DNA of 62,530 nt, counting the filler, from Rhabdomonas costata (taxonomy: Eukaryota), in the NCBI GenBank assembly GCA_019059605.1. It is 36 parts of 36 records of this genome, joined end to end, with 100 filler letters (N's around TTAATTAATTAA, not from the genome) between each part and the next. Parts side by side here need not be neighbours in the genome. Positions count along the whole stretch, not along the records: positions 5,233 to 6,872 come from JAHMHO010011489.1; 35 more parts are not named here. The stretch is one strand, 5' to 3'. The translations under genes and the position numbers were made by a program. Below are positions 1 to 62,530 of this stretch, in pieces; positions within the stretch are counted from its first letter, which is position 1; each line of letters starts with the position of its first letter. Below the pieces are notes generated by a model. The model ran no database searches. It saw only the letters and a list, made by a program, of their open reading frames with translations, and was not told the origin of the DNA.

Positions 1-158
1 GGGGTTGTTGAACTTCTGGTGCCGTTCCAGCGATTACTGCAACGCTGGAACGGCACCAGAAGTTCAACTGCCGCTTCAAATGGGAGAGTTCTGCACATCA
101 GTCGATGTTCCTGCTGCGGCTGCGGAAGAGGAGAGCATATGCGGGGGGGGGGGAGTAC

Positions 159-953
159 CTTCTGGAAGTTCAGTTGGACGTTGCTCTGGGACTGCGTGAA
201 GGCCAAGCTGAGGGTGTCCATGAGGACCTGGTTGGACAGTGTGCCCACACCCAGCACCACAGAGTCCGTCGACCGCACGGGCCGGCCCTCGCACTGCATG
301 CTTGCAGTCATCTGCCGCAGCGCGGCATTGGCCAGGATGGGCGGCAGAGGAAAGCTGGACGACTCCAACAGATGCCTGGAGGAGTCGGGGCTGGCCACCG
401 TCCTGCAAAAAAGAAAAGAAAAGAAAAGCAGAGCAAGGAAAGGGCACATCACGCTTCATCTCCCGATTTCTCTTCCCTGACCCATTGGGAACGTTGCAGG
501 GCCACATGTCCCACATGTCCACGCTAAGATACAAACCCAGCGAAAAGAAATCTGGTTATGCCTGAAGCAAGTTATAAAGCATACACACCACGTCCACATA
601 TACAAGCGCAGCAACTGTTGGCAGGACTGTGCTGAGATGAGAGCATAGGGTGGAACTCACCTGCCCCACCCCCTCTCACGCCAAATACTATCTATCAACC
701 TCCTTTGCACAACAGCCCCCTCAGAAAAATCCCCGTGGCCTCGCACCTAAGGGAAAGTGGATCCTCGGATGGGTGATGAGCCACCCACCATCGCAAAGGA
801 ATGCAAAGTAAGGAACTGGGAACTTGCATACCATCGAATCAACTCAAAGATGGCTGTGGCCACCTCGCAGTCATTGTAGGCGCTGTGGATCGCGGCGTAG
901 GACATCATTATCATGGGGTACGTCATCATGCCGGGCAGGCTGACCACAGAGGA
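159..953 (-). CDS. Tandem PstS/phosphate-binding-protein-like domain protein, two internal exons (953-832, 402-159); probably a receptor ectodomain
   Basis: A GTATGC..TTGCAG intron (831-403) joins TG+G into Trp. The product SLPGMMTYPMIMMSYAAIHSAYNDCEVATAIFELIRWTVASPDSSRHLLESSSFPLPP resembles a PstS C-terminus (YPI..D C..A.AL..FL.W..PLP). It is followed by VVLGVGTLSNQVLMDTLSLAFTQSQSNVQLNFQK, which resembles the start of a second PstS domain. Confidence 0.65.
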
Positions 954-1524
954 CTATGCCAGCATACAGCAGCAAAACATACTTCCAGGCTCCAAATCCC
1001 TACCTCTATCTTCATCTCTGAAATTCCGGACGGCTGCTTGCAGCTGGAAAAGTTGTTCCACAGGCAGACAAAGCCCACCTTGACGCGCTCATGTGTGCGG
1101 AAAGCTCTTCCTCTTCCTCTTCTTCCATAATTTTTTACAGGATGGCGAGAGTGTGTGGGCGTGGGGCTGCAGAAAAAAGGGTGTGGAGGGGGGTCGTTAA
1201 ACGCTTGGCGGCGTTAACGCTTTTTTTTTTTGCATTAATGCAATTGTGAGACAGCTTTATTTTTTGAGAGATGCGGAAAGCGCGGCAACGGCTTCTTCAC
1301 ACCCCGTTGCCTTTGGGGGGAGGTGCGCCGCGGAACATGGGCGCATCAGAACCTTGGTATCACGGACACTACATATTTCTGCACACAGACAACAGCACAC
1401 ACAATTGTGCGGATGGATTGGCACCCTTTCATTGACTGGGATGTTTTGTCTGATTGCAGCGTGTTGTACCGTCTGGCTGCGCGGTGAAAGTAGCCCCGCA
1501 TGGATTTCACGCCGTGCACAGGGA

Positions 1525-1633
1525 AACACAACACAACACAACACAACACAACACAACACAACACAACACAACACAACACAACACAACACAACACAACACA
1601 ACACAACACAACACAACACAACACAACACAACA
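1525..1633. repeat. (AACAC)n pentanucleotide microsatellite, about 21 units
   Basis: Perfect tandem array visible directly. Confidence 0.97.
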
Positions 1634-1655
1634 GCCCAAACATACAAAACCACAC

Positions 1656-1755
1656 NNNNNNNNNNNNNNNNNNNNNNNNNNNNNNNNNNNNNNNNNNNNT
1701 TAATTAATTAANNNNNNNNNNNNNNNNNNNNNNNNNNNNNNNNNNNNNNNNNNNN
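1656..1755. other. Artificial contig spacer (first of 35): 44 N + TTAATTAATTAA + 44 N
   Basis: The identical 100-nt block recurs every ~1.74 kb. The 12-mer gives stops in all six frames. Contigs run 1-1655, 1756-3395, 3496-5132, 5233-6872 and so on to 60893-62530. Confidence 0.99.
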
Positions 1756-2139
1756 GTGTTTGTTGGGAATGCAAAATTTCAAACTTGGTGGCTTGTGTTA
1801 CTTCAGAATTTTGATTTGAATTTTACCGAGCTCGTTCCCTTTGGAGTTGCAAACACGGCGTTCTCGCGCACGTGTTTCTTTGCCAAGGCAAAGCCAACTA
1901 GAAGCCTCAAAAGTGGACCTCCCGATGCATCAGTGGTACTGGCTGATTGGACTCTCACCCGAAAAGCTAGCCTAGCCTTGCAGCTGCTTTCTAAGCGAGG
2001 CCTGTGCCCACCCGTCCTCGGTTTTTTTTGCGGAGGGGGGGGGGGCAAAGTGTGTCAGCGACAAGAAGGTCCACAGCTCTTGCACCCCTCCGTGTTGTGA
2101 GGTAGGTTCGCAGGGGCGGGGGAAGGAGGTCGGACACAC

Positions 2140-2273
2140 TTCGCGTAGTCCGACCAGAAGGCGTCAGGGTCCTTCACGGACTTCTCGTACAGCTCCTTGC
2201 GCGCCTCCAGGCTCTTGATCCAGGAGAGCGCCACGATCTCCTTGGTAGGAGGGACCACAGTGTATTCCGTCAT
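2140..2273 (-). CDS. ACS: Acetyl-CoA synthetase (AMP-forming), first coding exon
   Basis: MTEYTVVPPTKEIVALSWIKSLEARKELYEKSVKDPDAFWSDYA matches the ACAS_N pattern (Y.ELY..S..DP..FW...A). It ends at a GTGTGT donor. A polypyrimidine tract plus AG lies 7 nt upstream of the ATG. Confidence 0.85.
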
Positions 2274-2874
2274 TTTGTGGCTCAAAAGGCCGCAGAAAAA
2301 GGACGCGGGGAGAAAGAGAAAGGACTGAACGGAACAACCACTCAGGAAAGAAGGATGCCGGTGCCAATGAAACTTTGACGTCTTTGAAAAACCGAGTATA
2401 AACATTTGGAAAATCTAACTGAATTTCCACTGGAGTTCTTTGCAACACTCCTCTCCGATGACCAGAAGACACATGGCGAATGCCACATTTTGCATGGCGG
2501 CGTGACGGGCATCTTCCTACATTTCGGAAACATGTGGGATTCAATCCTTAAGTCTACACCTTGATTTAACAACAATTTTTTATATTGGTTGACTGTTATT
2601 TCGGATTGATTTTTTGTCCCTCACATCCAGTCAATTCTCACATTGGCATTTTTATTGTAGCACCGCATTGGACAGCTCCAACCTCCTCACCGTTTCATAT
2701 TGAATTCTCCTTTGAAGGTGGAGGAACTAAACTGCTTCATGTTGACTTCCACTTCCGAATTGATCTTTCAAAAAAATTCTCTGTTCAGTGGGAAAGACCG
2801 GCAAAAAGCAAACAGAAAAAAAAACAAGAAAGGGTGAAAATCCGGAAGGTGGTACGGGAGATGTGTGCAGAGCT

Positions 2875-3385
2875 CACTCACATAGAACTGCGGGGAAGCA
2901 CACTCCTGAGGAGCCACGGCATCCCCAGGCGCGGTGCAGTATTTCAGGCTGCAGGGGCCCATAGTATTGAAATCGGGAGGTCTCCTCACGTGAGTGAACG
3001 TCCTGCACAAACTGGTTCATGAGCCTTCCGGAAAGATGGAGTATTTTGTCGGGAAGTACTGTAGCCCTGGCGTGGTCAGCAAGTGTCAGTTTTCGACTAC
3101 CGTCCAGGGAACGAAAAGTAGGGCACCGTCCTGCCTGACCTGTTGGGAAAAATACAGGATAGAGAAGTGGTTCCCACCTGCTAACCAACTCCCCTATCAC
3201 GTCCTGATGATTTGAGCTCTTTCGTAGCTCAAGAGCTACGCGTTCCGGAGGCATGAGGCCATCTCCCTCCAACCAGAACTGCGTTCCAAACCAGAAACAT
3301 GGTGTCATTGACGTTGCCAACGTCAATGATCCACTCCTGGCAGTCCTGACAAAACTCCTTCATCAGCTTGTCATTTGCACGCAAA
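2875..3385 (-). CDS. Possible exons of a hypothetical gene upstream of ACS
   Basis: ANDKLMKEFCQDCQEWIIDVGNVNDTMFL|GT ... AG|DVHSREETSRFQYYGPLQPEILHRAWG join in phase 0. No family recognised. Confidence 0.3.
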
Positions 3386-5232
3386 ACAACCACAANNNNN
3401 NNNNNNNNNNNNNNNNNNNNNNNNNNNNNNNNNNNNNNNTTAATTAATTAANNNNNNNNNNNNNNNNNNNNNNNNNNNNNNNNNNNNNNNNNNNNGGGGG
3501 TGGGGGGTGCCTGTGAGGCCCTTTTCAGAAGAGTCGGGAACTTACGGGAAAGGTACAGCTCAGAGGCAAGCCTGGAGGGGTCCGTAACTGGAACACAGTA
3601 CACAGTTAGATGCCTGAGATAGATAATGGGTCAATTCTTTGAGAACCGAGGAAGCTGTAGCAAGGGGTGCGTTCACAACTTTCGTTGCAATGAGCAGTGA
3701 CACTGGCGCGGGCACGCTCACTGGATGTCGTCACTCACTCTGCTTTCTATCACTGTGACTGTGTGTTCCGAAGCGTGTGTGAGAGAGTGTGGGTCAGTGG
3801 TTCAGTGAGTGAGTGCGTGTGCGCGTGAATTGATTGATTGATTGAGTGAGTGAGTGAGATACTCTTTACCACGGCTTTGCTTTTAGGTTCGTTGAGGATT
3901 GCGTTCGCAGCGAACAGAGCTTCCTGAGTGCCCAGGGGAGTAGTGGGGGCCTCCTGGTGCCGCGGTGGGGCTGAGAGCCGGGGAAAACGAAGGAGAGTCC
4001 CACGCGCAGTGCTCCATGGGAAGTAGAGAAGGACTCAGTGGGGGCAGAGCGGGGCCGCCTCGGGAGCCCGGCCGTAGCACACACAGCCTGGGGCTCCAAT
4101 GGCGGGGAGAGCGGCCGCGAGTCTTGGCCCGACCGTTGCTGGCGAGAATGATAACAGGAAAAAAACGGGGTCAGAAAGCTGCTGCGATAGTCAAAAGACC
4201 GCCATAAATCAATTTGCGATGTGTGGAAGACGGCTGTCAAAGGCATCTTTGCTTTGGCGTTCTGGTGACGGCTGTCGTTAGTTACCCTCGCATCCCCTAA
4301 CAATGTCCTGACGGCGCTACGCTGGACCAGGGAATCGTTCCGCCACCGCCATTCTACATTGGGAAAGAACACTTATCCATACCTGCTTGTTGAAAAAAGA
4401 CCACACAAGTACTGAAAACTCCCCTATAAAGCTGACAAGCAGCCCCCCCCCCGACTTCAACTTCTTGAAAACACCAGCTGTTTCGCTGACGAAGTCCAAG
4501 AAGTCCCCCGCCCTTACCACTTGCGGGGCGAGCTTGAGCGAGAAACAAAGGCCACAGAAAAGAAACAAATAATCGCTTCCCGCCAGAAGCGCCCCGAGAA
4601 ACCTCACATAGTGCGCGTATAAAGAGTACGTCCGATCAGCAACACAGAAAAAAAAGAGTAAAAACATATTTTGTGGGGGTGGGCGACGGCGGGTTTTGGA
4701 GGGGGCTTCGTGACGATACCTTGGCCATGAAGGAAAAGGGATCGTACAGGATGGTAGAGGGCTTCCCGTGGTCCGAGATGGGCTATATAAGCAAGACAAA
4801 AAGAATGAAAGCGGAACTCCTTGCTTCCAAAAAACGTCGTGGGAGAGGACTGGACCACAGGACCACCCTGTGGCCCCAAAAATTGGGACCCCGCCCGGCA
4901 GCTATACCCACAACAGAAGCTGAGAATTACCTTTATTCGCACGCTCAGAAATATTTTTTCGACCGCAGGCACAGAGGAGCGGAAGGAAGCGAAATGAAGA
5001 GGAATGAACCACACCATTCCACATTCAGTTACCGCAACCCTTCAGTCTACCTGCAGGTAAGCGTTGTTGGGTTTCGGATCACACAAACACGGAACAAGGC
5101 CCTGCTGCGAAAGGAAACGGCTGTTTCCGACCNNNNNNNNNNNNNNNNNNNNNNNNNNNNNNNNNNNNNNNNNNNNTTAATTAATTAANNNNNNNNNNNN
5201 NNNNNNNNNNNNNNNNNNNNNNNNNNNNNNNN

Positions 5233-6872
5233 GGTGGATTCTCCTGCTGCTGCAAAAGAGGCTCCGATGCAGCTGACAGCACTGCGGGCCTCTTTGCAGC
5301 ACCGATGCTTCCGGAGGCTGGGAATGCGGTCGCGTTGCCAGTTGACCACCGCGCAGGGCAAGCAGAGGGCTGTGAACGATGCTTGTCTCCCTGATTGCAC
5401 GGGGGTAGCCTTCCCGGATTCGGCGGTGGCGAAGGAGTGGGCAGAGAAGGCTGCAAGGCTGGAAAAGCTTCTCCGATGCCGTGCGACCTCTAGAGTGGAA
5501 ACAGCACGCCAGGTGTCGCAGCTGATGCGGGAAATGCTGCCGCTGCTGCCGTTTTCCTACAGCCGCATCGTGCAGAAAGTCCTAGAACTCCCTATGGTGG
5601 ATGAGTGTTTGTCTGCCAAGGGTCATTTTGTGTACTGCCTTCTGTCGCCGTTCCTGACGAAAGCCTATGTGGGTGCCGTTGGGCTGAAGCGCCCGCGCGC
5701 TCCTTATGCAAGGCTGCGGGAGCACTGGAATTTGGTGAGGCTCTGGGCCTCCCGTGCGTCACGGAGGCGGTATGCGCAGAGGGCTCCGGAGCTTTACAGA
5801 GCGGTAGCGAAAGTTGGTATCGGTAACGCCATTATGGTTCTCTTGGCAGAGACAGAGATGCATCGGCTGGCCTATGTGGAGGGCTGCTACATCCGCTGGT
5901 TGTCGCCCGTGTTCAACGTGTTTGGCACCTCCTCCGATGATGCCCTACCAGCGGTAGTGAAGCGTGTGTTGGGCTCCTCGATGTCGGAGGACATCAGGCT
6001 GGTCGCCGCTGCGTTGCTGCGCAAGAACCGTCCCCGCCTTCCCCTCCACGTCTGGCCAGTGTTGGCGCAGGTGCTGAGAACCGGGGATCGAGAGCTGGCC
6101 GCGAAGCTGGCGCGACAAGCGCGCCATATGTGGCCACAGCTGAGCCGACTGCGGGCAGCGCCCCGCTTGGTTTTCCCCTGTCCAGTGCCGGCATCCGTGT
6201 TGAAAAAGCTTCGGGCGGAGGTTCATGCTGCGCTGATGGCACTGCCTTTTGTGAGGCGGACACCGCAGTTTACGGTGATGGTAGAGGCCACTGCAGTGTG
6301 TTGGGAGCGGTCTGTTTATGCTGAGGTAGTGTTGGCACCAGCAGCCATTCCCTGGGACCAGGTGGGCCCGTGCCAGTGCGGTTCGCTGCCTGACTGGGTC
6401 CGCCGATTCCAAGGGCATGTGATATGCCGGGAATGGCAGAAGATTGCATGGTGCCGTGAGCTTGCGGCCGTGGTGGGAAGAGCCTCGCTGCAAACGCGGA
6501 CCTATCCGTCATTGCAGCGGATAGTGGGGGAGTTCTCGGCAAGGGTAATTCGTTACCTGCGGCTGGGTGGTTTTCCGGAGGAAGAAGCCACAGATGCGGC
6601 TTCCGCGGTGATGAAAACAGCCCTGACAACCCTCTCGCCGTGGTACGCTGCGCTTGCGCCCGCACTGAAGCAAAAGAACTTAATTGCATCTCGCAGCAAA
6701 GTGTGGGCTGGTGGACTGGTGCTGGTTCGGGTGGATCGCAGTCCCGGCCGGATCATGGTCCTGTGTCGGGAGCTTTGGCAGAAGCTGCAAGTTGCAACTT
6801 TTCTGGAGAACTCGAGGTACAGGACTTTGAATTTGTCTTCCTTTACCGAGGACGTGGCGTATGCGCTATCGG
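5233..6872 (+). mobile_element. Penelope-like retroelement ORF fragment with N-terminal GIY-YIG endonuclease (Naiad/Chlamys type), cut at both contig ends
   Basis: About 546 codons with no stop or intron. GIY-YIG motifs HFVYCL..KAYVG, ARLREHW, YVEGCYI and LSPVFN at ~5620-5920. CxC..GHV linker (CQCG..FQGHVIC) at ~6370-6430. RT N-terminal motif LVLVRVDRSPGRIMVLCRELW at ~6715-6780, equivalent to the PLE pattern V..PADK...IV..C..Y. Confidence 0.82.
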
Positions 6873-7462
6873 NNNNNNNNNNNNNNNNNNNNNNNNNNNN
6901 NNNNNNNNNNNNNNNNTTAATTAATTAANNNNNNNNNNNNNNNNNNNNNNNNNNNNNNNNNNNNNNNNNNNNTTTTTTGGGTAAGACAAGAGCAGTGTTC
7001 GTGTATGTTTATGTGTGTAAGTGCGGGGGGTGGTTACACTGTGCGTGTCCTTTCGGAGGTAAAAACGGGCCTCGTGAGGGACCTTTCGTGTTTCATGACC
7101 ATTCCATTTGGTTCCATGTAATTCGACTTTGGCGCTAATAGGCTGCGAAGTTCGAGGTGCGAAGTAGAGGTAGAGGGACATGATGGAATAGAGTGGCGAA
7201 GGTGATTATGGTTGCGTTTTTAAATTGACATTGCTGTGCTTTGGCAGACAAATGGAAGACCGGAGCGGGCAGATGCGTTGGGTCCTGGGTGGTCGATGCT
7301 ATCTAAGCACAACTAAATACCGAATCCGACACTTTTGAGGGGATGTTTTTTGGCACGGGGTTAGGTAAATTTGATTGCTTTTGAGAAAAAGGGAGGGCAG
7401 TGCCGGCGAAACATAGCGTTCTCCCTGCTTGTGATAATATAATCTGTCCTTTTTGTTCCTAG

Positions 7463-7699
7463 GTGTTGTCAATTGCAACCTTTCCGTGCTTTATGCGGGG
7501 CAAGAATGAGTACGGGAAGAACGACGTCGAGCCCGACGTTGTCAACCATGACCTCCCTGGGGTCCGGATGCACGGGATGTTTGCCCACGGCGAGCTAGGC
7601 CCCAGGAGGCTCTTGCCGTTCGGTGGGGAGCTCTCGCCGGCCCAGGGCTGCACTCAGCACAGCATGACCACCGTGATGGCGATGTTCACCTCGGAGTGA
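7463..7699 (+). CDS. FIST C-domain protein (FBXO22-like C-terminus), terminal exon
   Basis: CTAG acceptor, then FPCFMRGKNEYGKNDVEPDVVNHDLPGVRMHGMFAHGELGP...HSMTTV and a TGA stop. Matches the FIST_C pattern C..RG...G.F..GE.GP...H..T.V. Confidence 0.75.
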   Translation: MLSIATFPCFMRGKNEYGKNDVEPDVVNHDLPGVRMHGMFAHGELGPRRLLPFGGELSPAQGCTQHSMTTVMAMFTSE

Positions 7700-10600
7700 G
7701 CTGTGGATGTACGTTGCGGCGAGATGCGATCGAGACGACGCGCGGGTTCCCTCCCCGCAAGGAAGTGGAAGATTGGGTGGAACAGCGCTGCTATTGCACC
7801 GCACTGTGTGACTGGTTTTGCTGCTTTTTAGAGGTGTTGGGCGCACCTCTTTCTATTTTCTTTATTTCTCGCTGTGTGACTGATTCTTCGCTAGCTGTTT
7901 TGCTAGGTGTTGGGCGCACCTTTTTTTGCGTTGTGTGAGTGGACAAGTCGATTTCCTTGACACTCCACAGTTCAGACTGTGGCATCCCCTTGAGGGCATG
8001 CAGGCTCGTTTTTTCTTTCTGGGAATCTTCAGCAGCACTTGGAATTGACGGGGACCGTTCTTCTCGGCCTAAATCTTCGCTCACTTTTTTGGTTGACTTC
8101 TGAGACCCCTCAGTCCGGAGGTGTGACCAGTCCCAAGTGGAGCTGGTCATAACTTGGTGTGGGTCTTGGTTGGTGGGACGGTAATAATTCTCATGCTTGT
8201 TTTCTCATGCCTGCTTCCCAGCCTCTGCCTGTATCTCCACGTCAAGTTGTGGCATCTTGAACGGTCCATTTTAGGTCTTTTCCTGGAACATTATGCCGAT
8301 ACGGGAGTGAGATGCGGCGCTGGTTTTGTGAAGCAATGTTGTCATTTCATCGACACACACCCTCACAGGGAGGAATTCCTGTCAATTTGCGCACCTTCAG
8401 TGCCTCCAGTGTGCCAGCAAATTCATGTGTAGGTGTGTGCGGGCAGCGTGTTTTTTTAGCCTGCGACAGTTCAGCGGGAATCAGAAACGGACCTTCTGAG
8501 ATCATGTTGATCAAGTTATCAGCCTTCATTGGCTGATAACTTATGGTGGTAGTGGATTTTAGAGTGGTCGTTTTTGTATGCCTTTCCTGCAGTAGATATA
8601 CCCACCACCACCANNNNNNNNNNNNNNNNNNNNNNNNNNNNNNNNNNNNNNNNNNNNTTAATTAATTAANNNNNNNNNNNNNNNNNNNNNNNNNNNNNNN
8701 NNNNNNNNNNNNNGTTTTTGGTGGAAGGTGTCTGGGGAAGGGGGGGAGGTCGGCGGAGTTTCTTGGTGGTCGACCAGCCTGTTCTTTCACGTTATTTGAA
8801 GCAAAGCTAAGGCCTGAGAAGTAAATCTCTACGCGGGTTCTCGGAGACATGCACGGATGGTATGCCATGGGGTGGACCCTGGAGAGGGTATCATGGTCTC
8901 AGCCCACGGCCTTCCTTATGCGCTCTCTATGCGGCTGACTAGGTGCCACCCCTGTTTAAGGGGGTATTGTTTGCAGACACGTCAGACCAGCTCAACATCC
9001 TTGAAGGCGTTCTTTGTTTTTTGTTTCTTTGTTTGTTTTTCAAATCAAAAAGTTATTGATTGAGGACGATTTCAGATTAGCCTTGGTGCTTTTTATGATC
9101 GCCTTCTCTTGGATGAGTATCGAGAATGCAAAGCATCTAACACAGAGACTTTCAACTGCTTGCGTGTTTTGAGGGTCCCCGGGTGTCCTCTAGTTGCAGT
9201 TGAACAATAATTTCTTGTCCCTTATCGTTCGACGTAGTCAGCTTTACATATCAGTGGTCTTATATGAAGATAATCAATGACATATATGTTCTGGCCGAAG
9301 AAGGTTTTTGCCTCGACCCAGAAACAGCATTGCGTTTATGGTCTTGTTATGTTTTCGGGTGGAATGGTGGACTGGTGGAGTGGTTGGAGTGGTGCTAAAC
9401 CTTGTTGAGCGTTGATGCCAACAGGAAGCACGAGGTGACATCCCATCCGTCCTGTGCTGTCCCGCGTTGCCCACGAGTATCTACGCTTGCGAGATGAGAG
9501 GGGATGAACGAAGCAAGAGAGCAGCTACGCCCTCGATTTACTTCTGCCTGTGCTGTGGGTGTGACCTCTGCAGGCAGCCAGGCGGTGAGCTCGGCCTCTT
9601 CCACTACTCCACTGAGCCTCCCCGTGGGCTCCCTGGAGGCGTACTTTACTCTTTGAACATGGAGCTCGCTGTGTGTTTGCGTGTCTATGTGTCGCTGAGT
9701 GTATATGTTGTGGTGTGCCCGTTGGAGAACAAAATGGCAATCTGTGTGTGAATATTTGCGAATGTCCCCCAGTGCGGTGGGTGGTGATGTTCGGCGTGTA
9801 GTCGCCGCTGTAAAGTGTCCGGGGGTTCCTCGTTTGTTTTACGCATGTGTGCAAACGTTACAAGGGAATGCCCGCACACTGCGGTGTGCTGGGGTACGCG
9901 ACGCCGAAGCTGCTTCTCTGTGGACCGTTTGTGAATTTATTTCCAAAGCAGGCGTTACGAGGCTCCCAGCTTGGTGGGTATTGTAGGGGGTCTTTTGTAG
10001 GGTGTATTTTTGCAATAGCTGTTTTATCGATGCTCTCCTTTGGCAACACTGGAAATGGGAGTGGACGGGGTTCTTGAGGTATTGATCTCGGACCGGTCTC
10101 AGGCTCCGCAGGCAAGGCTGCACAGAGCTCTGGGGGTCCCAACACACGCACGCTTACCCGTATGCGCGAAGTTTTCATTTTTTCATTTGAAATCGCTCTT
10201 TCGTCTCATTCAAGCGCCCATGCGAGGTGATAAAGGACAAAAGCGGGGGCGTTATCGAAAAATGATTCCACTTAGTAACGTTCCCATAGCATATGTTGCA
10301 TACCTGTTGCCGCGCTCCAGCTTTCCCTCCCTCTCTGCTACCAACCCACACCNNNNNNNNNNNNNNNNNNNNNNNNNNNNNNNNNNNNNNNNNNNNTTAA
10401 TTAATTAANNNNNNNNNNNNNNNNNNNNNNNNNNNNNNNNNNNNNNNNNNNNTTTTTTGTCTGTGTCAGTTCCCGGTGCGGTGCGAATGTGTGCAAGATG
10501 TGGCTCAAAAATATGACTCCGCGATTCAGCGGGATGTTCGTTGCATGAGCAGCGGTGTCTGAGAGGGCAGAGGCCTCCCGTCAAAACGGCAGTCCACTAA

Positions 10601-10844
10601 GCCTGCCTTGGACCTCCTGCATTCACCGATGGCCAGAAGTTGCCCTCTTCCTTCCCACTCCACTGGAAAAACAGAACAAGCGTCGTTTACCGGTGCAAAA
10701 TCGCAGAATCGTTAGGAAGGAAAAAGTAAGGAAAAAATCGTGTGGAACAGATTCTGCGAGTACATACGTGCATGCTTCCCCAAAAAGAAAAGAAAAGAAA
10801 AGAAAATGAGTTTTTCGTAGCAAAAGACCACTCCACCACCTATG

Positions 10845-11056
10845 GGGACTGAAGCCGAAGCGCCTCGGGTCTCTTTATTTGTACAGGTGAGGCAAAAAGG
10901 CTGCGAGGACGTCCTTGCCCCACCCCCCGCCCCCTAACTTGGCGGTGACCCCCTTTGGCGGCCATTTTGCTCTCTCACTCTCTTACGCCGCCTCTTCGCC
11001 CTTCTCCTCCGCCTCATCTCTCGGCAGCCTGAGGGTTTGCCGTGACACCCACAACG
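10845..11056 (+). repeat. Dispersed structured repeat family A, diverged full-length copy
   Basis: GAAGCCGAAGCGCCTCGGGTCTCTTT...TACAGG...GGCTGCGAGG...GCAGCCTGAGGGTTTGCCGTGACACCCACAACG is collinear with the copies at 31878, 37741, 39208 and 50011. Confidence 0.75.
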
Positions 11057-11835
11057 AATGGGGGGAGCGCGCGCAGAAGCGCGGGGTGAAGCGCCCGCTT
11101 GTGCCACAAGCATATGGCACTGAAGAGCTGTGATTCACCCAACGCATGAAAAGAAAAAAAAAGCAGAAAGGTACAGCGACAACAGGCGTCGTGTGCGAGT
11201 GGAAACGCTTGGAATGCATTCAGAGAGGAGGCACGGCAGGCGACCAGACACTGAAGCGAAGAGAAGGGAAGGATTTTGGGGAAACAACCTCCGAAAGTTT
11301 ACCACAAGTATGCACATGGGAGGAGTTCAGACGAAGAGGAGGAGGAGGAGGAGTGTGGCACAGGCCTTGCTGTTGCCTCATGAAAGAGGAGGTGCGATCG
11401 GGGGGGGGGGCAGAGAGATGGAAAATTGCACTTGTGCTGAGTCAGCCGAGCGATGGCCTACTGACTCAGCAGGGAACGAGGTAGGACCGGAAGGCATGGC
11501 ACTCCCTTGGTTAACACGCTGTATATACTTTACCCCTTCCCACCTTCCTTTCCCTGTTCCTCTCTGAAAATCACACACACACAAACCAAAATCTCAGTGC
11601 TCCTGGCATCCGAGATGCATTCGCAGGACTGTCTGTGGTACGTGTCGAGGCTAATGCCTGAGGGCTATTGGCATTCCTTTGTGTCGCAAGTTCTCACCCA
11701 GACACAAGCTCACCAAGGATCACAGGTGAGTCACACCACCGTGGTGCGCCACCAAAAACACCAGGCACACAAGCAAACCAAGCAAACCAAGGCACAACTC
11801 AAGGCACATGGGAATCGGGCAAAAGGCAAAAGTAC

Positions 11836-11944
11836 CCGGCCCGCACGGCACTTGCAGCACAGTTTCGATGGAGCCCATGCAAGAGAAATCACTTTGCAAA
11901 GAGCAGAGGTAGAAGATCACCACCAGCAAGAGGACAACGTTCTT
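11836..11944 (-). CDS. Possible internal exon of a membrane protein
   Basis: AG|KNVVLLLVVIFYLCSLQSDFSCMGSIETVLQVPCGP|GT, with a hydrophobic stretch. No family recognised. Confidence 0.35.
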
Positions 11945-13039
11945 CTGCATTAAAGCATTCATCCACCCTAACTGCAACAATACAATAGTCGAATAGATTA
12001 CAATAGAAGCGGGTGCTCCTGGGGCTTACTTGCTAACGCGCAAACACACACACACACACCAACACCACACAGTGCAATTACCGCGCTTACCGAAGACNNN
12101 NNNNNNNNNNNNNNNNNNNNNNNNNNNNNNNNNNNNNNNNNTTAATTAATTAANNNNNNNNNNNNNNNNNNNNNNNNNNNNNNNNNNNNNNNNNNNNGTT
12201 GGTGTGTCAAAAAGGCAGCAAAGTAGTTCCCTGTCTCATTTCCTCCTTTTCCCTTTTTCCCGCACCTCCCGTTGATATGTATTCCAGGACTGTGCTGTTG
12301 TCTGCACCGATACCCTACATTGCTGCCTTTTTGTCACACCAAAAGAAACGCAACCAATCGCTCGCCTGCCGTCACTCTGTTGCTCCGCTTTCGCGGTAGC
12401 TGTGATAGAGTTTAGACTCAAGGTTCTTCCCCTGCGACATTCGCTCCCTTTTGAACTGAAAAAAGCGGCGTGCACATTGCATTCCGGCTTTCCATGTTCA
12501 CAAGTACGGCTATATTTTACCACCGCTCATCTCCAATGCTGTAACTGGGTCACTAATTTTTATATCTCCTGAAAATGGCCTTTCTGCAAATAAAAATACA
12601 CAGCATAAATTTGACAAGCAAGAAATCAAATGTAAATTAGCAATTTGAAAGTTGCGTCATGGACAGTTCCAACCCAAAGGTATGGCTTTTTTGCTTCAAT
12701 GAGTTTTTTCTTTTATTTCGTTAGTAGTTTCGTTAGTATTTAATATTTTGCTTTTTTCTATTTTTTTTGGAAAACTCACAGCACCTCGCCACAAAATTCT
12801 TTCGCAGTCACACCGTCAAAAAAACTGCTTGCCTCCAAGCCCCCGCACGCACTTTTGGGCCTGAGGTCACCAACCATGGTGGTCTCAGCGGCCTCGGGGA
12901 TGATAATTAAGGTAAGTTACATCCCGAAACGAGCGTAGCGAGTGGGACATGCGACCAAGAAACCCCTCTCCTTCTAACTCAGGAAGGCATTCTTACCCTG
13001 CGGGGCCCTTCCCCCTACTTACGAACATGAGGTACCGTC

Positions 13040-13330
13040 CTCCTCGGGCTTCTTGCGGAAGCTGTTCCGGGCGTACCGCTCGCGGCACCCAGGCTCCGGC
13101 CGCTTGGAGTACTCGGACCTTTGGTGCCGAGTGTCGGTGGGGGTCGCCAAAGCAGTGGGGCGTCAGCTGGGTTGCGGGGTTGTCCCCGACAGCCTTGATC
13201 TGCAAGGGCCCCGCCACCCCTCCCTCCCCTTTATGTGTTGCACTCTTCCCGAACTCTTGTGCCTGTGCCGCAGTGCCGTGAGTTTCACTCCCTTTTCTTG
13301 GGTGGTGTGGAAGCCGTGTAAGAAAAAGAA
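13040..13330 (+). mobile_element. Possible 5'-truncated 3' end of an RLE-type non-LTR retrotransposon
   Basis: FLRKLFRAYRSRHPGSGRLEYSDLWCRVSVGVAKAVGRQL resembles the C-terminal helix after the restriction-like endonuclease of CRE/R2-type elements (..R.SV.L..G.A). A pyrimidine-rich stretch and an A-rich end (AAGAAAAAGAA) follow. Confidence 0.4.
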
Positions 13331-13940
13331 CCCTGTCTTTCAATTCAAGCATCGCACCCCAGGCCGTAATTACTGCGAGCTTAGATGAACCATGGTGAAC
13401 GTGAGCACAAAGAGGAAACCCTCCCAGGGCGGCCACTATCCCCACATGTAAATACGTAATTCCGGGACGCGAAGAAGCTGGCGGGGAAACCACCCAAGGT
13501 GGTCTCTTTCTCCTCTCGCTGTACTCTCCTGTCTGCATGCAAGAGGGGAGAGTGAAGCGCAAAGCGAGAAAGATTAACAGAACCAATCAATTGACTCCAG
13601 CGCCCAGTCGCTAGTGCATTTGGTGGGAAGAAGCGGGTTCCTGAAGAGCTCTTCTTTATTGCCCCCTCGTCTTGCTCGCATTTTCTCTTGTGAATGTGAT
13701 ATGGCTTTTTATGATGCTTTGTTTTCAAGGCTTCAAACGCTGTGCTGAATTTCTTTGACTCGGAGGATTTCTTGGAAGGATATGCGATAGAGTTTCGTCC
13801 TCCGACCGAGTTAGAACGTTTTGATACCGTCACAACANNNNNNNNNNNNNNNNNNNNNNNNNNNNNNNNNNNNNNNNNNNNTTAATTAATTAANNNNNNN
13901 NNNNNNNNNNNNNNNNNNNNNNNNNNNNNNNNNNNNNGTT

Positions 13941-14136
13941 TTGTGGGGTCATCGCAAACGACATGCACGGCTTCCAGGTTTGGGGGGGATTGTATATATA
14001 TTCAAAAACCCCGGACCTGCTTCGGCTTTGCACTTTGGAAGGAGACACTTCCAGGTCCAGGTTCCAATCTGGAACGCCATGCGGGCGACTTCCATCCGCC
14101 ATTTTCATCCGCAAGGGATTTTTGCTCAACCGAAGC
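13941..14136 (-). repeat. Dispersed repeat family A, internally deleted copy with upstream pairing arm
   Basis: The minus strand reads GCAAAGCCGAAGCAGGTCCGGGGTTTTTGAATATATATACAA...GTTTGCGATGACCCCACAA. The upstream arm GCTTCGGTTGAGCA (14136-14123) can pair with the head motif. Confidence 0.65.
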
Positions 14137-14634
14137 GAGTGCGCAAGTGTCGACGAAACAAAATCAGAAGCTCAGGTATCCTTGAGACCTTGCGCCTCTT
14201 GTTTTTGAATGCACCTCAAACACTCCACCCCACCACTCGTTTTCCTCGTCTTATATGATCCAAAGAGAATAAATGCGTTCCTTCTCAAGCAGACTTCCAC
14301 GCGAACCATGCAAATACAAGGTGGGCCGGCACGGGACGATTCTTCGGTTCGGCAGCCCCAGAGCCTCAAATTCTCTCACTCACACACTGAGACTGAGGCA
14401 CAGCTCACAGAACCATATGTTGGCTGCGCTTCGTCAATTTATTCGGGAATCTCATTGTTTGCAGGGGACGCGGTAGAAAGAGGGCCCATGAGGTTCCCCA
14501 AAAGAGCAAGATCATATCAAACGGAAAGTAAGAGCCTGATTGAGTGCAAATAGACACAAAAACCAGGAGCATTTGCACTTGAAACCCGATGCCACCCCAG
14601 TATGTATGTGTATATATGTGTGAAGGAGAGAAAC

Positions 14635-15514
14635 CTGTAGACATCGCAGCAGCGCTGAGCAGAAGAGCAGACAATCGCCACATATGGTGTTCCACGGCGC
14701 CGAGAACCTAATCGACAAAGCACACAGAATGAAAAACGAAAAAACGCCGAAGCACCAAATGACTCCGACAACTGAACTAAATCCAAAAGCACCGCTTGTA
14801 AGGACAGCAAGACCAACTGCAAAAGATGAAGCCCCCATACTCACATTCAAGAAGCCAACACGTTACAGGCACTTTCCCCTGCTTCCTACTGACAGAAATC
14901 CACCAACGAGAAGTCACACAGAGAGACTAAGTGAGGGTGAAGGGGGTGATTCACTAACAACCACCGCAATGTATTGCTCAAAACCAGCGGGAACGAAGCA
15001 CAATGGTTAGAAATTGTCGACAATGTCAGAACTCACTCAAAACCACTCCAAGATGCCCCACCTGAGGCCAGCTTGAGGCATTCGTCCGCCCTTTCTCCAA
15101 AAAGGCTGCGCAAGGTCTCTGGCAGGCTGCTGAGCTCTCGGCACTTTCCCGGGGGCAGTGGGACAATGTGCTTCTCTGCAAGGATTCAGGAGAGACGAAA
15201 ACCACTTCCGAAAGAGCTATCCGTATCCGAGTCAAATTTCAAATCTTCGGAGATCCTGTGCAAATGGCTATTCGTCCGTGCACACATGAAAAAGTGGGCT
15301 TCTTTCCAGAGAGTTCAATTATGTGGACGATCTGATCCGTACAGGTCTGGAAGTGAAAGTTAAGAGAATACAATTCTTTGAAGAGAAAGAGTAGAAGAGA
15401 AAGAGTAAGGAAGGAGGCACCATCACCTTCCAAGCACGGAGGAAGCACCATCGCGGCAGCCGCTTGCGCATTTGAGTACATCGTCTCCACAAGCATGTCC
15501 CAAAACTGCTCAGC
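14635..15514 (-). CDS. CMS1/CMSS1-like ribosome biogenesis protein, three exons (15514-15421, 15175-15062, 14707-14635)
   Basis: Phase-compatible GT-AG joins give AEQFWDMLVETMY...ELSSLPETLRSLFG...SRRRGTPYVAIVCSSAQRCCDVYR. This matches the CMS1 pattern G.P..LI..SSA.R..D..R. Confidence 0.65.
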
Positions 15515-15845
15515 CTGAAGCGCCAAAGGAAGTCAGAACCACTGTGGATTTTTTCGGCACCCACCACACACAAACCCNNNNNNNNNNNNNNNNNNNNNNN
15601 NNNNNNNNNNNNNNNNNNNNNTTAATTAATTAANNNNNNNNNNNNNNNNNNNNNNNNNNNNNNNNNNNNNNNNNNNNGGTGTGGGGTGGCGGTAACGATT
15701 CTCAGAGGCAAAAAGTTTTTTTATTACTTGAAACTGTGCCAGCACCTACAAAATGTTCTATTTTAGTGCATATGGGTAAACGGTGTCAGCTCTTCTCGGA
15801 TTCTCCTCTGGAGAGGGGGTACTTATGAGCCGGGACCCACCACCG

Positions 15846-15889
15846 TGCTGTGCTGTGCTGTGCTGTGCTGTGCTGTGCTGTGCTGTGCT
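15846..15889. repeat. (TGCTG)n microsatellite
   Basis: About 9 tandem pentamers. Confidence 0.95.
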
Positions 15890-17792
15890 CACATGAGCGT
15901 GTGAGGATATAAGCTGGAATGCTCTCCTCGGGAAAGCGTAGGTTATCTCTAGACTGGCCGGGCCGCACTTTGCAACTCTTCGCACTTTGTGCTACAGATC
16001 GCCCTGCAAAGCTGCAGCTCACAGCTTGAGCGACTCAGTCGCACAGCGGAGCTAACGCCTGCTGTGCCCCTGGCAGCACTCGGCTCTCTGCACAGACACG
16101 CTGAGATTCCCCCACCTTGTCACAAACAAACAGACACAGCAGTTCCCTACCTGACAAAGCTGGACTGCTCGTGATCGCACGAGGACGCAATGCTGCCTTC
16201 GACAGACCAGAGCTCATGCCATGCGCACAATCTTGTTCAGACGTTCATTTATTCACTTTCACTCACTCGCCAATTCACTTCGCACCAGAGTTATGGCAAT
16301 AACCAAACACCAGACAGTGGTTTTGTGGGATTCCTTTGCGAAGCCCAGGAGGCAAAGGTGCCAGAAGTGAAGCGGCGACAGGAAGAACAAAACAGCACTG
16401 ACGCAGTTCTCCAAAAAAAAATCCACTGGGGCAGGGTGGGCAACGGCCACAACTCTCTCACACGGTAGGCTGCTACTTGCTGCCTAGAGCGTGAGGAAGG
16501 ATGGCGTAAAACCGGCGAACAAAAACTAACAAGAAACAGCTGGCAACAAAAAAAGGCTAATGGGGTGGCTTCCATAATCAAGCCCCGACGACTCAAGGCA
16601 AAGTTTTGCAAAGTTTGCCACTCGAGAGTTGGGGAACACGAAAATTGAAAAAAAAAGAGGTGAGGCACGAAAAAGAAAGGAAAGGCGACGGTCATCACGA
16701 AGTGCCTGGCTGGGTGTCAGACACAAGCAATGATTGCCGGGGGTTAGGGCAGTGCGCATTCTTTAAAACTGGTGTGCAGGGGAGGGGATTTCAAATGGAC
16801 ATGGAGTCACCCCCCCCTCCCTTGTCTGTTCAAGTGGAGGGTGATCGGTTCACAGGTAGCGGGTGGGCGCGCGTGTGCGCACGCAGTTTCCGGATGGATC
16901 CCCTTACGACGGGGCGTTTCCTCGGGATGGTAGGACCAACTCCACCATATCCGGTGGGTCGTTCCCCCCCACTCCAACAAGAGCAGCGGTAACACCGCCC
17001 CTCCCCCCTCTGCAATGCTCCTGAATTTTCGAAATACCGTGTGGGGGTCAAACGACTGGTGGCGGGAAGCGAGAGCGTCTAGGCCGTTGAGATGCCCTAC
17101 CGGTGCCATGCACGCCAAAATGTAAACAGTCCGAGTCACGATTCTGAAACACTCGAAAATCAAACAAGACCAGAGAAGGCGTGTCAGCTAACCCAAAAAT
17201 TCGGAGATGGGAGCGATAAAAATTACACGTTTCCAAGACAGTCCCGGACGCACTCAAGGAATTCACATTCACCTTTTTCACGTGGAGTCTGGCGCCGCAT
17301 AACCGATCAAAACAAACNNNNNNNNNNNNNNNNNNNNNNNNNNNNNNNNNNNNNNNNNNNNTTAATTAATTAANNNNNNNNNNNNNNNNNNNNNNNNNNN
17401 NNNNNNNNNNNNNNNNNTTTGTTTTGTGCCTTGGCTGTTAGCTGTTAGCTTCTCTCTGCCTCCGCCTGGAGCCAATGGGAGCCAGGGGGGGGTGGAGGGA
17501 AGGTGTTGTAAGGTGTTGTCTTAGTTTCCTTTTTCCTTTGGAACGACCCGACGAGTGTGAAGCCCTCCTCTGCTCTCTTATGAGCACCTGTTTGAGCATT
17601 CGCGATTTCTTTTGTGGGCGTGATGGTGTGGATGGGTGTGCGTTGCGGGGAGGGGGGGGGTGCGGGACGTGCCCCTCTGCAGTTGCTGAAAGGTGAGCAG
17701 GATTGCTTAGCTTGTTGTAAATGCATTTCAAGGAGATGTAAGGTCTCGGTTTCGGCTTGCAGTATGTAGCCCTCTCCCCCTTCCATTTGCAG

Positions 17793-19056
17793 GCGGAGCA
17801 CCAAGAAGAGATGCTGAAGGAAATCCGCCTGCTGTCCACCTTTCGGCACGATAACATCGTCGCCTACCTGGGCTCCGCCGTGGTTGCGAAGAGCCTACTC
17901 ATTGTGTATGCATTCCCCCCATGTCTTCCTTGCGGTTTTCCCGCTGTCCCAGCGCTTGAGCGAAGGTCGGAGATCGGTGGATGTTCTTTAGTTCGGTGTG
18001 TTTATGTGTGTGTATGTGCCGTGGTTTGATATGTCATTGAGGTCGCCGTGCTGTCAGCAGACTGGGCGAGCGCAGAGGGTGAGCTCCCGTGAAATTTTCT
18101 GAAGTAGTACTCGAAAGCCTGCTGGAACAGAGAAGACCAAAGCAATGCCCATGTGTATGCAGTGTGTAGTTATGCGTGATTTTTCCCGTTCTTCCATCCG
18201 TCTTCATCTATCGCGGGCTCTTTAATTACTGGTTGTTCACCGCGAATGCCTTTCCACTCTGTGGATGTGTACCCCAGATGTGTACCCCACCTTGTGTGTC
18301 TGAGAGGAACCGCCTATCGTTTGACCGCTTCCTCGGCGCACAGGATGGAGTACGTGTCGTGTGGCAGCCTGGCGTTTATCGTGTCTCACTTCGGGAAGCT
18401 CCCCACGGCCTCCGTGGCGCACTACGCCCGGCACATCCTGCGCGGGCTGATCTACCTGCACTCCCACGACGTGGTGCACCGGGACATCAAGCCCGCCAAC
18501 CTGCTCATCGATGAGGCAGCCCTTCACACCCGGACTCTCCCGGCTTTCTCTACGCACGCCTTTCGTCATTGGTGGGGTGGAGGTGAGGTGGCGCTGGTAA
18601 TCTGCACTTTTGCCGTCTGCCTTCGAGTCTTTGGTTGTGCTGCTGCTCATACTGGACCTATTCATTAAGATCGGGTCGTGTTGTGAGGTTGTGTCAAACC
18701 CTTCCAAGGTCACATTCACAAGATGATGTAGGACTCAAAGCTCAAAGAACTCGGGCACGCTCGGAGCCAGAAAAGACCATCACTACGATGTCTTATGCAC
18801 GTAGCATGTGCTTGTGTGTTTTTGTGTATGCGTGGGCGTGTGCGAGGGTAGCCAACGGTATCGACAAATTGCGATGTGCGTATGTCAGAGTTTTCCCCTC
18901 TTATTCACCTTGCACTCGCTTCTTATTTTCTGTTTCCCGTCTTTGCTACCGTAGCTGCTTCTTCCAGTTTTTCGTGTTCACGCTTACCTTTTTTTTCCGC
19001 CTTGCACAAACCAGTCCGGGCGGTGCAAGCTGACGGATTTCGGCACAACAAACCCC
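17793..19056 (+). CDS. Ser/Thr protein kinase (STE11/MAP3K-like), three exons (17793-17905, 18344-18515, 19015 to contig end)
   Basis: KEIRLLSTFRHDNIVAYLG..IVMEYVSCGSL..LRGLIYLHSHDVVHRDIKPANLLIDE|SGRCKLTDFG. Intron 1 is GTATGC..CAG and intron 2 is GCAGCC..CAG. Confidence 0.93.
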
Positions 19057-21854
19057 NNNNNNNNNNNNNNNNNNNNNNNNNNNNNNNNNNNNNNNNNNNN
19101 TTAATTAATTAANNNNNNNNNNNNNNNNNNNNNNNNNNNNNNNNNNNNNNNNNNNNGGTGGTTGGGTGCTTCGAAACAGATTCTGTATTGTCTCACTTTA
19201 AAAATGTGTCGCAAGAGCAACGTCGTTGCTCAACGGGCGTCCCACATTATCTGAACCCCACTGCCAATCCTACACACCCAAGCTCCGACTCCCATGCCAA
19301 TGTTTTTTCAAGGCCTTCAAGGCCAAAAGTGGCCAAGTGAGTCCACCGTTAAACTACTGGGGCCAGAAACGTTCGCTGGGACGGCTGCCCGTACACCGCG
19401 GGGGTCGTCGGGACCTTTCGCCGCGGACGGAGAAACAGGCGAAACAGGTGCCCTTTCAGTGCTCGAACTTTTCGGACAGGGTGACAGGGTTGCTGTTATA
19501 GTTGGGCTCTACCGCCATTGCATGCGCCGCTTCTGTCGGGGCCCGTTTGCATGGAAGCACCACTGGACCGTCCTTTTTGCCCATGGAAATTGGGGCATGC
19601 TTTGCCTTCCTACCTGTCTGACACCCTTGTCGTGGCCGAAACCAGGCCAAATGCACGTCAAAAGGGACCATCGGGTCCACCAAAGGGGTGTGGTGGTCTG
19701 CCGAAATGCTGGGCACCGAACAACAGCGACAAACAGGCACCCATAGGGAGGGAGGCAATCAAGACATTGCGATACAATCAGGGTACGACAACATGACTTT
19801 CGCTCTTTTTGAAATGGACCAACTTTTGTGATGTGTGGCTTCCTTTCCTGCCCTCGCCCCGGACCGGTGTTACGGCCGCTCCTGTGTTGCGTAATTTTCC
19901 GTTGTTGGGCACCATTTGCGTCCGGTGCGCGCCAAGCGGTTGACCAAAACCGGCTCTGTAGACGCCAACGCTAATGTATCGAGCGTTTGGTTTTGAACCT
20001 GGATTATGGCGTTTGCTTTTCTGGTAAACGTTCTTTCCGGCGGCCGCGCCCGGATTTGGGCTGGTGTGCGGGTTGGGTTGTCGTATGCCGCTTTGCTTCT
20101 CTGGGTTCGTTCTTCAACTTTCGCGCTTCTTTGCCCGCGATATCAACCTAGGGTGAAACATGGATTTGTTCCCTTTGCACATAAGTAGCTGCCCACACTC
20201 AGGATGAGCACCCGGCCCGCCCAATCGGTAACAAAGAAAAATACAGAAAAGCACGCGAAAAAAAGGAAAAGAAAAATGGTGGACAATCTCACGAGGTGTA
20301 TGGGCTGAGTGAATCCCGGACCCGGGTGAGACAGAGAGCCAGGCCACGGGAGGGAAGCTGCATGGAAGATAAATGCGTGCACACCAGAGGAAGAGTGGGA
20401 GACATGAGCATTGAGCCATAATGTTTTTGCTTTTGTGTGTGGTCTTGACATGAAGCGTCACACTTACGTGCTGGCAAAAGCATGTCGGGAGAAATCTCGG
20501 TTGATTTTGGTGACCCCAGAATGGCCAGATGCACAGTGGGGCGTAGCGGTGGTATTTAGTTAGCTCCTTGTTCCATGGTCCCTGCTTTTACAGCTTTGTT
20601 TGTGTGTGTGTGTCTGTGGGGTGGGATTGTGGGCAGTGCTTTGATAAGTCTTCCACAGACTGGGGGAAGGTGCGAAGAGAGACTCCATAGACGACTAAAT
20701 AGTAGATGTTATGGTGTGGTAGACAGGATCACGAGGTGGATGAATGCAGGGCACTGCCCACAATCCCACCCCACAGACACACACACACAAACAAANNNNN
20801 NNNNNNNNNNNNNNNNNNNNNNNNNNNNNNNNNNNNNNNTTAATTAATTAANNNNNNNNNNNNNNNNNNNNNNNNNNNNNNNNNNNNNNNNNNNNTGGTG
20901 TGTGTGTATTGGCAACGTGCGGTGCTGGAATTGTGTGACAGGTGGTCGTGATTATTATTTTTTTTGAGGTGTGGTAAATGGAGATTAATTTGGAGTTTCC
21001 TACACCAAGTTCAAGCTAAATATACTGAGCGGTAGGTGAGCACGGTGGACACAAGAAAAGTTTCCGTTAGTGCTGGAGTGTCTCCAGAGCTTGGGAAGCA
21101 AAGGTGGTGGTAGTTAAACGTCCGGGGGTGGGGTGTTGTCAAAAAGGAACTGGTGTAACTGTTGGGATGAAAGTGGAAGGGGTTGATTTGTGCAGTGGCT
21201 GTCCGGTAATCCACGTAGGTGGTGGCAAGGTAGAGAACCTCAACCAGGGATTAGTGTGCATACCGTTCACGCTGTGGTGGAAGGTTGGACCGTTGGGATT
21301 CGTTAGTGAAAAAGTCAAAACCGTCGTGTGCGTGTGGTAGTGCCGTGCTGACAGCCTGGACAAAGGGCTGCAGCAGTTGGTGGTTCCACTTGTGGGCGGG
21401 TATAAGTGGTGCAGTTGAGCCGGTAGTTTGGATACAAACCAACGTGTGCCAGAGGAGTGTGTGTGGGCATTCCACGTCGGGGTGAACCGACGGGTGCCTC
21501 GTACTTCACGTGTGTAGGCAAAGTGGGCTGCGTCTCAGTAGTCGTTGGTTGGGAACGGCTGGGCAGAACGCTCCACCACTGGAGATGAATGCTGGAGGGG
21601 ATCTATCCCCCACTAGAGGGGATTGCTCCCTGGCATATGGCGCAGGATCACTTGCTGCTGAGTTGGAGGATTCGGAGGCTGGTCCACTGTTAGGTTCAAA
21701 GATTGACGGTCCCATTAGTTGTTCTACTTGCGGTGGGCATTCGATCCATCATTTGGTCGTCGGATGGCGGCGGTGACAGTCCAGGTTGAGAAGGACTGCC
21801 ATGGCTGATGTAAACACAAAACGGACACCAGGACAAAGCCGGTCGCACCAAGGT

Positions 21855-22307
21855 GGGTACGTTAGCGACTCTGACTGACATCAACTGCTTCAGACGCTTA
21901 CGCGGTAGTTGCATTTCAGTGACCAGGGCTTCGCTCATGAAGCAATATAAAGCTCCTCAATCCAACAGGGCGGGCACTACATGTTCCCCAAAGGTAAGCG
22001 GTAGGAACAGTAGTGGCCTCGGCGGCGGGGGGTCTGATCCTTCTTCAATGGAAACTTCAACGTCGTGGACCACCCGCTCAAGAAACAAAGCTGTCAGCGT
22101 TAGTTCTTTGGGAAGAAAACCGGTAGTGGTTGCAAAAGAAAAGTGGTGTTGTGAAAAGGAAGAATAATTAGGTAGTGTCAGCATTCCTTGTCGATCTCCC
22201 AGCGTTAACTGCTCAAAACGTTGCTCCATAACGCTTGCCTTCTGTCTGTGTGACTCGTGAACCTCCACGTTCTCACTCCTACTTACCATACTGGTACTAC
22301 TACACAC
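21855..22307 (-). pseudogene. Ty3/Gypsy-type LTR retrotransposon remnant (retropepsin protease region)
   Basis: RPLLFLPLTFGEHVVPALLD*GALYCFMSEALVTEMQLPRKRLKQLMSVRVAN matches the retropepsin pattern ALLDSGA..F.S..LV..L.L....VRVANG. The Ser of the DSG motif is replaced by TGA at 21959-21957. Confidence 0.72.
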
Positions 22308-23020
22308 GATGCGTCAGCGCCGGCTTTCTGTGCTGCTTTTCTGTCCGCAACACACGTGGCAGCAGCGTAGCATCGCCCAGCAAAGGCACCAACCGCATCG
22401 CACGTGACGGTGGCTCCGGATGGCTTCCAGGCTTTGATCCCACGAATGCTCATCGCACGTTGGTCTGGTGGTTTGTCGTCGGCGTGTTACTGTCATCAAC
22501 TGATGACAGTAACACGCCGACGACAAACCACCACCNNNNNNNNNNNNNNNNNNNNNNNNNNNNNNNNNNNNNNNNNNNNTTAATTAATTAANNNNNNNNN
22601 NNNNNNNNNNNNNNNNNNNNNNNNNNNNNNNNNNNGTGTTGGGTGTGTGTGGGGTTTTGGGGGTTCGAGGGTTTGCATTTGGCCTTTGATTTTTGCCTGT
22701 TTTTCAGACCTTGGGGTGTATGGGTGGAATTTTATTGCGCAGCCTTCGCTGGCTGTTGGCTTCTCTCCGCCTACCGCCCTCAGGTTCTCAGGAGATGCAA
22801 ACCGAATCGCTCACAGTAAAACCATAACCTATCGCTCGATTTGAAAAAGGAATCGAGTGCAATCGGAGCAGTGCTTGACTGTTCATTGTGATTGAAATCG
22901 GCTAAGGAGTCGCGGTTATGCCTTGGAAAATAATGGGAATAATTGGGAATCGAAATTTATTCTATCTAGCTCACCATGCCGAATGTTGCCCTGCTTCCAT
23001 TCCTTTGTGCCCGTTTCTAG

Positions 23021-24082
23021 CCGCTCCCGGCAAATTATCAACGAGAGCCTTAAGCTGCTAGAGAAGGTTCACGCCAGATCTGCGGGCCCCAGCAAAACCT
23101 TTCCTTCAAGTGCAGGTGCATCGTACACTGGTATTGGTTCCGCTGTCCGTGTGACGCTTTTTATTTAACTTTCTGTATTGCTGATATGCATGTACCATTA
23201 TTCGTTTACTTGATTCTGGGAAGAACGTGAACGCTGTCTGCATTTATTGAGAATGGTTCCTTGGTTTTTACTGAATCTTTGTGAATTTACTTGAATGAAG
23301 GATGAGAATACACTTTAGGTGCGGGAGCACGTGTCACGAGCACACCAGCAGCAGAGTGCATATTTTTCCGTCGTCCCGTCCACTGAAAGCTTCCACTGAA
23401 AACTGCGTTTTTGCGGTTGGGGTGCAGATCCGCCCTCTTTGACCTCCACTGCTGTTCGTTTGGGAGCTGAACAGGTTCCACCAAGGGTGACACCTTTTTT
23501 TGTGCTTTCTCTTGCCCTTTGGAGGTACTTACGCTTTCTGTGCTGAAACCCATCCCTCTGCTCGATGCAGTAGAGTGTGGGGTTGAGCAGCGAGGCGAAG
23601 TCCTGGGAAACCAACATAGCCCTTTCTTTTTGTTTGCCTTTTGATTTGTACGCGTGCCCAGCTCGATTGGTTGACCACCTCTCTCTTCACTGCAACTGTT
23701 TAGTCCTTGAATCCTGGGCCCCCTGCTCTTCTGAACTTTGCCGAAAAGATGGATCCTGACCCTTTGTGTTGTCTCGGCGCAGTCTTTGGTCTCGACTTAT
23801 TCCTCATCGGCGGTGGCACCACCTTCCGACCCAAATGGGTGGGCCCGCTCTGGAGCTCGCCGCACAGACCGCCCCCCAGTTCCGCGTTCCGCAATGGGTG
23901 GCTCTGAGGAATACCTCACCACGGAATCCTCCAGGCGTACCCGCGGGGGCAGCGGCGGCACCGCCACCGCCACCTCCTCTTCCTCCTTGGCCTCCTCCCA
24001 GCGCCCCGGCTCTGGTTCTGGCGCAGCCCAAGTGGGCCAGCGCGCCAACTCCAGTGCTCGCCCGGCTGCTGCCAAAGGTTGA
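23021..24082 (+). CDS. Hypothetical protein: exon 23021-23115 and low-complexity terminal exon 23783-24082
   Basis: AG|RSRQIINESLKLLEKVHAR..|GT, then a GC-rich S/G/A-rich exon ending in TGA. The phases require an intervening exon, possibly near 23571. Confidence 0.4.
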
Positions 24083-26414
24083 CCGTGCGCGTCCTTTGGC
24101 GTGAGAGGCATCGCACATCTCCCTCCCTGCATATTATTATTATCCGAACTTGGATTTGAATAGTGAGGGTTATTCCTCTGCCTCTGGTCCCCATTGACCA
24201 CTTGTTTGTGCGGGCTTGGCGTGGATATTGTGATTTCCACGCCAAGCCCACACAACCCCAAACTCACCTAACACANNNNNNNNNNNNNNNNNNNNNNNNN
24301 NNNNNNNNNNNNNNNNNNNTTAATTAATTAANNNNNNNNNNNNNNNNNNNNNNNNNNNNNNNNNNNNNNNNNNNNTGTGGGTGTTAGCACCACGCCATTT
24401 CAGACCGTTTTGGGGTATTTTTGATGGTCCTCTTTGCCTTGATAAAGGCTTGCCAGGACCCTATCTGGCCATTTGCCTGCCGGCGTACTGATAAGAAAAA
24501 CATGGAGGCTGGCGTTCAACGCTGTGCCCGCAACGATTTAAATGGTTCTTCCTCATGTCCATTTTTCTCCGTGATTTTTTTACTTCCAAATAGCGCCTTC
24601 CACGATTACTTGCCACCCCTCGGGCCCATCATACTGGTCTTTGATGGCTAAAAGAAAAAAATTGCCCACAAAATTTGTTCCAGGTTAACTTCAACGATTT
24701 GTTCAGGTTTCATATCATCCGCGGTGGCGTCTTAAACAACAGCATCAATCCCAGCCCCCTGCCGAATTTAAATGGAGTGTCGAACTCGATGTTGAGATAC
24801 ACGCTCACGGAGTACCGTTTTGAAATATTTCGGCTACTCATCATACAGCTCTTTGACGCAAATGGCGCAAAGAAATCACAACCACAAGAAAGTCCATCTA
24901 AAAAAGCCCAAAACCGCAAAAAGAAAAAACGATGATGAAACTAATTTCTTTTGTTCTTACACGTATCGTGTAATGGCGCCTTAGGTCTCCTTTAGGACTG
25001 TGTTGTTGCTTTTAAGATGTTAATTTGTAAAACGTTTGTAACCGCACTAGCCAGAGTGTGCAAAATCACGTCTTTTTACTTCGAAATTGTATGCTAAAAT
25101 GTGATGTTCGTGTCAGTTGCGGAGCTTTCCCACACCCCCGCGAAAGCAGGGGTGCATTAGGCATTCCAACTGCCGTTGCGCGACGTCATCGCAGAAGACA
25201 CGCCATGCTCATGGGCATGTGCCCACATGCATACACGAATGAATACCGTCACTTTGAAAGGAGAAGAACCTAAGCGCCTTGATGTTTGGTCCAACGGCTA
25301 TGTGGCTTCATAACGTTTTGGTGTTGAAGAGTTTTACTAAGAGAATTTTCCAATAAACTTTAGAGTTTTAGAGTTTTATGCAAATATGAGATTTTTATAA
25401 AAAATTCAAATTACACAATTTCAGTGTAAGCTTAGCTGTTTTGCCAGAGAAAATCAAAAACACTGATTTTTCTTGCTTGGCAAGTATATCGAGCATGCGT
25501 GTGCACACCACAAAATGCAATATCTTGAACAACATTTTACAAGACAATATTGCCACATATATTCAACAAATTAACCATGCCATGTTCTGTTGTTGACAAG
25601 GTGCACAATACTCAATACTCCTCGTACTACACAGATACAAAGACACCACAGCGGTTCCAAAATTAGCAGCAACATACGCACCACTCATGGAGTAGTAGTA
25701 CTCACATACATGCACCAAGGATGTTGCAGCAGTTTTAGGTCCTTGTATCTTAAGCAAGCTACAGTGTAATTAAGTAAAAATATGAACAGCTTAACGGCTA
25801 AATAAATGACTTTAGACGCAGTTAATGCACTAAACGTACATGGACATCAGAGCAGATGCAAGTCGAGAACTTTTGTTGAACTGTTTTAGTTGTTGTTTTG
25901 CAGCTTAAATCTGTAGCAAATACAAAGCGTACTCATCAAGTGTAAGCATGGCACATGAGATGTGCTGAATGCTTGACATCCATGATAATCTAACACATCA
26001 TGTGGAAGCAAAAANNNNNNNNNNNNNNNNNNNNNNNNNNNNNNNNNNNNNNNNNNNNTTAATTAATTAANNNNNNNNNNNNNNNNNNNNNNNNNNNNNN
26101 NNNNNNNNNNNNNNGAGTGGGTGAGCATGACCATGGGGTACACTTTGTCAGGGGCACAGCAGGCCACTTCTGGTGGGAACGCGCACGTCAGAAAATGGGA
26201 TTGAGGGGCTTTTGGCATGTGTATGCGATAGGGCTTGCGTGGGACGGGGGGCGTGGCCGCCAGGGGAGAGGAGGAGAAACGAAAGGGGGAGTGTGCTTCG
26301 TATGTGTTATCGGGGATTCACAAGCGCACATGCTTATCCTGACCTCCGGACGCTTTCCCGCAACCCGTGCACACCTACTCTGCCTTCCTTCAGTATCTCC
26401 TTTCGTGTCTGTAC

Positions 26415-27570
26415 CTGCAGAGTTTGCGGATACTGAGGGGAGGGATCACAAGATCCGAAGGGAGCCGGGTCAGTGGGGTGCGAGGGGTGGCGTACAACGT
26501 GGCAGGCGGAAGAAGGGACATGCGCACCTACCCCCGTAACAACAACCCCGCGATGATCTCCCTCTGCCATACTATAAATCTTCAATCTATTAATTCTCGC
26601 ACCTATACAGGAAACATTAGGCCAAGAAAAAACCTCTAATGCTAGTGCGTCCAAAGGGCAGCCCACGCAATTTCATAGGTTCAAGGCCTGCGTACATTTT
26701 CCCACTTGCTCGCTCTTATCCCTGTGCGGAAATAACAACCTCGTCTCCGCTGTGGCGATGACGAATCACCGCCCACAGCCACGAGGCTCTGCGGCGCAAC
26801 CAGCGAATGGCTCGAGCGATGGAGCCGAAACTCTCGTTGGCAATCTTTTGCTGGACCTGTTGGAGAATAGGTCGCCCTAGCACACTTACAAACATGGGCA
26901 CATGGCAACGCATGATGCCGAATAATTTAAGAAAAATGGCACAGTAATTATTTCCGATAATTTTACGGATGCTAATGTTTTCTGGTTATCCCGTCTTGTG
27001 GAGCGCGGTTCTCGTGCTTTTTTAATTGAGTCATTAGTTCAAATCATGTTTCGATGAAACTTCAATCAGCGCAAATTCAACAGAATGCTCCGAAAAGCAC
27101 ATTCATCGCAGTGGTCTACACAGAATAAACAACGAACTGCGCACCCAGCAAGACAAAAACAGATACCACCAAAAATGCATCCAAGAACGCCATTGTAATG
27201 TGCAGTGACGAACGAAGCAGATATTCAGGAAAGAGCCCAATGACAGCAACCGAAAGTTCAACATCTGGAGCCACGTGGCGAATAACACCTTAACAACCGC
27301 TAAACACCTCTAGTTCCGTCAGATATGGTTTTTTCCTCGTGGAAAAAGAGGGGACCCCCGTCGAAGACTCGACATACCTGTAGCAGTTCTTCCCCTGGGG
27401 TGGGCTGAATGCCGGCGGCCTCGCTGAATTGCTGCAAAAGATCGTAGATCTCATCCAAGGTAAGAAAGCCTGGGCGATAAGGACGGTCAGGATTGCGCAC
27501 GCGGATCATACTCAACATCTCCTCCAGGTCGGGCTCCGTCCAGAAGTCCTCATCCGAGACGTTCAAGCTT
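26415..27570 (-). CDS. Hypothetical protein with an EF-hand-like segment, three exons (27570-27378, 26856-26740, 26527-26415)
   Basis: Phase-0 GT-AG joins give ..EEMLSMIRVRNPDRPYRPGFLTLDEIYDLLQQF..ELLQ|VQQKIANESFG..GDE|VRMSLLPP. Confidence 0.6.
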
Positions 27571-28800
27571 CTGCAAAGGAAAACCACAGAAAACAGTGGC
27601 ATAGAAATCGCCGCATGCCGGCATTGGAAGAGGAAAACAGTGTGCCAACATACAATTCTCGCGACTTCTGCGGAAATAAAGCAGGGAGCTGAGACGTGGT
27701 CTCATGGGCTGTATATACCAGTATTCCGGCCCTCTTAGGTTCCAACAAAAANNNNNNNNNNNNNNNNNNNNNNNNNNNNNNNNNNNNNNNNNNNNTTAAT
27801 TAATTAANNNNNNNNNNNNNNNNNNNNNNNNNNNNNNNNNNNNNNNNNNNNGGATGCTATGAATGTGCGGATGTTTTGTGAGGTCGGCGTCCTCTCTTTC
27901 CGTCGCTCTCCTTTTTTCCATTCTATTGTTTTTGCTGTCTCTTGCGTTTTTGTTCTGGTTTCGGAACGGGCACCACCTTTGTGCGTTGCTTTCTGTATTT
28001 TGACAAATGCGTAGCAAGAGGGCTACTGACCCCCCAGAAGATTCTTCGGTAGATTGCGGTTCCTTCGGTCTCCTCGATCCTTTGGTTGCACACGGTTTCT
28101 TGAATGGAGCCATGTCCGGAACCCGAACATGTGATACGGCCTCACGGGCGTCAACAGGTGTCTACACTTCAGGGTAGAGTTTTATTGACTTCATAATTTG
28201 TATCGGCCGTGGTTTTCGGTGGAAGTTCAATGGCGGAGTCCTGTTGACAAGTATGGCTCTCCAACTTCGCTGCGTCGGTTCGAGGGCAGCGTATGTGCAA
28301 CGGAATTCTCCTGCTCGGGTCAGGATGTCACCACAATTGATGCCAGTCACAGTATTTTTTTACGTGTTCATACTCACTATTGATTCAGTGTGAAAAGATC
28401 GTGATTTTGAGATGAGGAACCAGGACAAGAGCAGGATTTTAGAAGAAGGCTGAAATCAATCCGACAGGGATTGGACACTTCGGGATGGAGTAGGAGAAGG
28501 GGAGTGTTGAATCCCTGTGGGGCAGAACAAGGTTCTCGAGCACTGACTGAGAAAGGTCTCTGCATCAGTGTACTGGACGTTCCTCCTGTGGTAAAGGCAG
28601 GCAATCTCCAGCAAGGAATGACCCCTGGGACATGGCTTGGAATTACAGGAGTTCAGGTTGCAATAGTCCCGGGGGGTGCCTTTTTTAGTTCGGTGCTGTT
28701 TGTGCATTTTCGTGTTTTTCTTTTTCCCGTCCTGTGCTGTGCGGACGTCCCTTCGTGGGGTTCGTGGTTCGGGGTGGGAGGGAGTTAGAGAGTTAGAGCA

Positions 28801-28947
28801 ATGGAGCCCCCTAGGGCACTCCCCCCCGGGCACGATCTGTTGGGCGAAGGGCACTCTGCGATGAACTACGCGCAGCTGTGCCTGCTGGCGTTCTGCGGGT
28901 TCTGGTTCCTGTTCCTGCTCGCGTGGCGACTCTCCAAGAGCTTCAAG
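28801..28947 (+). CDS. Exon of a membrane protein, possibly the first
   Basis: MEPPRALPPGHDLLGEGHSAMNYAQLCLLAFCGFWFLFLLAWRLSKSFK followed by a GTATGC donor. GC3-rich codons and one transmembrane helix. Confidence 0.55.
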
Positions 28948-31456
28948 GTATGCCGTCACCACGGGATTGCCGGTGTGGTACCACATCCGTTGCGGGTGGA
29001 GGAGGACTCCTTTGGGCCAAGAATCTGTGGCAGCAAGGTGGCAGCGGAGAAGGCCGGAACCCTAACAGCACCTTAACAACACCTCTTTATACCGTGTGAT
29101 AAATTCGTCCTCAAACGCCATCAACAGGTGGATATCTTGGTAAGCTAACTTTTTATGAGGTCCCATTGTTCAACGCTACATCGCTCTGGTGCTCGTTTTC
29201 TGCCTAACTCCTGCTGCTGGTTGAAAAGGGCTGCAAGTCCCCTGTCCGCCTCCCCACCTTCGCAATTTTGGGGTTCTGCTACAACACCGCCGCTCGAAAG
29301 CTGTAGAGTATCAGGCGTGGCCACCATAGCCATTGGTCTATGTGTCTTTCCCTCAAGATCCCAACTGGTGTCACTGTAGAAGGGGTTGAGCGTATTGAAA
29401 CTGCGAGGTAACGCCGGTAATGGCACTACCGAATCCTCGCTGACTGGTTACTTTCGTCTGGATCACACAACAACCCATACACACCCACACNNNNNNNNNN
29501 NNNNNNNNNNNNNNNNNNNNNNNNNNNNNNNNNNTTAATTAATTAANNNNNNNNNNNNNNNNNNNNNNNNNNNNNNNNNNNNNNNNNNNNGGGTGGTGTG
29601 TGTGTCATAGCCGTAAATCGTCCGTAAAACCGCGAATCAAAGGCCTCTATAGTCTACTTGTCGCTCACAACTACCTATTTCTTCATCATAGACCTAGAAG
29701 ATTTACTCCGCAAACTGACCGTCGAACTTGTGCCTCAACATTTTCCACCTCTTTGCTTACAACCGTTGTAAGTCGCATTTTTCTCATCAATTATCTATCT
29801 CAGAGTGTCAGATACTCGTGCTGCAGCACTGCAATTTTATGACTTGATTCCATTTATTTCACACAATATAGCATCGCCGTGTGTACGCACACTTGCGCGT
29901 ATACAATTCTGTTCTTATCGGATATGTTCAAAAGTGTACAGCTGTATATTGGAATCTTTCTAAATGGAACATTCAGACGAGATCCAAAAAGTCATAATAG
30001 ATGACCATTTTTTGTACATCAGGACATACCTAACCACCTAACTATACGTGACCATAACAGTAGTCCATTGAAACACTCAGGATCTTCCGTTCTCGTGGAA
30101 GAATACTTCCATATTCGTTACCCGTATGGCTGGTGAACGCTTTTTTGTCCCTCCAACGTCACAACAACGAGTCTATACACACGGAATATTCTTATTTCCC
30201 TCTTTTTTTACTCTGTGAAATTACAGTAGTTGAGCCCATTCTTATTTCTGTAGCCCTACCATTTTTGTGGCTCTTGTTGTGTACATTGACTTTCCAGTTT
30301 ATGTGTGCTCTATCCAGTTGACCCTAAACCTTTGTAATAAATATTGCGGCGTTGTTGTACTCGGTTTTCAATTATTCCAATTTTAGTTTCACATTTATAT
30401 GAGGTATATTTGAGCAGTTTTATGGAGGAAAAACTCTAGTGCGTGATCCTGTTAGACGAACACCCAAAAACGATATACTATCGTACACGCATACGATACT
30501 TACTCGTCTGTACATACGCGCGCTTTAACTGTTAGAATAGTGCGATAGACTTATGGTATGATAGTCGACTACGCAAATTTGCTACTATTATCTCGAGACA
30601 AAACATAAATTGAGTGTGCTTTGTGTGAGTTCAGTTGATGGCCTAGTGACTTCATTGTCTTTTTTATGGTTTCCGTGCTCAAATGAGTCTACGAAGTTGA
30701 AAAATTCAGGTCTTTTTTGTGGTATGGTCCCAAGGTTCTTTCGTGCCTTTTCACATGAGATCCAATACCGTGGATGTGGATCGTCGGATACGCGTGGTTC
30801 CGGAGGTACTTTGAGCAGCTCACTGGTGTGACGTTTCCATTTTTTTCTGGGGGAATCCGCAAATTCAAAAGATGGATTGTCTATTTCAAAGCTTAGGTGA
30901 CGTCGATGATGGCAAACTGGGTTTGAAACTTCTGTTTTAGCATCACTCTACCTCTTTCGTCAACGCAGCATGGTCGGTATCACACAAAAGAATTTTCGTA
31001 GAGTCTTCTGGAAGCTGTGTACCAATAGGCGTTTGTAAACTCTGGTAATACTATCGTGATCACGCAGTACTTGGTGCATACAAATCAAAGAACGTGAGGG
31101 ATGAGTTACAAGGAGAGTTTGCATATCATCGCTATCCTTACCACCGCTACTTGAACGCATTGACGCCAATGGTATCAGCTCGTGTACAAGCACTGAGTTC
31201 CGCTTCGATTACCCCGTACCCACACCCACNNNNNNNNNNNNNNNNNNNNNNNNNNNNNNNNNNNNNNNNNNNNTTAATTAATTAANNNNNNNNNNNNNNN
31301 NNNNNNNNNNNNNNNNNNNNNNNNNNNNNTTTGTGTTTACACCAACAAGATATGTGCAGGAAACGTCAGCTTTTTCGAGCCTCGGCGAGGAGAGGCTGAG
31401 ATTCTCGTATGAAGCAAAGCAGAAGCAGAAGCAGAAGCAGAAGCAAAAAAAAAGGT

Positions 31457-31479
31457 CCATCACTTTCACAGTATACTGC
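31457..31479 (+). repeat. Dispersed repeat family C core (second copy at 45417-45439)
   Basis: CCATCAC(T/A)TTCACAGTATACTGC is 22/23 identical in two contigs. Both copies are preceded by AAGC-rich repeats. Confidence 0.7.
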
Positions 31480-31544
31480 CTTCATATGTGTGGGGTCAGA
31501 ATCGCTGGTTGCTCTTCTTCACTTTTCTTGTGTGCCTTTCTCAG

Positions 31545-32869
31545 CGACTGACGAAATGGAAGCGCTGGGAGGAAAGCCAACGCGGCCAGCTCCAGGACAA
31601 GCTGTACGACATCGCGCAGAAGGCGAAGAGGTGCTATCCGGCTTCTCCGCTTCTCCCCAAAGATTTTTATTTTCGATTGCTCGCATCTCTTGGAAACAGA
31701 GGGTGGCACCCATAGCTCTTGGGATTGCACAAAGAGGGGTAGGTGAGAACGGTCAACGATGTCGATGGTACCTTTGCCGCGAGTAAATGCAGTGGCGTTT
31801 CAAGTTGAGCAGGCAGCGTTAACTTCCCACTTTTCTGGTTTACCTGGTGTACCTCCTTGCTCGCCGCCTCTCTAACACGTTGTGGGTGTCACGTCAAACC
31901 CTCAGGCTGCATGGGGAAAAAGGATTACAAGAGAGTGGGGGAGATTCGAATATCCTGAAGAGCCGCGGCCAGAATGCCACGCAGCCGTTTTGCCCAATTG
32001 TGGACACAAGAATGAAGACCCGTGGCGCTTGATTTGCCCAGCGTTCGTTTTGTTCTTTGAAATTTTTGCATTTTCAGGCACACGGGTTTTTTGTGGCAAA
32101 CATTCTCAGGAACGTTTCAGTTGTCACGCCGCAGGGGAAGAAGGCGCTGCTGGGATCCTACTCACAGTTGCACACCTCAGACGATGAGAAGCGGGCGGCC
32201 ATTTTGGCCCACTACCATTCACGCCGGTGCGTCCTTCTTTTTCAACACTTCTTCTTTCGTTCACCTTTGACCATATTTTGTTGACGCAATACTGATTTCG
32301 TCAACGAGACCGGTGAGCCACGCCCTTTGGCATCTTTCCGCTGGATTCTTGTATTGCTCTGTGTTGCGGAGGGCACTGGTGCTGCCCCGTGGCCATAGTG
32401 GCCAACAGCCATGCTCCCTCAAGTGTCGAGTGGATAGGTCGCCTACGGGCAGTCAGCGCCCTATGTGCCCAACACACACATACACACACGTTTCCGGATT
32501 CCGAGATACCATTTGAACTCCTTTTTAGGTGCACCACTGCACCAGTTTTTCCTTGGGACGGCAGCATGGGTTCCTCCGTGGGGTGGGTGGTACTAGGTCG
32601 TAGTAGTAATAGTAGTGGAGTGGCAATCTTCTGGTTCCCTTGACAGCGCGGACTTCGTGCAGCGGTTCCACCAGTGGTTTGAGGCCACCACCGCAGTGCA
32701 AGACTCCCTGCGAGATGCAAGGCGGGACTGTGAGCTACAGCTCCAAAGCCCTCTCCACGTCCCTGTCGTCAGTCCCGGCACCCTCCAGGAGCGGGTGCAG
32801 GGCCTGGAGGCCGCCCTGCAGTCAAAGCTGCGGGAGCAGCCCAGATTCAAGTTCGCCACCCGAACTCGG
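31545..32869 (+). CDS. Hypothetical helical protein, exons 31545-31630, 32135-32226 and 32647-32869
   Basis: RLTKWKRWEESQRGQLQDKLYDIAQKAK / GKKALLGSYSQLHTSDDEKRAAILAHYHSR|RADFVQRFHQWF..QPRFKF. The exon 2-3 phase fits; the exon 1-2 phase is unresolved. Confidence 0.55.
31878..32040 (-). repeat. Dispersed repeat family A, intronic copy
   Basis: The minus strand reads GGGCAAATCAAGCGCCACGGGTCTTC..GGCTGCGTGG..CCATGCAGCCTGAGGGTTTGACGTGACACCCACAACG. The last 33 nt match 11024-11056 with one mismatch. Confidence 0.8.
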
Positions 32870-34261
32870 GTGTGCCGCTGTTTTTTGCGCATTTTTTGCT
32901 CATGTTGTATGTTTTACAGTTTCTACTTCTTTTTTAGTATTACTGCTGCATCACCGTGCTTCTGTCCANNNNNNNNNNNNNNNNNNNNNNNNNNNNNNNN
33001 NNNNNNNNNNNNTTAATTAATTAANNNNNNNNNNNNNNNNNNNNNNNNNNNNNNNNNNNNNNNNNNNNGTTGTGTGAGCAATTGAGAAACCAGACCAGAT
33101 ATATGGAGTATCACGAAGTGGAGCAGCGGATATATATATATATATCCGCTGCATTCACGTATATATATATACGTGAAGATATTGGATAAAGTGGACGGTT
33201 TTGGTTGTTAATTATTTACTCTAGTCGTCCATTTGTTTCAGATGGTGAATTGCAGCCAAAGGTGGACGAGTGAGCTCACTCCGCGTATGTTTGGAGGTGA
33301 TAAAAAGGTAATAAATTGGAGAGATATCGAAAGAGAGAGTCAATGTGGAGCCAAGACTTTCCATGAGAGGATAAATGTGCGAGAGGTGGAGTGAAACAAG
33401 ATATACTGTGGAGTGTAGCAGAGCTATAATGCAGAGGCGAGCCGTTAGAGAGATCATTCTTCCGAGAGTAACTGCATGACACGTATGATAGTCTTTGAGT
33501 GCACAAAAAGATATAGAACACGTTGTGGTTCGCAGTAGTCAGAATTTTCAGAGCCATTTTCGTGGGTATGTTGGGTTTTTTACCAGCTAGGATCAGCGAG
33601 TTTAAAATACTGCAAATTGGAGGAATTTGAAAACGAGACGATGGAGGATTAAAAGAGGAACAAGTCATTGTTTTTCAACGCCAATTTCAAAAGAAAAGGA
33701 GAGATATCCCTACAAAAGGTCTTGAAACCGATGTCTGACTTCGGGTGCTTTTTGGATAAGTTTAATTAGGTTATACTTTGGTTTTCGTGGCGTTTTGTGG
33801 TTGTGATAAAAAAGCTGTTTACCTATTTTACAGGTCACATATAAAATCTCAGATGATACAGGCTAAATGCAATGTATGGGCGATTCAGGGCTAACGTTTG
33901 AAATCTGAACCTTCTCACTTTTACCTGTGCTGTGCTTTGGTGCCGTTCCATTCTTGATTACATTGTTTTTGGGTGTGAAAGGCGTAAGCGGACGGATGGG
34001 TAGAGGCAAGAACTCCAGGACACCACCTCCAAGCGGAACACTCGAAAGCAAATGTCTCTGAAACGAGAAGCCAGCAGAAGCCACAGAAAGAGAAGTACAG
34101 ATAAACCACCCGCTTTGCCCAAGACCCCGGCCCCACATCAGCTGAAGAGCCCCAGCAAGCGCGGAGCTAAAGATCACCGACGCCACACACGCACACAGGC
34201 CAGGAATCAAATACATAGCCCACGTTTCCATACCGGGATCTGGATAAAATTAGCCTGGTTT

Positions 34262-34430
34262 TGGGTGTTTTCACCCAGATAAACCGCGTCAGAGCCCACT
34301 TAGTGAAAGCTGAGTCGTGATACAGGCTATCAGAATCGGATCCCAGAGCCACCACCACCGGCAAGAGGTAGGAGGCACGTAAGAGGCTCGGCGGATAGAA
34401 GGCGTGCGACAAGCGAGACTTGGGACACGA
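34262..34430 (-). pseudogene. Decayed non-LTR (L1/Tx1-like) RT thumb fragment; related copy at 44262-44345 (+)
   Basis: TCLLPLAGGGGSGIRF / SLYHDSAFTKWALTRFI here and GLGVHQPYPDYAFAKWALSRFI at 44267 resemble P...GGLG.......A...KW..RF. Nucleotide similarity between the two contigs is visible. Confidence 0.45.
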
Positions 34431-35544
34431 TGGGTCTCCAAGTGCAACCGTGCCAAATTGGGACTGAGAGACGGAAGAATCCACTCTTCAGACATAATGC
34501 TTGAAAGAACGGCCCGGATGGACTGAGCGTTCTGGCGGCGAGCGCTGAGGATTTGTATGAGATTGTTTTGTTCTTAATTACGCCATGCAGACAACCGATC
34601 TTTTGAGGTATCAATCCTGCGCATTGAAAGGTTAGTGACAAGCCACATGCGCAGGATTGATACCTCAAAAGATCGGTTGTCTGCATGGCGTAATTAAACA
34701 CAAAANNNNNNNNNNNNNNNNNNNNNNNNNNNNNNNNNNNNNNNNNNNNTTAATTAATTAANNNNNNNNNNNNNNNNNNNNNNNNNNNNNNNNNNNNNNN
34801 NNNNNGTCTGACGGTGCTGGTTCGGAAAGCACCCTCATTACTTGCGCTGTACTTGCGGTGCAATCCCATTTTCGTGGATCAGGTGCCTTGGTGAGTGATT
34901 GAGAAGGGAACGTGTTACATGGAATGTGTTTTCCGTTGGCTCGAAGTCAACCGCTCAGGACTGTCGCAGCTTTTTCCTTCGTCCGCAGCATGCGATGTGG
35001 TGATCTCATTTTACAAATTCGACCCTTTGGTGTGGGTTGACGGTTGGTGAAGTGCTGTGGTACTCGTACCACTTGTACTACTTGATGTTCTGAAACCCAA
35101 ATCCCGCCACTGTAAAGGCCATCGTAATGGAACGGCACATTAAAAATCATCATTTTTTTTTGGTAAGAACGGTTTTTCTTTCTCAAGGTGAGTGTGGTAG
35201 CAATTGTTCACCGTAGCTCCAGTATTCATCACGCGACAGGCAAGAGAAAATCGGAAAGAGGCGAGGGCAAGAAGCGGGCGTTTGTGGTTTGGGTCGATTT
35301 TTGAAGCAAGAAAGGCCGCAAGGGTAGCAGTACATTTAAGGCAGATAAATGGAGGGAATTAGTGAAAAAAATTAAAGTGGGAAAACTTTTCGCGAATTTC
35401 CTCGAGTTATTACGAATTTATGGTTTGCTTGTTTGTGGTCCTGATGCTCCGCTCATTTGCGCGAGTACCTTCCATTCACGGTGCTTTGTGTGAATTGTTC
35501 GTTTTTATCCAAGCCTGTCCGCACCACGTGTTTTTTTCCTCCAG

Positions 35545-35808
35545 AGCCTTTGCCACACCATCAACTACACTTTGTCCTCGCGGCTGGTGTGGAGTCCAAC
35601 CACTCACCGGTGGTTCCGCCGTGGCTTTCGGAGTCTTGTGCGAACCTTTGTTATGGTCACCGTGACCTATCACAAGATTTTTGTCGACGACAAGGCTGAT
35701 CTGCTGGTGGGACACATTCTCCCCTTTGTCGCCGTCACGTCTTCGAACTTTTCTCTACTGAATTCGGTGTTCTCTTCTTCGTGGTTCCACTTGGACATCG
35801 AAGACTGA
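35545..35808 (+). CDS. Terminal exon with a WSPxTH..F...FR..VRT motif (C-terminal module seen in protist ankyrin/LRR proteins)
   Basis: CCAG|SLCHTINYTLSSRLVWSPTTHRWFRRGFRSLVRTFVMV..DLLVGHILPF.., ending in TGA. Confidence 0.55.
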   Translation, partial: SLCHTINYTLSSRLVWSPTTHRWFRRGFRSLVRTFVMVTVTYHKIFVDDKADLLVGHILPFVAVTSSNFSLLNSVFSSSWFHLDIED

Positions 35809-36344
35809 CTAGGCAAGCGTTTTGACTCCTTGATGGGTTCCGCTTTGGCTGGTTTTGCCGTGGGAAGTTGTCCCTTTGCTTTGCATGCACTCGCTTCTTT
35901 TGGTAGAAAAAGCGCTGTCTCGGGTTACTCTGCAGCCAACGTTTTTGAAGAGTTCTCTTCTTGCGGGATTTAAGAATAAAAAGGCTAGCTCAACCATTTA
36001 CTAACCCAGAAATAGCTTTTTATCGCACTTGACGCCCCATCAAACCCAATCGTCGGGTGGTACACCAAAGGCGTAGCTGTTCTGTCGGGGCTTATTTCTA
36101 TTCTTTTGTCGAGTTCTTCTTCCTCAGAGCTTGGTTTCGATAAAAGAAATGACTGTTCCTAAGTATAATTGTCATTTCGCCCTCACAGTTCGGTTTGCAC
36201 TCTTCTTTTGTGACGCTTCCAAGCAGAACATGTCGACTCTTGGGCGAGGAAGAAGCTCCCCAGGTAGACTTCCAGGAGAGCGAAGCTGTGTGTTACTGTT
36301 AAATTGGTTCTGACTGTCGGGGTGGTGGTGGTGCTTAATTGAAA

Positions 36345-36420
36345 CTCCTTCCCCATGGCCGCTGTTTAGTGATTTCGAGAGGGCTAAGCCGAAGGAGCCT
36401 GAGGTCTTTTTTTTTCGTAA
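36345..36420 (+). repeat. Dispersed repeat family A, head only
   Basis: GAGAGGGCTAAGCCGAAGGAGCCTGAGGTCTTTT versus AGAGGGCTAAGCCGAAGCAGGCCTGGGGTCTTT at 50012. Confidence 0.75.
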
Positions 36421-36580
36421 CGCGGTGCTTGGGTCATGTGTTTCNNNNNNNNNNNNNNNNNNNNNNNNNNNNNNNNNNNNNNNNNNNNTTAATTAATTAA
36501 NNNNNNNNNNNNNNNNNNNNNNNNNNNNNNNNNNNNNNNNNNNNGGGTTAGTACCAGCGTCTCCTTCGATTCCTTACCAG

Positions 36581-38183
36581 GGTTTGGGTGGATTTTTTTT
36601 TCGACGAGGCTGAAATGGAGGGGATTTATTCCTGTGCTCGTAGACATCCTGACACTTATGGCCGTCGTGGTCCTGGTCATGGTCGTGGTGTCGGGGCTTT
36701 GCAGAAAGAGCGCGAGGACAAGCACAGACAGCGCATTCTTTGGTACGGCGAGGACGACGAGGCCCGAGCGCAGGCCAGGGCGGAGTTTCTTCGAGTGGCC
36801 CAGGCCGCTCGGGAGACGTCCGGGGATCCGGCGAGGAGCTTCGACCCCGAGCTGGGCGTATACTACGCTTGGGCACAGAGCTCACGCAGTGTGGCGATTG
36901 CGGTGCGCCTGCCGTCGTGGAGCACTTCTGGGGAGGTAATACTGTGGGCTATATGCCCTGTCTCATTCCGCGTCTATATTTTTTTTACGATGCTCATGGT
37001 GTCTCTGATCACTTGCTCGATTAACTGCGGTGTTTGCAATTCTGAATGAAACTAACGGCTGGCAGAGGGTCAGCGTGCACAAAAAGCGGAATTAAGTTAG
37101 CACTTCGGGTGCCGTGTTTTTTACTTTTACCCGGATTTCTGTCGCGTAAACTATTCTTGCCAACGAAGCACAAACTAAGCAAGGTTCAAGCATGACCGCA
37201 GTGATTTTATCGTATCGTAGTTGGCATGCGCGGATGCATTTATTGTTTTTGTTCGTTCGGATGGTTTCGGGATGGGGGAAACGCGTTAGTCTCCCGTAAG
37301 CCTGGATGTCGCCGACGAGGCGCGACTGGTGCTGCGGCAGCCCGATCTCGAGGTACCCGTGCTGGACCGTGTGCTAGCCACCGCGGTGCAGGCCCAGCAG
37401 TGTATGGTGTACACGCTACCTACAATGCAGCATGCGGTGGTTCTCGTGGAGAAGCCCGATCCAGGGCAGCGGTGGCGCAAGCTGTTTGAGGGCGACACAG
37501 ACGGCACCCGGGAGGCCTCATCTCAGCCCTACACTCTATCTAGGCCGGTGTGTGGTTTTTTCTGTCCTGAACTGCTGGCGTAAATTGTAACACAGGCATC
37601 TGCGCCAGCAACTGTAATGCTCCAGTTAGTGAGTGGTTGTGAGTCCCTTGCATATCTGAGCACCTTGCGAACGGCTCCTGCTTCAAAAAATCCAGCTTCG
37701 GCGATTGAAAAGTCTTTTCTGAACTGGCAGTATCTTGATAGCACTAAGCCTAAGCTGGCCTGGGTCTTTTGTTCATACAGCAGCAGCAGCAGTAGCAGGC
37801 CTCCCGAAACGCTGGACAGCTGGTACTTCCCAGGGCTTCCTGACCTTTCTCCTTGGGCCGATTCTGGTGCCCCTTGGCAGCTTTTCGTATCCCTTTTGCG
37901 CCGCTTCTTGCCCCACACAGCCGAAGGTTTACGACAGCACCGACAAAGTGTTTACAAAAACACCCCACCCCTCACTTCATTGTCTGAAAGGTGCAGGCAT
38001 AGTCATATTTTGATTCACCTTTATGTAAACAGCATTGCTGCTTCCTCGTTTCTTTGTTATGTAAGGAAGCAGGCTACACACTGGTATCCTTCGAGGTCCC
38101 TGCGTCGACCGTCTGGGCCGACGTCACGGTAGAGGTGGATGTGGGCTCCCTTCTCGTGATTGTGGGAAGCTTGCTACAAGCAC
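36581..38183 (+). CDS. Tandem CS (p23/NudC, HSP20-like) domain protein, three exons (36581-36935, 37290-37547, 38066 to contig end)
   Basis: YYAWAQSSRSVAIAVRLP..|SPVSLDVADEARLVLRQPD..VLVEKPDPGQRWRKLFEGD..PYTLSRP|EAGYTLVSFEVPASTVWADVTVEVD. Joins are phase-0 GT-AG. Confidence 0.7.
37692..37948 (+). repeat. Dispersed repeat family A, copy inside intron 2 of the CS-domain gene
   Basis: CTAAGCCTAAGCTGGCCTGGGTCTTTT..AGGCCTCCCGAAACGCTG..GCCGCTTCTTGCCCCACACAGCCGAAGGTTTACGACAGCACC, with an upstream arm CCAGCTTCGGC. Confidence 0.85.
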
Positions 38184-38597
38184 NNNNNNNNNNNNNNNNN
38201 NNNNNNNNNNNNNNNNNNNNNNNNNNNTTAATTAATTAANNNNNNNNNNNNNNNNNNNNNNNNNNNNNNNNNNNNNNNNNNNNGGGTGTTGGTGACACCC
38301 CCCCCCCATCAATTCCTCGCTGTCCATTACAAGCGTTCACACAAAACCATATTGTTCTCTGCTGGCCTCTGCATAAATCAGAAACTCGTTTTGGGAGGGA
38401 GGGAGTGACTGAGAGGTGACAGGTGATTCGTTAGCCTTCAGGTGCTCAGATGGGATCCGCAGAGGTCGCCCCTGATTTGAAGACGAAGGTACAAAGCCTC
38501 GGACATCCGGCGGAGGTCATACCACAAACTGGAAGGCGGAGCCGGGAATCTGTGTATCCTACCTATCCTATCGTGAAACGAGGGGATTTCAGCATAC

Positions 38598-38711
38598 ATG
38601 AAAAGGATGCTGACCACACGGCGGTCCATGTCGTTGGTGGAGTCCATCTCCCCACTCAGCATCATCCGAACCACATCCCGGGGCACAAACTTCACAAAGG
38701 CCCGGAGCCCC
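38598..38711 (-). CDS. Class III adenylate/guanylate cyclase, exon just before the catalytic Asp
   Basis: AAG|GLRAFVKFVPRDVVRMMLSGEMDSTNDMDRRVVSILFM|GTATGC matches L..F.KFVP..VV......R.V.ILF.DI. Confidence 0.88.
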
Positions 38712-39132
38712 CTTAATGTGAAGAAAGAGAGGCGTGAAAACGCTGGGAAAGGCAAAGCAGAGGACAACCACGCAAGCGCCCTCTGCACCCGGCCAGGCTC
38801 AAAGAAAAGAATGGTATGGGTGGTTCAACTACCCATCGCTTTCCAAACGTTGCATTTTCCCGTTTCCAAAACTCATACAATTGGGGGGAAGCGGGGCAGT
38901 GTGAACGTTGCAAATGAAATGAAATGCCAGTGTCGCGTGTTGAAACAGCCCAGGAGCTGAAATCATGAAGAAATAATTTTGTTAAAGTTTTTGCAGGCAG
39001 CCACGGGGCTTTACACTGTCATTGCAGTGAAAATAAAGAGAAGATCTTATGCGACCTCGCAGACTTCGAAGACGTGGAAAACGCAAGGGCAAGAGTAAAA
39101 TGATCATTTAGAAAACGAAAAAGCTTCACAAG

Positions 39133-39395
39133 GGGCTTGCCTTCCGCTTGTGTTCTCCACACGCCTAATAATCAGCGGATTGCTGTTCACAACGGGGAAC
39201 AATAAAGGCGAGGGCGAAGCCCAAACAGGCCTGGGAATATACAGGAGGCCTCCCGAAACGCTGCGTGGCCGGTCCTTGGGGCCAGGAGATTCGCGACCTT
39301 TCACCCTCGGTTCACACTCGGCCAGTTGAAGTGCCCCTTGGCTGCTCTTTGTAACCCTTCTACGCCGCTTCTTGCCCCACGCAGCGGAGGGATTG
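39133..39395 (+). repeat. Dispersed repeat family A copy
   Basis: GAGGGCGAAGCCCAAACAGGCCTGGG..AGGCCTCCCGAAACGCTGCGTGGCCGGTCCTTGGGG..GCCGCTTCTTGCCCCACGCAGCGGAGGG, with an upstream arm GGGCTTGCCTTCCGCTT. Confidence 0.88.
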
Positions 39396-40487
39396 CTGTA
39401 TGAGTCTATTCTCGGCAAGTCTAGTCTCACACTCAGAGTAATTGGGATTTCTCTGCGAAGTGCATTGTACTTCTAAAGAAGCCCTCAACGTTTCGTCATC
39501 AAATGCGCAAACAAAGAAAGTGAGTGAGGGGGCAGGGGTACACCTCTCGAGCGAGAGGAACGACTGCTCACACATCCGGACTTCCGCGAACCGTGACCGG
39601 GAGGTCAGCAATGGCCTTCCGCCGGGCTTCTCTTCGAGTCTCAGCATGGACTGTGTTACCACAAAATGCATTAGCGTGCCCACAAACAGAATCCTCCTTC
39701 ACCCCCCATTTCGTTCTGCCTAAATATCGTACGGTGGCATAATATTCGGCGAGACGGGCAGAGTGTAGCCCGATGATTGAGTCCCCGGAAAATGAAAGCT
39801 TGCCATAAATTAAAGGGGTCAAACGCGCATTTTATTATTATTTAACTCAGCTCCAATTCACTGCAATTGCCCGGTCTAGCAATATCCCTCGGATCCTCCA
39901 AAATGGACACACCCACATACCANNNNNNNNNNNNNNNNNNNNNNNNNNNNNNNNNNNNNNNNNNNNTTAATTAATTAANNNNNNNNNNNNNNNNNNNNNN
40001 NNNNNNNNNNNNNNNNNNNNNNGTGTTGGGTGTGTGTGGTGGGGGTTTGGGAGCGTGTGCGTGTGCGCGTGCAGGAAGAACTGGAACCATCTTTGTGCAT
40101 GACACTGCGTTTGCGCGACTTTCTTGGGCAGGTACATTTCCATCGTTCCGCACTTCTGGGCTGGTGTTTTTCGAGGAGGGATCTGATTGGAGGAGATTAT
40201 CTTCTTTTCATGAACAATGGACAACGCGCTCCTTCAGTGTGTCTGCGATTGTGTTTGTGCAGGGAAAGTGGCGTGAGGTGCCCAGGTGTCGAGTGACCAG
40301 ACGTTGAGAGATGGATGCCGGTGGCCCATCGAGAGAGGGTAGCCCATGGGGGGCAAGAAAGAGTCTTCCCAAAAAAAAAGTGCATAATGTGTGCGAGTGT
40401 TGGCGAATCGGTTTTTTGTTTTTCGTTTGTTTTGTTCTTGGGAAGACAAGTGTGTGTGTATGTATGTTGGTTGTCGGTTGTGCGCAG

Positions 40488-41279
40488 ACGGTGTGCGGCT
40501 GCACAGCGTTTTCCAGCCCACCGGGACGGGCACGGGGCGGCTCTCCTCCTGTGAGCCCAACGTTCAAAACGTCCCCAAGCACTCCCTCGCGGCTTTCCCC
40601 TCTGGCCCTTCCGCCTCGGCCTCCACAGGGCAACCCCCGCCCACAGGGGCGGGGTGCGCCGTGAGGGAGGCCTTCGCCGCACCCCCGGGGTGGGCCCTGG
40701 TGGCCATGGACTACGAGCAGGTCCCCCTCCCTTACTCCAGCTTGATTCCCTGCATCCTCTCTCCCTAAGACCTACCTGGACACCCCGAGCAATCCATAGG
40801 ATTCGTAGATCCCTGGGCGGGCACTCACGGAGGCGCATTCCAACAGAAAAAGGCCGAGCGAAAAGCCAGGAACCTGCCGGTGATTGGGAAACATTGCATA
40901 CGTCCCTTGCATACGTTTTCCTTTTTTGGTGGAGCTGTTTGGTTTCATCTTCTTTCTTGGCGAACCATTTGTTTCACGGAACTTCTTCCTACGTTTTTCC
41001 CTGTCAGTACGGGGTTCTGTTTGACTGGGAGCTTCGTTGCAGGTGCTTAAATCTTTCTACTGGCGACATGGTCAACGGAGGCCTCCCTCACTAAAGAAAC
41101 TGTTGACCGGTTGATGATTTTTGTATGTGTGATCCGGTCCGGTCGTGCGCCGTTACCAGATCGAGCTGCGACTCCTCGCTCACCTGAGTGGCGAGCCCAA
41201 ACTTCTGGCCGCGTTGTGCAAGGACTTTGACGTCCACTCCTCCGTTGCAGCCACACTATTTCACATTCCTGCACAGCAG
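40488..41279 (+). CDS. Family A DNA polymerase (Pol theta/PolI-like), two exons (40488-40720, 41160-41279)
   Basis: RLHSVFQPTGTGTGRLSSCEPNVQNVPK..VREAFAAPPGWALVAMDYEQ|IELRLLAHLSGEPKL..DVHSSVAATLF. Motif A (DY.QIELR) is split by an intron. Confidence 0.93.
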
Positions 41280-42009
41280 GCGTGCCATCCTCTTCTTCTG
41301 ATCTTGGAGCCTTGGTTCCGTTTGGGTTTTCCACCTTGAAAATTGTCTGGGTTTTTGGAACTTACAACGTTGTAGTGCAATCTACTTGGAGCTTCGGGGC
41401 GGCACACTTGACGCTGCTATTTTTGCCTTCACCGTGCAGCGCAATTTTGGTGGTTGAAAGACTGAATGAGATGCTGGCTCTGCTTTTGAGTTCCGATGAG
41501 TTTGCTCTACTTTTGTTTCATTCCACTGTGGACTCTTGAAACCGTTCTCGGTGCAGGCCTACCTACGAGATTGAATGCCCTCGGACCTGTCGCACATGTC
41601 GTGCCGAGTGCGCACAGCACATGCTCCAAGGTGGCCACTGGCCACCCTCCCCCACCCCCCCNNNNNNNNNNNNNNNNNNNNNNNNNNNNNNNNNNNNNNN
41701 NNNNNTTAATTAATTAANNNNNNNNNNNNNNNNNNNNNNNNNNNNNNNNNNNNNNNNNNNNGGTGTTTGGGGAAGTTGAAATGGTCTCGACTTGTGAATC
41801 AATTTTGGCACGCTCCAACTTGCAGCGCAAGGAATGCGCAAGCTGGAGCGTGCCAAAATTGATTCACAAGTCGAGACCATTTCAACTTCCCTAAACCCTC
41901 AGAAGGTTGCCTATCCCACGACATATCAGTGCAAGGTGCACCAACCATGAAATCCATGGGATCAGAGAGAGACCTGTTTGAGAATCTACAATAAAAAACA
42001 GAAGCCCAC

Positions 42010-43261
42010 CTGTTGGACACCAGGTTCGAAAGCACCTGCCGCACCCGTGTCGGGTCGCATAACAGAAGCTGGGGCAGCTCCGGGGGAAGCACCACCACGG
42101 AGCGTACACCGCGCTCGGCCATCTTGGGCTCATACAATGACATCACACTCTGCGCCAGGTCAGCTAAGTCTGTGGGGATGTGCTCCAGAGTCATCTTCCC
42201 CGCATCCAGCTTGAAAAAGTCCTGAAGCAAGCAAAAATACGCAACAGCAAGCACAGCAGATCTGACCTGCTGCTGAAGGCAAAGAAAAAGACGGCAAGGA
42301 AAGCTCGACCGTGGCATAAGAATCGTGATAACCTAGCTCGCCAAATGGGGAGGGAATGGCGGAACACGGCCCCACATGATTTGCTCAGCTGTGGTTCAGG
42401 CACAGGCATTATGGGCGGTATCAGTCCCCCGGCCTCATTAATAGCAAGCGGCAGAGCCCAGGGCTGCTCACACAGTCGTTGTTGGCGCAGAGGGAGGGAG
42501 AGGGGGGGGAACTTCTGTTCAAGAAGCGACCTGGGCTAAATCCAGAAGGGGCACAGGGGGAAGAAAATGAAGCACCGCACTCTACCAAGATATCGTTGAT
42601 CACCACAGAAAGGTTGGAAGACGCGCCATCCATCACACTCAGGACCCGGAGCTGCTCATCGGAAAGTGCTAAAATGGGAGGGGGGAGAGAAGTGGGAAAA
42701 CCCCCAGGTGGTCGCTGTGAAATCTTCTCGAAATAATGACAAAGCCGCCTAATTTCCAAACCCTGACAATGAGACCTTCGTAATATTTAGGACCTTCACC
42801 ACTACTCCCATTTCCACGATCTCCAATAAGCAGTACGTGCCTGTTCAACCAGGGGACGTTTGTGGGGAAATGCTGCCTGGTGCTTCCTTCTGCCCTGCCC
42901 AAAACATCCGGACAAAAAGCAACCTTTCGCGTGTAAACGGTGGACGGTTGATGCACAAACGACCGACTTTCACATCATTCAAAAACCCCAATAAAAGTTG
43001 CTCTACTTATTTAAGTGGCAGGAAAAGCGGTGGGAACATTTCGGGCACTATGTACTCAAGCACAGTTCAGGAGAGACGAGAAAACGCTAATACGTGCATG
43101 GAGCTTTCCAGGTATGGAGCGCCCAGGTTTATTGTGGTCCAGCCGGCCCTCAAACTTTCCCTTGGTCTGAAAAGAAAACCAAAACGCGAAACTGAGATAG
43201 ATCTGCCTGTGGAGTGAAGCAAGTCAATCATCCCGATAATCCCATTGAGCGGAGTCCGAAT
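42010..43261 (-). CDS. Sensor histidine kinase (HisKA to start of HATPase), three exons (43261-43207, 42668-42586, 42221-42010)
   Basis: IRTPLNGIIGMIDLLHSTALSDEQ..VINDILDFFKLDAGKMTLE..DPTRVRQVLSNLVSN. The first intron is GCAGAT..TTAG, with phase 1 confirmed. Confidence 0.93.
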
Positions 43262-45272
43262 CTGCGCGGGAAAAAGTCGAAAAGTGTGGAGTGGAATTCC
43301 ATTCCCAGCCGTGCTCTCAGTACAGTCCACTGATGAAGAGCGAAACCCACCACAACGGAACGGTTCGATAAAAACCAAACAGGAGGCAAAAAAACACAAN
43401 NNNNNNNNNNNNNNNNNNNNNNNNNNNNNNNNNNNNNNNNNNNTTAATTAATTAANNNNNNNNNNNNNNNNNNNNNNNNNNNNNNNNNNNNNNNNNNNNG
43501 TGGTTGGAGGGAGAGAGAAAGTGCGCGAGAGTGCTACAGAAACACACAGAGAGAGGGAGAGACCAAATGGCCGCATATTCAACAGAGTGCGGTCGAGACA
43601 AACCCCGGACCGAGGATTTAGGAAAAAATACACAACTCGCCCTTTAAACTGGATGGCACCAAAAAGCGATAGGTTTGGAATGCCAAACCTTCCGCTGACA
43701 GGATGTTGGTGGGGGAATGTCAACGCACTGTTGCCGTGCCTTGCTTTTGATGCGCTTGCTTGCGCGCTGTTGAACGTTACGAGCGGTGCCCAGGTAAAAT
43801 TAATTTTTATATTTTAGTGCGCTCTAATCTAAGTGTTTTTGTGTTGGTGTGTTGGTGTGCGTGTGTGTGTTGGGCGCGTTGCGCGCGTGTTGCTCCCTAA
43901 TGCGTGGTAGACTCTGAGGTTGGCGCATACAATATTTTGATTGCTATCCATCTTTGCAATCACCGCTCACCTAATCCTCCAATGCGGTGTTCCGTTCAAC
44001 CCCCAGGATCCTAGTCCGGCGCACATGGTCGCTCAACAGGCCAAATATATACGCCCAAGTTGAGGCTTTTCATAGCATTTCCTTGATACCGGATTGACGT
44101 TATTTTCGGTAGGGACACCTCAAAACCACGGAGCATAACCCTGATAGCAACTGGCAGCAACGAAGACGATGAATGGCCAACTTATGGAATCGGTGACCGA
44201 CTGTCACGGCCCGGCTTGCAACATCACCACTCACGGATAACCCGGCGTCTGCCTTTGGTTCCACTGGGCTTGGTGTTCATCAGCCGTATCCCGACTATGC
44301 TTTCGCAAAGTGGGCGCTGTCCCGGTTTATCTTGGGTGTCACCAAGAGAGTGACTTTCTTACGACCGGTACGGCTTCGACTTGCGTCCAAAGTCCGGCGT
44401 GAGAGGGAACCTGAGGTCTCCATCGGTCAGTGGTGAGAGTGTCCTGTCTGCTGCTGCAATTGGGGAAGTCGTGCAAGGCTTTTCGGTCTTTCCTCTGATG
44501 CTTGGGTGCGTTATGAAAGGGGGCGGAGATGCAATCTCCCTATTCAGCTCGGCTTCTTGACCACCTCGGGGCCACTCTGCAAACCAACAGAAGGGAATGG
44601 GGTACGAGCTTTGCAAGTGTGAACCTGGTGTCTTGACTTCTTCGGTATCGCGGCCTTGTGCTCTGCTTATTCACGGGGGCTGGCTGGGGTAGAATCTGGC
44701 TAAGCAGGCTGGGACTTATGCAGCACTTACTAAGCAACAGTGCAAGCACAGCAGCGTTCACAACCACAACTGCAACAGCTACAATCCACACACTCTACTT
44801 CCCTCTGGGTTTTGCGCAGGCTCTTTCGCCTCCGCGCTTCTACATTGCAGCATAATTACAACTGACAACCAACACAAGCACGAACAAAGGAAATCAAAGA
44901 CCAAACCATTTGATCAGCCTCTTTCCATCCACTTTCTTCTGCAGCAAAACCTTCATCCAAAAAAAGGACCACTCTGACCGAAAAACCGGTCCAGAGAACT
45001 CGCAAACAACATTCTTCGATGCAGTTGACTTTTTTCTTTTGAAGAAGTCAACTTTCATTGAATTACTCTACTTGCCACATTCTTCTAGCAATCTTCGAGA
45101 TTTCCAGAATTCTTCTTTCTTTGATGCAACCCCCAACANNNNNNNNNNNNNNNNNNNNNNNNNNNNNNNNNNNNNNNNNNNNTTAATTAATTAANNNNNN
45201 NNNNNNNNNNNNNNNNNNNNNNNNNNNNNNNNNNNNNNGACCCCGTCTCGCTGTGCATGGTGAGCCAGTGTG

Positions 45273-45307
<35 letters not shown>

Positions 45308-45801
45308 TGCGTGCGCGCGTTTGTGGGCGTGGGCATGGTACCAGAAGACAGAGTATTCTCTGTCCTGTCCAAACGGCAAAGGCAAAAGCCAAAACAAAGC
45401 AAGCAAGCAAACGTGCCCATCACATTCACAGTATACTGCTAGCATGTCATGGCGAGAAATTGTGGGTGTGTCGGTTGGGGGACTGTGCCAGCTAGACTTG
45501 GTATAATCACTGGAAGGACCCCCACTTTATTGGTCCTACGTTATCATTATCGAGGGCTGTGATTAAGGGCGGCATATAGCCTTTCTCCCTTTAAGCGTGT
45601 AGCGGTGCAATGCACCAAGAGGAATGCAGAGGTGTGAGGCCGTGTGTGTGGTAGGGCCCGCTACAAAACCCCCTGGACGCCCTATTCGAGACTTCGGTGT
45701 TTGAGGAGCTGTGTTTTTGGACTCTAGGCGCAAGTTGGCAGCATTTTCCCCCACCCCCACTCCCGCTTCACTTTTATGGTTTTCTTCCTCTTCTTCTTTA
45801 G

Positions 45802-46158
45802 GTACTTTGTGATGAAGTGCGACAATGACAAGATCCACAGGTACCTCAGCAAAATCAAGGTGCGCATGGGAGGAGGGGGGAGGGGTGAAGACGGCACTTT
45901 GGGTGGTGTTGCGCTTTAACGATACAAACAGGACTTTTTAGCACTTGGACAGGAAAGGTGAGTTCCCCCTACTCTCTGATTCCTTTCCAGCACATACTCT
46001 TTGATTCCTGACTATCGTGTTAATAATCGCAGAGGTTCGCCCATCGGCTGCTGCTCTTCGATGGGGAAGAGGAGGCGCACATCCCCGATATTGTTCGCCG
46101 CACCTTCATGATGGCTGACATGGTGGTCAACGGAAAAGTCCTGGTGCAGTGGCACGAG
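45802..46158 (+). CDS. Hypothetical protein, two exons (45802-45859, 46033-46158)
   Basis: YFVMKCDNDKIHRYLSKIK|RFAHRLLLFDGEEEAHIPDIVRRTFMMADMVVNGKVLVQWHE with clean GT-AG phase-0 joins. Confidence 0.6.
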
Positions 46159-47489
46159 GTGTGTTTGTTCGTGATCGGTAGGGTCCAGCTTTCCGGTGGT
46201 CCTCCACATGTTTCCAGCACATCGCACATCTGCATCTCATCAGGGATTGTAAAAAGTTTTCAAAATTGCAATAAAAAGGAGTATGGGTTTTCATAAGAAA
46301 AAACTCTAAAAAGCGCAGACCTAAACCACGGAGAGCAAAACACAAAATATGAGAGAGAGAGAGAAGTCAGAAAGTTCCTCCCTCCTGTCTCCATTACACC
46401 CATAACGTTGGTGCAAAGCCAGTTGTAGCGGAGCGAGTCGCCACTCTTTTCTCATTAGCTTTAGCTTCTTATCCTCCAGCCGCGGAGTGCCAGGCTGGTT
46501 CCTCATGGTTGGTGCTTACCCAGTGGGATGTGATTTCCGCCCACATGGGGGGCAGGCCACACCCAGAACCAGCAGTTCATTCCACCCCCAGCACTCGGGA
46601 TCTTGGGCCACTATGCTGCATACAAGACCTTTGGATCATCAGACAAAAACGTGCCCCATCCGTGGCACGGCCATTTTTTCATACACTTCGCTAGAGCAGG
46701 CGAAACTGGGCGGGTGGTTTATGAGCCCGCCCGTCAGGCAGAATCCAGAGGGTGCGGGTTATAAGGCGATGCACGTGCTCCCTACGATTGGTTATTTGTC
46801 TCGCAAGAGGTCAAAGGGCGATGCTGGGCAGTTTAGTGATTGCTAGCACTGCCACCAAATTGATAGCCCTTCCCCCCCCCACACCNNNNNNNNNNNNNNN
46901 NNNNNNNNNNNNNNNNNNNNNNNNNNNNNTTAATTAATTAANNNNNNNNNNNNNNNNNNNNNNNNNNNNNNNNNNNNNNNNNNNNTCATATTTTAGGCTC
47001 GTTTTTCGCCTGTTTTTGACCCCTTTTCACCAAATTGGACCCCCCTCCCGTCTCCATGTGGTCATTGTTGGATTGGAAATTATGATGGTAGTACATTTTC
47101 CCTCCCGGCCCTGCACCTTTTGGGGCCCAACATTGACCTGCGGGGGAAGGGGGTAATGAGATGCAGAATTTTTGTCCAATTAAGCTCCTTTTTATTTCGA
47201 ATTTTGTCACACCCTTGTAACCTGTGCACCCTAGTGCAACCTAGATGAGTATTTCTGTTCAAAAGAGCTCAAAGAGTTCTGAGGCCTAGCCTTGTGGCTG
47301 GGATTTGGGCGGACATGTGGGATAGCATGAGTTCTTGGACGAAGGCCAGCCGTAGCGGGCCGCTGGGGCGGTGACGTGACCTGCGACCTTAAAGTAGCTT
47401 TTTTAATATTCTCCAACAGAAAGATTGGTTCCAGTGGTAATCGCCCCCCACCGAAAAAGAATATATGAGCCTATTTAACTCTTTTGCAG

Positions 47490-48624
47490 GTGAGGTCTAC
47501 CCAGTGGAGCTTCGGAAGCAGCTCTTCCTGGGGATGCCGATGATGCCCATCGCGATGGACTACTTCGTGGGATTCAGCACAGGGGAGCTGCTGGATATTC
47601 ACCGGGACGCCGGGGCACCGATGCTGTGGGAGCTCAGCAATCACCTCACCGGGTACCGTATTGGAGGCTTCTCAGCCTCCAGCTGGGGTCCGGATTGGCT
47701 CTCCACGGCAGGGAACATGACAATCAAGGAGGCCCCTTACAACGCCACGATGCGGGTGTGCACCTCCCAGCACTGCTGGAACTTGGATTTCCTTCCTTCC
47801 AAACGTCAGCATTGGACTTTCGAAATAAACGTTGCAGTTTGATGAAATCAGACTCCTACCTGTCCTGGCTCCACTTATTCATGGCTGATGGCAGGATCAC
47901 GCACACGGTCAGACGGTGGACTGGATCTCTCACAGCGGCACCATTGCTTTCAAGATGCACCTCTGGGGTACCTAGTTTATGCACAGGAAATTCAGGTTTT
48001 CCTTTGTGAACCTGTTCACCGTACTTGGACTGCGGTTCTTACGGCTCAATATTCAGTCGTGGTACCTTGCTGCGGAGCAAAGACACATCTCCGACGTGTT
48101 CTTCGGGCCCGTTTACCTCGCGTTGAGCCCCTTTGGGGTCTCTCTTGTGGTGCCCGCGGTGTACCCCGTCACCCGGCCGGGAACCGCCGGTTTCTTTGCA
48201 GTCACTGGGTCAAACGTGTTGCTACAGTCGCTGGATGACTTCTTGAAAGCGGTATCGTCTGCATTTATCGTTGCTATGAGGCTTTGCACGACGCTCTTTT
48301 TTTGTCGCGGCGTGCTGCTCGGAACAGTGGTGAAGTTTTGCCAACCTAAGTACTTTTTGGAGTTCAGTGGTGTTTCCATTGATTTCACTTGCCTCGACAC
48401 CCCATTAGTTAGTCTTTGGTTGCTCCGCGGGGCACCCTCCAAATTTGCTCAGCCGTTGAAGAAGCACAACGAATCGAGTCTCTCTCTCTCTCTGTGTACA
48501 AACAGATCGTCGCCGACTTGCTGGAGGGCACTGTGGTTTTCCTGGTGGAGCGCCAGTCCGGGGCCCTGCTGGCCAGCTCCATCCCTGGGCAGGCCTTGGT
48601 GGGGTCCCACGACCCGGTCAGTGG
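47490..48624 (+). CDS. dCache-type sensor domain of a receptor (probably a nucleotide cyclase or kinase), three exons (47490-47755, 48057-48251, 48506 to contig end)
   Basis: YFVGFSTGEL..PYNATMR|SWYLAA (Cache motif YDPR.RPWY..A)..LQSLDDFLKA|IVADLLEGTVVFLVERQSGALLASS. Confidence 0.78.
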
Positions 48625-48849
48625 NNNNNNNNNNNNNNNNNNNNNNNNNNNNNNNNNNNNNNNNNNNNTTAATTAATTAANNNNNNNNNNNNNNNNNNNN
48701 NNNNNNNNNNNNNNNNNNNNNNNNTGTTGTGGGGTGAGGGTGAGCAGGCGGCTGCTTCACTGCTGGCACCCACGCTCTGGAAAAGAGGGGGGGAGACGGC
48801 AGTGAAGCAGCCGCCTGCTCACCCTCACCCCTCAACTTTTTGTGGCCAG

Positions 48850-49118
48850 GGGAGGTGGGCGCGGTGGTCATCCTGGAGCTGGGGTGTTCGCGCAAGAATG
48901 ACCCCTGCCGCCGCCACAGCGAGCGGGTGTTCAAGCTGGCGAAGAGCTCGCAGCGGTGCACCCACATCCGGATCAGCACGGAGGACCTCACCGCGGGGAA
49001 GGGCAGCGCAGTGTCCAGCCAGGACGCCGCCCACACCATTATTATGGTCGTGGAGAGCCTGCTGAGCGCGCTGAACCACATCGACCGGTGCATGGTGGAT
49101 ATGAAGCGGCGGAAGTAA
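48850..49118 (+). CDS. Sirtuin (SIR2-family) C-terminal region, terminal exon
   Basis: VVILELGCSRKNDPCRRHSERVF..THIRIS..LSALNHID.., ending in TAA. Resembles LVVLE.GAG...PTVR..SE...LIRIN of bacterial-type sirtuins, but divergent. Confidence 0.6.
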
Positions 49119-49941
49119 TTACGCGGAGCCAGGGATTCCACCGCATTAATGCCCCCCCCAATCTCCCCGTCAGCACACTTGCGTCTTTGTGGTCTTGGTG
49201 TGTAGCATCCTGTTGGTGTGCCGTGACTTTCTGACTGCCTGTGCATGGACCTGTGTGTACATCTTAATGGGCTGGTGCTTATCTTTCAGGAGCGGAGGAT
49301 ACACTGTTCCAATCACCAAAACCAACAGGGGAGAGGGTTTCAAAATAAGTACTGCTTTAAGAACGGGATCTTCTCGAAGGACGGTCACCTGCCTGCCTGC
49401 TCACGTTATGTAACAACGCTCAGTAACAACACCCTTGTCTGTGCACGTGATGGTACAAGAGTCCCCCCCCCTCTCGATTTCTAAAGAAGCCTGCGCCTTC
49501 CGTGTACCTTACTTTCCGTCACCATTCCCTCGCCTGCCACCAAACCCTCGCCTGGGCCACTTGTAACTTCGGATGAAGGATATATAGAAAAGCATGCCGT
49601 ATTTTTACCGCGGTTTTTGTTGTAGTTTGGGTGCATTGCCCCTCTGTCGTTCCTGGATCACAGTTGTCGAATGAGGGTGGGGCCGACGCTTGGAATTGAT
49701 TAGGCTGGATTTTTGAAATGAGTAATTGATTTCTCCTGTAACGTTAAGCATATGGGGTGTTGCATCTATGTGATCAGACATGTGAAGAAATCAATTTCTC
49801 AATGTGGCGAACCTATGGGGAGACGGGGTCAGAGGGAGCTTTTGTTCTCAAGAAGGTAGTAGTAGCCTGTGGCCAAGAGGTACGCCTTTGCAGCGGCCAT
49901 GGTTGGCAGGGAGAGTAAGAAGAAAGGCCCGGAATTCCTTT

Positions 49942-50212
49942 TCCTCTTTTTTTGCCAAGGAATCAAGATACTCACATCCCAAGCCGTTTCAGAGGACATT
50001 AAACGGCATGAAGAGGGCTAAGCCGAAGCAGGCCTGGGGTCTTTCGTATATACAACAGGCCTCCTGAAGCGCTGCGTGGCCGGTCCTTGGGGTCAGAATT
50101 CTCTGACCTTTCACCTTCGGCCGATTGTTGTGCCCTTGGGCGGCTCTCTGGTATCCCTTTTGTGCCGCTTCATGCCCCACGCAGCGGAGGGTTAACGACA
50201 GCACCCGCAACG
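49942..50212 (+). repeat. Dispersed repeat family A copy
   Basis: AGAGGGCTAAGCCGAAGCAGGCCTGGGGTCTTTCGTATATACAACAGGCCTCCTGAAGCGCTGCGTGGCCGGTCCTTGGGG..CCCCACGCAGCGGAGGGTTAACGACAGCACCCGCAACG. Confidence 0.88.
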
Positions 50213-50728
50213 TATTTACAAACGCACTCCGAACGGGGCCAGACAATTGGCTTTTGGCCGCCTGAAGCCCACAAACATCATGGTATTACTCGTCGGGAGG
50301 GGGGATCAGGGTCATGGCGCCTGCTCTGTTAGAGCGTTCGGAGAAGCCTCATCTCGTCCACACNNNNNNNNNNNNNNNNNNNNNNNNNNNNNNNNNNNNN
50401 NNNNNNNTTAATTAATTAANNNNNNNNNNNNNNNNNNNNNNNNNNNNNNNNNNNNNNNNNNNNGTGGTGTGTGACCTGCTCAGAAAACAGCGTGTTCGAC
50501 CCCGAGTGGACAGTGAGTAGGCATACTTCGACCACCCGTCGGACTCTTCTGAGAGTGAAATACCGAAGCTCTCATCAAACGCTGGGAATGGCCGACCGTG
50601 AGCAAGCGAGTCCAGGAGGAAAACAAAGAGGGACCGGGTGAGGGAACGTAAAGGTGTGCCGGAGCAAGTGAACGGGTGAGCTTGTGAGTGTGTTTCACAG
50701 CGCCGCGAGAAGGAGGGGAGGGCCTCAC

Positions 50729-50842
50729 CTGCTGCCGGCGAGCAGGCTCCCCGACAAGCATCTTGTCGTCCTTTGCAAAGGCAACCACGGAGGGGGTTGT
50801 CCTTTTGCCCTCGATATTCTCCATCACAATGACCTGCCCACT
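50729..50842 (-). CDS. Hsp70/DnaK-family chaperone (organellar-like), internal exon
   Basis: AG|SGQVIVMENIEGKRTTPSVVAFAKDDKMLVGEPARRQQ|GTGAGG matches EN.EG.RTTPSVVAF....LVG..A.RQ. Confidence 0.92.
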
Positions 50843-52962
50843 CTGAGAATGCGGGGTGCGGGAGGAGAGGATTGGCCATAAGCGATAAAAACAGTTCCAG
50901 AACAGACTTCTCACCACGCTTGAATTGCACCCACTCCGGCTATTTTGCGGCTCTGGAAGTCTGGAGTGCATTTGCACACAACGGACGGGGTGCACCGTCC
51001 CTTGAAAAAGCGAGAATGGCTGTGAGGAAGTCTTGAGCACTTCTTTCCCCACCTGGTTCCTGCCAAATTCAGACCTTCAATCACCCCGTATAGGACCTGG
51101 TTCAGTCGGGGACTGCCAAAAACACCTCTAAGAGCGGCCCTTTGTAAGAAAAGTTGTCTTCTCAACATCCTCTTCCACTTCTCCCTTCTCCCTCCCTCAC
51201 TCGTGATCTCCCTCGTCACTTCGTGGCCTCTCACCCTTTTCATCTCTCTCTCATCTCTCTCTACACTGGATGGTACACCACTGATTTGCTCGACAGTATC
51301 TTATATATTGTTCTAACCTATCTCATATATCTCATAGTTCGTGCCTTTCGCTCGGTTCCCAGTTCCCTGTCTCGTTTGCTGCCTTTCTCCTTTCTCTTTC
51401 CTTTTGCTCACCCCCTCGTGTTTATTTGTGCTCCAGCAGTGTGCCTGCACTGACTCCCTGCAGTGTTGAAATCACCTTCGCTCATTTCTTCTCTCGAAAA
51501 GGGAGCATGAAAGTACATCAATATGCCTACCGAGCCCCCATAAAGGGTATCTGCCGAGCATTTCGTTGCTTTTTACCGTCCTAATCAGAGGCCCAGCTTG
51601 CCAGAGCACCGATATGCTCTAAGCAACTCAACACAGTTCACTTCAAAGGTACCCAACAACTGGAGCAGTGCAAATGCGCCGTAAACAACAGAGTTTCAAA
51701 AATACTTAACAAAACAGACGGAAACCCATTGTTGTAACCTCCGCTTGTAAACAGTTGTTCCTGGGCAAAGGGCACCACGCGGCGGAAAAAAAAGCGTGAG
51801 GCAGAGCAGCTCGGAAAATAGCACAACTCAATTGGGGAACATTAGAAGACAAATGAGCTTAGGCGTTACTTCCTGACTAGTACGCTTGCGAAAGTACCCC
51901 CGGGGAAGGAAAAGTAAAGCGCCCAGGCACGTTTTGTATGTGTCAGACCAGGACTTGTAACTTGTGCATTTTCCCAATTTCAGGTCAGACGAGAGCCCAG
52001 GCCGCGAAAGCAAAACAAAAAATCCAGTGGCGACGTATAATACGGCCAGTGGCGACGTATAATACTGCTGAAGGACCCAAAACGCATGGCCACACCACCC
52101 CNNNNNNNNNNNNNNNNNNNNNNNNNNNNNNNNNNNNNNNNNNNNTTAATTAATTAANNNNNNNNNNNNNNNNNNNNNNNNNNNNNNNNNNNNNNNNNNN
52201 NTTGTTGGTGGATAGGAACGGCATCGTCGAAAGAGTGCTGGGGTTAGTTTATGTTTGTGAAAAGAGCACAGGTGAGACTCTGTTGGACGCATGTAGCGTA
52301 TGGCAGGGCGTCCCTTATTTTGGGCGGGAGCTCCTCCACTGTGCAGACTGGAGGCAGAGGAAGAAAAAGGTCAGCGACGTTCGCAGGTGGAACCCTGTGG
52401 TGCAGAGTTAGCAATCTGGAATTCAGTGGCCCTGGTTCGAAAATCTGCTCGCACAGCTGTTCTGGTCTCCCCAAAATTTTTTGTGGGATTCATCCTGTGG
52501 TTGGTCATGTGGTATGATCATGGTGGCAGCAGTGCCTCCCCCCCCCGGATGCTCCTTCGCATCAGTGCAGCGGTTTGTTTCTAAAATTGTTCCTTCTGCG
52601 TTGAGTGTCGTGTCCAACTCGGGAGCAGAGTGCCTCACCTTTGTCTCTCGAGCCTCCAGAACCTCCTCTGGTGCACCTTCGCACCCGTGAAATGACAACC
52701 AGTCTCGTCCGCGCGATTCAGGCTGGAGACCTTCAACAGGTTTAGCCCCCCTCCCCCGCACTCAGTCCCAGCTGTATGCCTGCATGCCGCTACCCATGCT
52801 TAGGTACAAGTCCTTCGAGCTGAAAGGGCGCAAAGTTGTTTAAGTAGCAAGTTCCGATCGGTTCGTATGATGTAGACACGACATGTGAATAACGCCATTA
52901 TTTTGGACAAGCGTGGAGGTTTTGCCGTTGCTTTTGTGTTTTGCCATTGGCGGGCAAAACAG

Positions 52963-53481
52963 GTGAAGCATTGCATTGAGGTTGAGAAGGCCGACGTGAA
53001 TGAGCCTGACCCCAACGACAGACGGGTCCCAGTGCACTGGTGTGTCACTCGCACACATTGGCTACCCAATGGTAATTGTAAGTGTACTTTTTCGAGATGG
53101 CGTTTTTGCTCTGCAAATGATTCTGAGCGGCGGGCGTCCGGCCGGATGTTTCGCTCAAAATTGGAGGCTTGCTGAGATTCTCGTTGCTGTAGGTGCAGGT
53201 TCCTGCAGATGCTTTATTCCAAAGGCCAGTTGTTTCGAAACGAGGGGTCAGGGATCCTTGGGAATCCTCATAGCTTTAGCGTTAGCTTCAGAGCTTCAGA
53301 GCTCTCCAGCTTCAGGGGATGTCTGCAGAATCATTTTTCTGTGGGAATCAGGGCCATCAGCATGGGACGCGAGGAGATTTTCAACTATCTGCTGACTTAC
53401 GATCCTGACTTGAACGCCGAAGACGAGTCTGGGTACACCCCCTTGATGAGCGCCTGTGCAGGCGGGAGAATGCCGTTCGTG
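52963..53481 (+). CDS. Ankyrin-repeat protein (gankyrin/Nas6-like), two exons (52963-53039, 53352-53481)
   Basis: ADVNEPDPNDRRVPVHW|AISMGREEIFNYLLTYDPDLNAEDESGYTPLMSACAGG. The Trp codon is split TG|G. Confidence 0.82.
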
Positions 53482-54399
53482 GTGCGTGTGTGTGTGCCCA
53501 TGTTCGCCCCGAATGTGTGTCCCGAACATTTTCGCAAAGTTTTTCTTGGTTGATTGAATTCTTGCGGTTGTCCTGTTACGACGCCAAGGTGACCAACACA
53601 GGGGTCCGGTGCATTAGGACCCGAGGACGGGCCGCGCAGCGTTTCGGACTCTGTTATAATATTTATGACTGGCTCAACACTAACGAGGGGGATATGGTTA
53701 AACCTTAGTATATCGTCGACAGGGGAGTGCATAATTTGGGCTCGTTCTGTGAACAAAAGGAGGCCTTGCTGTGTCGCGGAACAGCGGCGGGCCTGGAGAA
53801 GCAGCCTTCACGCAGAGGCTTCCCAGGCGACCTCAACACNNNNNNNNNNNNNNNNNNNNNNNNNNNNNNNNNNNNNNNNNNNNTTAATTAATTAANNNNN
53901 NNNNNNNNNNNNNNNNNNNNNNNNNNNNNNNNNNNNNNNGGGGGTTTGGTACAAGCAACCTTTGCACATACAATATCCGCTTATTCCCGTGTGGATGGAA
54001 GAGACCTTCCGGAGGGTGTCTCAAGTGAAGATACGGATATTGTATGTGCAAAGGTTGCTTGTTCCAAAAAAAACGAAACAAGCAAACGCCAAAAGCAAGT
54101 CTACAAACACAGGGTTGCATAGAGTCCATGGTATGAATTCCGTCCAAATTGATTGCTCATAGCACCTGAAATTGTTCGTAATTTTATTCTGCAAGCTTTT
54201 TCGTAATTTTATTCTGCAAGCAAGAACAAATCGTCGTATTACTCGCGAATTGGGCGTTGCTTCATCCTCTTACTATTCATGAGACGCCTATGCCTACAAT
54301 TACGAAGTTCGTTCTCACTTGCACATGGGACTGGACAGATGGTTTGGATTCCTGAATGTGTGTGTGTGTGTGTGTGTGCTCGCGGTGTTTGTGGTGCAG

Positions 54400-54736
54400 C
54401 AACTGCCGCACGGAAAAAGAGAAGGCGACCGCAGCATCTGCCGAGCCCTCGCCGCAGTCTGACCTGGTGCTTCCGGAGTGGGCTGCCGCCTCGGCCGCGG
54501 CGTATGCTGCCTCTCTGGGGCTTCTCCCAGGAGCAGGTGCCTCCCCGGGCGTCCCTGTGGGTAGCGCTGGCAGCACGGGGGCGATCTCCGTGGACACGAT
54601 GCGTCCCGGGGACTGGATCTGCCCCAACCCACGGTGCAACAACGTGAACTTCGGGTGGAGGCTGTATTGCCACCAGTGTAACACAGCCAAGGCCTCGGAT
54701 GCCTCCTCGAGCTCACGGTTCCACCCCTACCGATAA
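54400..54736 (+). CDS. RanBP2-type zinc-finger protein, terminal exon
   Basis: RPGDWICPNPRCNNVNFGWRLYCHQCNTAK. The exon begins with the tail of a previous finger (NCRTEK) and ends in TAA. Confidence 0.88.
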
Positions 54737-56274
54737 AGGACACTGGCCGCCGGACCTCCGGGGCACAGCAATGCAAACTGCTGCAGAGTGTTGTGTTGTC
54801 ACTTCTTGAGCGAGTTTAATATGCTTTCCGTCGTATCTGAAGCCTCGTGTGGATGGAGGTGAATGGTTGGCGCCTTTTGAAAATCTTTGAGACCAATGCT
54901 TGATGAGCAGAAACGCCTCAATTCGACCGCGTCCGTCAGGCCACGGCTATATGGACAAGGGTTTCGAGGTAATGGAGCTCAGACGGGAATCAAAGTCACC
55001 ATGAGAAAACACAATGTTCAGGATGATAGCGAATGACATAGCTCCTAGCATCAGCCAGGTCAGGTTGTCCCGCCCTTTTGGCTATTTTTATCATTCTTTT
55101 TGGATGCTGTGTCAGGAAGCTGTTACTGGAAAAAACCGGCGCAAGGTAATCCCAAGATCTTTGGTATGTTCGCATCTTCAGGGTTGATGACGATTGAGTC
55201 TTTGTTGACACTATGATTTTTGAAAAAAAAATCATCATGCGTCGGCCCCAAACGCCCAACACCGCACAGACGCAAATCCCGCCGCCACGGCAATACCTTT
55301 CCTGACATCGAGCTAATGTCCGTCAATCCCGCGGGCCCGTCTGCAAGTGCTTCGTCATGCGATGACGTCGTAAAACGCTCCGCCCCGTTTTGTGAAATAT
55401 TCAGAGATGTTCGCTTTCTCTGGCCAAATACCCGCTTATTGCTTCTACCATGCATCTTTTGTACGCCTTTCCCACAAGGCAACCGGAGAAACACAAGGTA
55501 TAGGCATCAACCCCTTCTCCTCTCAACCCACACACACACACACACACACACACACCACCACCCAACCACACCCACCACNNNNNNNNNNNNNNNNNNNNNN
55601 NNNNNNNNNNNNNNNNNNNNNNTTAATTAATTAANNNNNNNNNNNNNNNNNNNNNNNNNNNNNNNNNNNNNNNNNNNNGTGGTTGGGTGAGTATGGCACG
55701 CCGCATGGACTTCTCGCATGTGGGAGGCCCCTGGATTTCGATTGATTCCCTTCCTCAAACGTTTTGAGTTAGAAAAGTATTTGATGAGATGCTGGCGGAA
55801 GGCGAGATGGGAAATATCATCCCCTTGTGCAGGACCTACTGATGCTTTCAGTAATCCTTGCTATTCCCTTACGCCTTCTGTCGGCATGATCTCTTATGAA
55901 GTACGGTACACCGTAAACTCAGAACTGCACCACAACACATGGCTGGATTTGTACCCGACCTCGCGTGGTGGAATTCGCTTGGAAGCAGCACAAACACGGA
56001 ATCAGTCGACAAAAGCATTGCCCCTTCGGCACAGTAGTCCCTTCCAAGCACTCCATATGTCTACTACGTACATAACATGTCCCAGACAACATCATTTCTA
56101 TAGGCTAAAAAGACTTGGACTAGAATGGAATACCATTTTTTACGCAGCATTTTCTGAGCTTCCGGGTGTAACATACCATATCTTCAGCTCTATATCTGTC
56201 GACCCCATTCATAACAAGCTCTTTCTTTGTTCTACTATACCATTGAGCCCCACCATCTCCCGAACTCGGATCGT

Positions 56275-56882
56275 ATGGAGAAGTGGGCCCTGCTTGCAGC
56301 GGTTGTCGTGGGTGCTGCCGCAATGTTTGTGCTTCATGTGGACAAGCTTGGGCTGTGCTTGGGCGTGGCGGTTGGAGTGGCAGCCACCATCGCCCTGCAC
56401 CCGGAACGCAGGGGGCCGCCAAGCACCTTCGCAGAAAAGCTTGCGGAGGCCGAGGTCGGGCTCTCTCTGCAACCCTTCTTCTGGGGTTGCATCTGAAATG
56501 GAAGATTTTTCGGAGTAAAAGTGATCGTAGTGTGTTTGTATTGCTCCCACAAAGGCTGAAACGAAAGGTATGATTCACACCCACTTTGTCGTGGCTGTTA
56601 TCGTGGGGTGAAAGTGGTGGTCGTGGGCAAAAGGAAAGAAGGATCAAGGTCAAGATGATTGGCCCGGATTGCTCCGGAGTATTCACTGCCAGCGTCACCA
56701 GGGCATCTGTGCATCTGTTTTGGTTCCGTTCTTCTTGAAATTCACTCTGTCGTCCGTCGCTTGACGTTCGATTTTGCTCTTTGGTTTCTTTGTCTTTTTC
56801 GCAAAAACGAAAGGCCACGTTGGGGGTCGCCGCGATCCCCCCGGAGAAGGCCAAGGAGGCCGTGAAGCAGCCCGGCGTAATG
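56275..56882 (+). CDS. Rhodanese-like protein with hydrophobic N-terminal extension, two exons (56275-56454, 56814-56882)
   Basis: MEKWALLAAVVVGAAAMFVLHVDKLGLCLGVAVGVAATIALHP..TFAEKLAEAE|ATLGVAAIPPEKAKEAVKQPGVM resembles the start of a rhodanese domain before the DVR motif. Confidence 0.55.
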
Positions 56883-58372
56883 GTACCCCACCCTGTCCTT
56901 CGGTCGTTCCTCTTGTCTTTGCTCTCCTTGTTTATGGTGACTTTTAGTCCTCTTTTGTTTTGGAGCCATTCGTGGGAACTTGGTAAGTACTGGTGAACGG
57001 ACCGCCCTTCCACTTTCTCAAAACCGTGACGGTACTTCGCTCTGTCGCTGGGGCGGTTAATCCTTGAAGGGCATGTATCCCAGTCCTTCCTCGATGTGTC
57101 TGAAATCTACCGTGGGCCTCTCTGCTCCTAAGGGCTCCTTTGTATTGGTTGGTTGCCTGGGGAGTAGATTTCAAATACTACGTGGCGATATACGTCAAAC
57201 CGAAGCACGTACAGTTGTGTCGAGCTGGGCCGGGGCCCCAGGGTTCAGTTTCGTCCTTCGTCGTATAACACCGGTTTATCGTATAAGGGCGTTATACCGT
57301 TTGACCCCACCCACAANNNNNNNNNNNNNNNNNNNNNNNNNNNNNNNNNNNNNNNNNNNNTTAATTAATTAANNNNNNNNNNNNNNNNNNNNNNNNNNNN
57401 NNNNNNNNNNNNNNNNTTTTTGTGTTCAGAGCTTATGTTTTGTTTTTTGGTGGATGGGGTTGGGATGGGGTCGAGGACTTCGCTTCGTCCCAATGTAGTG
57501 TCGCGTCACGAAAATCAGACCCACACACCTGCGGAAGTTAAAACACCAGCTAAACATGTCGCATGCAAAGAGAATGAATATCCCATGTTACGTGAAGCCT
57601 CTGTTGCAGGTATTGAAAACTAAGTCAAATAATGATACGTTTCTTCTGGTTGATTTAACCGAACATACCTGCAGCAAATTGCTGCTACACGCGAATGCGG
57701 ATGATGAGACAGCCCTCAGTTCTTGCTCATACCGAGATCCAGGCCGAACAGTGCTTTATGAGGTGAGACAGACGCACCTGGAGGGACCCCCCCGCCGAAA
57801 TCTTTTTTGAGACAGCAGTAAATTCTATCACCACCGATTGCACCATACTTGGCGTGGCCCAGTAACAAGTAACAGCCGGCACCATTTAGGCCCACCATTG
57901 ACTGTTCGGCGGTGTTCTTTTCGGCGGACATCATATCATCACATCGAGCAACTGACCTTTTGGTCTATTCCGTACCCTGCTCTGCAATACGTTACCTCGG
58001 TGGTGGAGCGAAATCTTAAGTCGAGTGCAGGTTCGAACAGTGGGCTTCGCGTCCTTGTCTTCCCCTGGTGCACTTGTACGTTCCCTATGCTTGCTTCTGG
58101 GAGTTCTGGGTATGCCATTCCCCCAAAAGTGACAAGCGAGCAAGCGATCACCATTTGTTTCTGTGCAGTGGTTCTACATGATGGATCTTAGGTGTTTGAC
58201 GAACAGGCAATGCCACCCCATGGAGCATCCCAATTAATTCGCTTTGGCTCGCATTCCCACTCGTTCGCCAAAAGCCCAGCCGTGACAATTTTTTTATCGC
58301 AAAAGGCAGAAAAGTTTAAAGTTCCCTCCCCAGCTTCTTTGAACTCTCTCCGCCGTTCACTCTCTCGCTCAG

Positions 58373-58460
58373 ATGAGCCCAAGTTTGCCCTCCTGTTCAT
58401 CGTGTTACCCTGCGTGGGTGGAGTTCTTCTTATAGCCTTGATGGCATACATGGCAAACAG
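58373..58460 (+). CDS. Possible exon encoding one transmembrane helix
   Basis: CAG|DEPKFALLFIVLPCVGGVLLIALMAYMANR|GT. Confidence 0.45.
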
Positions 58461-59355
58461 GTGGAGCCCCGAGCGTTTGCTTGCGAAATGCTTAATGCAC
58501 TTCGACCTTTTTGTTGTGGTGGTCCGCTTGCTTGCTTGATGGAGTGATGGAGTGTGCACCCACAAGTGCTTGGCAGCGTTTGTTGCTGTCCCATGCGCCA
58601 ACATCCCTTCATTGGTATGCTTTTTTCACATGCAGTACACAAAAAAGAGAGCCTGCGGAGGGTCAAGGTGAACTGCGCCCTCCACAAGACAGGACTTCAG
58701 AACATCCCCCCGCCCCACAGAAGCAGACAGCGCAACCGGTTGGTTCGGCTTGACTTGGGGGTGATGCAATGACCGTATGAATGGAGTGGTATTCTCTTTG
58801 TCACAATTGGGAAAATCAGTAGAGGCTCCTGCCGTCTTGGGAAGGTTCTGGTTCGATTGACAAGGGAGAATCTCCGGTGGCACTGAAGGCGTGCTTTTCT
58901 TTCTCAACCCACATGGTTTAGCATTTTCTTCTTTGGCATGCTTTTCTTTCTTTCTCAGACATATGAAGAATATGCTAAACCATGTGGGTTGAGAAAGAAA
59001 AGCACGCCTTCAGTGCCACCGGAGATTCTCCCTTGTCAATCGAACCAAAACCCCNNNNNNNNNNNNNNNNNNNNNNNNNNNNNNNNNNNNNNNNNNNNTT
59101 AATTAATTAANNNNNNNNNNNNNNNNNNNNNNNNNNNNNNNNNNNNNNNNNNNNGGTGGTGTTGATGCAGAACTAAACCGCAACCTGTTATTATGGCCAA
59201 AATAACAGGTTGCGGTTTAGTTCTGCATCAACCACTCCCTGTGAAAACTATCTCTACATCGGGTAATAATTGATTGCTCCTGTCCCTGGACCCGTGGGAT
59301 TTCCAGAGTTGCATCGCACCATCCATATCGTGTCACCCATGTTCCAAAGTCCCAG

Positions 59356-59812
59356 AAGAAAAGGGGGGCTGTCCGGCTGGTACGTTTCCCTGTTGTGGTG
59401 GTGTGAGCAGCTATTATATTCCGGAAATTTTGCGAACGCATTGAACCGCAATCTCCCATTGTCTCGTGTATGGGGATTTCCACCCCTCCTACTCATGAAT
59501 GCTCATGCGGAAAGCCGCGACTCCGTGGCAGCAGAGGCTGTTTTCTGTGTTTCTGCAGCGGAGCTCATGCTAAAGCTGCTGTCCGAGAGCCACTGGCTGC
59601 TCTACGTGGGCCACCTTGTGGGCCTTGCTCGGATCTTTCTCCAGGACGTCCCCATGATTGTCATTGCCGCCTTGGCGGTGCGGAAGCTGGCGGCGCCGGG
59701 GCTGGCCATTTTCAGCCTGGCCGCCTCTGCGGTGTCGATTTTGATGACAATTTTTATGTTGCTGTGGTACTACGTCAACTTCTCCAGAACCTACGACCCA
59801 AGGCTACCCTAA
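59356..59812 (+). CDS. Multi-pass membrane protein C-terminus (exons ~59356-59465 and 59559-59812)
   Basis: A 93-nt in-frame GTGTAT..GCAG intron. LARIFLQDVPMIVI resembles the LED.P..I motif of XK-related-like membrane proteins. Ends in TAA. The 5' exon boundary is uncertain. Confidence 0.55.
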
Positions 59813-61734
59813 AAGCTCGAAGGGAGAAACCTTCAGCCAAGAGACGTGCCAAGAGAGCTTGCTCGCATGCCTTTTTGTACATACTGTCACTTTTGGTGAG
59901 TTATTGTGTGGGAACTATGTGTCGTTGTTCGACGTGATTCTGTTAGAAGTCCACCAGTTTTCTTTGAATTAAAGGAGCATGACAGCATCTACTGGCGGCG
60001 ACTCCACATCCCTGCTCACCTGAGCACCATATTCGCGGTTGCCAAGACTTCGTTATGCATTTGCCCAGCACTGCGGACATTCCCGGCATCAAAAGAATTA
60101 CTTCCTTCTCCGCGATGCAGTGTTTTAGGGTGACCCCGTCCCCAAGCAGTGGCATGACGCTGATGCACATAGGCGAGCAAACAGGTGCCAATCAATCCTC
60201 TGGTTATTGAAATATGAAGGCTACTGAAGTCTCGATTTCCGTTTGACACATACCCCTGCTTTCTTCTCCAATTTCAGGGCCTCTTTTCTGTGCAGGCTGG
60301 GTGTCCAGGGGGGGTTTTTTGTCTTGACTTTGCGCAAATCACATTTTCGTGGTTTCTGGTGGGCAGGCGGACTGATGCAGCTGCCTCCAGTGGATGGGCA
60401 TGGTGAGCCTTCCGAGGTCCCGGTATGCCGTCATGAAAGAGTTGTGCGTTCACCTTCCTTTGCTTTGGCCTCACTGCTCCCTTTCACCCCCTTTTTGTTG
60501 CTGATTCTGCAGAAGCGCAGGCTTTTGATGTGAATGTAAGTGTGCTGAATATTGTTTTGATTGCCCCCCCCCCCCCGCAAGACTGTGGAAAAAGCAGCAT
60601 TTTCGGCCCAATGGAAGTTGGGGGGCGGGGAGCAATAGCGGTAACCAGTGGTATTGGTTACCACTGGTAACCGCTACCATCGGTAGCAGAACTTAAACTT
60701 TTGCTAAATTTAGTATAAAAATGGTCAGGTAAAACATGCCAGTACACTCCCTTACCCTCTATTTTTGTTAAAAGGGTTAGGTAAACACAAACNNNNNNNN
60801 NNNNNNNNNNNNNNNNNNNNNNNNNNNNNNNNNNNNTTAATTAATTAANNNNNNNNNNNNNNNNNNNNNNNNNNNNNNNNNNNNNNNNNNNNGGCACGAA
60901 AAAAAATAGTTCATCCAGGAAACTTCCCAATGGGACGCTTTTGGTTTGGGTGAATGGGGCAGTGTATATGTTTATGTTTGTTTGTATATGTTTGCGCGTA
61001 ATAGAAAAAGACGGAGGAGAAGAGGGAAAACGGGAAAATAAGGAAAAGAAAAGAAAAGGTGTCCTACACGCGCGGGTGTGGGGGTCTTAAAGCACTTTCA
61101 GGTGCCGCGGGGTTCCAGCTCACCAGAAGACCTGCCCAGCTGTCTCCGCCAGTCCCGCGGGTCCCAGGCTCCAAGGAAAACGCGCCTACATTCTCTGCTC
61201 GCTCCCTCCCAGACCAACACTAAGAAAAAAGTGGCAATTGGCACGCTGCCATGAGGCTCTTCCTCTCTGTCCAGACCGGAAAGAAAGCTGGGAAGAAGTA
61301 CACGGTTCCCGCCCATCCTGCGGCTGGATGGCGAGTCCGGAAACAACTCACCCATGCCAGCAATCCTAGGGGACCACGCGCCACCAACCACACCACCACT
61401 CAATGCGCCGGGTAGGGCACCGAGCCTCCGGCGGCAGGGCATACGCAGGGCAAACCACTCACTCGCGCAGATGCTGAGGGGACGACACAGGCAAATGCCC
61501 GCGCACCTCACACTCGGAGCGGCAGGGGGACAGTGCCGAGCCGCGCGCGACACGTGCATCACCCATGCAATCACACTGGGGTGAAACGAAAGAGCGAACG
61601 CAACGCTCTCACCTCCATAAAAAAAGTGATGCAGCAGCCGCTCATGCAGATGTGCCCACAGGGGGTGTAAGGGCGGTGTCCGTTTTGCAGTTTAAATGGA
61701 TTTTGAACTAAAACGCCCTTTGAGCTTGATTCTT

Positions 61735-61810
61735 AATGGAGTTTAATGGAGATCAATGGGGATAAATGGGGGTTAAATGGGGCTTAATGGAGTTAAATGG
61801 CATAAATGGA
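61735..61810. repeat. Degenerate 10-11 bp minisatellite (AATGGRGWTA-like), 7-8 units
   Basis: AATGGAGTTT AATGGAGATC AATGGGGATA AATGGGGGTTA AATGGGGCTT AATGGAGTTA AATGG. Confidence 0.85.
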
Positions 61811-62044
61811 ATTTCTTACACCGCCCCAAGGGTGTCACTGGCCTGTGTTTGAGTCGTCCTGGGCACACCCAATAAAGAGTGCATTGGTCCTCTTCGCAAG
61901 ACCCTCGCCCCATTCCTCAGCGATTCGGAACTTTCTTGTTCCTTTTTTGTTTGGATCTGAGAGACCCCAAAGTAACAGTAACTTAACCCATGGTCATTTT
62001 CGGGTTCTTTTCGGTGCGATGCTTTTCTTCTTCTTTGCGTTTCG

Positions 62045-62470
62045 TTGTGCTTCTTCCGGATGCCGTTCATGGTGGTGATCGTGATGCTCATGGACCCACC
62101 CCTCACCGCAATAACCCTGTCGTGCAGCACGGGGGAGGGCGGGTAGAGCAGATCTACACCTATGTCAGAACAGGCGCGAACACATGGGGCTTGACGCCCC
62201 GGAGGTGCACGACGATCAGCACGAGCACGAGCACCATGAACCACCGTATGGTTGTAGATGGCGTCATGGATGGGGGCCGTTTGGTGGTGATGTTGTTGTT
62301 CATGCATTCGCGTTGTCGAGCTCCGTTGTAGTTGTTCCGGATGCCGTTTATGGTGGTGATGTTGATGCTCATGGACCTCCCTCCACCGCCACCGCCCCGT
62401 CGCGGAGCACGGGGGACGGCGGGTAAGGCTGATACACACCTAGGTCAGAGCAGGTGCGAGCACATCGGGC
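62045..62470. repeat. Diverged direct repeat of ~140 bp with ~280 bp period
   Basis: TTCCGGATGCCGTTCATGGTGGTGAT..GCTCATGGACC..AGCACGGGGGA..ACACCTA.GTCAGA.CAGG.GCGA.CACAT occurs at ~62054-62190 and ~62335-62470. Confidence 0.85.
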
Positions 62471-62530
62471 CAGCATCGGCGCGAGACTGCTCAGCAGGAT
62501 GACCAACCCACCCCCAAACACACCCACCAC

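Follow-up and report, generated by a model that had tools for sequence, protein, structure and literature searches.

The stretch of DNA analysed here (the window; 62,530 nucleotides from Rhabdomonas costata) is made up of 36 contigs, each 1637-1655 bp long, with N44-TTAATTAATTAA-N44 spacers between them, and the locus of interest corresponds exactly to one entire contig of 1640 bp (Table 1). Along its plus strand, a frame without any stop in 546 codons runs off either contig end; its translation is referred to as P0001. With 579 aa, when the X residues of the spacer are included, it is the longest stop-to-stop frame in the window, the runner-up reaching 328 aa; the earlier note had described it as the only long intronless ORF. 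Random codons at 60% GC would comprise ~3% stops and, by our own arithmetic, the chance of 546 open codons is roughly 1e-8. A search with ten further long frames from the window gave a single match, an exon-sized one to HSP70. Aligned with a 1166-aa relative (P0277), P0001 covers residues 198-742 with 64% identity and a single gap of 1 aa and, on this alignment, the contig is an internal piece of the main ORF of a retroelement (ORF-A), of which it represents ~47%. Compared with full-length relatives, it is missing an upstream ORF, ~197 residues at the N-terminus and the entire reverse transcriptase (RT) core; it stops 40 residues past the motif VDRSPGR and exhibits none of the RT core motifs 1-7. 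Cut at both ends in this way, the element cannot be called apparently intact, as first proposed. No further piece of the element was found in the window, either by tblastn with ORF-A or the upstream ORF (ORF-B) or by blastn with the loci of relatives; a single copy in the window and a nearest relative found just 64-65% identical lend no support to the suggestion of recent activity.

Table 1. Coordinates of the features at the locus and its boundaries (positions along the window; aa, residues of P0001).
Feature	Position	Strand	Basis
Spacer N44-TTAATTAATTAA-N44, contig boundary, not biological	5133..5232		
Whole 1640-bp contig, internal fragment of main ORF (ORF-A) by alignment	5233..6872	+	Alignment to P0277
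Open frame P0001 of 546 codons, running off either contig end	5234..6871	+	Homologues; codon-position identity
Helical region ahead of nuclease, aa 1-129; two long helices aa 63-107	5234..5620	+	AlphaFold2 model
GIY-YIG nuclease domain, aa 130-231	5621..5926	+	VIA-align, Foldseek, motif positions
Conserved helical linker, aa 232-379, with LLRKNRPRL, GDRELAAKLARQAR and PCPVP	5927..6370	+	Family alignments A1, A2
CxC...GH..R.W motif: CQC 380-382, GHVICREW 394-401	6371..6436	+	A2
Pre-RT region, aa 402-546, with RTYP and VDRSPGR; ends ahead of RT motif 1	6437..6871	+	
Spacer, contig boundary	6873..6972		

The nuclease of P0001 is preceded by ~130 residues, in line with the at least 125 extra residues noticed earlier, and structural matches of this region are just coiled-coil-like (Z 5-6). 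As for the nuclease itself, its identity as a GIY-YIG domain, first read from motifs, is confirmed by the modelled fold. By VIA-align, it superposes on the catalytic domain of I-TevI (1ln0_A) with a Z of 10.5 and an rmsd of 2.0 over 85/92 residues, this being the sole match of P0001 at Z >= 8, ahead of T4 EndoII (Z 7.1) and the GIY-YIG domain of UvrC (Z 5.7); Foldseek retrieves 1ln0_B (prob 0.98, TM(target) 0.75). The motifs are FVY (132-134), YVG (145-147), RLREH (160-164), VEGCYIRW containing E216, and PVFN (225-228), with the catalytic residues R160, H164, E216 and N228 all in place. Across the family, R..EH is conserved in 61/65 pattern matches and, among the matches listed, the Glu ahead of.FIR...PVFN in 50/51. 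A conserved Cys pair is absent from the GIY-YIG core, the frequent Cys of GKCYVG being A in the window and V/L in others, and the Cys residues ahead of the endonuclease (EN), a region of which the window has little, are scattered in alignment A2 and do not align as CxxC. Further downstream, the CxC..GHV linker is present as expected (CQC 380-382, GHV 394-396); in A2 (20 sequences), the two Cys of CxC...GH..R.W are invariant, as are its His, Arg and Trp, and the spacer from CxC to GH is of 9-11 residues in 74 of 80 matches. VDRSPGR lies at aa 500-506 (nt 6731-6751) and, as already remarked, reads DR in place of DK. This is the case for all 89 of the 89 members matching [IVLA]D[RK][NSA][PA]GR, where K was allowed and never seen, i.e., the position reads [IVLA]DR[NS][PA]GR across the family and not the DKG-type motif of Penelope-like elements (PLEs), of which it appears to be the counterpart judging from position and context.

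P0001 has 15 close matches, the best with an E of 1.8e-197 at 65% identity, and its relatives amount to 158 cluster representatives at E <= 0.001. Against the locus L003, codon positions 1/2/3 are 64/76/38% identical, a pattern of purifying selection with third positions near saturation. Full-length relatives are of about 1140-1220 aa, and what follows on the RT, ORF-B, the TGA, tandems and the ribozyme all comes from relatives at 38-65% protein identity. In the 20 members aligned in A2, EN, linker, CxC, DRxPGR and RT motifs follow one another in a single ORF; the EN-before-RT order and the CxC/GH linker put forward at the outset are thereby seen together with a telomerase-like RT. The model of the relative P0047 (pLDDT 88.8, pTM 0.87) has telomerases at all Foldseek ranks 1-15 (E 4.6e-9 to 8.7e-6), followed by norovirus RdRp, DRT2, a group II RT and R2; the top three VIA-align matches are also telomerases (Z 16.8, 16.2 and 16.0, with 370-459 residues aligned), then come a DGR RT (13.0), human TERT (12.9) and R2 (12.5). 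The telomerase alignments start ~20 residues ahead of CxC and continue through the pre-RT region into the RT. On this model, the ORF of relatives is predicted to continue into an RT with a fold closest to telomerase. Between D411 (motif A) and G503 (motif B), 92 residues comprise helices 421-435 and 468-481 with strands in between, an insertion we infer to be the equivalent of the TERT IFD. PLEs and TERTs normally possess DD in motif C; in the family, motif C is RYRDN in 107/109 pattern matches and DD never occurs, i.e., YRDN stands in place of the canonical YxDD, so that one aspartate of the canonical catalytic three is missing.

The relatives form units of 5.3-6.3 kb arranged head to tail or in partial tandems. 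In L007, positions 1-315 repeat 5278-5592 (99.7%; unit of 5277 bp), in L006, positions 1-211 repeat 6315-6525 (92.9%; unit of 6314 bp), and in L005, 4275-5268 and 5316-6309 are 100% identical over 994 bp, a 5'-truncated copy sitting directly behind a full one. In these three loci, the pseudo-LTR (pLTR)-like or tandem arrangement to be sought in the flanks was found; in addition, the terminal overlaps of L003 are 97.6% identical and L010 exhibits ORF-A, then ORF-B of the next unit. The gag-like ORF-B lies upstream of ORF-A in the same frame and is parted from it by a single TGA, which is in frame in 7/8 long loci (6 distinct elements). In L002, no ATG occurs among the 305 codons past the TGA, although their translation aligns with the N-terminal region in other members (E 7e-30). 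Of the distinct elements with the start of ORF-B on the contig, 4/4 possess a CX2CX4HX3-4C knuckle, and Pfam gave no match for ORF-B. TGA as a sense codon of the host was considered and rejected because just one TGA occurs in ~1700 codons and TGA also serves as the stop of ORF-A in L001 and L006. Selenocysteine was set aside, not firmly, since no SECIS appeared in the Rfam runs on the loci. Following the TGA, no RNA structure more stable than shuffles was found in 6 loci (z -0.78 to +2.28). The 3' UTR of L004 contains a (TG)n run and, in L001 and L006, the stop is followed by G runs; no junction of an element with host DNA was observed.

A hammerhead-like core of the form CUGANGA/GAAA/UH with covarying helices is found in 10/10 loci including the 3' UTR (9 distinct), where helix II is open, helix I minimal and often palindromic, and helix III a long hairpin. 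A strict descriptor returned 8 UTR matches plus 1 other in the loci and 0 in the window, against a mean of 0.045 for 200 shuffles. Paired cells amount to 89.9% vs 76.1 +/- 2.0 when shuffled (0/500) and 31-50% when slid, and 9/15 pairs changed on both sides. In 5/9 minimum-free-energy folds (L001, L005, L006, L007 and L010), CAGAAAC pairs with GUUUCUG, so that the core would be buried. Rfam gave no match over the whole window at gathering threshold or in eight loci at E <= 1 and, with E <= 10 as the limit, no hammerhead in two short stretches of 3' UTR; a covariance model yielded one chance-level match in the window (407-482, minus strand, E 0.86). The advised search for hammerheads was negative for the canonical form, sought via Rfam; the permuted, hammerhead-like core, which is non-canonical, was found by hand in relatives.

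The contig is thus probably a fragment of an endonuclease-first (Naiad/Chlamys-type) Penelope-like retrotransposon. Its placement inside the PLEs fits the modelled fold, the domain order and the motifs; the EN-CxC-RT order, the apparent lack of CCHH and the tandems are consistent with PLEs bearing an N-terminal EN and resembling Chlamys, within which endonuclease-first kind the UGA-joined gag-like ORF, YRDN, DR and the permuted core may be accommodated as variant features. By analogy with studied Penelope elements, (i) an RNA copy would be made from the tandem/pLTR arrangement, (ii) chromosomal DNA would be nicked by the GIY-YIG domain, and (iii) the RT would prime on the 3'-OH, i.e., target-primed reverse transcription. 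Considering the relatives only, the 5' ORF-B would supply a gag-like CCHC protein, ORF-A would be produced as a fusion via read-through of the single in-frame UGA, and the hammerhead-like core of the 3' UTR would cut multimeric transcripts to unit lengths, perhaps as a dimer. A deep undescribed lineage of EN-first PLEs combining a UGA read-through gag-EN-RT, a dimeric permuted (type II-like) hammerhead and a YRDN RT is a more tentative proposal, which we would not yet favour over its contrary.

Named families show no significant sequence-search tie to P0001 or its longer relatives in Pfam or PDB. For P0001, Pfam returned just a chance-level DUF6894 and phmmer against PDB sequences neither RT nor nuclease; the family profile A1 met designed helical repeats only among PDB sequences, Pfam gave nothing above threshold for 16 longer relatives, and RVT_1 was sub-threshold in 3/20 members (best E 4.8e-4). 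HMMER searches (profile and single-sequence) of 5.8 billion proteins for distant PLE relatives retrieved family members only (16/8000 scored candidates; best 120 of 140 hits), and 185,579 prokaryotic genomes yielded no relatives. Such isolation, together with RVT_1 staying below threshold, DR for DK and DN for DD throughout the family, and a core permuted differently from the type I motifs of PLEs, would suit a retroelement lineage of its own, not nested in PLEs and with a telomerase-like RT, in which GIY-YIG was gained or ancestrally kept independently. Word-indexed searches miss distant relatives, though, and the absence of PLE matches is therefore weak evidence; the language-model neighbours of the RT part, a lead only, are eukaryotic clusters with PF26215/RVT_1 (0.92-0.96), commonest in Rotifera, Cnidaria and Streptophyta, and all the Naiad/Chlamys marks given in the available text of PMC8557442 are present, namely N-terminal EN, CxC, IFD, no canonical hammerhead and tandem/pLTR arrangement. 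A lineage apart from PLEs is accordingly deemed unlikely.

The GC content of the contig is 0.60, that of the 35 other contigs in the window 0.41-0.55, and contamination is for this reason conceivable. An episomal or virus-like element, circular or concatemeric, or a co-assembled contaminant in place of a chromosomal transposon, would also agree with the terminal overlaps of L007 and L003, as from a circular or tandem molecule, with contigs bearing relatives all <= 6.5 kb and with no host flank seen joined to an element end in them. Nonetheless, repeat ends 7% apart in L006 and the 5'-truncated partial copy in L005 are not expected of a simple circle, 2.9 million viral contigs hold no relatives, and a GIY-YIG nickase with an RT is a tool-kit for chromosomal integration, which makes this origin quite improbable. 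Least credible is a domesticated and immobile host gene encoding a GIY-YIG and RT-like protein with an altered polymerase site, for which the second aspartate of motif C missing in 107/109 matches, strong purifying selection and a single copy in the window could be invoked, against many divergent copies found together (several distinct ones carry one shared contig-name prefix), head-to-tail and truncated tandems, a gag-like upstream ORF with a conserved 3' UTR RNA motif, and the frameshifted tails, typical of decaying copies, of several members.

On the endonuclease-first PLE reading, the family would be of interest in four respects. The closest relatives of telomerase are the RTs of PLEs, and an active site keeping the whole architecture with one catalytic aspartate replaced would test the tolerance of a telomerase-like site. 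If true, UGA read-through in the manner of gag-pol would add a way of translation new to PLEs, for which the available text of PMC8557442 mentions only a frameshift with a pseudoknot, in ORF1 of some PLEs. A permuted hammerhead with palindromic helix I would widen the dimer idea for PLE ribozymes and could account for descriptor searches missing ribozymes in the EN-first clade. Recognised by neither Pfam, PDB sequences nor Rfam, such elements would be left unannotated or called host genes.

The EN-first PLE clade was described only in 2021 (Craig et al., 2021; PMC8557442), its hosts being animals, members of the green lineage and a slime mould, and the family is here set against Chlamys and Naiad from their published descriptions. 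Common to Chlamys and the family are a GIY-YIG domain placed N-terminally, with its R, H, E and N and apparently lacking the CCHH pair, CxC between EN and RT, a long stretch inserted between motifs A and B, the absence of canonical hammerhead, tandem/pLTR insertions and a compatible size (3.3-8.2 kb in Chlamys). Chlamys itself is biased in its insertions towards (CA)n or (C)n, and one described type, Chlamys-2_cBra, possesses a gag-like zf-CCHC ORF upstream as well as a hammerhead at the 3' end (PMC8557442). Unlike Chlamys as there described, the family exhibits DR in 89/89, YRDN in motif C, an upstream ORF joined in frame by one TGA and a permuted, Rfam-negative 3' core. The available portions of PMC8557442 and PMC4209133 do not include YRDN, DR, the TGA-joined ORF or the permuted core among their PLE descriptions, nor did titles and abstract openings of the literature on dinoflagellate or Euglena PLEs and on PLE readthrough or gag reveal such an element. 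Naiad is likewise EN-first, with CxC, IFD and no canonical hammerheads, and some Naiads have in-frame UGA codons; it differs by CCHH and CX2-5CxxC zinc-finger-like motifs, DKA and metazoan hosts (PMC8557442, same scope), neither CCHH nor DKA being found in the family (A2; pattern counts). According to the same text, selenocysteine is what the Naiad UGAs encode, at conserved sites of motifs and accompanied by SECIS, whereas in the family a single TGA parts two ORFs and the search for SECIS was negative.

As far as the descriptions consulted extend, canonical EN+ PLEs (Penelope/Poseidon, Neptune and Nematis) resemble the family in having a telomerase-like RT, GIY-YIG and partial-tandem pseudo-LTRs, and differ in their C-terminal endonuclease. 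Their hammerheads, like the core of the family, sit close to the 3' end and have a long helix II, one additional nucleotide following A9 and a short helix whose palindromic sequence suggests dimer action, but they are of type I with minimal helix III, where the family has an open helix II and a minimal helix I (Cervera and de la Pena, 2014; PMC4209133, available text). TERT is the best structural match, including the region ahead of the fingers, and also has an insertion between motifs A and B; the family profile detected no sequence-level similarity to it among PDB sequences and, unlike the family, TERT belongs to the host as a single-copy gene, works with an RNA template subunit and has neither nuclease nor gag-like ORF. 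Finally, GIY-YIG homing endonucleases of the I-TevI type exhibit the fold and catalytic residues seen in aa 130-231, whereas in the family the nuclease lies inside a retroelement polyprotein and a long helical N-terminal extension takes the place of the DNA-binding domain.

The contig at window positions 5233-6872 is a fragment and not an intact element, and is best filed, as a variant, with the endonuclease-first Penelope-like elements (PLEs). Its 546-codon frame, the longest in the window, aligns with residues 198-742 of P0277 (a relative of 1166 aa; 64% identity, a single gap of one residue); about 197 N-terminal and 424 C-terminal residues are absent, including every core motif of the reverse transcriptase (RT). 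The finding itself is real and the domain reading of the earlier note was right, every motif it named being present in the contig protein at the residues tabulated here, but its description as “apparently intact” applies only to the 546 codons and “recently active” found no support. The contig protein has 15 close matches (best E 1.8e-197, 65% identity) in a family of 158 representatives at E <= 0.001, 44 of them at <= 1e-30; Pfam returned nothing meaningful for it and a PDB sequence search no matches of use. Compared with L003, its nearest relative among the DNA loci from metagenome contigs (numbered L001 onwards), codon positions 1, 2 and 3 are 64, 76 and 38% identical, respectively, a pattern indicative of selection on the protein.

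Features of the contig frame and of the degenerate locus L008
Feature	Position	Details
Open frame	from 5234 (window)	546 codons, no stop; open at both contig ends
GIY-YIG motifs	contig protein residues	FVY 132-134, YVG 145-147, RLREH 160-164, E216 in VEGCYIRW, PVFN 225-228
Linker and pre-RT motifs	contig protein residues	CQC 380-382, GHV 394-396, VDRSPGR 500-506
L008	389-641 and 589-3756 (locus)	tandem repeat at 5' side, with TAG inside; truncated C-terminus

Positions 5233-6872 correspond to exactly one contig, with a GC content of 0.60 vs 0.41-0.55 in the other 35, and given this odd composition it may be of foreign origin (contamination). The window of 62,530 bases is not one chromosome stretch; its 36 contigs (1637-1655 bp each, with spacers N44-TTAATTAATTAA-N44) are unrelated to one another. 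Features crossing a spacer are artefacts and neighbouring contigs provide no genomic context. Searches with the family ORFs and loci found no other piece of the family in the remaining window contigs. Besides the retroelement frame, recognisable coding sequence in the window is limited to a 198-aa open frame at 50483-51076 (-), whose exon-sized Pfam HSP70 match is confined to residues 78-119 (E 1.3e-8); the frame resembles a single exon of a eukaryotic HSP70 gene. Three contigs (36545-38183, 38284-39922, and 48725-50363) have in common a diverged repeat, 71-75% identical over 150-230 bp and probably a dispersed host repeat. At 55691-57106, two long open frames of 275 aa (+) and 328 aa (-) overlap on opposite strands, neither with a Pfam match.

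The predicted fold confirms the nuclease assignment. An AlphaFold2 model of the contig protein (30-sequence alignment as input, mean pLDDT 83.8) was searched against 48,161 PDB representatives, where the I-TevI catalytic domain ranked first (Z 10.5, rmsd 2.0, 85/92 residues, model residues 130-231) and was the sole match with Z >= 8, followed by T4 EndoII (Z 7.1) and the UvrC GIY-YIG domain (Z 5.7); Foldseek returned 1ln0_B (probability 0.98, target TM-score 0.75). Family-wide, 61 of the 65 pattern matches retain R..EH and, among the best rows listed, Glu precedes.FIR...PVFN in 50 of 51. In the 20-sequence family alignment (A2), no conserved Cys pair occurs inside the GIY-YIG core, which is the published Chlamys state (PMC8557442).

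Full-length family members span about 1140-1220 aa and, beyond CxC..GH..R.W in A2, exhibit in turn DR(N/S)PGR, YWTIKQKS...K.RPIIAH..HP, EFDVEDCFLNTP (motif A), KGLPIGGHLSAALVELVAL (motif B), ARYRDNFFV (motif C), and LAFRTD.DRQGESGDV.SWP. Pfam RVT_1 is reached only below threshold, in 3 of the 20 members. PLE and TERT RTs normally carry DD in motif C, whereas this family has DN in 107/109 matches and DD in none; the DK-type motif is DR in all 89 of 89. For P0047, a relative modelled confidently (706 aa, pLDDT 88.8, pTM 0.87), the first 15 places in Foldseek all go to telomerases (E 4.6e-9 to 8.7e-6), ahead of calicivirus polymerases, DRT2, group II intron RTs and R2. By VIA-align, the top three are likewise telomerases (Z 16.8, 16.2, and 16.0, 370-459 residues aligned, the match beginning about 20 residues ahead of CxC), then a DGR RT (13.0), human TERT (12.9), and R2 (12.5). 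Language-model neighbours of the RT part, treated as a lead only, are eukaryotic clusters with PF26215/RVT_1, most commonly from Rotifera, Cnidaria and Streptophyta. In P0047, 92 residues separate motif A from motif B, and the model places two helices and several strands in this interval, which fits the insertion-in-fingers feature described for Naiad/Chlamys (PMC8557442).

One scan of metagenome contigs yielded 14 loci with relatives; the prokaryote genomes and viral contigs scanned yielded none. Directly upstream of the main frame (ORF-A), 7 of 8 long loci, representing six distinct elements, carry a gag-like frame of about 470-515 aa (ORF-B) in the same frame and separated by a single TGA; the eighth, L008, is a degenerate copy (GC 0.52) with TAG, not TGA, ahead of the ORF. 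Pfam matches neither ORF-B nor its C-terminal block, PYS.WT..Y...R..FW..A...KK.ELA.AL, conserved in L001, L002, L004, L005, L006 and L007 (ORF-B alignment A4), outside which ORF-B is low-complexity and Ala/Pro/Ser-rich; a CX2CX4HX3-4C knuckle is present in 4/4 distinct elements with the ORF-B start on the contig. As ORF-A terminates in TGA, TAA or TAG depending on the locus, TGA is a stop in the organisms carrying these loci. In L002, the 305 codons past the TGA lack ATG yet are similar to the N-terminal parts of other members (E 7e-30), and in L001 and L005 similarity reaches upstream of the first ATG; from this we infer read-through of the UGA, with two predicted products, a gag-like protein and a fusion of gag, endonuclease (EN) and RT. 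Neither a stable RNA structure downstream of the TGA nor a SECIS in the loci was found. Units lie head-to-tail in L007 (5277 bp, ends 99.7% identical) and L006 (6314 bp, ends 92.9% identical), a 5'-truncated copy directly follows a full copy in L005 (994 bp at 100% identity), and in L010 the next ORF-B follows ORF-A, arrangements equivalent to the partial tandems/pseudo-LTRs described for PLEs (PMC8557442). Shortly past the ORF-A stop lie a (TG)n repeat in L004 (4290-4311) and G tracts in L001 (4571-4581) and L006 (about 5276-5284), reminiscent of (CA)n and (C)n, the reported Chlamys targets; no element-host junction was seen at these 3' UTRs.

A hammerhead-like motif lies 90-322 nt past the ORF-A stop in 10/10 loci with that region (nine distinct sequences), in the order strand, GAAA, hairpin, (G/A)U-H, 6 to 12 nt, CUGANGA, and complementary strand. 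CUGANGA and GAA are invariant, H is U, C or A and never G, and covariation is seen in the outer helix (hammerhead helix II) as well as in the three proximal pairs past GAA, e.g., ACC/GGU to AUC/GAU in L002. A strict descriptor found eight of these motifs and a single further site across the loci, and none in the window (shuffled control mean 0.045 per shuffle). In 116 kb, a covariance model from the proposed structure found only the motif sites and one chance-level window match. The weak match at window 407-482 (-), of 13.6 bits, was judged chance (E 0.86). In the resulting alignment, which is fitted to the model and whose pair counts lean towards it, 89.9% of cells are paired vs 76.1 +/- 2.0 shuffled (0/500) and 31-50% with partners slid, with both-side changes in 9/15 pairs. 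Since Rfam models match the motif neither in the eight loci nor in the two short 3' UTR windows searched, and minimum-energy folds of 5/9 sequences pair CAGAAAC with GUUUCUG instead of forming the core, a plain protein-binding hairpin is a competing reading. L002, L004 and L011 do not allow that pairing, yet keep the core invariant. For the hammerhead-like reading, the “HHR_half_core” cases of Craig et al., with core halves 35-50 nt apart (PMC8557442), are a possible precedent. The stretch from H to CUGANGA is too short for a helix I hairpin and is palindromic in 5/9 sequences (AAACGCGUUU, AGCGCU, AACGUU, AAAGCUUU, and GUGCAC). By analogy with the dimer model published for PLE hammerheads whose palindromic helix III is minimal (PMC4209133), we propose that the core would act as a dimer.

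Eight PLE clades are recognised in a recent account (bioRxiv 10.64898/2026.07.22.740005). The best fit for the family is the endonuclease-first Naiad/Chlamys group and, within it, probably Chlamys (no CCHH). In titles and abstract openings, neither UGA read-through in PLEs nor a euglenid or dinoflagellate element of this kind came up. Full-length relatives exhibit three unusual traits. Set against curated Chlamys families by their published descriptions (PMC8557442), the family is nearest to the Chlamys-2_cBra type, with its upstream gag-like CCHC ORF and 3' hammerhead, but differs in having DR instead of DK and DN instead of DD, an in-frame TGA at the ORF junction, and a permuted core that Rfam does not match.
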